Source of the DNA: Zootoca vivipara
Lineage: Eukaryota
Reading direction: 5' to 3'
NCBI RefSeq assembly: GCF_963506605.1
Contig: NC_083280.1
Location: 4,774,001 to 4,838,000, forward strand
DNA length: 64,000 bases
The translations under genes and the position numbers were made by a program. The notes under the pieces are model-generated. The model saw only the letters and a list, made by a program, of their open reading frames with translations, did not search any database and had not been told where the DNA came from. Positions 1 to 64,000 of this stretch are shown here, one piece after another. The number at the start of each line of letters is the position of its first letter. Position 1 is the stretch's first letter.

Positions 1-2019
1 AAATTCCTATATTCAGCAGTTGACATCCTAATTCGGACGCTGCGATAACCATTTTTGGACTTGACACTTCATCTTCCCAATTGCTGCAGGCGCTGACTTT
101 AGGCAGAGACTCTTTCAGGGCAGCACTGCAGACATTCAGCACATCCTAGTCCAATTGTCAGCTCCTTTTGCTTCTGGATTCTGCTCATCATCCTTCAGAG
201 AGCAGCCCAGTTGGTGCAAAAACGAGGCTTGACTGTGTGTGCTGCAGGTTTTTAGCATGGGTACTTTTCAGTCGTTTGGTTTCATTATAATGCATGTGAA
301 ACATGAAGTCTTTAAGTTCTGTAATACTGTTTCTGGTGGCAATGGTCCCCTCTCCACCTCATGATGATGGCCGAGTCATAATTGCTACAAGCAGCTGCTT
401 TGCCAAGAGATCCCTAGATCTTTACCGTGAAGAGCAGTATTGACTGTGTCGGGTTATTACTTGTCTGTGTTTTGAATAACCAGCATTTGGCAGGTGTATA
501 ATCGAGATACCAAAGTCTCACACTCCATAAGTGGCATATAAAATCCACCACCAGTCAAGGACTTAAAGCCTACTGCACAAACCTCCCACCAAAATCTCCT
601 CTCAAATCCCCCCACCCCATGTGTTACCTGCTATCTTCAGAGAGGCCCAGATGCATACTACTAGCCCCAGCCTTCCTTTTCCCCCACGTGGCTTGCTTGC
701 ACTCTTTCTCCTCCTTCCTGTTGTTGCCCCTCTTGCATCCACCATGTAACGCTAGCCATCATCTGACCATTCCCTGTGGATAGGACAAGGAAGAGTGGAA
801 GCAGGAGCTGTGCTTGAACTAGCCAGGATCTGCAAGCAACTCTCAGGTTGCAGTTTGCCAGTCCCATGTGTTTTGAATTTGGAACATAGCAGGAATAAAC
901 GAGCTGTCTTCTGCTGCCGCCTTCTGTGCATCTTTTCCATATCCCGTTTTGCCAGCTGAAATGCCTTCATTCTGATCTTCACAGTAAATAGCTCTTGGAG
1001 TTAGCTGCCCCTTGGAGTTAACAAAAGGCCAAGTGAAAGAGCTCAGCAGCTCACCCAACAGCACTCTCTGCAATCTAACAATTCAAGATGAGTCGTGGTG
1101 GTGGCTGAGCTGATGAGGTTAGAAGCCATTTTCTTTGCTTGCCTTTTCATTCAAGTTCTTGGGGAAACCTGCTTCTGTTCGCCTTTGGTGCAGACCAGGC
1201 AGAAGCAGAAGGTTGTGTAGACCAGGTTGAAGCCGAAAGTGTCATGTAGCTTCAAGCCAAGGGTGTTGCTGGGGCTCAGTGGGTGACCTGAAGGCATTGT
1301 TGGTGCTGGCCATCACAAGGAAGAGCAAGAGTCATGCTTGATGGACCCAAGACCATTGAGTAGGAGTGAGGACAGGGGTTGGGGAGATGGGTGGGAGACA
1401 CCCAGGAGTTAGAGACCAGCCACTTATGCCATTGCTCTGGGGTCTGTGAGTTTGTGGGTTGACACCAGTGACCTCTCCAGCACTTTGCCCAACTCAGCAT
1501 AACAAAGGATGCTCATGCTGAAGTCTGGCTGTTTTGAGAATATAACACCCAACAATTTTGAGGAAGCTTAATTAAGTGCAGTTCTTATAACCAGGACATA
1601 CACATAGGGTGGGATTCAGCACTGCACCTTTCCAATCTTTCCATCAGCACAAGCATTCCACCTTGGTAAGGAGAACAATATCGCATCGCCTTCCCCTCTC
1701 TCCACATGCTGTTCTGGGGTTTATTCCCTGACCACCCAGAGCCAATTTCAGGGCGGAAATGCCTTGTTGCACAAGTGGAAGTGCTGGTGCACAGTTTCCT
1801 GTGACAGGGCTCATGAGGTGAATCCCACCCACAATCTGTGCAAATTTGACATAACTCACATCCTACACCTAGAGAAATGGGGATCCTTTATCCTTTTAAA
1901 ATAAAAATTGCTGCTGCTCATAGTTTATGGGGACTCTGAAGCACATGTAGAGCTCTATGCAAAACAGGATCTGGTGCATACTCTTCACTGTTGGGGAACA
2001 TGTCAGGATGCACCAAGTA

Positions 2020-2020
<1 letters not shown>

Positions 2021-2063
<43 letters not shown>
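2021..2063. repeat. (CA)n microsatellite
   Basis: Direct reading. Confidence 0.97.
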
Positions 2064-2065
<2 letters not shown>

Positions 2066-2778
2066 TGTTGGACCCGGCGCAGGCATGTGGTGCCTCCCGT
2101 TGGGTTTGTGTTGTAGCAGTGATAAAGAGAAACGTGTTTGCATGGTCCTATGTAGAAATACTGTACTTACCTTTTGAGAGGGCAGGTGAGCTCCCTTTTT
2201 AAAGCTGCTCTCTAAAGGTAGCATCTTGCATAGAGCCACATTCCCCTTCTGCCATGCCAGCATGCCCATGTTTAGCAAAGTGATTTAGTGGGCACAGATT
2301 GTGACAGAAACAGATTTGGGGGTTGATGTGCTTTGCACCCTCACAACCATCCACCACCTCTGCTGGGAGAAAAGTGACAAGTCCAAAAATGTCAAGCTTT
2401 TTTTAAAAAAAATGAAAATGAAACGTGTTGCATGATGGTATACACTGGTTTACCTATGCAGGATCCTACACTCAGAGACCAACTTTGCACTCCCAACCAA
2501 AAATGGATGCACTTTGGGGGTGTTTTCCATGCACCATGCTCCCAGTTTAAATAACACCCCTTCCTGAAAAATGAAGGCCTGATTGTGCCAGTATGTTTTA
2601 TGGCTGTTTTCTTCCAATTGCACAGCAATATAAGAATAGAGGTAAGAACACTGAAGGACCCTTTGTGAAAAATGGATGGCCCTGGGCTTTCTTGTCTACT
2701 TCATGGATTCTTGCATGACTGATGACTGACGCTAATTTTTTTCTGTCTGTTTTCCCTTCCTGCTCACACTTTGGACAG

Positions 2779-2979
2779 GACAAACTCTGTTCCCCTTCTG
2801 ACATTCTCCAGCTAAACCTCAGCATTAAAAGGACAGTAGAATCTCTTCTTTCTCTGGGGGCAGATTCAGAAGAAACGAATCTTGTCTCCCTTTCCACCCA
2901 GCTCTGTGGCTTTGCTGCATTTTACTGCGCTCTGATGCTAATGCTCTGTGTGTTCTATCGCTGGGTCTTTTTCCTCTAG
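2779..2979 (+). CDS. LRCH3: LRCH3 alternative last exon A (end of CH domain plus C-terminal transmembrane anchor)
   Basis: Pyrimidine tract and CAG acceptor ending 2778; reads DKLCSPSDILQLNLSIKRTVESLLSLGADSEETNLVSLSTQLCGFAAFYCALMLMLCVFYRWVFFL*, closely matching the recalled human LRCH3 TM isoform tail; synteny with IQCG and RPL35A. Confidence 0.9.
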   Translation, partial: DKLCSPSDILQLNLSIKRTVESLLSLGADSEETNLVSLSTQLCGFAAFYCALMLMLCVFYRWVFFL

Positions 2980-5031
2980 CTAAAGCTCAAGGGTGCCATG
3001 GACTTAACTCCAGCTCTTCCAAGCGGTTGGTAAACGGTCTGTGTTTCGGTCGAGAATTTTGTATGTGTACGTTGTTCCTGATCCACCAGCAATCTGCTCT
3101 GTGTGATGTGAAAAACTCTCTTGCTGATAATGACCTAGTCAGGCAGAATTTGCTGTTAGATAAGTGAAAGCTCCCTTATATTATGTGGCTGGAATACTTT
3201 ATGCAAAACAGAAGGGGGGAGGTTACACTTTGTAGAAATCTATTTTAATTGCACAACGGTGGATATTTTTGTAGAACAGGAAGTTCACCCACTTCCTTTG
3301 GGAGGGAGGGAGGGTTGGTAGAGACAGTGATGGACATTTGATTCTTGGAACTCACAGAACACTTGAAAAACCGGGATACAGTGTTGAAGGGAGACACTCC
3401 CTCACCGTAAGATTTTACCATCTAGACCTCCTTTGGTGTCTTAAGGATTAAACAAACAATGAAATACATCTTCACCTTTTTCTCCAAGTGCTAGGAATAT
3501 CACCATTGTTTTTTAAAACAAAAAGTGGCAATTGTTCAGGATTCCTCAGAAACCTCAAGCCTAAGCTTCAGAGGCCTTATTTTCAAGCTGTGCTGATGGG
3601 CAATATTCCTTCCTGTCTTTGGGGCACCGCTAGATTTGCTGAGCAGGCTGTGTTGCACAGTAGAATGTGGAGAGCGCAGGTTTTTACAGCCAATGCAGGT
3701 TTTATTACAAGTGGCGTTATCCACCCAAATAGCAGTTTGCACTGATGGTCTACGATGCAGGAGGACCTCATGAAAAATGGCTTCTCATCTTCTTAGACCA
3801 GAAAATCCACAGCATTTTTTTCTAGCGATCTCTATTTTGTTTAGAATGCTTACACAAGTTCTCCTTTGCCGTTACATTGCTCAGTCTGAGCAGACCGCTG
3901 GTGTGAACAAATATCTGTACCAGCAAGTCTGCTACCTTAATCCTGTCTGCAGCAGCTGTTAGTCTTGTCTTCAGCTACTGGTGATGTGTAGCGCTGGGAA
4001 AACGCAACCTTTTGCCTTGCGTTTCCTCGCCTCCTTCTGGGCTCACGTTCATATTTGCACACGCGTGTGCCAATGTCACAAATGTATTCACTTGTTTATT
4101 TCACCGTTAGGATTTCTCACTTGATCTCTGCTGTCACGAAGAATTTTAGGCAACGTCTCTAGAGCGGAGGAGCACACTTCTTTAAGAGTGAGAGGCAATT
4201 GTCTTTCTAGCAAATGCACACGAGGAAGTTGTTGAAATCCTCAGCTTTAATACCAGTGCTGTAGCTTTCCAATAAATAGTGACAGCACTTTTAAGGAGCA
4301 GCGCCTTATCTAAAATACCGTTCACACTGTTATTGATTAATTAGGTGCTTTCATGTTTATAGAAATGCTCAGAACAATGTTTAACAGTGTTCAGCAAGCT
4401 GGACAGTTCCTGTATGGGGCTGGTGGCATTTGTCCTTGTTATGGATTGGTGAAGCTGGGGTCCAAATATTTCTGCTGGTGCTCAGCCTTGAAAGGGGTCT
4501 AGTGGGGTAATAAACCCAGGGATGGAGAAAGTAAGTTAACCCACTGAAACTCTAGCCACTGGAAGCCCGGCTCAATCTGCCATCTGGCTTCTAAGATTTT
4601 GCCAGACAGTTGCCTGCCCCCACCCCCTAATTCAGCAGCTCCCTCTCCCCTTGGATAGAGCACCAAGGCTTTGTTCCACCACCTTCAGCCAGCCTTACAG
4701 AATGGCTTCTTGACTCTGCTTGTTTTGTGTAGCTCAGGTACCAGCCAGGTCGATGCTTCAGCCTTTCTTGCCTATCCATGCACTCTGCTCCTGCCTTTCT
4801 CAGGGAAACCTTTGCTCTTAAAGTGGATCTCAAAGCACAAGCGTTTGCCCTTCTGCCTTGGGGAGGTGTACCATTGGAATTGCCTCAGCCTGGCAGTCAT
4901 CAGTTCACACGTCTTAGGATTTGTCCTGCTCTGGTTGGCTGGGAGCCAAAAGCTCCACAAAGCAAGAACAAATTCAGTTATATAAAAAAATTCCTTCAGT
5001 AGCACCTTAAAGACCAACTAAGTTTTTATTT

Positions 5032-5073
5032 TGGTATGAGCTTTCGTGTGCATGCACACTTCTTCAGATACCA
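5032..5073 (-). ncRNA. Minimal hammerhead ribozyme, inverted copy
   Basis: Exact reverse complement of 5075-5116. Confidence 0.7.
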
Positions 5074-5074
5074 G

Positions 5075-5116
5075 TGGTATCTGAAGAAGTGTGCATGCAC
5101 ACGAAAGCTCATACCA
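5075..5116 (+). ncRNA. Minimal type I hammerhead ribozyme (Penelope pLTR)
   Basis: TGGTAT-CTGAAGA-A-GTGTGCATGCACAC-GAAA-GCTC-ATACCA: stem I, CUGANGA core, stem II, GAAA, palindromic AGCU stem III, CUC cleavage triplet. Confidence 0.75.
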
Positions 5117-7880
5117 AAATAAAAACTTAGTTGGTCTTTAAGGTGCTACTGAAGGAATTTTTTTATTTTACTTCGATCCAGACCAACACGGCTACCTACC
5201 TGTAACCAAATTCAGTTATGTTTTTAAGAATGTGCACATTTAAGTACTGCTGTAACCAAATACAAAGGAGGGGGACATCTTATGCCTAGAATGAGTGTCA
5301 GAGCAGCAAGTTGCTCCCCATATGTGAAAATAAGAATATGAAAGTTGAACACATGCAGTTAGGCTCATGAACAAACACATCATGCTCTAACCTTGTTGCA
5401 TGTGTTTGAATAGTTTTTGAATTGGCCTCTTCTGTCAATTAATGACTGGCCAGAGTGCTTTATGGCTGTTGATTCCTAAATGGGAAGGCTCCTAGCAATC
5501 AGAACTCCTGCCTTTGTGAATTCTAGAAGACAGTGTTATCAACAGACCTTTCTCCACTTTGAATGAATATTAGTTTTGCGCTCATCCTCCTTGTCTCAAA
5601 ATGTTTGATCCATTATTACAGGTGTGTCTATATCTGGCCTCTGCCTCACTTTAGGCTAACCCAAATTAGGTCTGGTGGGGGTTTTTTATACCTTTTTTCT
5701 GATCCCCTTTACTCCATGTTTATGGTGGCATTTTGCTGGATTCAGGAAGCGTTGGGGCTGAGTGCCTGGTTCGCCTGCTCTGCTTGCCAGACATCCCAAG
5801 CTTTCTGCATCTCCTTGTGTACGTGGAGGAGGCCACCATAGTCACACCAGGTGTGCTGACAGACCACTAAAAGTGCAGGTGCCAAAGCGGGGATCTGTGT
5901 GGGATTCAGTGTCGTTCTGTTACAAATGTTCCACCTGTGCAAGCCTATCAGCTTGTCAGATGGAACTATGCCTCCTCCCCTCCTCCACAGTGTTCTGGGG
6001 TTCTCCTGCCCCCCCCCTTAAGCCAATTTTAGGGGGCGGATGGGGGGAATGAGGAGGAGAGGAAGCCCCATGACTCAGGCTTCAGCTGACAGGGTTCATT
6101 AGGTGACTTCTCTCTTCCGCGATGAAAAGAATTAAAATTCTGCAACCCAGAATTCTGCAACCTACATAAAATTGTGTGGGTTGAAGAGGCTTGCATAATT
6201 TATTCTGGTTTTGCCAGCCATGGGGAAAGGCAGTGATTTGTACATGGCACTGATGTCTTGCTGACTGAAATCTTACTCAGCCACCCTCAGAGATTTCCAG
6301 CGGTCATTTCCCAAAATGTATATCAAGCATATCTTCACAGCCATAAGGGCTAACAACCTTTTTTTAAAAAAAAACACACAAAAAGACAAGTTTCTCAAGC
6401 AGATGTATTCTTTGCTCCTGCAAGAGTTGCAACATGTGCAGTGTTTGCTTGCATCCAGTTTTTGCAAACCTCCTGATCACTGAGAAAATCCCTGCTATTC
6501 CAAAGGGGTTGTCAGGATTTTCATGGGCGGGCCAGCCCATGCAGAATAGTTTTGCATTCAAGCCACCATGCAGCCTTTGCCAACCTGGTGCCCTCCGGAT
6601 GTTTTGGATTACAACTCGCATCAGTCCCAGCCAGCACAGCTGGAGGGCGGCAGCTTGGTGAAGGCTGCAGTAGAGCACCATATCTCCTTTTTTAGAGGAA
6701 TGGTGGTACTCCTATACTTTTTAAAATGGTGCCCTTGACCGTCGATCAGCCAGGATGCTGGTGTTTCAGCTTTAGCCGGCTGATTCACAGCATTTTCCCA
6801 CAATGAGCTCTTACGTTTTGTGCAATAATCACAGAGCTAGAGGCTCTAAATGTCACGAGCGCTTGGGGTCCCTCCCCGCAAATTCTGCTGTCAGTCACCT
6901 CCTATGTGGCACAGCCATCAAGCCTCTTCCACTGCCGCCTTTAAGAGTGCCCTGGGTGCCCACTTCCCCCCCCCCCACAATGCCTTCCTTTTGCCCCTTC
7001 CTAGACTGGGCGGCGTCTGCTTAGAAACTCACCTCAACTCCGAGGCTGACGCCTCGTGTCAGGCTGGGGGATACGATACTCAAGAGTGGTTTGAGTTTTA
7101 CACCTGACAGTTATAAAGCAGGTTGTGTCCTTGAAAAGCTGATACCTCAGTAAATGTTAGTCTCTAAGGTGTTCATGCACTTTCTGCTGCTACAGACTAA
7201 TGTCCTTGCTCTTCTGGGTGTGTGTGTGTGTGAGTGAGTGAGTGAGTGAAATAGCAGTTTCACAGTCAAGCAAGGGGGTACAAGAGTCGACCCTGAATTA
7301 GTCAAGGAAACAGAGCACCTCAGTTACTTGGATAAATGCGTGTTGGGACACTGTAGTTCGTATATTTTTTAAAAGCTTCTTTCTACTGGGGGTAGTTTTA
7401 GGAATATTTTAAAAGAAATGAGTGCCTGTGAAAATACAGTAAATGGGCTGCTCAATGAAACTGGCTTTCTTAGTTGTGAATTGATTGAAGGGAGTGGGGA
7501 GATGTTGCCATGCTGGAAAAATGCACAAAGAAAAGCATTCCAGACTCTTGTATTGACTCCCCTCCAGTCTCTCTGCTTGTTTAGCCATCATCTTTAAACA
7601 GGTATTAACTAGTGTGTGAGAAAGGGTTATTTTTCCAAATTCACGCCATCTCTCCTCATTCACATATTATGCAAACGAAAAAGTGTTTCTCTGGCTTGTA
7701 CCCTTTGTACGAGGTTTTTGCATATAAAGTGTATGTCTAATACCATCCAACTTCAGAAAAAAGTACTTCCTCTTTCCCTTCATGTTCACCTTTATAATTC
7801 TCCTTTTATATATGTGTGTGTCTTGTTTGTGGGGGACGGGGGGGCGTTGATTGTGGGTTGCTTTCTTTTTTAATATGTTG

Positions 7881-7890
7881 ATTAAATAAA
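7881..7890 (+). terminator. Probable polyA signal of LRCH3 exon A isoform (overlapping ATTAAA/AATAAA)
   Basis: ATTAAATAAA preceded by TGTA motifs and T-rich sequence and followed by GT-rich sequence; lies upstream of the exon B acceptor. Confidence 0.55.
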
Positions 7891-8707
7891 GTTCCTGTCC
7901 TGGAGTCTGGCTGGCTTGTTGTTCACTGTGTCACACATGCAGCTGTTTGTCCGATCCAGCGGTGGGCAGCTCAGAGATGTGTTTCCTTAGGAATGCATCC
8001 CGAAAAGAAGGGCCTTGGCTGGCATGCATGTCACATGCCACATTTGCACGTCACTTCCATGTTCATAAAGTACCAAACGACATATTGCATTTCTGCCAGG
8101 ATAGTATTGCTGCCCAGTGTATTCGCCTTCAGCTTTAAAAAAGAACCAGCCATTTGATTGCCGGGGGGAGGTGGGGTGGACAAATACTGTCATACTGGCT
8201 TAGAAATTGTGTGCATTAGAAACCACAGTGGTTGCATTTTTCAACCTTTAGTGCTTGGGACCGTTGGGTTTCTCAGTCGTAACGTCGAAGGTCCCCAAAT
8301 GAAAGTTAAGATTCTAATAAAATCCCACAGTTCTCCCCAAAAAAGGCATACTGAGAGCCAGCTTCTTAATTGCTGCCACAGCTGAGAGGCTTGAACATAT
8401 GTCGCCGCCTAGGTTCTAATTCAGAGCATTGGTCCATGTTATGCCGGCTCTTGCCTAGGCTGAGCAGCAGAGAAGAGGCCCCTTTAGAAGTAGAAATGCA
8501 ATGGGCTGGACGTGGGACTTCTTTGCATGCAGAGCATGAGATCCACTGCTGAGCTTCACCACCCTCTCATTTTATAACATTCCATTTTTGGCACACGTAC
8601 ACACACACACACGTTTGTTTGCTTTAATTTGGTTTCCCTTTTTTTGCGTTGTTTTAGTTTTCATCCCTTTTTTTTCCTTTATGTCTTTTTTGTGTTTTCC
8701 CATGTAG

Positions 8708-8857
8708 GAGCGATTATGTTTGCCTCTGCACATATTAGAAGAGAGAGGGTTGACGCGAGTGGCAGAGACTGTACAGGCACTTCTGGAACGGGCCCCCCCA
8801 AAACAGCAGCACCAGCAGCACCAGCAGCAGAATCAGAATCAGTTGGCTGCTGTGTAG
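8708..8857 (+). CDS. LRCH3: LRCH3 alternative last exon B (soluble isoform tail)
   Basis: Long T-rich tract and TAG acceptor ending 8707; reads ERLCLPLHILEERGLTRVAETVQALLERAPPKQQHQQHQQQNQNQLAAV*, matching recalled human EQLCLPLHILEEKGL...LAPPKQQQHQLSAV. This frame is not in the ORF track. Confidence 0.9.
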   Translation, partial: ERLCLPLHILEERGLTRVAETVQALLERAPPKQQHQQHQQQNQNQLAAV

Positions 8858-11800
8858 TGACCCCCCGAGACCTTGTTGCTTTTTCCTTGGCCAAGCCGAA
8901 GAATGCCCGGACTTGACTGCTGGGGCAGCGTGTCCAGACACAGGCAACCTTGCGTTCGAAGGAGGAAATCTGTATCCGGGATTCCTGAAGGGAATAATTT
9001 TTGCTTCATTTCTCCACTTTTTTTGGAGGTCACAAAAGTTTCCATTGAACTTAAAGAGAAAAAAAATTCTTTGTAAAGTGAGTTTTGCCTGCTCATGTGG
9101 GAGGGAACCAGGGGCAGATTTCACCTCCTCTCTGCTTCATTTCTAAATAAGACCACAGTTAAATTGGGGCAGCGGGTGGGAGCCTTTGAAACTACCCCCC
9201 TCCCGGGGGAAAAACACCATATGTTTAAAAAAACTGCGGGGTGGCTAGTATATCGTATTCAGATAGGAAATATATTTTGGTTTTTTTGCAATGCTCTCAT
9301 TCGTTTCAGCACACAGAGCATTTCTTGTGGATTAGACCCACCTGAACACACACATACTCCTCAGCCAGGACTTTGGAAGCGCACATCTAAGAGTTATTTC
9401 TAGCTTCAACGTCACTCCCATCGGACGTATGTATAGGAATACTTTTTCACACAGGTTCTTCCTCTGGCATTCTGTGTTCCCAGCACAGTGCAAGAAATTA
9501 ATGGTAGCATCAATCTACTCTAACTTGATAACTCACGGTTTCCTGAAAGAGCAGTTCCTGGTACGACTTTTAACTTTCATTGTCAAATCATCCTACAAAG
9601 AAACTGCTGTTTGGAGGTAAATAGCAGGGCCCTTGACCTGTGCTTTTCAAAAGATCTGTTAACTGGGTAGGAGAGTGGATTATTAAAGTAAACAGAGGCC
9701 AGTGGCTCTGTTGCAGAAAGAGAAAAAAAGTGCTCTTTGGTGGATTTGAAAGAACAGTTTTAAAGGTAATTCTTTTCATGAAGATGAGTTAATCCAGCAT
9801 TTCCTTTTCTGCATTATTCTGCCATCTGCCCTTCCCCTTTATTCATTGCTTCTCTCCTGTGTTCAAAACCTGTAGCTTTGGAAAGTGTGCGGGGGCAGAT
9901 GAAAACCATGTTAGCAGTTTCTGAAGACGGGATCTGCCCAGCAAGCACCGTAAAAATGAACTGAGAAGTGCAGACTGGCAGTCATGCAGTTCCTGCAGCT
10001 TCACTCCTGCCGCAGATGTTGCCTTATCATGTGCAATTTGAGGTTCATGTCTTGTTTCTCCAACTGGAATGCCTTTCAGACACTTACATTCTCCCCTCCT
10101 CCCCCTGATGCTAACAGATTTCCAGGTGGAGCCAGCTGTGGGAATTGGTGGTCATGTACTGAAGCATATGCTGATTCTGTGACTGAGAAGGACCATAGGG
10201 AGGGAGCTGGGTAATCAGAATGTGGCTGGAAGCAAACCATGTCATCACTTAGGTGAGCAATATTTGGGCAGCGGGGAACAAGCCTGTGTGCTGGCTTCAG
10301 AGCCACACCCCATAGCCCCTTACAGTATCACAGAGGATTGGGGGGGTACTTGGGGGCAGCAAAATCTTTGGCTGCCTCCATGCAATATGTTCTCTTGTGG
10401 CGCCCTCGCAAGGCACTGCTCTCCGTAGTGATTCCTGGGGAAGAGAGGCCCTCCTGGCCTGTATGTGAGGTTCACAAAATAAAGCAGAAAACACTGAATG
10501 TAATGACAGATGGCAGGAGGAGGTGATAGAATAGTTCAGCTGAGATGTGTAGACAATGGATTTTGAGGAATCTGGAAAAGAACCTCAGGCTGGCTGTGTT
10601 TTTGCTTTTGACGTGCATTTTCCTCTCCCCAAGTGTCTCAGTTGCGCTGTGTTGAAACAAAGCACAAATGTCATTTATGCTATTCCTGTTGCTTTAGGTG
10701 GGCATCGTCCTTTTTGCCATTCTCACACTCCCTCTGCAATCACTTCATTTCTATTTTGACGCCCTTCCTGGTTAATTTTGCCTTGCTCGGCTCTTAGTTC
10801 CTTTTTGCTTCATGACCCTTGGCTCCCAACTCTCCTCTGAAGCACATGAAGAATATTTTTTAGCAAAACAGTAGCATATGGTTGAAGCAACAGTTTTCTT
10901 CTAGCTTGGATGGCCTCAAGGCCTGCAGGTGCTGGATGGGCCACAGGACTGCCTGCCTCTTTGCTGATGCTGGGTGTGCCATGTTTTGTGGGTGTGGTGT
11001 TGCCGGCCAGAAGCAATTCTTGAGGAACCACATCAGATGCAATAGCAGCATTGAAAGCCCTCTCCCGGTTTCCTTTGCATTTCCGTTTGCCACCTCGCAG
11101 GCCGCTGATTCGGATGCTTCACCAGTACTCAGCCACTTGTTTCGTACACATCTCTGGGTTTTCTGTTATTTAGGCAAGCAGGACCGTCTCAAAGTGGAGG
11201 GAAGCAAACTTAGCATAGCGAGGTGGGTAAGAGAGGAGAGATTTCATGAAGGTTAGTCTTTCACTCCCACACCTTTTTTTTAAAAAAAACATATAACAGT
11301 TTGGAGGCTTCAGCCCTGTTACCAAAAATTAGGAAGTTCATCACCATATACTGTAAAAACATCTTCTACCATGTCAAGGTCAATCCTTTACCTAGGCAGC
11401 TCAGTCTGTATATCACGGTGGGTTGAGAAACGGTATTTCCTGCAGCCGGCTGTGTAGGTCATCTTTAACTGCAGGAGAAAAGCAGCAATGTTTGGTAGTG
11501 CGGCTGAAGCTCCCAGTCCATTCCGGCAGGACACATGCAAGTGGTTGGCCGAAGCCCTTAAGGGCCAGAAATTCTTCGCATGCTTTGCGAGAGGACCCAG
11601 AAAGGACTGCATCCTACCAAAGACATGCAGGTTCCCTTGTGCAGGGCTGCAGTGGATCTGCTGGTAGAACTGGGGGCTCTTCTGCCTGGGCAGTCAGTAA
11701 TGCCCAGGGGTATAACTGCCAGGAAATAATGAAGCACAATACAGTGGTATTGCCTTCCACGCAAATCACCACCTATGACCAGGGCTAAAACATATGACAT

Positions 11801-12473
11801 GCTTTTTTAAAAAAAACAAACACAAGTGCTCTGTTTTGTGTTGCGTCATTTTGTCTCTTCACTTTATTATAATCTCATGATGGCAAGAGTTCCATGAATG
11901 GACATTAACAGCATGAAGGAAATCCAGGTCCTTTCAGCCGATGGCATGTTTTATGTATTATACCAAAAAGAAAAACCACTTGAGTTTTCTGTTGCTAGTT
12001 TTAAATGGCTTGGGAATTTTTGTGTTTTGTTATATTTATGTGCAATTTTTTCCTTGTATTCAGTGGGGAAAGTTTTTTTTTAAAGAAAAGAAAAGAAATG
12101 TATAGAATTCTATTTTGTGTGTTGAAGCAACAATAGATGGCTGTCCTCTTCTGGGGAATATCAGTGCAAGAGATCCCCCATTCCAGGGATGGTGTTTGCT
12201 GTTGGGTTCCTATAAATCATTCTGTTTTTGTTACCTGTCTCTTTCCTCCAACAGTGCAAAGTAAGCTTGAAAGCTTTATACAACCCCCCCCCCCAATTTT
12301 TGATATTTGGGGAACTATAGATGTTGCGTGCACAATCATTTTATCCCACATGAAGCTGGTTGTCTGAAAGGACCCAGTGAACAATCAGTGGGCAATCTAG
12401 ATCTCTCCTGCTTGTCCCGTGAACACTGGCTATGGAGTCCATCCTTCATCCAGTGGAGGCTCGTCCCTTCGCA

Positions 12474-12609
12474 CAGGGTTTCCCAAACGTGGGTCTCCAG
12501 CTGCTTTTGGACTACAACTCTCATCATCCCCAACCACTGGCCCTACTAGCTAGGGATGATGGGACTTAAAGCCCAAAAATGGCTGGAGACCCAAGTTTGG
12601 GAAACCCTG
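12474..12609. mobile_element. Short hAT-type MITE in LRCH3 3' UTR
   Basis: TIR CAGGGTTTCCCAAAC; internal sequence related to the 28667 and 56402 copies. Confidence 0.7.
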
Positions 12610-13605
12610 TGTTAGGGTAAGGGGGGCACTGCCCCACCAACCTCAGTGTGCCCCCCCAGCCACCTCCCACCTCCTTTCTTGTATCCACTAAGGGTTGGCT
12701 GGGCATTTCATTGTATCTGTCCCCACCTACAGTTGGTCTCTCTGCCTCCCACCCTGCCAGTCCCAATGGGCACCAACACACACTGTCCAGCTTTCAGATT
12801 CCCATCACATTGAGTGACATTAAGATGGGGGTCAAAATTAATTTGCTCCATGGAAGGCAAACTCACCTTGTTGCTCTGAGTAGCCTCTTGCTACATCAGG
12901 CCCAATAGCCTCTGCCTGTCCTACGGATGGATTGCAGTCTCACTGGGTGGATGGAGAGCATCTGTCTTCTTTTTCGTTGCTGGTTAATCTGAGAGGGCAG
13001 ACTCGCAGGAAAAGCAAATGTACTGACTTCTGGCACAGTTCATTAAATGTGCCCAAGAGAACAGCTTCTTGCAAACTCTCCTCTGTGAGGGCTTGTGCAG
13101 GGGCTTTTCCTGACAAATCTCTGCCACAAAATATTTAAAGGAATCTTTCCATGACTGTTCAGTAATGACCGGTGCTATTATGTCTTGGAATGGTTCTTTT
13201 AATTTTGTGTTTGGGGCAGTGGGAGGGATATCCTGTAAATTTGGGTGGGTTTTTTAAAAAACAAAAACAAAAAATGTTTTGCAGAAGATTTGAAAACCTC
13301 CATTTTCAATGCACGCCAGCTCTCACATATTCATTCTCCTCTAGGCTGACACTTGGCAGAAAGCCCAGAGGATAAAGACTTCACTCTTGTTGTTTCTCCA
13401 GACTGTAAACGTGTAATTAGTAGTATAGCTAAAGGATTTTTTAAAGAAGTTCTTTCCTGTATTTGTATGTCTGTAAATACATTCCATAGTTTTCAAAGAC
13501 TATATAAGCATCATAATATCATGTACTTTATTTTAAATTGCCTGTATGCTACCAGTCAATTTCTAGCGCACATGATATTATAAACTTCAAACCTGGGTGA
13601 TTTGA

Positions 13606-13611
13606 AATAAA
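13606..13611 (+). terminator. Probable polyA signal of LRCH3 exon B isoform
   Basis: AATAAA ending an AT-rich, TGTA-rich block (13380-13610), followed by a TGTGTTTGTG downstream element. Confidence 0.65.
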
Positions 13612-14394
13612 GGCTGAAGCTTTAAAACCTGTGTTTGTGAACAGAAGCATTTATTCTTCAGTGGGTTTCTCCAATCTCTTACGTGCCCTGGATTGCTTCT
13701 CTCCTGGGAGAGGGAGGTTGAGCAGCCTCGTTCCTTTGCTTGTTCAACATCACAACATCAAATGTGTTGCTGCTCCCAAGGGTTCATCAAGTTCCTGTAG
13801 GATCAAGTTGGGATCCTATTCTGCGTATGCAGCATGTGTTAAGGGTAGTTGTCATGTTAATAACTACTTGGTTTTGCTAGTTTTCTAAGGTCTTCATGTA
13901 CATGCCCAATATAGGAACCACTCCTAGGGTCCAATGTCCCTTCTGCCCTCCCACCCCCCATAAAAAATTTGAGGCAGCTGCGCCCCCCCCCCATTGATGG
14001 ACATTGCCATTTAAATGGTCTTGTGATTTATTATGTGGGGCATCAATATCTGCCCCCTCCAATATTTTATTCAGTTTGGCACCCCTGATGTCCACTTATC
14101 ACCAGTGACATTCTTCATGGTATACATGCAGTTAAAGCTTAAAAACGTAATTTACATGAGCAATCTTGTGGAGATGACAGACCATTTTTCTTTGCAGCTT
14201 TCCTGAGCTCGAGCAGAGGGTGGGGAGACAAGATACAAGATTGCATCATATGGTCCAGAGTAACTAACACAAAATGTTGGTATGGCCTGTTCACTTCCGA
14301 AGCAAGAAAAATAGAACCAGCAGCTTCAATGCCCTTCTGCTGACTGGGACCAAAATAGCAAGATCTCACTGCCTTGAGCCAAGTGCTAAAAGCT

Positions 14395-14400
14395 TTTATT
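14395..14400 (-). terminator. Probable IQCG polyA signal
   Basis: TTTATT on + (AATAAA on -) about 110 nt past the IQCG stop codon. Confidence 0.55.
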
Positions 14401-14512
14401 AATTCTGGTCCTTTCAGCAAAGACATACAATTGTCCCATTCCTTCATCCCACAAAACCGTGTTTCCCAAACGCCCAGTGTGGAGATGGCGCAAGAGCTGG
14501 GCTCTATTCCCA

Positions 14513-14656
14513 TCACTTTTTCTTCTTCGCTCCAGGTTTCCCTTTGCCCTTCTTCCCCTTCTCTTTGGGTGGTTGCTCTTCTTCCCAGAGTTTTTTGAGG
14601 GCCTTGTAAGGGCCAAGGAATCTGCGGACCATCATGCCTCTCCACCAGGCCTGCAG
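14513..14656 (-). CDS. IQCG: IQCG/DRC9 coding exon 10 (IQ motif, Lys-rich tail, stop)
   Basis: LQAWWRGMMVRRFLGPYK...GKKGKGKPGAKKKK*; IQ motif; tttcag acceptor, phase 0. Confidence 0.93.
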   Translation of the reverse strand: MQAWWRGMMVRRFLGPYKALKKLWEEEQPPKEKGKKGKGKPGAKKKK

Positions 14657-15938
14657 CTGAAAGCAAGGAAGAGGAGAAGGGTGTGCATGCAGAAAGGAGA
14701 CACGGGGGGTGCCCACACTACCTTCAAGCTGTTGCTCAAGCTTTGCCAAAAATGGGCTCCCAGAAATGACTGCTGTGCTACAAGCTCAGTTTCCCTAGGC
14801 TGCCCCCCCCCAACCTCTCTAATGAAGCAGGCCTGGCTTGAGTCCAGCATTCCATCTGCTGCCTGTCTGCTCCAAGTCAGCCACAGCATCTAATGCCCAC
14901 ATTCATCCCATCTCTGCCAGCTCAAGCTGCAGAAAGGCGCAGCCTTGGATACACTCCAAGAAAGCATCTGAGTGGGAAATAAATGACATCTGTTGCAAAA
15001 TGTCCCTGGGCAGCCAACATCCGAAGGCACGCTGCTGCTGCTGCTGCTGCTGCACTGAGGAGAGCAAATGGGTGGCTAGGATTGGATTTTGGCTATCCAT
15101 GAAGCCAAGCACAAGGCTGCTTCTCACTTCTGCAATATGGTCATGCCTAGATGAACAGGTTCTGCACTTGTTCAAATATGTTTCTTAATGTGGTACGGCA
15201 AGGTCTGCTATTCATGTAAACAACTGATAAACAAATTATACTTCATGCTGTACCCAGCTGCTGGCTAGAAAGAGCTACAGAAATGGCTATGGATCCCACA
15301 GTGTTTCAGGCCTCACTTAATAATGTCTTCCTATATGCATGTTTTCCCCTCTTCCAGGCCAGTCCTGCAGCTGATGGAACTGAAAGTGCTGGTCTCTGGC
15401 TAGATAAGACTGTTCTTTGTGACACAATCTCTGGCTGCCTCTTTTACCATACAAGGATGGTCCAGGGAAGACCCTGCTTCTTGTTTAGCTGATGATGCTT
15501 ATTGGAGGAAATGTCTCTGTTAGGTTAAGGAGAGTTGCACTGGGGGAGGTTGGAAAGAACCCCTAAGCACCCTACAGAAGCAGATGATTCTGCCACCATG
15601 CCCCCCCCCCCGCTTGGCACATTTTTAAGGCACAGAAAAGGATTAGAGGCCCATCCAGATCTGGAGTCCTGAAAGGGGAAGCCATGAGATCGAGCAGCCT
15701 TCCCCAAGCGATTTGCGCTGCAACTCTCAGCCCCAGTCAGCATGGCCAGCAAGTGGGGGGGGGGGAAGTGTTGTGGTTCAGCCACATCTGGGGGGCTATA
15801 CAAAGCAAAGGAGATGATCTGCTCCACATGTTGGGATAGGGGCAGAAGACATGGTGGAGGAAGAGGTTTTCTCCCCACCCCCACTTCCAATTTTTAGTCC
15901 CAGGACTCCAAAGGTGAGGCAATATTGACTCCTCTTAC

Positions 15939-16040
15939 CTTCAGGATACTTCTCAACTCCAGAGCATCCTGTTCTACTTTCTTCCTTGCATTTTCCTTTT
16001 CCTTCCGGTCCTCAATTATAGCTTGTTCGCATATAAGACA
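15939..16040 (-). CDS. IQCG: IQCG coding exon 9
   Basis: CLICEQAIIEDRKEKENARKKVEQDALELRSILK; AG and GTAAG boundaries, 102 nt, phase 0/0. Confidence 0.92.
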
Positions 16041-16269
16041 CTGTAGAATGCAAAGACACCTTTAACTTGAGCTTGGAGTTGGGCTTTTGCTGTCACCTCT
16101 CACCCCTGGACTCCTTCCTTAGCTTTCTAAGGTCCGTAGCAAATTGGAGCAGCAGTGAGGATGTGTGGATAGAGTGACCCCACATATAGCTGCCGTGGAT
16201 CACCAATGGACCGAGGCGCCTGACCTTTGCACAGACGGTTGTAGCCCCACCATCAGCTTTACTCCCTAC

Positions 16270-16401
16270 CTGCTTGGCCAGTTCCTGTAGCGCTGCCTGG
16301 TCAGCTGCTCTGGAGGCCTTCAGGGAATTGAGCTCTTGCTGCTTGGCTTCTGTATCCCTCTCGTACTTGTCCATCCAATACTCCAGCTTCTCTTCTATGC
16401 T
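16270..16401 (-). CDS. IQCG: IQCG coding exon 8
   Basis: [44 protein letters not shown]; 132 nt, canonical sites. Confidence 0.93.
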
Positions 16402-17319
16402 CTGCGACACACACAGGTGGATACTTCACAACACTCTGCATTTATCTCCTGACCGTTCCAGGGCATGGCTTAGAGCCTGGCGCCTCATGCAATGACATGA
16501 TATTGGAGGGCTTGCAGAATGAGGTGCTCGGTGGGGACTTGGGCATGATCAGCTTATCACCTTGTCTAACTCTCTCTCGCTGTCGGAACGCTATTTCAGA
16601 GATCAAAGCTACGGTTCCAGTCGAAAGGTTTGTCTCATTTCCTGTATATACACAAAGCAACTGAAGGGAACGGGGATGATCTGTGCATGCAAGGTGGCGC
16701 GCTTGTGTGTGTAAGGAGCAGCAATAAGGGGAAGAAAGAGAGTCACAGGGAACTGGAATGGGCAATAGGCTGCTGTGTGCAGCACCTTAGATGCTTTCTA
16801 AATCTGAAGTTCCCTATGAATTCCACCCCCAAGATAGCTTCTGTCTGAGGCCCGAGGTGGTCAACATGTGTGCCAGCAGCTCTATTCTATTCCGCTTGTC
16901 CGAAAAGGTGGGGTACAAAGTAAAGAGGGATCTGTTGTGCAGGGGGTATTTGGAATGGAAGAGCAATTATGTGAGCCATGTGCACGCACAAACACACCTA
17001 CCATGTGCAGTTTAAAGAGGTACAGCTCAGCCCCGGGTTTCTAGACCTCTGATCTTTAGATGCAGTAGGGTCTGGGTCCACTTGCTAGCTCAACCCATAG
17101 GAAGTGTATGTCAATGGAAAGTAATGATTTGGATTAAGGGTGGGGATCACATAAACCTCTGAAGAACAAGGAAGTAGATCTAGCAGTTGGCTGGAGAGTG
17201 GATGGCATTACAAAAAGTTATAGCGCAGATGGAGGACCTGTAGCCTCTAGAAGTTGGATGCCAACTTCCATCAGCCTAGCCACCATGAACAGTGGTTAGG
17301 ACAGATGGAAGCTGTAATC

Positions 17320-18026
17320 CAACAACAACAATTTATACCCCGCCCATCTGGCTAGGTTTTCCCAGCCACTCTGGGCAGATTCCAACAGAATATTAAAATA
17401 TAATCTATTAAAGATTAAAAGCCTCCCTAAACAGGGCTGCCTTCAGATGTCTTCTAAAAGTTTTCCTAGTGTATCTGAAGAAGTGTGCATGCACACGAAA
17501 GCTCATACCAAAATATAAACTTAGTTGGTCTTTAAGGTGCTACTGAAGGAATTTTTTTATTTTGCTTCGACTCAGACCAACACGGCTACCTACCTGTTTC
17601 TAAAAGTTTGGTACTGTAGTTGTTGTTCTCTTTGACATCTGATGGGAGGGCGTTCTACAGGGCGGGTGCCACTACTGAGAAGGCCCTCTGCCTGGTTCCC
17701 TGTAACTTGGCTTCTCGCAATGAGGGAACCGCCAGAAGGCCCTCGGCGCTGGACCTCAGTGTCCGGGCAGAATGATGGGGGTGGAGACACTTCTTCAGGT
17801 ATACTGGGCCGAGGCCGTTTAGGGCTTTCAAGGTCAGCACCAACACTTTGAATTGTGCTCAGAAACGTACTGGGAGCCAATGTAGAACTTTCAAGACCGG
17901 TGTTATGTGGTCTCGGCGGCCGCTCCCAGTCACCAGTCTAGCTGCCGCATTCTGGATTAGTTGTAGTTTCCGGGTCACCTTCAAAGGTAGCCCCACATAG
18001 AGCACATTGCAGTAGTCCAAGCGGGA
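17320..18026 (-). mobile_element. L2 LINE 3' fragment
   Basis: Minus-strand translation [34 protein letters not shown]...RAFSVVAPAL, typical L2 ORF2 C-terminus. Confidence 0.8.
17464..17597 (+). mobile_element. Penelope-like pLTR fragment with hammerhead (17471-17508), nested in L2
   Basis: Same pLTR sequence; 12-bp TSD TTCTAAAAGTTT at 17452-17463 and 17598-17609. Confidence 0.82.
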
Positions 18027-18092
18027 GCTGGAGTGTCACAGGTTCCACATCTCTGAGCTAAATGGGGCACCAGAAAGCTTTGTGCCACTTAC

Positions 18093-18167
18093 CTTTTGCT
18101 GCTGCTTAAGGAAATTCTCAATGTCCATGTGGACTCTTATCTCCTGCTCAGTTTGATTCCTCAGTTT
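18093..18167 (-). CDS. IQCG: IQCG coding exon 7
   Basis: KLRNQTEQEIRVHMDIENFLKQQQK; 75 nt, ttacag and gtaagt sites. Confidence 0.9.
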
Positions 18168-19022
18168 CTGTAATGGGAGAAAGATTTTGCATCAAACTTT
18201 CTTTGGTTCTAAGCCAATGCCAAGAGGGTTCCCCTGAAGACCTAGGGAGCGCATGCACCACATCCCTCTCTATGGCATGTTGCAGAGTGAGTTGATGGCC
18301 CAGGCGTAGTATATAGTTGTACAAAAAAATGGTCAACGATGCCATCCCTAAATTCTGCCCTCGTTTTCACTGCTGCCAGCCCCATCTCATGACTTGGCTA
18401 GCCATACAGTGATTGAAGGTTGTAATAAAAGACTAATAGAAACTGAGAACACTAAGCAATTGAACCAGGTTAAGTCAATTGAATGTGAAAACCATGAAGA
18501 ATATCCTGCATACGAGCCAGGTAGAACATTAAATTTGCATGCAAGAGGCACCAAATCCCACTCCTTGCCATTTAGGATCAGGTAGCAGGTGATGGGGAGG
18601 ACCCTGCCCAAGACCTCAGAGAGCCTCTGCCAGTCCGAATGGACAAGCAGTCTGACCTGATATAATGTAGTTTTCTATTAATACCAAGGTTAGCCCTTGA
18701 CTTGATCGGGAGTTCGAGCAACTGCTGCTCACTTAATCTGAACTAAGGTTCAGCACAAGCCTTGTTTCTGGCACCAGGAGGACTCAGCTCTCCAAAAAAG
18801 TTAGTATTCCTGGGTTGCCTGTGGAGTAACCACACAGCAGCCCTCTTTGGGTTGAGGATGCTCAACCAAAAGTCAGGTTACGCTGCCGAGAAAAGTATAT
18901 ACCAGGACGCTGAACAGTGGCTGCCTCTATGCTGAGGCCACATATGTCATTAAGGCATGCCCCACACTCTACTGCAGATCACCTCCCCTACAAATGCATA
19001 TGGCCCAGGGCAAAGTGCTTAC

Positions 19023-19184
19023 GTCAATTTCATTCTGCAGATCATTCTCGGCCTCAGAGCATTTCATCTGCGTTTGAGCCACCTGGAGGTCTGTGTCCTT
19101 CTTGACGTAACGATTCTCCATGTCTGTTTTAGCTTTCATCTCTTGAAGCTGGTCTTTGAGGTATGCAATCATCTCATTCCGATT
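19023..19184 (-). CDS. IQCG: IQCG coding exon 6
   Basis: [54 protein letters not shown]; includes the [11 protein letters not shown] signature. Confidence 0.94.
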
Positions 19185-20483
19185 CTGTGGAATGAGAGAG
19201 TGGGTGAGTGGGTGGGTAAGTAGGTAGGACTACAAGCAAGGGAGACTTCATGTGCTGGTCTGTGGTCATACTCAGACGTGCTGCTTAAGACTGAACTGGC
19301 TTTGGCTTCTGCCTTGCCTTGCCTTGCCTTGCCTTGCCTTGCCAGGGTATGGATGGGCTTGCAACTCAACAGTGTGTCCTATGGAACATTCCAACCTTCT
19401 TCTCACTGACATGTCTGGACTGTACCACTCCAGATGGGGGTTTACATCACTGAATGCTCCTCTGTACAAAAGATTCCTTTTCTTTGGTGTGCCACTTTTC
19501 TACATACATGGATTTCTCCTTTTATAAAAAATGAGCCCACCCCTACATGTTGTAGTCCCGACACAGGTCGACTATCTCAGGATATCTAGGCCTTTAAGAA
19601 TGACTTCTGTTTTGCCACTAAGGTCTGACTCACTGACTACTGTATTTGGGGATGAAAAATAAACATCCTGTTAGGCAGCTGTAAGTTTTAAAAGAGGAAA
19701 ACTCAAGCTCAAACAGGATCCACTGACTGTAATATGCCTGTTTGAAGCGAGTGCAGGACAGACTGTTGCAGAATAACCAAATTCTCCATTCAGCAGGCAA
19801 AGCCTTCCGCACTATGTTGTGGGTTGCGCTGGGGGAGGGCTTTTGGGGGAGGGCTTTGGTCTGAGACTAGAGCTGCTAAAAGTACATGGGAAGGAATTCT
19901 ATCTTTGAAAAAGGGGGTTAGCAACTGAGTCCTGCCAGCACAGGAATCCATGTAAGTACCAGCCCCACGATAGTTGTGACACATGGAGGAGGAGTGTAGC
20001 TTTTTATTAAGGTCCTAGAATTTAGTGCCAGAAACACTTGGACTCTGATGTTAGCAAATGCAAATGAGATGTAAAAATCAGACCAAAGGCCCACGGGTCC
20101 CAGTGCTGGGTATCCAGCAGCACCGGACTCAGTTGCCTCTGAGAAACAACCAAGTGGAATTTGCTACCAAGAAGTGTGGTGGAGTCTCCTTCTTTGGAGG
20201 TCTTTTCCTGCTTGGCAGGGGGTTGGACTGGATGGCCCTTGTGGTCTCTTCCAACTCTATGATTCTATGAACCAAGCATCCTCCCTCCTCAGTCTGTTAT
20301 CCCTCCTCTATAACACAGCTAGTATTCTGAACATGAAGGTTCTCTTAAACCAGAGGTAGGCAACCTAAGGCCCATGGGCCACAAGCGGAGGGACTGTCCC
20401 AAGAACAACAAATCAGAAAAAAACTTTTTAGTGATGACCAATGTGCATGGATAGATCTGAGCTTCCAGGTGTTTTATCTAACC

Positions 20484-21228
20484 CAGTGGTTCCCAACAGG
20501 TGGTCTGGGGACCCCCAGGGGTCCGCGAGCTATGCCAGAGGGGTCCGCAAGATGCTATTAGAATAAAAAATATATTAAATATATTTTGTATGATAACAGA
20601 TTTTTTGTTTTGGCCGCTTCCTGCATGAGCAGAGTCTAGTGCAAAACTAGAATTAGATAGAGACAGTAGTTCTGCTGTATGCCGTTAGGTGGCGCTTTAC
20701 AAACACTACTGTTTTGCAAAGAGGCAGCGTGCGCATTCTACTAACGCTCACCTCCCCAAGATGCTTTGCGCGCATCGGCTTCATTTGTGCGCTACTGCGC
20801 AGGTACCCTGTCTTCTCCATTCCCCTCCCTCCTCCCTAGCGCGCGCTGCCTCTTTGCAAAACAGTAGTGTTTGTAAACAAAGCGTTGTTTTTCGTGGAAG
20901 CTACAGTTCGCGTAGTTAAAAATGGACCGTTGGTTAAAAAGTGGTTCGTTAAAACGACAAAGGCCTACAGATGAAGAGGAAGATAATGCATTTGATGTTC
21001 AAGCAAGTAAGTCAGTGACTCTCGAACCGATCTTGTCAGTGTCCATTGAACCTAAATCGTCGGCGTCCCTTGAACCTAACCCTTCCAAGATCAGTGTTAA
21101 GCTTACTGGAAAAATTAGATTAGGAATTAGGAATTAGATTTAGGATTAGGATTAGGAATTAATGGGGGTCCTTGTCACAATAGCGGCTCGATGAGGGGTC
21201 CTCGAGAAAATTTTGTTGGGAACCCCTG
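20484..21228 (+). mobile_element. Internally deleted hAT (Charlie/Buster-type) DNA transposon
   Basis: TIRs CAGTGGTTCCCAAC / GTTGGGAACCCCTG; 8-bp TSD ATCTAACC; truncated ORF MDRWLKSGSLKR from 20922 resembling a transposase N-terminus. Confidence 0.85.
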
Positions 21229-21440
21229 ATCTAACCCTTTCTTAAAGCCATCTAAGCCCCAAATCCACAAATAAATGCTGGCATTTACTTATGTGCTCTG
21301 CTGCATTCCCTAGATTTGGAAACTTTCTGCTGTGCAGAGCCCATTTTTCAGCCTGAGCTGCACCTGTTGTGTGCTAATTTTATTAATTTCATACTGCATT
21401 TCAAAGGGGGGTTAAAAGGGTGTGACTGCCTAAAGCTCAC

Positions 21441-21522
21441 CTGTAACTCAAACTCCTTTTCCTTCTTGACATCACTGAGCTGCTTCTGGAGACTCTTTAT
21501 CTTCTTCCTTCCCATCTCTTCC
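21441..21522 (-). CDS. IQCG: IQCG coding exon 5
   Basis: (R)EEMGRKKIKSLQKQLSDVKKEKEFELQ; 82 nt, phase 2/0. Confidence 0.92.
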
Positions 21523-22378
21523 CTAGAAGGTGAGAGGGGAGGGAAAGGAAATCCCTGGTTTCCTGGGGCACATCAAGACTTAGGCCGGAAAGGGGACTTT
21601 TGAGCATGCACCCAGAGTTCCCTCTTGTCAGTTGGCAGCAAACTGGCAGGTGCTTTATCAAACTCAAGAAGCAGGCCATGTGACGATGATTATGATTTTA
21701 TTATTCATATGCCGCCCATCCGACTGGGTTGCCCCAGCCACTCTGGGCAGCTCCCAACAAAATATTAAAAACACAATAAAACATCAAACATTAAAATTAT
21801 TATTAAGGTGCTCTATGTGTATCTGATTCAGAAACTACAACTAGTGCAGAATGCAGTGGCCAGACGGCTCACAGGAGCAGATTAAATGAAATAAATAGAA
21901 ATTACTGGCAGGACAACCCTCTGCTGCTGAGAGAGCTGTGATGGTTACCAATTCACTACTGGGTCAGGTTCAAGGGTCTTGTGTTAATTCACAAATCCCA
22001 AAATACCTAAAAGAGCACCTGATCCCTTATGCTCCACCAGATCACTGACATCCTCTGATGGGGCACTTCTGGTGGTTCCTCCCTGATATTTGGTTGGCCT
22101 TCACCGGGTGCTGAGCCCTTGGGTTGGCAGGTCCTGTTCTGTGGGACTCCGCCGGAAACAGTGGTGGAACCACAGCAAACGCCCGTTTATTGTGTGAGGA
22201 GCAGCTGTAAGGCGGAGCTCTTTGGCTCATTCTCTCCATTTATTAAGGAATGGCACTAGTGGCTGATGAGAGGCCCTGCCTGAGCACCTGGAGAGAGACT
22301 GTCAGTCAGTGTGGGCAATGTTGCACTAGTCAGCCTGCCTAAGTACAAAAGAGGCAGCTTCTGAAATAAAACTCCAAC

Positions 22379-22507
22379 CTGAGGACAAGGTTATGGAGGT
22401 TCAACTTCTTTTCATTTTCCAGGTCCACAGCTAACTGGAGGAAGTGAAAGGTTCCCAGTGTCAGCATTTCCTCTGTCACGTCTTCAAGCACGTCGCTCGT
22501 GTATTTC
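22379..22507 (-). CDS. IQCG: IQCG coding exon 4
   Basis: (R)KYTSDVLEDVTEEMLTLGTFHFLQLAVDLENEKKLNLHNLVL(R); 129 nt, phase 2/2. Confidence 0.88.
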
Positions 22508-22932
22508 CTGGCAGGATAGGAAGGAAGGAAGTGCTTAGTCCAGTAGGCAAAATGACAGGCAAGATTTCCAGCCATTTAGCAATGGGTCCAACCAGATCGC
22601 ATTTCAGGCCCTTTATGACTTAGCACTGGCTGTGCACTCAGGCTAGTTGCAGAGGGGAAGTCTCCCATGGCACCCACCCCCCAGCTGTGGACCTGAGGGA
22701 ACTGCTGCCCTGAGCACAGGGGGGATAGCCTTGACCTCTGGAGGGAGCCCCAAGGCATGCTCAGGGCGAGGGGGAGCGAGGGATGGGGGGAAGCCTTCAA
22801 AAAGACACTCTGGGTAGAAGTGTAAACCCTCAAATAAACAGAAAGTGTAAGAATTCCTCATGAAATCAGAACTCGAAAGAATTTGGTGTAGATAAGCGCC
22901 CTGTGTCCCATTGCCTGACCAAGCGGTCTCAC

Positions 22933-23180
22933 CTGTCCGCCTGAATCTTCTTGAGGTTCTCTGGGGACAATGCGCTCTGCTTTGTGGCAATGGTGAAAAG
23001 GTAGTTGGCCCTCTTCAGCTCATTGCCTGTGTCCTTCAGCTGCCGCCCAAGTTCTGCAATCTTGCCCAGCTCACTGGGGATCTTGGCCTGACTCTCTGCC
23101 CGGGCGTCCATCAGGTTCTTGTACCTCAGGCTCAGCTCCTTCTGGTTTCCAAGAAGGCCCTGGATCTCTGTATCATTAAA
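22933..23180 (-). CDS. IQCG: IQCG coding exon 3
   Basis: FNDTEIQGLL...SPENLKKIQAD(R); 248 nt, phase 0/2; the end matches human ETLKKIQIDR. Confidence 0.88.
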
Positions 23181-24320
23181 CTGAAGAGCAACAAATAAGG
23201 GGCAGAAAAGAGAAAGAAGGAAAACAGTCATAGCTGTGGTTAAGTGATCAGGAGGAAGCCTAATAATAATAATAATAATAATAATATTTATATGCCGAAC
23301 ATCTGACTGGGTTGCCCAGGTGGTTCTCATGCTTCCTCTCCATGTTGAACTAGCTGCTGCAGGCAAACAACTGTGGGGAAATCTTGCCTTCCTGCCCTCT
23401 TTCTGGGCTTCCCAGAAACCACCATTGAAATTACCCAGGTGGAGCCTGGGTTTCACTAATTGAGGCTCTTCTAGGTCTCTCCCCCTAACTTTTCTCCTGC
23501 TTGGGGATTTAGACAGCTGTGGGGAGGCGGGGACTTTCAGTCTTGGCAACTGATCCATGGGACAGGACCTACCAGGGATGAGCTACTGTCCTTCTTAGGC
23601 CTGACACTCCACCAAGATCTCATATAACGAGGGAAATATGGAGCAGTGCTTAATCTGATGAACACAGCCAGCACATCTGCAACATTCTCTGTCTCAGCAA
23701 TCATGTAATTCTGCCCTTGCATGAATGCACACCTGAAGCACGCTGATTTGCATGGGAAAATGAAGCTATCGGTGGTAACGAGGTGAGCTGAAAACTCCAT
23801 AGTAGAGCATATCCTTTGCCTGACTAACAAGGCTGGTGAGACCTTCCCTCAAAGGCCCTGGGGAACTGTTGCCAGTCAAAGCAGATCGGGTTGGGGAACA
23901 TTTTTCATCCAAATCAGGGTGAGAGTTCTGAAGGCCAGACAGAAAGGCCTGGAAGTCTGCATTTGGCCCCCAAGCCTGAGGTTCTCAACCCCTGGAGTAG
24001 ATGGAAGTGAGCAAGATGCATTATTGGTCTGAGTCAGTAATTACGAGCTTCATATTATTTGTGAGTTAGCAGTTGAGACAGATGGCAAGGGCAAAGGATA
24101 CGGTGGAATGAAGCTTTGGGCTGTCCAAGAGCAGGATGATTTTTAACATTATGGGAGATTAACTTCATAAGACTGAGAAGGAACAAAAGAATAAATAAAA
24201 ATAATAGAACGGTAGGATGCTGGGCAAAAATTATCAGGCTGATCCTGATAATAGTGGAGGCAGGGGAAAGAGTGTGAATGCATCCTCAGTTTCCCTCTCA
24301 CAAGTCTGTGATGTACTTAC

Positions 24321-24462
24321 ATCGCTGACATCTTTGCGGCCCTCATAGGAAACTGGCATGATGAAGCCAAGAATGGCAAGCTGGTCAACGCAGTCCTCCA
24401 GTAGAGCAGAAAATCGTACCGCATCCAGAGGCAGGAGCCTTGGTGTCTGGATGGTCAACTCT
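24321..24462 (-). CDS. IQCG: IQCG coding exon 2
   Basis: ELTIQTPRLLPLDAVRFSALLEDCVDQLAILGFIMPVSYEGRKDVSD; matches recalled human [25 protein letters not shown]; phase 2/0. Confidence 0.88.
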
Positions 24463-25243
24463 CTAGCCAAACAAGACAGTATCCACCATTTAGAATGCAA
24501 ACAGAATACTAGAATGCAACCATCCCCAAAACTGGTTGCTGCTGTGGGCGTGCGGGCCCTGAACTTTGCACGTTCAAGTTCCACCGCTAGCATCAGCTAA
24601 AAGCCTCTCCCCAAGACTTGAAGAACAGCCTGCTGCATCAGGCCAGTGGCCCACCCAGTCCAGCATCCTGTCCCCACAGTTGCCAACCAGACCCCTGTGG
24701 GAAGCCTGCAAGCAGGACCTGAGCACATGAGCCATTTCTTCCTCCTGTGGCATCCAGCAACTGGTATTCAGCACTACTGCCTCCAACCATGGCTGGTAGA
24801 CCCTGATAACCTTCATTAAGTTATCTAATTCTCTTTTAACGCTATCCCAGTTGGTAGCCGTCACTGCCTCCTGAGTGAGTTCCAGTTGAACTATGTGCTG
24901 CGTAAAGGACTTTCTTTTATCTGCCCTGAATCTTCCATTAGAGGGATTCACAAGTTCTAGACTTATGAGCGATGACCGTGCATAATTTCATATACTTCTA
25001 TCATGCTACCTCTCTTACTTGCATTTTCCCAAATGCTGCAGCCTTTCCTCATAGGAGAGTCGCTCCATCCCCTGGATCATTTTGGTTGACCTTTTTGACC
25101 TTTTTCTACAACATCCTTTTTGAAGAAGAACTGTTGCACACCGTATTCCTAGTGTGCACACCAAGACCAGGACCTTGCACTTAGCCTGGTAGCTGATTGG
25201 CAGCTCGTTGCAAAGACGATCTAAAAGTAACTGATTATATATA

Positions 25244-25781
25244 CCGTATATTCCGGCGTATAAGACGGCTTTTGAACCCAGGAAAATCTTTTCAAAAGTT
25301 GGGGGGCCGTCTTATACGCCGGGTACAAGAATCTGCGGGCGCTGCATACGGTGGGGGGAGCTCAAAAACGGTCACGGCCGCATCCCCGCTCTCCTCTCTA
25401 TGGCTTTTCCCTTTTCGCTGGCTCTCCCGGCCTCGATTCTCTGCCTCTCTATGGCTTCTTTTCCCCTCGATTCTCTGCCTCTCTTTCTCTCCTCTCTATG
25501 GCTTCTTTTCCCCTCGATTCTCTCCCTCTCTATCTCTCTCCTCCCTATGACTTCTTTTCCCCTCGATTCTCTCCCTCTCTATCTCTCTCCTCCCTATGAC
25601 TTCTTTTCCCCTCTTAATAACTAAAAAAAACCCAAAATCCACCATTTCCCTTGCTGCAGACTTGAGTGCTGGAGAAGACAGCCTCCCCTCCCTGGTGATT
25701 ATATCCCAAACTCTATATTTTAACTTGAAAATTAGGGGGTCGTCTTATATGCCCAGTCGCCTTATACGCCGGAATATACGG
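25244..25781. mobile_element. Tc1/mariner-superfamily MITE with internal minisatellite
   Basis: TIR CCGTATATTCCGGCGTATAAG, TA TSD; CT-rich tandem units of about 49 bp at 25390-25610. Confidence 0.82.
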
Positions 25782-27166
25782 TACATCAGGATGAGAAGAG
25801 CCTTTGGGAATGCAGAACGTTGGGTAGGCAGAGGCTCATGTGGGGAGGTATTATAACCACACAAGAGAATCCTTATTCTCATCTCTGGAATGTTGGAGGG
25901 GTTGGCTGGTGTTCAAGATTAAACAGGCATATTAAGTCGTTTTAATTTAACTGGGTGTTTTGTTTTCATTATGCATAAGTTTTGCTTTATGCTTAATGGT
26001 TGCCATCCACACTGAGCCCTCTGGAAAAGGGGGATAGGAATTAAATGAAGAGACTCTCTACTTGGGATGCTCTGCTGACTTTTGCTGTCAAAACTTGGGT
26101 CTTCTTCCTGCCATGCAAACCATGTCTTTGCTTTTTTTTGTTCCTGTGATACTAGTTCCAAGACCAGGAAAAACTGGAAGCACTTCAGTTTAACCCACAG
26201 TGCCCTCTTTGGGGAAACAGAGAGGTTAAGAGAGTTTCATTTTATTTTACAAAGTTGATATACCACTTCTAAGCGATTTATGAAATTATAAAATAAAACA
26301 ATCAGTAAAAAATGTTTGGAAACATTTCAACATGTCTGGATAGGTCACAAGTTCACCAACCCAGTTTGAAGGGAGTATATGGGAGTTTATAGCAGGCACA
26401 CATTCAATTTGGAATGTACTAAAAATGATAAGGAGCAAAACAATTTCTTTCTTTCTTTTTAGTATATCAAAACAAATATTGTGGAGCACCTAGTTGGGTA
26501 TGATAAAATGGAACTGTGAGAAGAATCCTGATGGATCAGACCAAAATCCCATTTAGTCCAGCATCCTGTTCTCACAGGGGCCAACCAGAATCCCCGTGGG
26601 AAACTTGGGAGCAGGACGTGTGTGCATATTAATAAAATACAATCATTACAATATATGATATGTATTATTAATATAATTTTATTTAAAATACATGTCCCCC
26701 ACTGCCTCATTCAGTACAACAGATGGCTCACAAAAATGTCTAAAAATGGCAACAAGACACACCCTAGAAAGAGCCCCTCGCCAGTTCGTGTCTCGGATGC
26801 CCCTCACGAAGAGGAAAGCCTTGCAGCGCTTTGAAAAAGCAGCTGTCCCTGGCAGACGACGCCATTCTAGTAGCCCTGATGCCACCCAGCCCCCAAATCC
26901 CCGGGGGAAACTTCCTAGGCCGTGGCGAATTAAGTGCTGTTGAACCCAATTCGGCATATGTGACACGAAGAGTTCTTCGATTCTGAAATCCCCGCATTGA
27001 AAAGGGGGTTGGGCTAGATGACCTTTGGGTGTCCCTTCCAACTTAATAAGTAACCAGCGATCTCTTTCACTTTTCAAATTGCCCACTGGGCGTAACGCCC
27101 ACCCTAAGGAAGCGCTCCGACCCCCGCGACCTCCCCGCTCCGCCTTCCTTCACACGACACACTCAC

Positions 27167-27180
27167 CCGGCGGCCTCCAT
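27167..27180 (-). CDS. IQCG: IQCG coding exon 1 (MEAAG; in-frame upstream ATG at 27204 possible)
   Basis: gccATGG Kozak, ATG GAG GCC GCC GG then GTGAGT; phase 2 matches exon 2; spliced CDS totals 1230 nt (409 aa). Confidence 0.75.
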
Positions 27181-27196
27181 GGCGGGACCCGGAGTG

Positions 27197-27210
27197 GTCG
27201 CCATGGTTAC
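27197..27210. promoter_or_regulatory. RFX X-box-like element at IQCG 5' end
   Basis: GTCGCCATGGTTAC, an imperfect palindrome resembling GTTGCCATGGCAAC; X-boxes are typical of motile cilia genes. Confidence 0.55.
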
Positions 27211-27491
27211 CCCTCAAGCGGCAGGAGAGGTCCTCACCGGGAAGGGCTGACCTAGTTGACGCCTGCCAGGGTGGGGTTTTTTTTAGATTTTGGGCTTGAA
27301 GCGCGGTTCAGGAGCAGAAGAAAAGCTCAGCCCACAAACAAGCGAACAAATCAGTTTTTTTATCCTAGAGACTCGTCAGAAAGCCCGACCTGGAGCGATT
27401 TCAGACAGGCAAGCGGCGTAGACGCCTCAACAGACGCCAGCAAAGGGGTCCTCGCGGTCCCCTATCCCAGCTCGCCCAGCGGCTGCGCTCG

Positions 27492-27528
27492 CTCTTTCTC
27501 GCCGCCATCTTGGCTCGGTGCTGCTGAG
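27492..27528 (+). other. RPL35A: RPL35A non-coding exon 1 with 5'TOP tract
   Basis: CTCTTTCTC polypyrimidine initiator, YY1 site, then GAG|GTAAGA donor. Confidence 0.8.
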
Positions 27529-28666
27529 GTAAGAGCGGGGAAGGGTCTCTGTGGGCGGGCGAGGCGGCGAAGGGCGGCGAAGAAGAGGCTCCAGAGGCGG
27601 GCGGGCAGGCGCTACGAGGGCCGGCGCTCCGGCCTGGGTGGGTGTAGCGGGGTACGGCGGCGGGATGGCTCGGATACGGGATGGATGTTGCCGGGGCCCT
27701 GAGTTCGGGCCTTGGCTGATGCCGCCACAGGGACTCTTAGAAGGCCCCAGCTCTGCCCCTTTAATTGCTTCGGGGGGAGCTTTTTAGTCGGAGGCAAGGG
27801 AGCCCCTGGCAGCCCCAGGCGCCTCGAGTGCGCGTCTCCGGAGGGGAATGGTGAGCTGGAGGTGAACATTAAAGGTGAGCCTTTAAGGTGGACATTAAAA
27901 AGAGCCCTGCAGTGTAGGACCAAACAGCCACCTGGTGCAGCGGGCTTGGTGCCCAGCCACGTACCCCGGAGGGGCGGACACAGGGCAGGGCAGGGAGACC
28001 CTCACAGATTCTCCTTAGCAGCTTTTTCAGGGGGTACACTGTCCCTAATCATGGAGGCTCCATTTCGCTGCCGTGCCTGATAGGCTCATCAGTCGCTATC
28101 TTCTGTTGCTTTTTTGCAATTCCGTTGAGTTGAGTTGTCCTTTTGTGTGTCTTTTAAGAAAAGACTTCCTTTTGTTTTGGCCTCATCAAGGTGGGTTAAG
28201 CTTAAATCTTGCAGGTGCCTAGATCCTCCAGCTATTTTAAGCTTTGTTCAGGGCGGGTGTGGTATTCGAAGCTGAAAGGGGTTTTTGCAGGCCAAGCAGC
28301 CGTAGCCCAGTGATGGAGCACTTGCTTTGGAGGTAGGAAGGAGGAGGCCCTTTGGATTTGATCCACAGCATCACCAGCGAAAAGGATACAGTATTGACTT
28401 GGGAGGGCTAGAATAGAGCCCTGCCTAGGACCTTAGAGAACTGCTGCTGCTGCCGGCTCAAAAGTAGACGATGCTGTAGCTTTTCGAAACACATTGGAAT
28501 TGCCAGTTCACACAAAGTATTCCTGCCACATGTCTGGCAAAGACCTCTCCTCTGCGGATTTGGCACAGTGTGGTGTTAATTTATGGAATTCTTTGCCACG
28601 TGGTCACAGTGGCAGTTAGTTTAGGTGCCTTTAAATTGTAGAGTAGGAAGGGAGAGCCATCTAGCA

Positions 28667-28802
28667 CAGGCATCCCCAAACTTCGGCCCTCCAGATGTTT
28701 TGGACTACAATTCCCACCTTCCCTGACCACTGGTCCTGTTAGCTAGGGATCATGGGACTTGTAGGCCAAAACATCTGGAGGGCTGCAGTTTGGGGATGCC
28801 TG
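28667..28802. mobile_element. 136-bp hAT-type MITE
   Basis: TIR CAGGCATCCCCAAACT; 8-bp TSD ATCTAGCA. Confidence 0.85.
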
Positions 28803-29487
28803 ATCTAGCATATTGAAAAAGCTGTTAGTGAGCTAGACGGCTCTCCCTTCCTGCTCTACTTTATGCAGACCAGAGTGGGCCATTCTGCCTGCCATATTCA
28901 GTGGAGTCCTGTGTACATCCAGAACCGTCAACTGTCATTAAAAACCCTATTCCAACTGCTTCTTTCAACTGATCACTAAATAACTTTGCCTTAAGAAGCT
29001 GTATGTACTGTGCTAGGGAGCTAATGCTTTTTAATGGCGGCATCTGGCTGGCCACTGTTGGAAAAAAGATGCTGGACCAAGTGCACATTGGACTGATCTC
29101 AGGGTTGGTGTAGTGGGAATTGTAATGCTTGTTTGCTGATAGGTTTTTAATGGCCTTAATTATTCTTAGAACATGTGTGCAAGGTGTCTTGCAGATCTTT
29201 TATGATGGTGTTTAGTAGGGAGGGAAGAATGAACTCCAAAGCATTTAAACCCCAGAACACAGACATTTGCTGGATAGAGTGAAATCATCTGCAAAGTTCA
29301 CCTTGATGGTTGAAGATCTGGGTTATCTTGGATGTTCGTTCCCCTCTGTTCTTGCTTCAGGAAGTCTAGAATTGCCCAGCCCACACCTGTTTGTAATTGG
29401 GCTGGTGTTTAGCATATCCCAGCTGACAGCTCCTTCTGTTCTTTTCCTTTCTTAGGCCTGCTGGGAACAGGACTTCAAGACAACACC

Positions 29488-29498
29488 ATGACTGGCAG
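29488..29498 (+). CDS. RPL35A: RPL35A exon 2 coding part (MTGR; exon starts 29456)
   Basis: caccATG ACT GGC AG|gtaaga; tttcttag acceptor at 29455. Confidence 0.92.
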
Positions 29499-29642
29499 GT
29501 AAGAAACTGTTCTTTGGCAATTCTTGCAGTTCCTCTGCTGCCTTTACAACTTCTCACGTGTGTGTTATCTTTATTATGCTAGTTTTCACTGTGTCACACA
29601 GATGAGTGCTTCTACTTAAAAATATCAAAAGGATTGCCTTAA

Positions 29643-29954
<312 letters not shown>

Positions 29955-30944
29955 TGAGTGGTTATTGATAATGGGGACTAGTGCTTTACACTTGGATCTT
30001 TTGTATATTCTCATGAGCAAGCTGAAGAACTGAAACCATTTCGAAATTGTTTTCATTTTATGCCATACTGCACAAATTGGGGCAATGTGGCCTCAGATAC
30101 TGCTGTGTGAATAATTGAGCCAGGAAAGCCAAGACATGGTGTAATGCAAGACGTGGACCAGCTCAGATTCCGGCTCAGCCATAGGCAAATAACTGATTGT
30201 ACTCATGCAGCAGTACTAAAACCATAGTTTAGTGTGACATGAACAAACAGGAATGAGCAGCATCTCAGACTTGGAACTAGAACCCAGCGACATCCATTGA
30301 AACTGATGAGAATTGAGAGAGGCAAAAGAAAGTAGTTCCTCACACACAATATAGAGTTCAATTATGGCATTCACTACCTCAGGATGTAGTGGTGGCCACC
30401 ATATTGGATGGCTCCAAAAGGGGGTTAGGCACTTTAATAGAAGAGTAAAAGGCTATCATGCTTCCGACTATCCCTCACTGGGGAACAATAGCAAGAGAGG
30501 ACTATTTCCCTCATGTCCTGCTGTTGGTCATTGGAGGAAACCGAATGATCCAGCAAGGTGCTTGGTTGGCAGAAGCTGGGACAGCAACGGGCACTCACCC
30601 TGTCGTGTGGATTCAAACTGCCGACCTTCTGGTCAGCAGACCCAAGAGGTTCAGTGGTTTAGACCACAGCGCCACCCATGATAAGAGAAACTTCATGGAA
30701 CAGTTCGTAATTTCAGGAGATCTACCTGCTCACTCATATGTTCATCGCCATCACATCAGGGGATGACTTTACGTGTGAATTAGTCATCACTGAAAGAACT
30801 GAAAATTTCATATTGTCTGATTGTCTATTCTCACTGCTTTTCAGTGGGGTGTGTGTGTATCTATCTACACAGTAACATTTTGGAGAGCACTCCTGCATTT
30901 GGTCAGTAATGGGACTTAATGTTTAATCTGTTTCCCTTTGTCAG

Positions 30945-31089
30945 CAACACCGTGACGCCTGGTGGCAAACCCAACAGGACCAGAGTGATCTGGGGGAAGG
31001 TGACCCGTGCCCATGGAAGCAGCGGCATGGTGCGGGCAAAGTTCCGCTCCAACCTACCTGCCAAAGCCATTGGACACAGAATCCGAGTG
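30945..31089 (+). CDS. RPL35A: RPL35A exon 4
   Basis: [48 protein letters not shown]; 145 nt. Confidence 0.97.
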
Positions 31090-32104
31090 GTGAGCATTGC
31101 GAGTGCCCTTGACAGGCCTGAGGCAGAGAAATTCTTTTCTATAAGCTACCTTGAGGATTTTTTAAAAAAAGAAAAATTCTGAACTAAAATTAATCGTGAG
31201 CAAACTTTTGTGTGTCAGTAGCCTGACAGACACATATATTGTCTTGCTGTTTCCTCTTGGTTGCAGTGAGTGGTGCAGTTGAGTGTGTTGTCTTGTGGAG
31301 AGCTATTGGCTATCTGGCTGCATGCTGCCATTCTACCTGAGGAATCTCATTCACACTCATTTAAACACTGCACACTGATGTGGCACAATGTGTAGCTGAG
31401 TAACCCTGTAGGCCTCTTAACAAGGCTGTCTGTCGGTCAGACCTGCCTCCAGTGGTGGATGCAAGGATCCAGATAGGAAGGGGAAACACTGAAGCTTGAA
31501 CTCAGGGCAGGTTCTCAGAAATACCTGTGAACTGCATATCTAGCAACATAGACAGTTGTTAACAGAAGTTATCGCCTGTTGGTAGGTGGGACTGTGCTTG
31601 TTGACCCTGTGGTACGAGGCGCTCTTGTATGGCAAAATTTTGTTGCCTCTTAGAAATGTAAGCAGATGTGTTGGGGCCAACACTGCTCTGTGTTCTTGTG
31701 CAAATGGGGGAGTTATCACCCAGGGCTTGAAAAAAATTGCAAATTATTGAAACTTTCCAGTGTGTCCACATAATAAATGTAGAGCTTGTAAATGTCTGTC
31801 AAAATTACTGGGAACATTGAATGAAATCAATTGTTTGCCATGCTTTCAGTGGACTCCTTGAAATCAGTGGATTTGAGTATATAAGTTCAGTTGTTTCAGT
31901 GAGTGCTCTGAGTATGACTTGACTTTGATACTGTATCCCCAGTGCAATTCTTTTTTGCACTTCTTGAGGATCCTTCTTGCGTGATTTAAATAACAGAAAA
32001 TATTTTTGGATGTATGTTTTGTTCCCTAGTGAGATCTTCATAGGGCATGATTTCTTTTCCCTTCCAACTGTTTAACTTTCTTCCCCCCCCTTTTTTTTTT
32101 ACAG

Positions 32105-32128
32105 ATGCTGTATCCATCTAGAGTCTAA
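32105..32128 (+). CDS. RPL35A: RPL35A exon 5 (MLYPSRV*)
   Basis: Strong acceptor; total CDS 333 nt = 110 aa; AATAAA at 32141-32146. Confidence 0.95.
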   Translation: MLYPSRV

Positions 32129-32982
32129 ATTTAGAGTGAAAATAAAATTTAAGACTATATTCCACTTTTGTATATTTGGTCTTGCCTTGCCTTTTTGTTT
32201 CCTGTCCTTGAGGCTCAGTTGCAGGAAAACACTGTTCTACAATCAGAAAATTCTTTGTTGTTTTTAAGGCATTGAAGCAACAGATTATTTTTAAAATAAA
32301 GCTGTGGTCCATGTTCCTGGCAGCAACTCATTCCCAACATCTCTGCTCCTCTTTTATAGTAGTGATCTTAGGTTTTCTAAAATGCTGTGACCTTTACTGT
32401 TCAGTTGTTTAGCTCAAGTGGAGCCTGAAACGTGGATTTCTTCACCCAGCCCTCCTCCACATGTAATTGTCAGTTTATATAAAACTGAAGTCATAAATGT
32501 GTTTCCTTGTCCTCATGATATGATTAAACAACAAAGTCCATCTCTTTTAATCTGATTGGGTCCCTGGCCACCCAAGTCTCCTTAGCCTTGCACTGTGCCA
32601 AGAAAAGTATTGCTGGGTCCCAGCTGGGAAGGTTCTCTGTAGCTGCTACTTATCCCACCTACCTCTGCTGCTAGTCTCTTCACCTACCCTCTGAACCTAC
32701 TGAAGCAAGTGGGACTCTGGTTATGATGCTTTAACTGCATATGGGAGGGGTGGGGCATATTGGGCGAATATGTGGCTTTTTACAAAAAAAATTAAGCAGG
32801 CATGATCTCTAGGTTGCAACCTGGTAAACCCTAGTCAAGAATCACAGGTGATGGTGAAATGGAATGAAATCATTGTCATCTTGTGATTAGGGCTATGCTC
32901 TGTCTCCATAGTCTGACAGCAGTAATGTTTCTGAAAAGCACAGTGAGAGAGTGCTCTTGTGCTAGGGTCCTGCTTTTGGGTT

Positions 32983-33551
32983 CAAATGCCAACAGTGCCC
33001 TTCAGCTCTCTATATTGGACAAACAGGTCAAACCCTACCCCAAAGGATAAATGGACATAAATCTGACATCAGGAACCAGAAGACAGAAAAACCAGTAGGA
33101 GAACACTTCAATCTCCCAGGACATTCTATACAAGATCTCAAAGTAGCTGTCTTACTACAAAAGAATTTCAGAAATAGACTGGAAAGAGAAGTTGCTGAAT
33201 TACAACTTATCACCAAGCTCAAAACCATGGAGGGACCTGGTTTGAACAGAGATATCGGATTCTTATCTCATTATACATGATAAGCGATCTTCAGCCATCT
33301 CAACCCTTGCTTTTTCATGCAAAACCATTTGCAGTCGTTTTCGGTCATCAACAGCTATCAGTCAGTCAATCACCCATTTCCACCACCCTTCTGAGTGATC
33401 TCCCCTCCCCATCTCCACCCCCTCCCCACCCCTTCTCTACATAAGTGCCTGGGGACTCCTATTTCACTGTATCTGAAGAAGTGTGCATGCACACGAAAGC
33501 TCATACCAAAATAAAAACTTAGTTGGTCTTTAAGGTGCTACTGAAGGAATT
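32983..33551 (+). mobile_element. 5'-truncated Penelope-like element: GIY-YIG endonuclease C-terminus, 3' region and pLTR with hammerhead (33469-33506)
   Basis: Open frame to TGA 33280: KCQQCPSALYIGQTGQTLPQRINGHKSDIR...EHFNLPGH...GPGLNRDIGFLSHYT*; YIG and GLN motifs. Confidence 0.88.
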
Positions 33552-34137
33552 CTTCCAACTCTGATTCATTAGTAGCCCATATTTTGCAACACATTTGGGA
33601 ACCAAGGACAGCTGCCTGTATTTCAAAGCTCAGTCAGATGGGCTCGCAGTGGGGACTGCAGCTGCAGCAGAGAAAATTGTTGCAGTGTGTTCGGTCCAGG
33701 TACAGTGCACAGTCCATCTTTACAGTGAGCCAAAACGGGTTTGACTGCAGGTGCAACAGAAATCTGCCAAAGAAATCTCATTTTTGGAATAAGAGAGTGC
33801 ACTCTTCATTTGGCTATGTCACCAGCAGAGGGCGCTGCTTCAGCTTCCTTCCATTTCTTGGCTGCCAGTTAACATTTCACAGATCTCGGCATCAACCTTT
33901 AACTCTCAGCCCATTTTCATATTTTTATTTCGAATATTATTTTGGCACTGGGAGTTAAAAGCTGCTGCCATAAACTGACTCAAGCTATTTGTTCACCTAG
34001 CTCATTCCCCATTGAATGGCAGCGGCACTAAGGATTTCAGGCATTGACCATTCCTAACCACTTTCCAAAGCCAGCTCCACATGTGGCTCGTTGGCATTAA
34101 TCTAACGAGCATTATCAAGGCTTGGATAACTTGTTCA

Positions 34138-34250
34138 TAGGTAATGGGACCCCTGACCATTAGGTCCAGTCGTGTCCGACTCTGGGGTTGTGGCGCTCAT
34201 CTCGCTCTATAGGCCGAGGGAGCCGGCGTTTGTCCGCAGACAGCTTCCAG
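34138..34250 (-). mobile_element. Sauria SINE 3' fragment
   Basis: Matches the tail portion of the 53354-53703 copy. Confidence 0.7.
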
Positions 34251-34574
34251 GCCCAAGGTAACCTTTTGAGTTTCATGGCTCAGCAGGGATTTGAATCCTG
34301 GCCTCCAACATTCTAATGGTTACAGGACACTGTGACACAGGATTCTTTAATTGCCTGTAGGGTGGTTTTTAAACGGCTAAAAAGTTGCAGTCTTTTATCC
34401 TGTGAATCTAATGCTGTCGAAACTTTATTCTGAATACATAAATAGTACTGCGGTTCAACTGTAAAGTACTGTGCAGGCTACTTAGAAGTAAGTCTCATTA
34501 AAGCCTAAATCATATTTTTCACACAAAATCCGATCTGAATTAGGAAGAGCATCAATGCTCCTCTTTTCTTGTCC

Positions 34575-34927
34575 AGTCACAGCTCCCGCCCCCAAATCAT
34601 ACATTTCTTCAATTTTTTTCTATGGTCCCTTAATGGCGGCGCGGGAGCAAGCAGAGTAAAACGAAACCAGGAACCGAACCTCCACACATCTGAATTGTGG
34701 CTCTACATTTTTATCTCAGGGGTGCAAATGAATGAGAACGCCTCCTTTGAACTTATACCCGGTAGCCTCTGCGTTCGGAACGAGCTAATAGGCTAAAAAC
34801 TTTGTGCAGCATTTGCATTCCGCTCAGTGATAGGCTGGGAAGGTTAAGGGAGTAGACGCTACGGCAAGCCGCGTAGTTTCGAAATCTCACTGCCAGTCAT
34901 TTCTGTGTTTGTTTCTGCTGCGGAAGT
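34575..34927 (+). promoter_or_regulatory. CpG-enriched promoter of the ERCC6L-like gene
   Basis: Local CpG enrichment; YY1/E2F-like ATGGCGGCGCGGGA near 34633, CHR-variant TTCGAA 34878-34883, ETS CGGAAGT 34921-34927. Confidence 0.6.
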
Positions 34928-34980
34928 ATGGCTGAGTCGTTGGGCACTGATAATCCTGAGCGGGATGACCAGTACCGGAG
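34928..34980 (+). CDS. ERCC6L: ERCC6L/PICH-like coding exon 1
   Basis: MAESLGTDNPERDDQYR(R) then GTAAAG donor, phase 2; aligns with recalled human exon 1 end SPEQAAHYLR. Confidence 0.85.
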
Positions 34981-35690
34981 GTAAAGCGAAAAGGATTTGG
35001 AACGGGAGGGTGATTCTGCATTTAAGGTTTACTTCTGAGCTAAGATTTCAGAGCGTTTCTCTTTCCCCGGATAAGAAATGGGATAACGCCGTTTCTCCTG
35101 CGCAAATGGGAGTCAAGACTGTACAATCCTAGTACCTGCCCGGGGGACTCAGTTGGTTTTACTGCTGTGTACACCTGTGTATGGTAACGTTGTGGAGCTG
35201 TGATATTCGAAATATTTAATAAAAGTTATTTGAATAATTACTAGCTCACATTTCAGGGTGCACTAGTTCCCTTGGCAGGTTGCAGCAGATCTAAAAATTG
35301 CAATGTTAAATTTCCAGGATGTAAAACAGCAGCAAAAGCAATTAATAGCGTTAAAATAACAGCAGGCCAGAAAGTTATTCAAAATAACAATAGTAAAATA
35401 TAGGTAGCCCTGTTGGCTTCTTTTTATCTGGGAGAGTGGGAGGGGGGACCTAGTACAGAATAGCTTTATTTTCACCACTCAGAATTTCCTAAAATATAGC
35501 ATACAAGCTTTCAGAGTTCTTCGTGCTGGATGTTAAAGGGTGTGTTAGCCAAACAAGTAGCAGAAGAGTAAAAGGTGGACTACAACTGTAAGTGAAATTG
35601 ATTAAGAACTGCATAAAAAGTTGGACTTTGGGACAAATTATATACCTAATCTCCCCCCCCCTTTTTTTTTGTTGAGTTACTGTATTTTGT

Positions 35691-35823
35691 GTGGTATCTG
35701 AAGAAGTGTGCATGCACACGAAAGCTCATACCAAAATAAAAACTTAGTTGGTCTTTAAGGTGCTACTGAAGGAATTTTTTTATTTTACTTCGACCCAGAC
35801 CAACACGGCTACCTACCTGTAAC
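35691..35823 (+). mobile_element. Penelope-like pLTR fragment with hammerhead (35692-35733) in ERCC6L intron
   Basis: Near-identical to 5075-5206. Confidence 0.82.
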
Positions 35824-36414
35824 CATGAAAGACGGTGTTTGCTGCCCCTAGTGGCGGGATATGTATATTGCCTAGTTTGAATATTGAAAGGTAACACTAA
35901 AGAGAGTGAAGGAGTGGGAAGGGAGGGGAAACTACAGTTCTCAGGACTCCCTGGGGGAAGCCATGTGCTTTAAATATGTGGTGTGCCTCTGCCCTAACAC
36001 TACAGTGTCCACTCAGAAGTACCGTGTATATATATCAGTGAATTCAATTGTATGTACTTACTCTCATAGGACTGCAGCCTTAATCAGGTTAGGTTCTGCT
36101 AGGTGTAAAAAAATATTTCAAGATGCACGGAAAGCTGCTGAGGCAAAGAAGCAACATTCCTCTATATTTTGAAAATAAAAAAATCTACCAAGTATTTGCT
36201 AAATCTCCAGCTTTGCAAATATAAGGGTTACTGTGTTGGTGTTTTTACTTCTGCTCACTTTAAGTTCCTGATTGTTCCTTTGCATTGTTCCCCACAACCT
36301 TGTGTTCAGATTAAGGTCCATACTGGGCCTAACTGGAACCAGAGGTTGGGCCAGAGGTTTCCCATTGGTGATAAAAGCTCAATGGCATGGTTAATCCTGT
36401 GATTTTGCCTTTGT

Positions 36415-36418
<4 letters not shown>

Positions 36419-36495
<77 letters not shown>
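36419..36495. repeat. (AG)n microsatellite, about 38 units
   Basis: Direct reading. Confidence 0.97.
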
Positions 36496-36498
<3 letters not shown>

Positions 36499-36509
36499 CT
36501 GGTGGTGTC

Positions 36510-36820
36510 ACAGACCTTATCTGTTCTATAGATTTAAGCACTATCATACCAGCTTAAACAGCCATGGCTTCCCCTAAAGACTCCTGAGAGTGCTGAGAGT
36601 CTCCTGATTCACTTCACAGAGTTGTTAGTTAGAAGACCCCTATTTTCCTCATAGAGCTACATGGGTTCCCTGGGAAGAGGGATTGCCATGAGGAAAATAG
36701 GGATCTTCTAACAACTCTCAACACCCTTAACAAACTACAGTTCCCAGGATTCTTTAGGGGAAGCCATGAGTATTTAAAGTGGTTTGTTAGAGCTTTAAAT
36801 GCATAGTGCAGGTGGGGTCT
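36510..36820. mobile_element. Degenerate palindromic MITE-like repeat
   Basis: Imperfect fold-back (CATGGCTTCCCCTAAAGA / TCTTTAGGGGAAGCCATG); related copy at about 62715-63020. Confidence 0.6.
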
Positions 36821-37766
36821 TGTGGGACTCCACTGACACTACCCAAAATGCTGTGTCCTTGGGCAGATGAGGCCTAATTCTCTCTGGAGAAACTTACCAA
36901 AACTCCACTTCTAATTTTTCCAATGCAATCCTATTTAGTCTACTCAAAAGCAAGTCCCATTGAGTTGAAGTGATCTTTGGGTGTTAGCCAGAATAATGCA
37001 GTTGGAAACAGTGTCTGGGCAGAAATCGCAGAAATGTCCAGGAAAATCCAGACGTTTGGCAATCTATGTCAGAAGTCTAGATTTTGGTGAATTTCCTTAA
37101 AAATAGCTCAAAAACTGCAATATTTTTGTTGTTGAGATTTTACAAAACAAGCTCAACAACTTTGACAAAAGAAAAAGCTCAACAACTTTTGTGTCCAGAT
37201 TTTCACGTTTTGAAATATGGCAACCCTAGTGTTGAACATTTTTTATTCCACAAAGGTTTTTAATAATTTAAATTTATTTCTTTAGAAACTGCTTAATCAA
37301 ACAAATCTTTAAGCAGTGTGCATAAAACAAGTATAAGTAATACACAAATGAATTCAGCAAATATTTTTAGACTGATATGTGTCTGGACAGGATTTTTGAA
37401 TTAAAAAGGTTTTAGCAGATGTCTAATATCAGATAGCAAGGCTGTCTGCCTAGCACTGATTGGGAAGGAAAGCATATATGCTGCCACACTGAAAGATAAA
37501 CTCCTAGCAAATGCAGAATGAACATTATATGGCCCTTATAGAAGTGCAAGTTCTGCAGATCAAAGTGCTTGAGGTAGAACACATGGAGCAAGTGCCGGTA
37601 AATGCTACAAGTAAGCCGGTCCCAAATTTTTATATAATTTCTAATGCTGTGTGTGAGTGGTCTCTGAATTTTTAGAGCTATTGTGTTTATCTCTTTTTGA
37701 TATTTGATTTATTTTTACTATTAATTTTGTCATTTTTGTAACTCACTATATACTCGCTTTATATAT

Positions 37767-37801
<35 letters not shown>

Positions 37802-37935
37802 AACAATAAATGACAGCTGTTTTGTAGGCATGTTATATTGTGTGAATCAAATGCATGGATGCTACTGTCCTTACTGAGACTCTTGAGTTGATTTTTGCAG
37901 GGTATTTCTGACTCTTCAAACTTTATATTTTGCAG

Positions 37936-40900
37936 ATTTGTCTCCCAAGCAAAGCAGGAAGCAAAAAATGGCAATCTGGAGGAATCTCTCTGCCTTCTGA
38001 GGCAGGCACACCAAATCAATCCCTGTGAAAAGCTGACAAGAAAAATGAAAAAAGTTGAGGAAGCATTAGCTTCATTAGCCCTGGATCAGGAAGATGATGT
38101 CTTTGTGGACGTTTGTCAGAGTGGACTAATGTTGTTTGGTGAAATACATGACAAGCTATTTGACCACCAGAGAGAAGGGGTTGCCTTCTTATACAGTTTA
38201 TACCGCGATGGAAGGAAAGGCGGTATCCTTGCAGATGACATGGGTTTGGGGAAAACCATTCAGGTCATTGCTTTCCTCTCAGGCATGTTTGATGAAGAAC
38301 TCATTCGGACTGTGCTGTTAATTATGCCACCTAGCCTTTTGAGCAACTGGCTTGAAGAGTTTGCCAAGTGGGCTCCTGGGCTGCGAGTGAGTGTCTTTCA
38401 TGGGCCCAAGAAGCATGAATGTGAGAAAAATCTAAAGAGGATCCAGAAGAGGAGTGGTGTCTTGCTCACGACTTATCAGCTGGTCCACAGCAATTGGCAG
38501 CAGTTATCAAGCTTTGATGGGAAGGAGTTCGTCTGGGACTATGTAATCCTTGATGAAGCTCATAAAATTAAAACACCATCTGCCAAAACGACAAAATCTG
38601 TGCATGCTATCTCTTCTGAAAACCGCATCCTGCTCACAGGGACCCCAGTCCAAAACAACCTAAAAGAACTCTGGGCTCTTTTTGACTTTGCTTGTCAGGG
38701 AACGCTTCTAGGCACGATGAAAACCTTCGGGGCAGAATATGAAAAGCCTATCACAAGAGCCAGGACAAAGAATGCAACCGAGGAAGAAAAAGCACTGGGA
38801 CTGAAGATGTCTGAAAACCTGATGTCCATCATCAAGCCGTATTTCCTAAGACGGAGTAAGGATGAACTACAGAACAAAGTTAAGCCTGAACTTAAAACCA
38901 GTCTCCCAGAATATCAGAGCAAGGCTGTTGCTTCTGAAATGCCGTCACTGCCCAGAAAGAATGATTTCATTGTGTGGGTATACTTATCACCCATACAAAA
39001 AGAAATATATAGGGACTTTCTGTCTTTGGATCATATCCAAAAGTTGTTAATGACCACAAGGTCCCCACTAGCTGAACTGACTGTCTTGAAGAAACTCTGT
39101 GATCACCCTAGGCTGTTGTCAGCACAAGCATGTAGCAAACTTGGTCTGGAAGCTCTCAATTATAATATGGTGGATGGTGATGGAAATGATGGGCTTTCCA
39201 GCATGAAGAGAAACCTTGGGCACATTTTGGATGAGACTCTGATGGCGGAATCAGGAAAGCTGTGCTTCCTCGTGGCCCTGCTGGAAAGATTGCAGGAGGA
39301 AGGGCACAGAACACTGGTGTTCTCTTATTCAAGAAAAATGCTGGATATTATAGAGCGCATCTTAACTCACAGGTGCTTTAAGATAATGCGCATTGATGGA
39401 ACAGTAAGCCATTTGGAGGAGCGAAAAAGGAGAATTAGTGTCTTTCAGAAGAGCAAAGAATACTCTGTGTTTCTGCTTACTACCCAAGTCGGTGGGGTTG
39501 GTCTAACCTTAACAGCAGCTACCAGGGTGGTGATTTTTGATCCTAGCTGGAATCCAGCTACAGATGCTCAAGCCGTAGACAGGGTTTACAGGATAGGGCA
39601 GAAGGACAATGTTGTAATCTACCGGCTAATTAGCTGTGGGACAGTGGAGGAAAAAATCTACAGAAGGCAAGTATTCAAAGACTCATTAATCCGGCAAAGC
39701 ATGGGAGATAGGAAAGACCCATACAGATATTTCACTATGCAAGAACTAAGGGAGTTGTTCACACTGGGAGATACTGAGAGCTCAGAAACTCAGCTCCAGC
39801 TTCAATCTTTGCATGCAAGCCAAAGAAAAACAGATAATCAGCTGGACCAGCACATTGCATATCTCCATTCACTAGAGATATTTGGCATATCAGACCATGA
39901 CTTAATGTACACACACGAAGCAGTTCGTGGAGATGAAGTTGAGGATGAAGAAGTCCACAGGGACATTGAACGCAGGGTACAGAAAGCTCAAGAGCTGGTA
40001 CAGCTGGAATCCCAACTAAACACAACTGAAGGGGCATCACTTAAAGAAATGGAATTGTCTACCCAGCCAAAGAAAAAGCCATCAAAGCCTTTTCCGAATT
40101 ATGCTCTTGTCCCACCTGTAACTGATGAACCTACAAACAGTGAGAACATCAGTCTTGTAGGCGACAGTGATGATGACATTGTCAGTGTGAGTTCTAAGAT
40201 GACAGAGCTATTTATTGAGGAGGATGAACAAGTGCTTCAGAACATAACTAATATGGATATCTCTGCATCCATGGACAGAAAATGCAGACCAGCAAGTCAA
40301 CAAGAAGTAACTCCTATATCTTCTTTTACTCAAGCTCATTCATTATCTTACAAGGAGAACTGTAGCCCTGCATGTCAGGTGGTTTCCCATGACCCACCTG
40401 CTGAGGGAAATGGCAAGTTTAACGATGCCCAAGTGGCCCCACTGCAGCAGTCATTTCACTATGTGCCTGATGATGGTGATGATCATCTACAAACTACTCA
40501 AAAGCATTATCAAAGTCCTGTATCCTCCTTTTCTCAAGGTCACTTGTCTTGCCAGGTAAACTGCAGTTCTGAACTTCAAACAGTCTGCCACGACCCACCT
40601 GTTGAGGCAAATGGCATGCTTATTGATGTCCAAGGGGTCCCATTGCAGCAGTCATCAGAGTATGTGTCTAACCCTGTCAATGAACAAGGCGAAACTGACA
40701 TGTCTCTCAATGTTCCTACAAGTCCACATGGAGAGGCAGGTGAAGTTGCTGAGCCAGGTGCCTCAGGAGCACCTCAACTGCAGACCAGTAAAATGTCAGA
40801 CCTCAGTTTTACGCAGAAATCTGGAATGAGTGTAATAATGACGAATGAGGTTCTATCTGATTCTCCCCAATGTGATTTCAGACTTGTCTTAGACGATTCC

Positions 40901-41473
40901 GAGGATCAGTTGCAAGATATCTCAGGAGTGGAAATGTCATTGAAGGATACAAAGAGCACCAGATTTCAACTGAATAGCCACTGCAGCTCTTGGGCTCACT
41001 CTCAGCTTCAGGAAAATTGGGACAACAGAAGTTTCCAAGCCAGCAAAAGTATAATGGGGTCTATGGTTATTGATGACTCTGATGATGTGTTGATGAACAA
41101 CAGTGAGCTTTCTTATCAGCATAAAAATATGCCCGTTAAAATAATCATTTCAGATAGTGAAGAGGATGACAGTTGTTTTACAATTGCTTGGGATGATACT
41201 GGTGGTAAGCACAGACAAGGATCTCCCACAAACAAACAACCTGATATTATGTCAACACCAAAATCTAAATTGTCCACAACTAGCCTTTGTTTCTCTCCTA
41301 GGATAATAGTTAGTGGAAGAAGATCAACCGCTTCTCGAAAATCCCTTACTAGTATCCTATTGGATCAGGTGGAGGACATTGCAGAGACCATTGAATCCAC
41401 CAGTTATATGCCTTGTGAAGATTCTTTTAAGCTTTACCTTGAAGCAGAAAAAACTCTGGACAATTGTGATTAG
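37936..41473 (+). CDS. ERCC6L: ERCC6L/PICH-like SNF2-family DNA translocase, giant exon 2 (whole protein 1196 aa)
   Basis: tttgcag acceptor at 37935; N-terminal TPR, Walker A ILADDMGLGKT, DEAH box, TGTPVQNNL, QAVDRVYRIGQ, PICH-family segment ISDHDLMY, STP motif; AATAAA at 41793-41798. Orthologue versus paralogue is unresolved. Confidence 0.93.
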
Positions 41474-43320
41474 GAGTTGGAGTGGCTGGAAAAGGAGCCG
41501 TCCAGTGAAATGATAGAGTCTGAGAGCAAAGTTAGAATTTTGCTAAAGCAATTTCTAGAGTTCTTATACTGTTACACTCACCCCTTTTATGGTACCCTTT
41601 TATTGATTCCTTCCAGAGCAGATTTGCATCCAATCACAGCAGTGGAAAGATGAACCTGCACCTTGAGAGAAATTGCTTCTGACATTGATCTGTAACATTT
41701 AAGGCCCAGCTTCTTTCACTTGGGGTGTGTGTATGCCCCCCCTCTCTTTATTTTTTATTTTTTTTTGTAAGAACTGGCTGTTAAGAATTTAAAATAAACC
41801 TGGTTTAACTTTGCAATCCTATTGTGTTAGCTGCTCTCTTTCTTTCTCTCTTTTACCACATTTTAGTTAATGCCATCTATTTCCTTGTTCCCACAGAAGG
41901 CAAGGAGTCCTTTCTTTCCAAGTAGATATAGGGATCCTGTGCTCCCCAAGACGTTGCTGGATCACAGCTCATAGTCCCTGGCATCACTTGGGCATACTGG
42001 TTGGGGCTGATGAGAGGGTTAAAAGTTCCTGCCTCTGCTTCAGAGGCTTAGTTCTCACCAAAATGTCCAAGCCTATATTTGGACTGTTCCTATGTCCACA
42101 GTTGGAGGATCACCAAACCAAATGCTCCTCATACTAAAAGTTCCCTGAAGAAAGTAAACTGGTGTGATAAAGGGGAAAGGTAAACTAGAGCTCGGCTGCA
42201 TTACATCTAGCAGATAAATAAGTGGGAAGGGCAGCAAACAGATTCTTGCATGGCTTTGGAGTTCAGGTAGAATAGAGCCTGATGTTTTTAATGAATGAAT
42301 GGGCCCACTAGCTAAGCTTGCTTCTTTTTTAGCTGTCCTGAAGCAGGAGGTAACCAAATGGTCACTAGTGATTGGTTCTGTTAGGAATCCCTTAAATCAC
42401 AGGTGTATAAAATTAAAATGAGATACTGTATTAATGAAATCAACATTCTCTTAATCTAAGCTTGGTACAGGCAAGATTGGTACTATTAAATGTTCCCCAT
42501 TAACTGTTGGACATTCTCAAAAAAGATTTCGGAGATTATTCTGATTCTTCTAACCAGGTTTACACAAAATAAATACAGTCTGGTGTCAAAGTTATTTTCT
42601 CCTAAGTACTATATATACTTTAAAAAGTTTTCGTTTAAAATTTGTTCTCCCCTACCCCATCCTAGGTTGCAATCTAGCAGTGCCATTGACATTAAGTGCC
42701 ATTGACATTAAGAAAGGGAAGGGAGACCAGAAATCGGATTGTGTGCTGTGTCTCTAAACATATAATGAAAATAATAATACTCAAGAAATAAGTATACTTG
42801 AGTGTCTCTTTACATTATCTTTTTGTTCATATAAAATCTCATTTTCCTATTCTTTCACAGCTCTTGTTTGATGCAAGATCTTTCCGTTATTATACACTTC
42901 TGTTAAAAGTCAGCTAAACCCTCAAAATGTTGTGAATATGTATTCATTTCCTGTTGAGAAAGACTGGTGGAATAGTTTGTGGCACCTAGGTGCTTGCAAT
43001 CTTACCTGGTGAAAAACGTTTTGCCGCAGAAAACCTATATAATATTGTGTTCCTGTCTATCTTGTCCAATATAAGCCCACTGGATGTGTCTGGGCTCCAG
43101 CTCTCATCATCCCTGACCTTGGCCTTGATGCCTAGAGTTTATGGGAATTGGAGTTTATAACAACATCTGGAGGACCAAAGGTTTCCTGCTTTAAATAGAG
43201 ATTCATCAGCATTTACGTACTTGTTGAGAATCTTTTAACATTTTATCCCATTTTTTCCTACCATAAGAGACCCCTATAGGTTGATGTCCCAAAGGACATG
43301 CATTTATTTGACATACTGTA

Positions 43321-43545
43321 CAGTGGTACCTCATGTTACAGACGCTTCAGGTTACAGACTCAGCTAACCCAGAAATAGTACCTCAGGTTAAGAACTTTGC
43401 TTCAGGATGAGGAGAGAAATCACATGATGGTGGCACGGCGGCGGCAGGAGGCCCTATTGGCTAAAGTGGTACCTCAGGTTAAGAACAGTTTCAGGTTAAG
43501 ACTGCCCTCCAGAACGAATTAAGTTCTTAACCCGAAGTACCACTG
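43321..43545. mobile_element. Tigger/pogo-like MITE
   Basis: TIR CAGTGGTAC, TA TSD. Confidence 0.8.
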
Positions 43546-44626
43546 TACAACAATAACAAGCCAATCCTGGCTAGAGTACTATTCTTTTGTCATGAATTTG
43601 TAAATATAGAACACTGACTAAGGTTATTGCTTTCCTCTAGAGTGACTCATGCCTAGCTGACATCACTCCTCAGAAGAGGTAAATGGGCTTTAACGTCACT
43701 GGAAGCAACACAGCTGCAGGCCTGTCAAGTTCTATTGATCTTCCATTCCGTCACAGTTGTCTCCTAGGGCTAAATTCTCCTCTGGCTTTGAAGCATCAGA
43801 GCATCTCTACTGATTTCACAGGATTTATTTTTATACTGAAATGTGATCCCAGTGTGTTCTAAGTGAAGTAGTTTTCAGATTCGGGATTCACCTTTAACCC
43901 TAAGCCTTTACCATGCAAACCTGCTTTTAAAATTATTAGTCATGTATGTGTTGGGATCATCAGTAGGCTCCTCTGCAGACCTTCCAGAAGTTGAGTTGAA
44001 AGTATTTTTCCATAAGCCACTGCCTGTTGCAGCTCATAACTCCGCTGGGAACCCAATAGCTTTGTTGATTAGGACAATGGTTCCCAAACCCACCCCCAAT
44101 GGTGACTTGAAAATTCCTGAGGGTTTTGAGGGACCTCTTAAATGATTTTCTAAACCAGTGTTTCCCAACCTTTTTCTGACCGTGGCCCCCTTCCGACCTG
44201 GTTTCCTTCCTGTGCTCCCCCAGATGTAGCCAAAGGGAGGGCAGCTGCCCCCCAATAAGTAAAAATAAATATAAATCTGAGGTTCTGCACCCCTAACAAA
44301 AGCCTGTCCCCCTAACAAAAATCTTGGCTACACCCATGCCCCCCCCATCCTACTGGTAGAAAGGTAGCTATTTAAATGTTTTGTTTGTAAACAGAACATG
44401 TTTATTTATAATGTTTATAATTTATACAAAACATTTACATAAAATGTTAGGGACATAATGAAATGCTAAAGCATCCATGACAGATGGCCATCCAACCTCC
44501 GCTTTAAAATCTCCAAGGAAGGAGAGTCCAGAACCTGAGCGAGATCCATCTTCCATGTATTATAAAAAGTAAACAACACTTATTTGATCCCAGTTATTTG
44601 ACAGAGAGGGGGAAACCTACAGATTT

Positions 44627-45069
44627 TGTAGTGTATAATTTTGAAGTGTCAGGCATAGCTCTAGTGGCTTTAGCCCAAACGTAGCAGAGTTTTCCTGCAC
44701 AGTGCAGAAGCTAGTTGAGGTGGAAATGACTAGTCGGCTAGACGCAGAATAACTATTTACAGGATTTATTAAAAGAAAATAAAACCAGCAGAGTTTCTGC
44801 ATACAAAGCAAAGCAAAATAAATCCTCTCTGTCTCTCTCTCCAACCATATACACAGCACTTCTACTCCTAACACCTAACAAAACCCAACTGTGCTAGCAT
44901 TCCTAGATAACAGAGTTCAGTGCTGGTCATTAACCAATCAGAGGGAGTAGTTTCCAGGTCAGGCAGACCTTGGCTTTCTGCCAAGAGTAAATTGACACTG
45001 CCTTGAGTTAATTGTGTGAAGCAAGAATCTGTAAGTTTCCCATGAGAACCAATTAACAGAAACTGAACA
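44627..45069 (-). mobile_element. Solo-LTR-like sequence
   Basis: TGT...ACA ends (left end 44627 or 44647), CCAAT box, AATAAA on minus strand near 44765; no clear TSD. Confidence 0.45.
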
Positions 45070-45864
45070 GTCGTTTAGTTGTGTCCGACTCTTCCGTGAT
45101 CCCATGGACCAGAGCACGCCAGGCACTCCTGTCTTGCACTGCCTCCCGCAGTTTGGTCAAACTCATGTTCGTAGCTTCGAGAACACTGTCCAACCATCTT
45201 GTCCTCTGTTGTCCCCTTCTCCTAGTGCCCTCAGTCTTTCCCAACATCAGGGTCTTTTCCAGGGAGTCTTCTCTTCTCATGAGGTGGCCAAAGTATTGGA
45301 GCCTCAGCTTCACGATCTGTCCTTCCAGGGAGCACTCAGGGCTGATTTCCTTAAGAATGGATAGGTTTGATCTTCTTGCAGTCCATGGGACTCTCAAGAG
45401 TCTCCTCCAGCACCACAATTCAAAAGCATCAATTCTTCGGCGATCAGCCTTCTTTATGGTCCAGCTCTCACTTCCATACATCACTACTGGGAAAACCATA
45501 GCTTTAACTATACGGACCTTTGTAGGCAAGGTGATGTCTCTGCTTTTTAAGATGCTGTCTAGGTTTGTCATTGCTTTTCTCCCAAGAAGCAGGCGGCTTT
45601 TAATTTCGTGACTGCTGTCACCATCTGCAGTGATCAAGGAGCCCAAGAAAGTAAAATCTCTCACTGCCTCCATTTCTTCCCCTTCTATTTGCCGGGAGGT
45701 GATGGGACCAGTGGCCATGATCTTGGTTTTTTTTTATGTTGAGCTTCAGACCATATTTTGCGCTCTCCTCTTTCACCCTCATTAAAAGGTTCTTTAATTC
45801 CTCCTCACTTTCTGCCATCAAGGTTGTGTCATCTGCATATCCGATATGCAGATGACACAACCTT
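45070..45864 (-). mobile_element. BovB (RTE clade) LINE, 5'-truncated
   Basis: YADDTTLMAESEEELK...FTFLGSLITADGDSSHEIK...DAFELWCWRRLLRVPWTARRSN, classic BovB RT C-terminus with one frameshift. Confidence 0.93.
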
Positions 45865-45934
45865 ATAAAAAGTAAACAACACTTATTTGATCCCAGTTAT
45901 TTGACGGAGAGGGGAAAACCTGCAGATACAGTCC

Positions 45935-46620
45935 AATATACAGCTGTTGCTGCTCCTGCGAGTGTTTGGGAAGACCGCTCCCCCTGCAAGCCAATTCCAT
46001 CAGGCCCAAGGGACGGGGCCTACACTCACACGTACTCTGAGCTGCTCTCTGCAGCAAGTGGCGAAAATGTTTTTAAATGTTTTAAAAGTGTTCTTAATCT
46101 GCTGCACCTCGAATTGTGTTTTTTTTAATATTATTTTATTATTTATTTTCTGTTTGGGATGGGACAAATGTTTAGTCGGGGCGGGGAGTAGTTCAATTTT
46201 AGCATAATTATTTCTTGCTTTGTTTTTACTTTCACTATTTTGTTAAGTTACTGTATAGTTTGTATTTTGCTTTTTAAGGGGAAAGGGTCAGGGGCTGCCT
46301 GGGAGTAGGCCTCAGCCATCAGAATGGCTGGGGTGTGTGTGTATTGGGACACCCGATCTCGTGATCATGAGCAGCAGGAGGAGTTACGCTAAGACCAGAA
46401 CATGTCATTACAAAGGAGGCAGGCTTAGTCGTCGTTTGAGGACTATCCCTGCCTCCAGGTCTGGTTCTGACCAGAAGGATCCTGGAATCAGCAAGGGAAA
46501 CCCACATGACCTGAAAGTGTTGCTGTGCAATGCCAGGTCACTGCCACCCACGACCTGATTGTGGGTGGAGGACTTGACCTGGCATGTGTGACAGAGATAT
46601 GGTTGGATGAAGCAGATGGG
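45935..46620 (+). mobile_element. LINE (L2-like) 5' fragment with APE endonuclease start
   Basis: LKVLLCNARS...HDLIVGGGLDLACVTEIWLDE, disrupted; APE motifs I and II. Confidence 0.6.
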
Positions 46621-48404
46621 CCTTAGAGAAGCAAGGATGTAACCTAGATATCCTGCCTGCTTCCTTACACCAAACTTTGTAGCCCAAAAATGGAGGTCAC
46701 CAGATGCACTCAATCTGCTCTAAGCCTTAGCAGGCAATAAGAAGTGCTTTGCCTTTTGCGATGCTCTCCCCCTATTTCATCTCCTGGCAAAAAGTGGGAT
46801 CCTACTTGCTCGAAGACTGAGAAAGGAAAGCGACTGGCTGGAAAACATTTAACTGGATATAGTAGTAGGTGAATATTCTCTGCTTGTTAATTTCCCTGCC
46901 CAGCAAACGGCCAATTATGAGGAACACTCCATCCACATGTATTGCACTGTCCTCAAATGGAGGGGGGTCCCCCATCTTACCAAATATATGTGTGACTTGG
47001 GCCCTTCCACACACGGCCTTCTAATTTTTTAAGTTGTTGTTTCAATGTGCGGGTGCTCGGCTCTCTTTTGATGAAGTTAGAACTGGCAGGCCTGGGTCCA
47101 GGTTAGTCCTGGGTTAAGTTAGTCTTGGCTCGAGGGGCAAAGTCCCACTGAAAGCGAAACAAACAAAAGGTTTGTAATCCAAAGAGCTCTGCCCTGGGTA
47201 GCTTGGCCCCAAGTCATAACTGAAGGAGCACACAGACCAGTTTTGCAGAAGCCATCCAACAGGCTTCTGACCCCCTCTGTGCAATGCAAATGCTAACCAG
47301 TAAGTCTTAGCACCCCCCTCTTAACAAAGTTAGCCACTGCATTTTAAAAATCCACCTATTAGGGCTGCAGGCAAAATCCTCCTCTCATCAGCAAACCGGA
47401 AAAGGAAACCTTGGAACCCATCGAGACCTCCTGTTAATCAATGAAGAAAAGATAAACATGTTTGATGTGTGCTCTGTCTGTTATGCTCACATTTCAAACT
47501 TTGACATTTGAAGGTTAGGGTCATAGGTTGTCAGTGACAGGAAGCCTAGCTGAGAGTAAACATCACGGAAATGTTCCTCGCCAGCAAATGAGTCCTCCAT
47601 GCTGGCTACCGAGATGATGCCATTCCAGATGTTTTGGACTACAACTCCCATCAGCCACAACTATCCAGTGGTCAAGGATGATGGTGACTGTAGTCCAAAA
47701 TCCATAGTGCAGCAGCACACCAGTTCGGGAAGGCAGCATTGAAATGTATGCCGGCATAACAGCATAAATGGCTTCTAAAAATGCATCTTATTCTACTGCC
47801 CAGGTGAGAAGGGGAAAATATATTAGCTTTTCTTGCTCTCCAATGTACATACAAGCATGATTCCTTCTCCAGGTCCTGGTCTTATCTCTCCTAATTCTGT
47901 TCTTCCTAAAAACTAAGCCCCCTTTATTCATTTGCATGCTAATATCCCGTTATTCTGATGCTTTGAAGTACTAATGGTTAATCCCTCCAGGCATCATCAA
48001 TATTTTTTTATTGACTAGGATTAAAGGCTGGTACACACTGAAGTAGGTCCACACACATATCTCAATCCACATGGATCTTGGATCTTGATTACATTCTGAA
48101 GGTCCGATACACATTCTTTACACACAAATCAAACACCTCAAACCCGTTGCATAAACATTGCATAAACATTGTTTTATATGCCAGTTATAAAGTCGTCCTC
48201 GTTTAGTCGTGTAGCCGTGTCTGACTCTTTGTGACCCCATGGACCAAAGCACGCTAGGCACTCCTGTCTTCAGTTATAACATACAAGTTCTAATTAAATC
48301 CTAATAGGCTGGTGGTTGGACCCCACCCAATCCTATGATTTACTAAGCCTAAACATTTAGCACCATACATTATCTTTTCTGCTCTTCTGGAAGGAGCTTC
48401 AGGC

Positions 48405-48753
48405 CTTGGAGGGGTGATATGATAGCCATGTTCAATTACTGTATATAAAAGGATGTCATATAGAGGAGGGAGAAAGATTGTTTTCTGCTGCTCCAGACAA
48501 GCGGACACGGAGCAATGGATTCAAGCTACAAGAAAGAAGATTCCACCTAAACATTAGGAAGAACTTGCTGACAGTAAGAGCTGTTCGGCAGTGGAATTTG
48601 CTGCCAAGGAGTGTGGTGGAGTCTCCTTCTTTGGAGGTCTTTAAGCAGAGGCTTGACAGGCATATGTCAAGAATGCGTTGATGGTGTTTCCTGCTTGGCA
48701 GGGGGTTGGACTGGATGGCCCTTGTGGTCTCTTCCAACTCTATGATTCTATGA
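48405..48753 (+). mobile_element. CR1 LINE 3' end
   Basis: [21 protein letters not shown]..., ATTCTATG tail. Confidence 0.88.
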
Positions 48754-49564
48754 AAACTAATGGAGTGGCAGAGATTTACAACAAAGGAGGCATGGAATAG
48801 ATGGACCAGAAGGTGCTACAACTCAGCTGGCTTGAACATGTGTTCCTGGCTTATGCATATGCTCTGCCACTCAGTTACTCCCTGTTTTGTTTTCAGAATA
48901 TCCGGGTCCCAGGTTCCCCTCAGAGCGGATTACAAAATCTGACTCCATAACCTCAACAGCTCATTCCTAGCAGACAAACCACACTTAACCAACCAAACAT
49001 GTTCCTGGCAATGGCGCAGCGGGGGGGGGGGAGAGAATGGGGCAGCTGCCCCCCCATCAAGTAAAACAATAGAAATATCTAACTAACTGACCAATCACAT
49101 TGGTTCTGCCCCCAATGAAGTCCTTGCCCCCCCCACAACAAAAATCCTGGCTACGCCTATGTCCCTGGTCCAGAATTTGAGGAAATAAAAGGCAAAGTGT
49201 AAAAGGAAGGAGTGGCCACTTTTGTCCCTGGGTGAGTTTACAAATTCAGTGGGATTTACTCTGAAGGAAATGTGGATCGGATTGCAGAACCTTAATCCCT
49301 CAGCCATGTTTCCCCTGTAGAGAAGAGCTCTGAGCCAAAATACTCAGTGGCGAGAGAGTCGGGGTGGATTTGAGGTACACGAAAGGCCATGTTTGTTTAC
49401 AAGGGGATCGTGCCAGATTTTAGTGTTTCTGGGTGCTATATTTTTTGTACTGCAATGAAGATTCTGGAGCCCCAAAACGGTGGTGCTAAATGAAAAAGAG
49501 GGGGAAGAGAGGAGCTAGAGTTTTTTAAGTTGGGGGGGAGGGTAACTGGGAACGGACAGACACA

Positions 49565-49996
49565 GAATCATAGAATGAGAGTTGGAAGAGACCACAAGGG
49601 CCATCCAGTCCAATCCCCTGCCAAGCAGGAAACACCATCAAAGCATTCTTGACATATGCCTGTCAAGCCTCTGCTTAAAGACCTCCAAAGAAGGAGACTC
49701 CACCACACTCCTTGGGAGCAAATTCCACTGCCGAACAGCTCTTACTGTCAGGAAGTTCTTCCTAATGTTTAGGTGGAATCTTCTTTCTTGTAGTTTGAAT
49801 CCATTGCTCCGTGTCCGCTTCTCTGGAGCAGCAGAAAACAACCTTTCTCCCTCCTCCATATGACATCCTTTCATATATTTGAACATGGCTATCATATCAC
49901 CCCTCAACCTTCTCTTCTCCAGGCTAAACATACCCAGCTCCCTAAGCCGTTCCTCATAAGGCATCATTTCCAGGCCTTTGACCATTTTGGTTGCCC
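49565..49996 (-). mobile_element. CR1 LINE 3' end
   Basis: [23 protein letters not shown]...FKQRLD. Confidence 0.9.
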
Positions 49997-50054
49997 ACGA
50001 TTGAGGTGTGTAAATTAATACATGACGTGGAGAAAGCTTTTCTCCCTCATAATA

Positions 50055-50630
50055 CTAGAACCAGCAGCCTAGAAATATCATAACTAGACACTGGAAGGAC
50101 CTATCAGGAGTGAAGATAGACCACTGGTAACAAAAAGTACAGGAAACAAATTCAAACGAGCTACGGAGGATGCCTTCACCTGAGTTACATACACAGCACA
50201 ATGGGACAATGAGCTCTTCCCCTCCAACAGCAGAGGAATCAATATGTGTCGCCTGGCCCCACAACCTAGCCTCCCTCCCTCACACAAATAAGCCACACCA
50301 CAATCAACAAAACACAACCAATCAAGCTCAGGAACCCCTAACCCCTCGCAATATCAATAAAAATAAATACCAGTAAATACACAGACATAGGACCTACCCC
50401 CATCCCCCACACTAAGAATAGGCAATAGAACAATATATATATATATTCCCATCTCTCTGCCCCCCTCCCCTTTCCCCCAACTGGAATATGGCTATGACAA
50501 AAAGGTCTCTCCCCAAATGTAAACTTTGAAAAAGGCAATGAATTGAAAGTGGAGGCAATAGATGGACCGTTCCTTGTTCATCTGTTTGCTCTGTAACACA
50601 AGAAACGCCAATAAATACTAATACTAATAT
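50055..50630 (+). mobile_element. L1/Tx1-like LINE 3' fragment
   Basis: Degenerate RNIITRHWKDLSG coding remnant, A/C-rich UTR, AATAAA and A-rich tail. Confidence 0.5.
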
Positions 50631-50639
50631 ACTACTGTG

Positions 50640-50891
50640 TCCATGGAGTTTTCTTGGCAGGGATACTGGAGTGGCTTGCCAGTTCCTTCTCCAGGTGGAT
50701 CACGTTTAGTCAAAACTCTCCACTATGACCTGTCCATCTTGGGTGGCCCTGAATGGCATATAGCTCATAGCTTCTCTGAGTTATTCAAGCCCCTTCGCCA
50801 CGACAAGGCATTGATCCATGAAGGGGTACTATGGTCCATGGGGTCACAAAGAGTCGGACACGACTAAACGACTAAACAACAACAACAACAC
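50640..50891 (+). mobile_element. BovB-derived short element (inverted BovB segment plus BovB tail)
   Basis: (CAA)n tail; 10-bp TSD TACTACTGTG; related to 52976-53212. Confidence 0.7.
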
Positions 50892-50900
50892 TACTACTGT

Positions 50901-51257
50901 GGGAACATGGGTGGCGCTGTGGGTTAAGCCACAGAGCCTAGGGCTTGCCGATCAGAAGGTTGGAGGTTCAAATCCCCGTGACGGGGTGAGCTCTCGATGC
51001 TCGGTCCCAGCTCCACCCAACCTAGCAGTTCGAAAGCACGTCAAAGTGCAAGTAGATAAATAGGTACCACTACAGCGGGAAGGTAAACGGCGTTTCCGTG
51101 TGCTGCTCTGGTTTGCCAGAAGTGGCTTAGTCATGCTGGCCACATGACCCGGAAGCTGTACGCCAGCTCCCTTGGCCAATAACGCGAGATGAGTGCCGCA
51201 ACCCCAGAGTCGGTTACGACTGGACCTAATGGTCAGGGGTTCCTTTACCTTTACCTT
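50901..51257 (+). mobile_element. Full-length Sauria SINE
   Basis: tRNA-like head GGTGGCGCTGTGGG...GGTTCAAATCC, BovB-like 3' end, (ACCTTT)n tail. Confidence 0.88.
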
Positions 51258-51520
51258 ACTAATACTACTAATAATAAAAATAGAAGCTGAATATTGGATG
51301 ATTCGGGACAGACAAGGAGAAATACTTCCTTACTCAATGCCTATTTCAACTGTGGGATATCCTGCTACACCATTGATGACCACCAACTTGGGACAAGGGG
51401 GTAGGGCTAGGCAACTGTTGCATTGCAGGGGAGTTGGGCTAGATGACCCTCGGTGTCCCTTCCAACACTACGATTCTGTGAAAGTGCCCCACAATCCTTG
51501 GACGAAGGGCTACATTAATA

Positions 51521-51879
51521 CAGGTGAAACTCATAAAATTAGAATATCGTTGAAATGTGCATTTATTTCAGTAATGCAACTTATTATTTTTTATTTTTCT
51601 TTTAATTTTTACAAATGCTTTCATTTGGAAATTCCACAGTAATAAAACAAATAGCTACAATAATACAAAAATAAACACCGCTATTACATTTCATTAATTA
51701 CATTCCATTTATAATTGACTCACCTAACCACAAATAATTACAATTACAACAAATAAAGGCTTGACATATCTTGCTTTGCATGTCATGCATCCATCTCATA
51801 TACTGGCTTCACCTTTTAAGTTGCATTACTGAAATAGATGCACTTTTCGACGATATTCTAATTTTCCGAGTTTCACCTG
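51521..51879. mobile_element. Tc1-like MITE with ~60-bp TIRs
   Basis: CAGGTGAAACTC...GCAACTT mirrored at the right end; TA TSD. Confidence 0.82.
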
Positions 51880-52019
51880 TAACTATAGGATGGGGGGTGG
51901 GTGGGGCATGGGAGTTGAGATTCCTGCCTTGCAGGGGGCTGGACTAGATGATCCTGTTGGTTCCTCTTCCAACTCTACCTTTCTAGAGTTCTTTAAGGCA
52001 ACTAAAGTGAATTCATAGC

Positions 52020-52870
52020 CGGTCGCAGCTTTCTCTTTCTCCTCCTCCGAGAGGCGGTTCCGGCGGCCGCTCCAGGCGACCCTTCCCGGCCGGGGGCTGA
52101 GCTTGCGGGCGGCGCCTCCGTCCAGCCGGTCCTCCTCGTCCTCGGGGAGGGAGGAGGAGTCCTCGGCCGGCGAGGAGGCGCGCTTGGCCGGCCTCTCTCT
52201 CCATGGATCCTCCGCTGCTGCTGCATCTGCGCGAGTTCCAGGCGCTGGTGGATCGCGCGGGCGGCCGGGGGCGGCTGCTGCTGGTGGGCGAGGCGCGCGA
52301 GGGCGACCCGGCGCCGCGGGCGCTGCTGGAGACCTTCGCCCGGGACCTCTTCGCCGAGCCGGAGCCGCGCAAGGAGCAGGAGGCGGAGGCGGCGGCGAGG
52401 GCGCAGCCGGATCCAGATCCTCCCGGAGGGGCGCGCAGGGTCCGCGTGCGCGTCGGCGGCAGAGGCTCGGCGGCGCGCTCGTGCCCGCCGTGCGCGCTGC
52501 TCTTCGTGCTCTTCCGCGAGGCATCGCTCGCGCCTTTGCCGCCGCCGCACGCGCGCCGGGAGCGGCTCCGCCTGCGCGAGATCCTCTGCGACGTGCGCAG
52601 CCAGCTGCCCTCGGCGGCGCTCCCGGGCGTGGTGGGCGTGGTGGTGCTGGGGAGCGGGGGGCCCCCCGGCGAAGGTGAGGGCGCCCGGCTGCAGCTCGAC
52701 GCGCTGCTCCGGCAAGTCTTCCGACGGAGGCGCCCGGCAGAGCACGACACCCTGCAAGCCGCCCCCTACAGCCCCGGAGCCGGTCAGGGGGCTGCCGAAG
52801 CCCGCGCCGCCGCCTGCCGGGCGCTGAGAGCCGCCCTGAAGCTCCGAGCAGGTGAGCGCAAGGGGGGGGG
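52020..52870. promoter_or_regulatory. CpG island over C2orf72 promoter and exon 1
   Basis: Very high GC and CpG content. Confidence 0.8.
52203..52851 (+). CDS. C2orf72: C2orf72 homologue exon 1
   Basis: FQALVDRAGGRGRLLLVGE...LREILCDVR...LLRQVF...QAAPYSPG...AAACRAL matches recalled human C2orf72; G|GTGAGC donor, phase 1. Confidence 0.88.
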
Positions 52871-52975
52871 AAGGGCAGGCATTATTTTGCATTTATATCC
52901 AGCTCTCTTTTGCACAGGTAGCTCCACCACGGTGGACGTGCCGGATTTGCCTATAAGCTAAACAAGCTATAGCTT

Positions 52976-53212
52976 TGTTGTTGTTGTTGTTGTTGTTGCT
53001 TAGTCTTGTCCGACTCTTCGTGACCCCATGGACCAATGCCTTGTCGTGGCGGAGGGGCTTGAATAACTCAGAGAAGCTATGAGCTATGCCATGCAGGGCC
53101 ACCCAAGATGGACAGGTCATAGTGGAGAGTTTTGACTAAACGTGATCCACCTGGAGAAGGAACTGGCAAGCCACTCCAGTATCCCTGCCAAGAAAACTCC
53201 ATGGACAAAGAC
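52976..53212 (-). mobile_element. BovB-derived short element
   Basis: (TTG)n tail; TSD AACAAGCTATAGCTT on both sides. Confidence 0.75.
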
Positions 53213-53353
53213 AACAAGCTATAGCTTAGGGCCCCACAAAAAAATTAAAGGGAGAAATAACTGGATGTACATTTCCAAAATATAAGATAAAAAAACAATT
53301 TATTTGATAAAAATACATATTTTGTTATGTGCAAATGGCTTTAGATACCTATT

Positions 53354-53703
53354 AAAGGTAAAGGGACCCCTGACCATTAGGTCCAGTCGTGACCGACTCT
53401 GGGGTTGTGCGCTCATCTCGCTTTATTGGCCAAGGGAGCCGGCGTACAGCTTCCAGGTCACGTGGCCAGCATGACAAAGCCGCTTCTGGCGAACCAGAGC
53501 AGCGCACGGAAACGCCGTTTACCTTCCCGCTGTAGCGGTACCTATTTATCTACTTGCATTTTGACGTGCTTTCAAACTGCTAGGTTGGCAGGAGCTGGGA
53601 CCAAGCAACGGGAGCTCACCCCATCGCAGGGATTTGAACCGCCGACCTTCTGATCAGCAAGCCCTAGGCTCTGTGGTTTAACCCACAGCGCCACCTGCGT
53701 CCC
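53354..53703 (-). mobile_element. Full-length Sauria SINE
   Basis: Reverse-complement relative of 50901-51257. Confidence 0.88.
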
Positions 53704-55739
53704 TATTAGATCCATACCTATTGGATCCATAAATTACCATATAGCATATATTCAATGCAAAAACAGTGGCAATTTGTTGTTGAAAAAGGACAGCTGGACG
53801 TATAAAGGGCCCCATTACCTTCAGTAGCTTAGGGCCTCATCAAAGCTAAATCTGGCCCTGACGGTGCCCCACGTGGTTTTGCCCCCCCCCTTTATTCCTC
53901 ACAATAACCCTGTGAGGTAGGCAAGGGATGCCAACTTGAATTCAATGTTGGGGAGGGGGCGCTGGTAAGCCCTACTCTGCATAATCGTTCGCAAGACACA
54001 CAATTTGAATGGCAATGCCCATCAACTTGGGTGTGTGTGTGACTGGACCCCTCTAATATTTTATTGGCGGGGGCCGAAGGGAATCGGCTCCTATCCTAGT
54101 AGGTTAGTCCAAGAGGTATTGAATGACTCCAGAGTCACCCTTAGCTGAGTGGGCATTTGAACCCTGGTCTCCCGTTTACTAATCTGGATCAACTCCATGC
54201 TGATTCATGGAATTGTAGAGGTGGAAGGGACCCCCCCAGGGTCATCTAGTCCAACCCCCTGCAATGCAGGAAGCAGCCCCTGCGTGGACTCGAACCACCA
54301 ACCTGCTTAACAGCCAGAGACTCTGACCTGTTGCTGCAATTCATTTCTGTGTCACAGATTTAGGCTCTGCCGTTCTGTTTATATCCTACCCTTCTCACCA
54401 ATCAATTGTGGGTATTGGATATTGTTCTCTTCCCCTCCCCTTGTTTCAGCCACACAACAACCCTGTGAGGTAGGTTAGGCTGAGAGAGAGAGCGTGGCTG
54501 GCACCCAAGGTCACCCAGTGAGCTTCCTGGCTGAATGGGGATTTGAACTCTGGTCTCCCAGGTCCTGGTCCAACGTTCCAGCTATTGCAACATACTTAAA
54601 ATTCTTCGGATACCTCCGACTGTAATTCCATGCGTCAATATTAAGATGGTGGCACTTATCCACTGCCAGTGACTTTCTGTTTAAAACAAATAACTGCTTG
54701 GCTTGACTGCTGATAAAAATCATAATTAATAATTAATAATAATAATTAAAAGGGCTTACAGGTTTATTTCCTTCAGCGGCTTGCCACCCTCTCTCTTACG
54801 GCCTTGCCCCTGTGATTTTGGCAGTAGCTTGGCACTTAGAAGAGGAGGAGGTGTTTTTTTTTTTGTCCTGATGTGAAATTGGTGGCAGAAAAAAACAACA
54901 ATAAGTTACGTTATCTGGTTGTGGTAGAAAGCAGAGGAGCGAGGCCAAGAAACAACCTTATTTGTTTTTAAAATGCAACATTTGATGGAAATGCCAGTTA
55001 CCGGTACCTGGAAATGGGGTTTGGGGGAGAGAACTAGCATAAGAGCATTGGTTTGATCTAGCAGGAATATATCTATGGCCCATCAAGTCCAGCATCCTGC
55101 TCTCACAGCGACCAGCCAGGTGCCTGTGGGAAACTGGCAAGCGGGATTCGAACACAGGAGCCCTCTCCTTTCCTGATATTTCTAGCAACTGGGATTCAGA
55201 GGCATTGCTGCCTCTTGACTGCAGAGCACAGCCATCAAGAGACCTCTCCTTGCTTAATTCGTCTCATCCTCTTTTAAAGCCATCTTGGTTAGCTGCCTCC
55301 TGGGGCAGGGAGTTCCATAGATTAATTATGTATTGCATGAAGAAGGAATTGGCCTTAAGCTTCCACTTCTCAGGGCAGGTTTGCAGTTCCCTTGCTCCGC
55401 TAACTTTAGCCTTCCGGCCCCTCGAGCCACATCCTTGGCTGCCGAACTACTCTAATCCTCCAGGGCGGAGGCTGCTAATCTCCCAGGCTCTTAAAGGTGA
55501 CTGTGGGGGTCATTCCAGGTTGCCTCTGGCTGCAGAGAGGAAAGGTATCTGTTTCTTTCCGCTGGACCCAAATCCCACGCCTCTATACTCATTTTCCCAG
55601 CGAGTTCAGTAGCACTGACATTGAAAACATGATAGGTGGCGGCTATGGCAGGCACCTGCCTGCCTCCCCCCCCCCCAGGTGATGTTTCTAGTCTTGCTTC
55701 CCTGTCCTGGGATTGTACACAGAGATACAGCTGGCAGCC

Positions 55740-56293
55740 TTTGCTTTGGGCCCTAGAAGAGGGCCCCCAAAATGATCAAGGGGCTGGGGCAACTCCCGTA
55801 TGGAGAAAGGTTACAGCATTTAAGGAGGATGTTGACAAGCTGGAAGGTGTGCAGAGGAAGGCAAGCAAGATGATCAAGGGCCTGGGAAGCAAGCCTGATG
55901 AGGAACGGTTGAGGGAGCTGGGGATGTTTAGCCTGGGAAATAGGAGACTGAGAGGAGATAGGATCACCATCTTCAAATATCTAAAGGGCTGTCACATGGC
56001 AGAGGGAGGAAGCTTGTTGTCTCCTGCTCTGGAGGGCAGGACTCGAACCAGTGGCTTCGAGTTACAAGAAAGGAGATTCCGACTAAACCTCAGGAAAAAC
56101 ATCCTGACAGTGAGAGCTGATCGACAGGGGAATCATCTCCCTTGGGAGGTTGTGGACTCTCCTTCCTTGGAGGTTTTTAAGCAGAGGTTGGGTGGCCATC
56201 TGTCATGGATGCTTTAGCTGAGATTCCTGCATTGCAGGGGGTTGGACTAGATGATCCTCGAGGTCCCTTCCAACTCTACAGTTTTATGATTCT
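55740..56293 (+). mobile_element. CR1 LINE 3' fragment
   Basis: FKEDVDKLEGVQRKASKMIKGL...[12 protein letters not shown]...FKQRL. Confidence 0.88.
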
Positions 56294-56401
56294 TTGATTT
56301 GGGGCTGTGGAGAGATAGCCACCAACCTGGATGGCTTTAAAGGATTATGCAACAGGACTTTTTGCAGGGAGGGAGCCAAAGTTGTTGAGCTTCTTTTAGG
56401 G

Positions 56402-56537
56402 CAGGGATCCCCAAACTTCGGCCCTCCAGATGTTTTGGACTACAATTCCCATCATCCCTGACCACTGGTCCTGTCAGCTAGGGATCATGGGAGTTGTAGG
56501 CCAAAACATGTGGAGGGCTGCAGTTTGGGGATGCCTG
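56402..56537. mobile_element. 136-bp hAT-type MITE
   Basis: Same family as 28667-28802; 8-bp TSD TTTTAGGG. Confidence 0.85.
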
Positions 56538-56798
56538 TTTTAGGGGCTCCTGCTTTCACCCTCCCCAGGGGCATCTGACTGGCCACTCTAAGAACAGGAT
56601 GCTGGCCTAGATAAGCCACTCTCTTCACCCACCAGGACTCCTCTTGTGCTTCAGGAGACCTTAACTGCACCTGGGGGTCCTGGAGTGTTATTCCAGATTT
56701 GGTAAAGCAGATCTGCCTGAGCCAGATTATCTAATCTGCTGGGAGGTTTGCACTTTGTACATCTGGCCTGACCTCTTGCTCTCTTCTTCATTCCAAAG

Positions 56799-56915
56799 AA
56801 GGGGCAGAAGCCAAGAAGCAGAGGATCCCAGCCTTCCTGCAGTGCATCCCCTGGGCTCGAAGGAGTCGGCGGAAGGAGGGGCATCCGGACGCAGCCCCCA
56901 GCAACTTCAGCGAAG
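56799..56915 (+). CDS. C2orf72: C2orf72 homologue exon 2
   Basis: (E)GAEAKKQRIPAFLQCIPWARRSRRKEGHPDAAPSNFSE; 117 nt, phase 1/1; human has LLACFSWGPWSRRK. Confidence 0.82.
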
Positions 56916-57181
56916 GTCAGGTCTACTTGAGGGCTCTGTGGTGCAGTAGGGTAGGCAGCTCTCGGGATCGGCCGAGCTGACCCGCTGCAACTTTTGTTAC
57001 ACGGGTGTCATCCCATGTGGAGTCCAGAATTAAGATTCCTGATTTTGGTTTGAAAGTCTGTAAAGTTCCTAGCCCCCATGGTGTCTGGGACCAATTTAGG
57101 TGCTGGTGCTGAGGTTTAAGAAGGATACCTGCAAACAGGAATGTGTACAGAGAGTTTGTGGGGGTGGGGAGAGCTTGCCAG

Positions 57182-57718
57182 CAGGTCTGTCTTAAACATA
57201 TCCGGCGCTGTGGTGCAAAGATCCCTCCGGCGCCCCCCCCCCAGCAACTCCAAAACGAGGGAGGGTGTGTGGGAAATGTCCTCTGCCTCCCCTACCGCCC
57301 CGATCCCCAGTGTGGTGGCGGCGATCAAGCAGGGAAATGTGCTGGCGGACATGCTCTCTGGCGTCGGGGCACCAAAGAAGGCAGCCCAGGAAGGCTGTGC
57401 GCCGCCTTTCGCCATGTAGCAGGAGGAGGACAGTGACCAGGAGCAGGGCCGTCTTTAGCAGATGCAGAGGCTTGGGAGGGAAGCTTGGCGCAGCTTCCAT
57501 CCTAAGCCTCTGTGGGGATCGTTCTCCACCTGTGGAGGCTTGGGAAGGAAGCTGCACGCCCGGCAGCCATATAGTTGGTGGGGCGCAGCTGGAGGGCGTG
57601 CAAGGAAAGGGGAGGCTTCTGGCAAAGCCGCACAGCTCCCCCCACTCGCTAGGGCGCCCCTGAGAGGCCGGTGTCCTGGCTCAACGCACCACTGACACCA
57701 ATGGTAAAGACGGCTCTG
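57182..57718. mobile_element. hAT-type non-autonomous element
   Basis: 8-bp TSD CTTGCCAG; ends CAGGTCTGTCTTAA / TAAAGACGGCTCTG. Confidence 0.7.
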
Positions 57719-58026
57719 CTTGCCAGACAAATTTAGGGGATGCACGGAGGGAGGACATTCTGCTGATGAAACCATAGTGGTACACTCCCTTTGTACCCCG
57801 CCTGTGCAAATCTGCGTCTTGCTACTTTCTGTGTTCAGTCACCATTCAAGGTAAAGAGTGCAGAGAATTGCAACCTACATTTGTCAAATAGCCTAAAATA
57901 TTTTTGGTGCCAAGTTAAAATCCTCTCCCTTTCAGTTCCTTGGCTTCGTTTTGACTGGAAACCATGGTGGTTTTCCCTTTGTAACTGAGACGCTCTAAAT
58001 GGGTTTTCCTTTCCCCCCCAACGTAG

Positions 58027-58118
58027 ATGCCTTGCAAGACCCGGAAGAAGGTGTGTCTTTGACCAACATGGAGCCCAACGGGAACTGCGAAGAGGCCTGT
58101 GGAGCCGTAGCCACTTAA
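58027..58118 (+). CDS. C2orf72: C2orf72 homologue exon 3
   Basis: (D)ALQDPEEGVSLTNMEPNGNCEEACGAVAT*; human [22 protein letters not shown]; total 285 aa. Confidence 0.85.
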
Positions 58119-60273
58119 GAAGTCCTGGAGGAACCTTCTCTTTGCTGCTATATCGGACTGAAGGAGCTGCCCTTTATTTGCCTTGTAGGAAAAGCATCAA
58201 GCACACTCTTTGTGGGGGGGAGGGAGCATGGTGTTGGCTCTTTTAAAGGAGCTACGTCGCCTTTGTTTGATCCCAATAAACTTTGTAGCAGAAGCCCAGA
58301 AGCAGCTTTGCTTGGCCTCAGCCAAGTGAAGATGGGGGACCTCCTCAGCCTGAAGAATTACATGGGAACTACATCAAATCCTTGAGGTTCCCACTCAAAA
58401 GGCTGTGTCATTTTCATGGAAAGTAGCAGACATTGTCCTCTAGTCAGTGAGCATATTGCTATTACCGACTGTGGCTTCTCATTTATTGGGTAATTGTTTT
58501 AATTGCCTTATTAGGGAAATAACTGCCTTCAAATGTGAAATGTATGGTGAGGAAGTATTTATGGGCTGAGAATTTATTATGCTTGGGAGGAAAAAGAGGA
58601 ACGACTCTGGTGCTGCTTTTTTTTAAAAAGCCAAAAAACCTCTCCCTGATTTCCAGCTTGAACTGTGTTTGCCATCGCAAAGAGGATGGGACAAGATTCT
58701 CAGTGGAATATGTAGAAATCTGGGCAGGTGTTGCTTGCCTCTTCTCTGTGGTTGTGAGAACAGTTGTAATGTATTCTGGATCTAGTACTGTTAGAGTCCA
58801 AAGTACATTTGCATTAAACGGAGCCCAACGTATATATTTTGCATCTGCTCTCATCCTAGGAGAGCGTTCCTAGAAGTGTTCCTTTTTGGGTCTGTCCTCC
58901 TGTTCTCTTGTCCTACAGTTGTCCTACAATTCTCCTAAACCATGGTGTTTCTAGGGACTGGCCTGCAGGGGCAGGAAATAGTAGTAGAGTTTAGGCAAAA
59001 AAACCCCCCAATGTTCACAAGAATGTGATGGAGCCCCCAAAATCTGGCACCCATGAAATGCCCGAGAATCTTGTTTCTACTGGAAGAAAATAGTTGCCCT
59101 CTTCTGCACAAAGCAGTTCCATTAGAAAGCTTTGCTGGGCTTTGTTTTGCACTGGAAACATTGACTGTCTTTAGAAAGGCCTTGTTGCTGCAGGCTTCTG
59201 TAACTGGTGCCTTTTCCGATGTGTGGGGTCCAGAGCTAATTGGTAAAAGCACAGCACAGGAGGCGAGAGGAAATAATCAATTATTTTTGCCAATGAAGCT
59301 GCTTGACGTGCTTTACTTGCGACCGTTATTCCAGAAGGCAGTGCTTCTTCTCCTGGCCTAACATTTCAAAATACTCTATTCACTGTGAACTGTTTGTACT
59401 ATAGACATGTGGGTGGTTTTTTTTTTTAAAAAAGTAAGCTTGTGAATAGTCCATAATGTAAAATTGCAACAGCAGCAAGACACACTAAAATTCCAAACAG
59501 TTTGACTAATGTTACTGTTTCTGTTTCGCCTTAGTTGCTATTTTGTCTCTCTAGGTTCTCTATAAAACTCTGATGGGGCTGGAGATTATATCGATTTATG
59601 TTCATTAACCTGTAAAGGGGGGGGGGCTTTCTGGAAAATTTAGAATTGACAAAACTTTCAGGGGAAGCTTCCTTGTGCAACTTTGGCTTAATGCATTAGC
59701 ACATTTTCAGTTTGTATTGGAACGTTTTCCCCGATGCCCTAGACTAGAGAGTGACCTAATTTAGCGTGTTTGGGCTCCTTGTATTTCGTAAACATAGCTG
59801 AAAGCTTTGAAACCACCAAGCTTGCCTAATACTAGATGTATTTTCAGCTGGCATCTATTCATTGCTGCTAATGAACTTCACAAAATCGGGAGCGGAAAAA
59901 CTCTGCAGAAAAGTAAAGCTTTGGAAATTCCTTTGCAACCGACATCACCCGTGCTAACCATTTTTAAACTAATGGTGAAAGCAGAACAGAGTTATTTCTC
60001 TGACCTCCTTTAGAGACTTCTGAGGGGAGAGAAACATCACAAAATTTGCAATAGGATTGCTGCTACTTGTTGGCCAGGTCAAAGGTGTTGTACCCTCTGC
60101 CTTACAAGTTCCATGAAGGCATGGAAGACTAGGAGACACTGATGGGCTGTTGTGCATAGCTGCTGGCTTTGTTGGGCCTTTTCATTTGCAAAGCATGCCT
60201 TGGGATAGCCTGCTCGAATCTGCAGCCTTCCAGATTTTTTGGACTACAACTGCTTGTTTTGTCTGCTGTTAGA

Positions 60274-60878
60274 AGAATCATAGAATCATAGAGTTGGAAG
60301 AGACCACAAGGGCCAGCCAGTCCAACCCCCTGCCAAGCAGGAAACACCATCAAAGCATTCTTGACATATGCCTGTCAAGCCTCTGCTTAAAGACCTCCAA
60401 AGAAGGAGACTCCACCACACTCCTTGGCAGCAAATTCCACTGCCGAACAGCTCTTACTGTCACGAAGTTCTTCCTAATGTTTAGGTAGAATCTTCTTTCT
60501 TGAAGTTTGAATCCATTGCTCCGTGTCCACTTCTCTGGAGCAGCAGAAAACAATCTCCCTCCTCCATATGACATCCTTTCATATATTTGAACATGGCTAT
60601 CATATCACCCCTTAACCTTCTCTTCTCCAGGCTAAACATACCCAGCTCCCTAAGCCGTTCCTCATAAGGCCTTTGACCATTTTGGTTGCCCTCTTCTGGA
60701 CACGTTCCAGCTTGTCAGTATCCTTCTTGAACTGTAGTGCCCAGAACTGGACACAGTACTCCAGGTGAGGTCTGACCAGAGCAGAATACAGTGGTACTAT
60801 TACTTCCCTTGATCTAGATGCTATACTCCTATTGATGCAGCCCAGAATTGCATTGGCTTTTTTAGCTGCTGCATCACA
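60274..60878 (-). mobile_element. CR1 LINE 3' fragment
   Basis: [16 protein letters not shown]...[17 protein letters not shown]...; ATTCTATG tail. Confidence 0.92.
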
Positions 60879-60944
60879 TTTTTTAGCTGCTGTTCTTAGG
60901 CTGTCCATTTTAAATTGCTAATTTTCGGTTTCAATGTATTATGT

Positions 60945-61251
60945 CAGGGGTTGGCAACCTAAGCGTGGCCCATGGGGTCGTTTAACCGGCCCATGGATCC
61001 CCGCCGCCCTCTCAGTCGGCTCCCGTGCGTCACGCTAAACCAGCACGGAGAAGAGCGGGGACTGCCTTCCACAACACTGGCCAGCTTCCCATTGGCTGCA
61101 GGAAGCTTCTACAGCCAATGGGAAGCTGTGCATGCCTCCTCCGCGCCAGAAGGAGCGCTGAAAATAGCGTTTGCGCATGCACACTCTGGTTCACCGTGGC
61201 GTCTGTGGGACCGTGAACCGGCCCAAGCCACAAAAACTTTGCCGGCCCCTG
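60945..61251. mobile_element. hAT-type MITE
   Basis: CAGGGGTTGGCAA / TTGCCGGCCCCTG TIRs; 8-bp TSD TATTATGT. Confidence 0.82.
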
Positions 61252-63679
61252 TATTATGTGCTATCCTGGGACCCCCAGGGTGAACAGCGGACTACAAATA
61301 CTCCTGAATACTTACCTTCACGTTGGCTGTGGTTGATGGGGGTTGTAGTTCAAAATATCTGGAAGTCCCCAGGCTGGAATATCTCCCAGTCCTGCAGTGA
61401 ACAGCAGCATGATTCAGGAAAGGGAGGAGTCAGGATTTTGAGACACCCTCTTCTGCCCCTGAATTGCAGGTCTGTCCCTTTGGTTTCCTCTGTACCTCAG
61501 TTGTCTTTGATGTGCTGAAATAGGATACCATTTGCCTACCTCAAGAGGAGGGTAAATACGGTAGCACAAGTAGGACAGTGCAAGTTGAAATGAGGGAATG
61601 TGCAAGGGTGAGGTGGATTAAGGAGGACCTCAGTCCAGAAAGCTCTCCAATGCATACCAGAGGAATTGAATTTGAACACTGGCCCCTCTTATAGCAGGGT
61701 TTGTTTGTTTTTTTACATTGTTCCTGCACAGCTCAATAGGTCTAGATGCTGAGTGTGCCTGTATGTGTAAGGATTTCGCCATCACAGCTGAATTTAGCAG
61801 GACTCCAACTGCCATGCAAACGGATATAGAACAAGGCTGCCATGCTCTGCAGTGTGTGCTCCCACCCACTACCTCCCCACTAACAGAATTCCTGTTTGTA
61901 TTACTAGTTGCACGAAGCGTGTGCACACACAGGAACCAACCAGACAAGACTTCTGCTTGCTTTCTGTAGTGAGGGAAAACCAGCCCTGCTTTATTTCTGC
62001 TTGTCCTTGCAGGTGTCAAAGGCACAGGAGCCCTGCCAACAAAAAAATATGGCAACCACACAACTCGCTCGTTGGAAAGGGCTGCTGCTGCTATGCTTCA
62101 TAATGTAACCGAAATGCCATCAAACTCAAGTGTCCATTCCAAAGGTTTAATCTGCCTGTACGAAAAGAGTCGTGCCATTTTTATTTTTGTCAAACCCCAA
62201 AACTGAAGTGTATTATAAAGCAGATGAAAGCAACTAATGTTTTAGTTGCACTAACCATGAATTAAGTTGTTCCAACCATTAATCCGCTGAATAAAATTCA
62301 CAATGGCTACAGATTCTTGTAGCTATTGATCCCTATGGAGACGCTGACTCAAACTTCCTGCAAATCAGGAGTGAGCTCATCGACAAAGTCCTGGTGCGCG
62401 CGCGCGCACACACACACACACACACTCTTACTGCCATCAGTTGTGCTGCTTGATCCTGCTGAGGAATTCCACTTTGTGTGTCTCAGCCAGTGGGTTTGGC
62501 ACACAAAGGTTTATGCCAGAATAAATTTGCATGTTCCAAATGTAAATAGGTTTGAGTGCTAGAAGTATTTAATTCTGATATGCTAGTTATTCATGCTAGG
62601 CAAGGAGCACCGTGTTCTTTAAAGGATTTTGAACAGTGAGTGGGAAAGCATGAATTGCACGATAAGACAAAAGAATGTGGATTAAGGGAAGAAAGGCAGG
62701 GACTCCTTCTATGGCTACATTCAGACCACACATTTAAAGCACTATGATACCACTTCTGTAGCTTCTCCCAAAGATTCCTGGGAGCTGTTGTTTGTTAAGG
62801 GTGCTGAGAATTGTGAGGAGACTCGTCTTTCCTTCACAAGTTACAATTCTTAGTTTTCTGGGAAGAGGGATTGTTAAACTACTCTGAAACTGTAGCTCTG
62901 TGAAGGAAATAGGGGCCTCCTAGCAACTCTCAGCATGTTTAACAAACTACAACTCTCAGATTTTTTTTGAGGCAAGTCATGGTTGTTTAAAGTATCATAG
63001 TGCTTCAGGTTGGCTGTATGACTGTTCTCCTGCCTCCCACTCCCTCCCCCCTTTTTTAATAATGTGATGATGGCAATAGGTTTCTCTGTTTTGTTTTGGT
63101 TTGTCATTGCAGCCAGAGTATTATGTAACATTTAACTTGGTGTGTGGGTTTTATATGCTGGAATAATTGATGTAATAACATTTTTTGATATCTTTAATCC
63201 TGTCTCCTGGAAGCTCATTATTTCATTGATATTGATCCAGTTTATTAAAGCATATCTTGACCATGTTTTGTATAAGGCAGTTTACAGAATAAAGGTTATA
63301 TGCACATCTCCCCCCCCCCCCCAAAAAAAACCCCAACCCTAATAGTGCTGCAAGGATAAAATGGGGAGGTGGTGTTTACTATCTCGAGCTCCTTGGAGGA
63401 GAAGATACACTATAAATGCAATAAATGAACGCCATGCCATGCGCATCGACAAACAATATACAGGGTAGTGATATACTGGCACACTACAAAGTCATACAAA
63501 AATATATTGCCCAAGGCAACTACTCCAGAGTAAGGAGTGATTTGTTTGTCCACACTCCTGACTCCTTTACCTTTAATTTTTGTATGATTTTGCAATGCAC
63601 ATCAGGCGAGAAAGCGAGTTCTATCCTTGAGGGGCCACCACTGACAAAGCCCTGCAACACACTGCAGCCCCTCGAGTGC

Positions 63680-64000
63680 TGATCCAGGGCGGCTGCCCTA
63701 CCAGCCATGCTCTAGGGTCCACTGCAGGCGAGGGGGCACCCAAAGGCCCCGACCGGGTCACGTGGGCATGACCCTCTGACTTTCAGTTCTGAGCAGCAGG
63801 ACAGGCAGGTACTGTACTGTTCTGTATAAGAAAAGAGGGGTCCTTGGGGAGACGCTTGGGTGTCTGCCGCTGCCTGACTTGCCACAACGCCCCGATTCTC
63901 GCGGTTGCCTTTCCCCTCTTTCTCCATTGCCCTCGGGAGGATTTCCCCGCCACCCGTTCCACAGGCCTCGCCGCCGCCTTTTCCTCCTGAAACAGGCATT
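63680..64000. promoter_or_regulatory. Edge of a CpG island, probable promoter of the next gene
   Basis: CpG rise at the window end; E-box GTCACGTG 63757-63764. PSMD1 follows C2orf72 in human, but no coding sequence is visible here. Confidence 0.5.

What the first reader, a model, noticed from the sequence alone, without database searches (positions are those of the whole stretch)
34575..41800. Intron-retaining ERCC6L/PICH gene in a non-canonical locus: candidate lineage-specific paralogue, possibly an autosomal copy of a Z-linked gene
Seen: a complete two-exon PICH-like gene with a CpG promoter, an intact 3.5-kb exon and a polyA signal, lying between RPL35A and C2orf72. Exon 1 (34928-34980) is missed by the ORF track and splices at the same phase-2 Arg codon as human ERCC6L, so this is not a processed retrocopy. 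Established: mammalian ERCC6L is on Xq13 beside PIN4 and RPS4X, a block homologous to chicken 4p, and the lacertid Z is homologous to chicken 4p; no PIN4 or RPS4X sequence is visible here. Inference: a DNA-mediated duplication or relocation. If a copy remains at the ancestral locus, this is a second, diverging PICH that could buffer dosage in ZW females or be germline-specialised.
Basis: partly seen in the sequence, partly recalled or inferred. Interest (0 to 1): 0.78.

Follow-up and report, generated by a model that had tools for sequence, protein, structure and literature searches.

The report
Autosomal copy of Z-linked PICH helicase
The common lizard carries a second, intact and transcribed copy of the cell-division helicase gene ERCC6L (PICH), copied with its intron and promoter from the Z sex chromosome onto an ordinary chromosome and now changing faster than its parent.

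Summary
At 34928-41473 (+) lies an intact two-exon ERCC6L/PICH gene. It has a CpG-retaining promoter and an AATAAA signal, and it sits between RPL35A and a C2orf72 homologue. It equals the Zootoca vivipara RefSeq protein XP_060130275.1 (1196 aa).

- **A second copy exists.** The same annotation holds another long ERCC6L (XP_034989710.2, 95-96% identical) on a 48.7-Mb chromosome.
- **That copy sits where other lacertids keep theirs.** Podarcis and Lacerta have their long copy on 47-51-Mb chromosomes, and one paper places ERCC6L on the Lacerta Z.
- **The window's chromosome is an autosome.** At 98.2 Mb it matches the 96-102-Mb chromosome that carries C2orf72 in Lacerta and Podarcis.
- **The duplication is Zootoca-specific.** The two Zootoca copies are sisters (support 100/100), and an older duplication is rejected (AU p=8e-7).
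- **It was DNA-mediated.** Intron and exon 1 are retained, the promoter stays CpG-rich, and there is no poly(A) tail.
- **The copy is fast but constrained.** It has 26 derived residues against 10 in the other copy (p=0.011). Only 1 of 22 falls in a conserved column (P=4e-5).
- **It appears transcribed.** An exon-only contig from a likely RNA run carries its diagnostic states.

Not shown: breakpoints, the exon 1-exon 2 junction in reads, sex linkage in Zootoca itself, and any dosage or germline role. The scan had not noted this gene elsewhere.

The parts
34600..34927 (+). Promoter and 5' leader region that retains its CpGs. It holds a CHR-like TTCGAA at 34878. The transcription start was not mapped.
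   Evidence: CpG observed/expected is 0.99 at 34600-34799, 0.91 at 34800-34999 and 0.92 over 34600-35130, against 0.34 for the whole window. Sequence read.
34928..34980 (+). Coding part of exon 1: 17 codons plus 2 bases of the Arg18 codon, followed by a GT donor.
   Evidence: Sequence. The same peptide opens RefSeq protein P0001. It is conserved, with one change each, in P0002 and in Podarcis raffonei P0004.
34981..37935 (+). The single intron, 2955 bases, carrying high-copy transposon pieces.
   Evidence: GT at 34981 and AG at 37934-37935. Contigs of DNA run X3 cross the acceptor without a break (record 14, 37808-38745). Read pile-ups occur only at 35620-36019 and 36620-37419. The repeat at 35694-35779 is 99% identical to 33469-33554.
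37936..41473 (+). Exon 2 coding part, residues 18-1196 plus the TAG stop. It encodes the SNF2 ATPase and Helicase_C domains and a long variable tail.
   Evidence: ORF. Pfam SNF2-rel_dom E 2.3e-66 and Helicase_C E 1.6e-22. 100% identical to P0001. An exon-only contig of run X13 starts exactly at 37936.
40018..40019 (+). Junction of a 27-base in-frame deletion specific to this copy. It removes nine residues that the other Zootoca copy, Podarcis and Lacerta keep, and that Rhineura keeps as a similar stretch.
   Evidence: Protein alignment. Codon arithmetic as. The X13 contig aligns across the junction to 40031 with no further mismatch.
40343..40686 (+). Internal tandem repeat in the variable C-terminal region: two units 201 bases apart, 71% alike.
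   Evidence: the repeat finder family D1. The other Zootoca copy lacks 14 residues in this region.
41474..41815 (+). 3' untranslated region with AATAAA at 41793-41798. There is no poly(A) tract in the DNA.
29802..31089 (+). Upstream neighbour RPL35A. Two coding exons were seen, and its GC-rich promoter lies near 27000-28000.
   Evidence: Pfam Ribosomal_L35Ae matches in frames 29643-29954 and 30910-31179. GC is 0.62 at 27001-28000.
52203..52958 (+). Downstream neighbour: first coding exon of the C2orf72 homologue. The 3' limit of the exon was not mapped.
   Evidence: Pfam DUF4630. 100% identity over 86% of the query to the RefSeq C2orf72 homolog of Zootoca, on the same 98,226,198-bp chromosome.
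32966..33554 (+). Transposon remnant about 1 kb upstream of the promoter: a GIY-YIG-like frame followed by an 86-base terminal repeat.
Evidence: Weak GIY-YIG match, 20.7 bits, below the 22.6 cut-off. Repeat D2.

Best explanation
This is a young, Zootoca-specific copy of the long ERCC6L/PICH gene. The parent lies on the ancestral lacertid Z chromosome.

A DNA segment of at least 6.5 kb was copied into an autosome, between RPL35A and C2orf72. It held exon 1, the intron, exon 2 and very probably the promoter. Both copies stayed intact.

The autosomal copy keeps all helicase domains and has an unmethylated-looking promoter. It is transcribed in at least one sample. It is still under purifying selection but accumulates amino-acid changes about 2.5 times faster than the Z copy, mostly in the variable tail, and has an in-frame 9-residue deletion.

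- **Shown:** the gene structure, the second copy on another chromosome, the sister relationship, the rate asymmetry, and the avoidance of conserved sites.
- **Inferred:** the direction Z to autosome, Z linkage in Zootoca, an age of very roughly 10 million years, and that it works as a second PICH helicase equally dosed in both sexes.
For: **Structure.**

**Identity and copies.** P0001 is 100% identical and lies on the 98.2-Mb chromosome. P0002 is 95% identical and lies on the 48.7-Mb chromosome. Both UniParc identifiers fall in one number range, so I infer both proteins come from one annotation batch.

**Parent locus.** Long copies in Podarcis and Lacerta lie on 47-51-Mb chromosomes. ERCC6L is stated to be on the Lacerta Z. 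The lacertid Z, Zootoca included, equals chicken 4p plus 17. The Z of a Darevskia assembly scaffolded on L. agilis is 45.3 Mb. In the male Zootoca assembly Z2 is 50.1 Mb.

**Autosomal host.** C2orf72 orthologues lie on 95.9-101.8-Mb chromosomes in three other lacertids. The male assembly has a 97.35-Mb chromosome 5, while its Z1 is 75.7 Mb and its Z2 50.1 Mb.

**Age.** P0001 and P0002 are sisters, with SH-aLRT 100 on 30 rows and ultrafast bootstrap 100 / SH-aLRT 100 on 14 rows. The AU test rejects P0002 grouping with the other lacertids, with p=7.9e-7.

**DNA-mediated origin.** The intron and the exon-1 peptide are present in both copies. There is no poly(A) tract.

**Selection.**
- There are 26 derived residues in this copy, 10 in the other and 7 unpolarised, out of 43 differing aligned positions. 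The binomial p is 0.011.
- Only 1 of 22 scorable derived residues lies in a column at least 90% conserved, although 493 of 1094 columns are that conserved (P=3.6e-5).

**Presence in other animals.** The stretch is held at 0.71-0.93 of sampled words in runs of three studies. X3 DNA contigs match with 0-3 differences each.

**Transcription.** A 2096-base contig of X13 covers exactly 37936-40031, with zero depth on unique intron and promoter bins. It carries 5 of the 6 residues in that range that are derived in this copy, plus its deletion junction.
Against: - Breakpoints, flank homology and dN/dS are therefore missing.
- **Other copy not seen in DNA run X3.** At the two shown positions where the copies differ (38876 and 39326), no letters of the other copy appear, and depth over the gene is no higher than in the promoter. 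Contigs drop minor paths and I laid no outside control region, so this is inconclusive. It does not confirm two copies in that animal.
- **Little expression in raw RNA.** Two raw-read RNA runs, each about 6% sampled, gave essentially no depth on either exon: about 1.5x in three bins of X21 and none in X22. No exon 1-exon 2 joint was listed.
- **X13 is only guessed to be RNA.** Its contig is not identical to the window. It has 12 differences, one of which is the residue of the other copy at 332, and it lacks this copy's residue at 482. A mosaic of both copies cannot be fully excluded.
- **Gene conversion.** It could make an older duplication look young.
- **Z linkage.** For the 48.7-Mb Zootoca chromosome it rests on size and orthology. 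Chromosome 14 of the male assembly, at 46.75 Mb, is nearly as close in size as Z2.
Confidence: 0.78

Rival explanations
1. The window copy is the W-linked (or neo-W-linked) partner of the Z-linked ERCC6L, so the two proteins are gametologues rather than an autosomal and Z paralogue pair.
For: British Zootoca have a Z1Z2W system in which the W is fused to an autosome, and the 2020 reference animal was a female. About 5% protein divergence would suit gametologues. The sex of the animal behind the RefSeq assembly is not known to me.
Against: - The neighbour C2orf72 lies on a chromosome of the same size class (95.9-101.8 Mb) in three lacertids with simple ZW systems.
- The male Zootoca assembly has a 97.35-Mb autosome 5, while its Z1 and Z2 are 75.7 and 50.1 Mb. 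A fused autosome would have a free partner of one of those two sizes.
- Lacertid Z/W differentiation is shared by the family, yet the two copies split after Zootoca left Lacerta and Podarcis.
- The best DNA holder (X1, 0.93 of words) is the only 2025 run of study P1. [quoted passage not shown] This step is inference from coded ids.
Confidence: 0.05
2. The duplication is old and shared by lacertids. It looks young because gene conversion homogenised the two Zootoca copies, and the autosomal copy was lost or left unannotated in Podarcis and Lacerta.
For: - ERCC6L duplicates repeatedly in squamates. Lacerta agilis has two differing models on one chromosome. Hemicordylus and Thamnophis each have two on one chromosome, and Pituophis has three.
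- The X13 contig mixes states of both copies at residues 332 and 482, which could reflect conversion.
- Only annotated proteins were searched.
Against: Among the 120 best hits and the cluster members read, no long ERCC6L protein lies on the 96-102-Mb chromosomes of L. agilis, P. muralis or P. lilfordi. Differences between the copies are spread along the whole protein, with 6+2 in residues 1-700 and 20+8 beyond, rather than confined to unconverted blocks.
Confidence: 0.08
3. The copy is a young duplicate on its way to becoming a pseudogene: still open only because it is young, with no function of its own.
For: It evolves 2.6 times faster than the other copy (26 against 10 derived residues) and has lost nine residues that the other lacertid long copies keep (Rhineura has a similar stretch). 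Depth in two raw RNA runs is near zero. Lacerta ERCC6L is reported with omega above 1, so the family tolerates change.
Against: - The 1196-codon frame is open and the helicase domains are complete.
- Derived residues avoid conserved columns: 1 of 22 against 45% expected, P=3.6e-5.
- The promoter keeps CpG observed/expected at 0.92.
- The exon-only X13 contig is of the window type.
- The X13 haplotype, 0.57% diverged, is also open over its 2096 bases. All 12 differences are substitutions (6 synonymous, 6 not), and none creates a stop.
Confidence: 0.08
4. Assembly artefact: a divergent haplotype or misplaced contig makes one locus appear twice.
For: In X3 I saw only window-type contigs over the gene and no excess depth. 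Another window of this assembly was flagged by the scan for a possibly artefactual identical 38-kb repeat (note s1-851704, unchecked).
Against: - The two proteins differ at 43 aligned positions and by three indels. That is far above the 0.46% heterozygosity reported for the species.
- The window has no N between RPL35A, the gene and C2orf72.
- The two models lie on chromosomes of very different size.
Confidence: 0.03

Closest known systems
ERCC6L / PICH (Plk1-interacting checkpoint helicase), an SNF2-family DNA translocase of the ERCC6 subfamily
   Same: It has the SNF2-related and Helicase_C domains. The closest solved relatives are ERCC6/Rad26 (E about 1e-96). Every one of the 120 best database hits that carries a name is called ERCC-6-like or ERC6L, apart from a few 'hypothetical', 'uncharacterized' or 'unnamed' records. 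It nests inside the squamate ERCC6L clade. It has two exons, the first very small.
   Different: It is a second long copy in one species and lies on an autosome. It lacks nine residues after the helicase region. Like all lacertid long copies, it ends before the C-terminal stretch that Rhineura still has. No TPR family passed in the Pfam scan of this protein.
Gene traffic off sex chromosomes (out-of-X retrogenes of mammals and Drosophila; out-of-Z movement discussed for ZW animals)
   Same: A sex-chromosome gene has gained an autosomal copy that is equally dosed in both sexes. The parent is reported as fast-evolving and linked to reproductive function in Lacerta.
   Different: The classic cases are intronless RNA-mediated retrocopies (recalled). 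This copy keeps its intron and very probably its promoter, so it arose at the DNA level. One gene says nothing about a genome-wide bias. The review and papers were seen only as a search listing.
Transposon-associated gene traffic between autosomes and the W chromosome in Varanus acanthurus (bioRxiv 10.1101/2025.04.01.646716; abstract read)
   Same: It is DNA-level movement of genes between a lizard sex chromosome and autosomes. Here too the insertion site is rich in transposon remnants.
   Different: The direction there is autosome to W, involving many genes and specific retrotransposon families. Here it is one gene, Z to autosome, and no transposon could be tied to the breakpoints because these were not found.
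The old short ERCC6L paralogue of lacertids and Rhineura (about 700-730 aa; P0109, P0111, P0121-P0124)
   Same: It is another retained ERCC6L duplicate in the same genome, with the N-terminal region and helicase domains.
   Different: It is much older: a separate clade with a stem of 0.31 that includes Rhineura. It lacks the whole C-terminal half and lies on a third chromosome of 72.1 Mb. It is 71% identical to the window protein.

Membership tests
ERCC6L / PICH (SNF2 family) | SNF2-related ATPase lobe followed by the Helicase_C lobe | tested here: met
   Pfam SNF2-rel_dom E 2.3e-66 (residues 77-393 of exon 2) and Helicase_C E 1.6e-22 (residues 444-554).
ERCC6L / PICH (SNF2 family) | Orthology-level placement among ERCC6L proteins rather than ERCC6, ERCC6L2 or other SNF2 subfamilies | tested here: met
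   The best 120 hits are sauropsid ERCC-6-like proteins at 49-100% identity. It sits inside the lacertid ERCC6L clade with 100/100 support. ERCC6L2 was not included as an explicit outgroup.
ERCC6L / PICH (SNF2 family) | N-terminal and C-terminal TPR motifs and the PICH family domain (features recalled, not taken from a call) | tested here: inconclusive
   No TPR family reached E 0.01 in the Pfam scan of this protein, although some bird orthologues carry precomputed TPR hits. The N-terminal and post-helicase regions align well with orthologues. The extreme C-terminus is cut by a stop shared by all lacertid long copies.
ERCC6L / PICH (SNF2 family) | Binding of ultrafine anaphase bridges and Plk1 partnership | not testable with these tools
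   This needs cell biology.
Interchromosomal DNA-mediated duplicate of a sex-linked gene | A parent copy persists on the sex chromosome | tested here: inconclusive
   A second intact long copy exists on a 48.7-Mb chromosome. Orthologues lie on 47-51-Mb chromosomes, and ERCC6L is stated to be Z-linked in Lacerta. That this Zootoca chromosome is the Z is inferred, not shown.
Interchromosomal DNA-mediated duplicate of a sex-linked gene | The daughter copy lies on an autosome | tested here: met
   It is gap-free with RPL35A and C2orf72. C2orf72 lies on 95.9-101.8-Mb chromosomes in three other lacertids. Z1 and Z2 of the male Zootoca assembly are 75.7 and 50.1 Mb.
Interchromosomal DNA-mediated duplicate of a sex-linked gene | Introns and regulatory DNA are copied along with the gene | tested here: met
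   There is a 2955-base intron with GT..AG ends. The exon-1 peptide is shared with P0002. DNA contigs cross the acceptor. Homology of the promoter to the parent's promoter was not testable.
Interchromosomal DNA-mediated duplicate of a sex-linked gene | Defined breakpoints, and an empty site in relatives | not testable with these tools
Processed retrocopy | Intronless, with a poly(A) tract after the 3' end and no parental promoter | tested here: not met
   The intron is present. There is no A-run of 8 or more within 1.1 kb after the stop. A CpG-retaining region lies upstream of exon 1.

The most novel reading that the evidence does not exclude
The autosomal copy may be taking over from the Z-linked parent as the lizard's main PICH gene, so that this is a gene caught midway in moving off the Z. 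The driver would be halved dose, or silencing, of the Z copy in ZW females.

It would also be one episode in a wider pattern of restless ERCC6L evolution in squamates. That pattern includes an old short paralogue, independent extra copies in Lacerta agilis, Hemicordylus, Thamnophis and Pituophis, and a reported omega above 1 in Lacerta. It may reflect conflict at meiosis or chromosome segregation.

The only transcript-like contig I obtained was of the autosomal type, with none of the Z type.
Probability: 0.17. Interest if true: 0.65.

Novelty: new member of a known kind. Interest (0 to 1): 0.45.

Why it matters
PICH resolves DNA threads between separating chromosomes, and most vertebrates examined have a single long copy on the block that became the mammalian X and the lacertid Z.

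Female lacertids carry one Z, so a Z-specific gene is at half dose in females. A young, intact, equally dosed autosomal copy is therefore a natural experiment on how ZW animals cope with that.

Movement off the Z is far less documented than movement off the X. DNA-level cases that carry their own promoter are the ones that could work at once.

The pair also gives sex-chromosome workers a simple marker. Copy-specific bases should read 1:1 in males and 2:1 in females.

On its own this is one automatically annotated gene. It gains weight only if expression and sex-specific dose behave as predicted, or if it proves part of a broader pattern.

Tried and rejected
- **Neighbour look-up.** As a substitute I compared the lengths of the chromosomes that carry each protein with a published chromosome table.
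- **Junction and copy-specific expression from raw RNA reads.** Runs X21 and X22 piled only on intron repeats and gave about 0-1.5x on the exons, so there is no junction evidence.
- **Second copy as paralogous variants in DNA contigs of X3.** None was seen at the shown positions. I treat this as inconclusive because contigs drop minor paths and I had laid no control region outside the gene.
- **X13 contig as the Z copy.** Rejected. Only 2 of its 12 differences match P0002 states, it keeps five residues derived in the window copy, and it carries the deletion junction.
- **dN/dS.** Not computed, because I had no coding DNA of the other copy.
- **Target-site duplications or flanking repeats around the gene.** I found only a high-copy 86-base element (one copy upstream, one in the intron) and internal repeats, nothing that marks breakpoints.
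- **Retrocopy.** Rejected.
- **W linkage.** Judged unlikely.
- **'Premature stop' as decay of this copy (note s1-849430).** Rejected. The same end is shared by both Zootoca copies, Podarcis and Lacerta.
- **Scan notes on a second ERCC6L locus or its expected Z neighbours.** None found.
- **Papers.** Searches for ERCC6L with 'lacertid' and with 'lizard' and 'duplicat' each returned one paper, which does not describe this duplication. 'rZooViv1.1' returned none.
- **Supplements.** They were closed and I did not ask for them. The Z-gene lists in the supplements of PMC6534595 and PMC8382678, and the scaffold tables of PMC7643610, may bear on Z linkage of ERCC6L.

Full report
**What is there.** The + strand holds one long open frame, 37895-41473. 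Upstream, an ATG at 34928 opens 53 coding bases that end at 34980 before a GT. A pyrimidine tract ending in AG at 37934-37935 makes 37936 the first base of exon 2. The stop is at 41471-41473, and the only AATAAA or ATTAAA within 830 bases lies at 41793. No A-run follows it. The 530 bases around exon 1 keep their CpGs: observed/expected is 0.92 against 0.34 for the window, at an ordinary GC of 0.47. So 'CpG promoter' is right in the sense of CpG retention, not of GC richness. I searched exon 2 alone and did not join the exons myself. Exon 2 carries the SNF2-related and Helicase_C domains. Its closest solved relatives are ERCC6/Rad26.

**Identity.** The word-based protein search scored 8000 candidates, found 5912 at E of 1e-20 or better, and listed the best 120. 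It returned a 100% match, P0001, named 'DNA excision repair protein ERCC-6-like [Zootoca vivipara]', 1196 aa. Its accession is XP_060130275.1 and it lies on a chromosome of 98,226,198 bp. The organism is therefore the common lizard, and the gene is already annotated automatically.

**Neighbours.** Two RPL35A exons, at about 29802-29954 and 30967-31089, match Pfam Ribosomal_L35Ae. The GC-rich exon at 52203-52958 matches DUF4630 and is the RefSeq 'C2orf72 homolog' of Zootoca on the same 98.2-Mb chromosome. The window contains no N, so all three genes lie in one gap-free stretch. Between them I scanned 10 of the longer frames outside the gene and its intron. I found only a weak GIY-YIG match and a reverse-transcriptase match, which are transposon remnants. 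An 86-base element occurs both at 33469-33554 and in the intron at 35694-35779, 99% alike. It belongs to a very high-copy family, as the read pile-ups show.

**It is not the only ERCC6L.** The same search returned P0002, also Zootoca vivipara: 1191 aa, 95% identical, XP_034989710.2, on a chromosome of 48,720,798 bp. It also returned P0109, 720 aa, 71% identical, on a 72,123,690-bp chromosome. The three UniParc identifiers fall in one number range. I take this, as an inference, to mean that they come from one annotation batch. Other lacertids have their long copy on chromosomes of 47.44 Mb (Lacerta agilis, two differing models), 51.02 Mb (Podarcis muralis) and 51.49 Mb (P. raffonei). Their short paralogue lies on chromosomes of 70.7-79.3 Mb.

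**Which chromosome is which.**
- A paper on green lizards lists ERCC6L among three Z-chromosome genes with omega above 1 (PMC8382678, passages read).
- The lacertid Z, tested in 45 species including Zootoca, shares gene content with chicken 4p and 17 and with human X and 9 (PMC6534595, passages read).
- A Darevskia assembly scaffolded on the L. agilis Z has a Z of 45.3 Mb (PMC13700897, passages read).
- The genome note for a male Zootoca lists Z1 75.68 Mb, Z2 50.12 Mb, chromosome 5 97.35 Mb, chromosome 9 71.77 Mb and chromosome 14 46.75 Mb (PMC13560796, sections 4 and 14 read). That is a different assembly from the one RefSeq annotated, so sizes match only roughly.
- Bird orthologues sit on records of about 20-29 Mb, or 82-86 Mb in quails. 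By my recollection of bird karyotypes, this fits chromosome 4A and the fused chromosome 4.

Together these make the 48.7-Mb chromosome the ancestral Z. I mark this as inference: chromosome 14 of the male assembly is almost as close in size.

**The window's chromosome is an autosome.** C2orf72 orthologues lie on chromosomes of 95,883,647 bp (L. agilis), 101,770,169 bp (P. muralis) and 98,317,578 bp (P. lilfordi). So the window's 98.2-Mb chromosome is a conserved lacertid chromosome of that size class. This matters because British Zootoca have a W fused to an autosome, and I had to consider that the window might lie on that W. The free partners of the W are 75.7 and 50.1 Mb, not about 97 Mb, so the window's chromosome is not the fused one.

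**Age and direction.** In a tree of 30 proteins that I picked from the 130 then held, the two long Zootoca copies are sisters (SH-aLRT 100) inside the lacertids. The rows were long copies from lacertids, other squamates, tuatara, a turtle, a crocodile and two birds, plus five short paralogues. The short paralogues form a separate old clade that includes Rhineura. A more careful tree of 14 rows gives 100/100 for the Zootoca pair. The AU test rejects grouping P0002 with the other lacertids to the exclusion of the window copy (log-likelihood 55 lower, p=7.9e-7). The long copy sits on the 47-51-Mb chromosome in all four lacertid species. No long copy appeared on the 96-102-Mb chromosomes of the others among the hits and cluster members read. 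The Z locus is therefore the parent and the window the daughter. On the slower copy's branch (0.011 of 0.045 since the lacertid node) and a Lacerta-Podarcis split of 33.5 ± 18.9 Ma, the duplication is very roughly 8 million years old. Uncertainty is wide, and the estimate is blind to gene conversion.

**Mechanism of copying.** The copy keeps the 2955-base intron. Its exon-1 peptide differs from the parent's at one residue. It has a CpG-retaining region upstream of exon 1 and no poly(A) tract. It is therefore a DNA-level interchromosomal duplication of at least 6.5 kb, not a retrocopy. I could not find breakpoints, because no DNA of the parent locus was available and no flanking repeat marks them.

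**State of the copy.**
- I aligned both copies with two Podarcis proteins, two Lacerta proteins and one Rhineura protein. The copies differ at 43 aligned positions: 26 are derived in the window copy, 10 in the other and 7 cannot be polarised. The binomial p is 0.011.
- Six of the window's changes and two of the other's fall in residues 1-700. The rest lie in the variable tail.
- The window copy has lost nine residues just after the helicase region that Podarcis, Lacerta and the other Zootoca copy keep; Rhineura has a similar stretch there. The other copy has lost 14 residues in the repeat region.
- I then aligned both copies with 110 non-lacertid proteins of at least 1000 aa. These came from the 120 listed. 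I dropped the lacertid rows, the two short paralogues and shorter models.
- In that alignment 493 of 1094 well-filled columns are at least 90% conserved. Only 1 of 22 scorable window-derived changes hits such a column, and that one column already differs in lacertids (P=3.6e-5). The other copy scores 0 of 9.

The copy is thus accelerated but clearly still filtered by selection. It is a family-wide feature, not decay of this copy.

**Reads.** The stretch 34575-41800 is held at 0.71-0.93 of sampled words by runs of three studies of the same organism. Three small runs guessed to be RNA hold it at 0.35-0.40. I laid 34420-40419 on four runs at 90% likeness.
- **DNA contigs of X3 (a 2020 study).** They cover the whole stretch with 0-3 differences per contig and cross the intron-exon boundary. 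The window-type gene with its intron therefore exists in an independent data set.
- **A result that does not help my reading.** At the two shown positions where the copies differ, X3 shows only window-type letters, and depth over the gene is like that over the promoter. Contigs drop minor paths and I had no outside control, so this neither shows nor excludes the second copy in that animal.
- **Raw RNA runs X21 and X22 (about 6% read).** They gave no depth on exon 1 and at most about 1.5x in three exon-2 bins of X21. No exon 1-exon 2 joint was listed. The junction is thus not confirmed by reads, and the gene is at best weakly expressed in those samples.
- **Run X13.** It gave a 2096-base contig covering exactly 37936-40031, with zero depth on the unique intron and promoter bins. 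That is what spliced RNA would give, and it places an exon boundary at the predicted acceptor.
- **What the X13 contig is.** Its 12 differences are 6 synonymous and 6 not. Only two coincide with states of the other copy (residues 332 and 482). It keeps the window-derived residues at 176, 202, 300, 682 and 697 and reads through the window-specific deletion junction. I read it as a transcript of the autosomal copy from a somewhat diverged animal. The caveats are that X13 is only guessed to be RNA and that a mosaic contig is not excluded.

**Comparison with what is known.** As a protein it is a member of ERCC6L/PICH. As an event it belongs to the known class of sex-chromosome-to-autosome duplicates. 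It differs from the classic out-of-X retrogenes in being DNA-mediated. It differs from the varanid case (abstract read) in direction and scale. Searches for ERCC6L with 'lacertid' and with 'lizard' and 'duplicat' each found only the green-lizard paper, which does not describe a duplication. The scan's own notes hold nothing on a second ERCC6L locus.

**Verdict.** This is a lineage-specific, intron-retaining, autosomal duplicate of a gene whose parent sits on the lacertid Z. It is a new member of a known kind and of moderate interest. The functional proposals (dosage buffering, germline specialisation, or takeover from the Z copy) remain open. They can be tested directly with sexed DNA and copy-specific RNA counts.

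Noticed in passing
window 41471-41653: The TAG that ends the protein is shared by both Zootoca long copies, Podarcis and Lacerta, while Rhineura reads 36 residues further. All lacertid long ERCC6L proteins therefore lack the extreme C-terminus. This is a family-wide truncation, not decay of this copy.
   Followed up: partly
P0109, P0111, P0121-P0124 (not in the window): There is an old short ERCC6L paralogue of about 700-730 aa. It has the N-terminal region and helicase domains but no C-terminal half. It is conserved in Zootoca, Podarcis, Lacerta and the amphisbaenian Rhineura on a third chromosome, and forms its own clade with a long stem (0.31).
   Followed up: partly
P0007 and P0128 (Lacerta agilis); P0031 and P0116 (Hemicordylus); P0032 and P0043 (Thamnophis); P0030, P0033 and P0050 (Pituophis): Several other squamates have two or three differing ERCC6L models on one chromosome. 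In the 30-row tree the Lacerta, Hemicordylus and Thamnophis pairs are each other's sisters, which suggests repeated independent duplication of this gene. I did not check whether some of them are isoforms or assembly duplicates.
   Followed up: partly
window 33469-33554 and 35694-35779: Two 99% identical copies of an 86-base element occur, one upstream of the gene and one in its intron. RNA and DNA reads pile on it by the thousand, so the family is very abundant and transcribed.
   Followed up: partly
window 34746-34883: The promoter has CHR-like hexamers at 34746 and 34878 but no exact CCAAT box within 34500-34930. Two similar 8-base words lie 41 bases apart at about 34791 and 34832. Whether this differs from the parent's promoter could not be checked.
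   Followed up: no
window 40343-40686: The variable tail holds a two-unit tandem repeat of about 67 residues (71% alike at DNA level). Length changes between the two copies and between species cluster there.
   Followed up: no
window 35081-35133: In DNA run X3 two contig forms coexist here (depth 41 and 29), differing at four positions within 53 bases of the intron. They are either two alleles or the two gene copies. I could not tell which.
   Followed up: no
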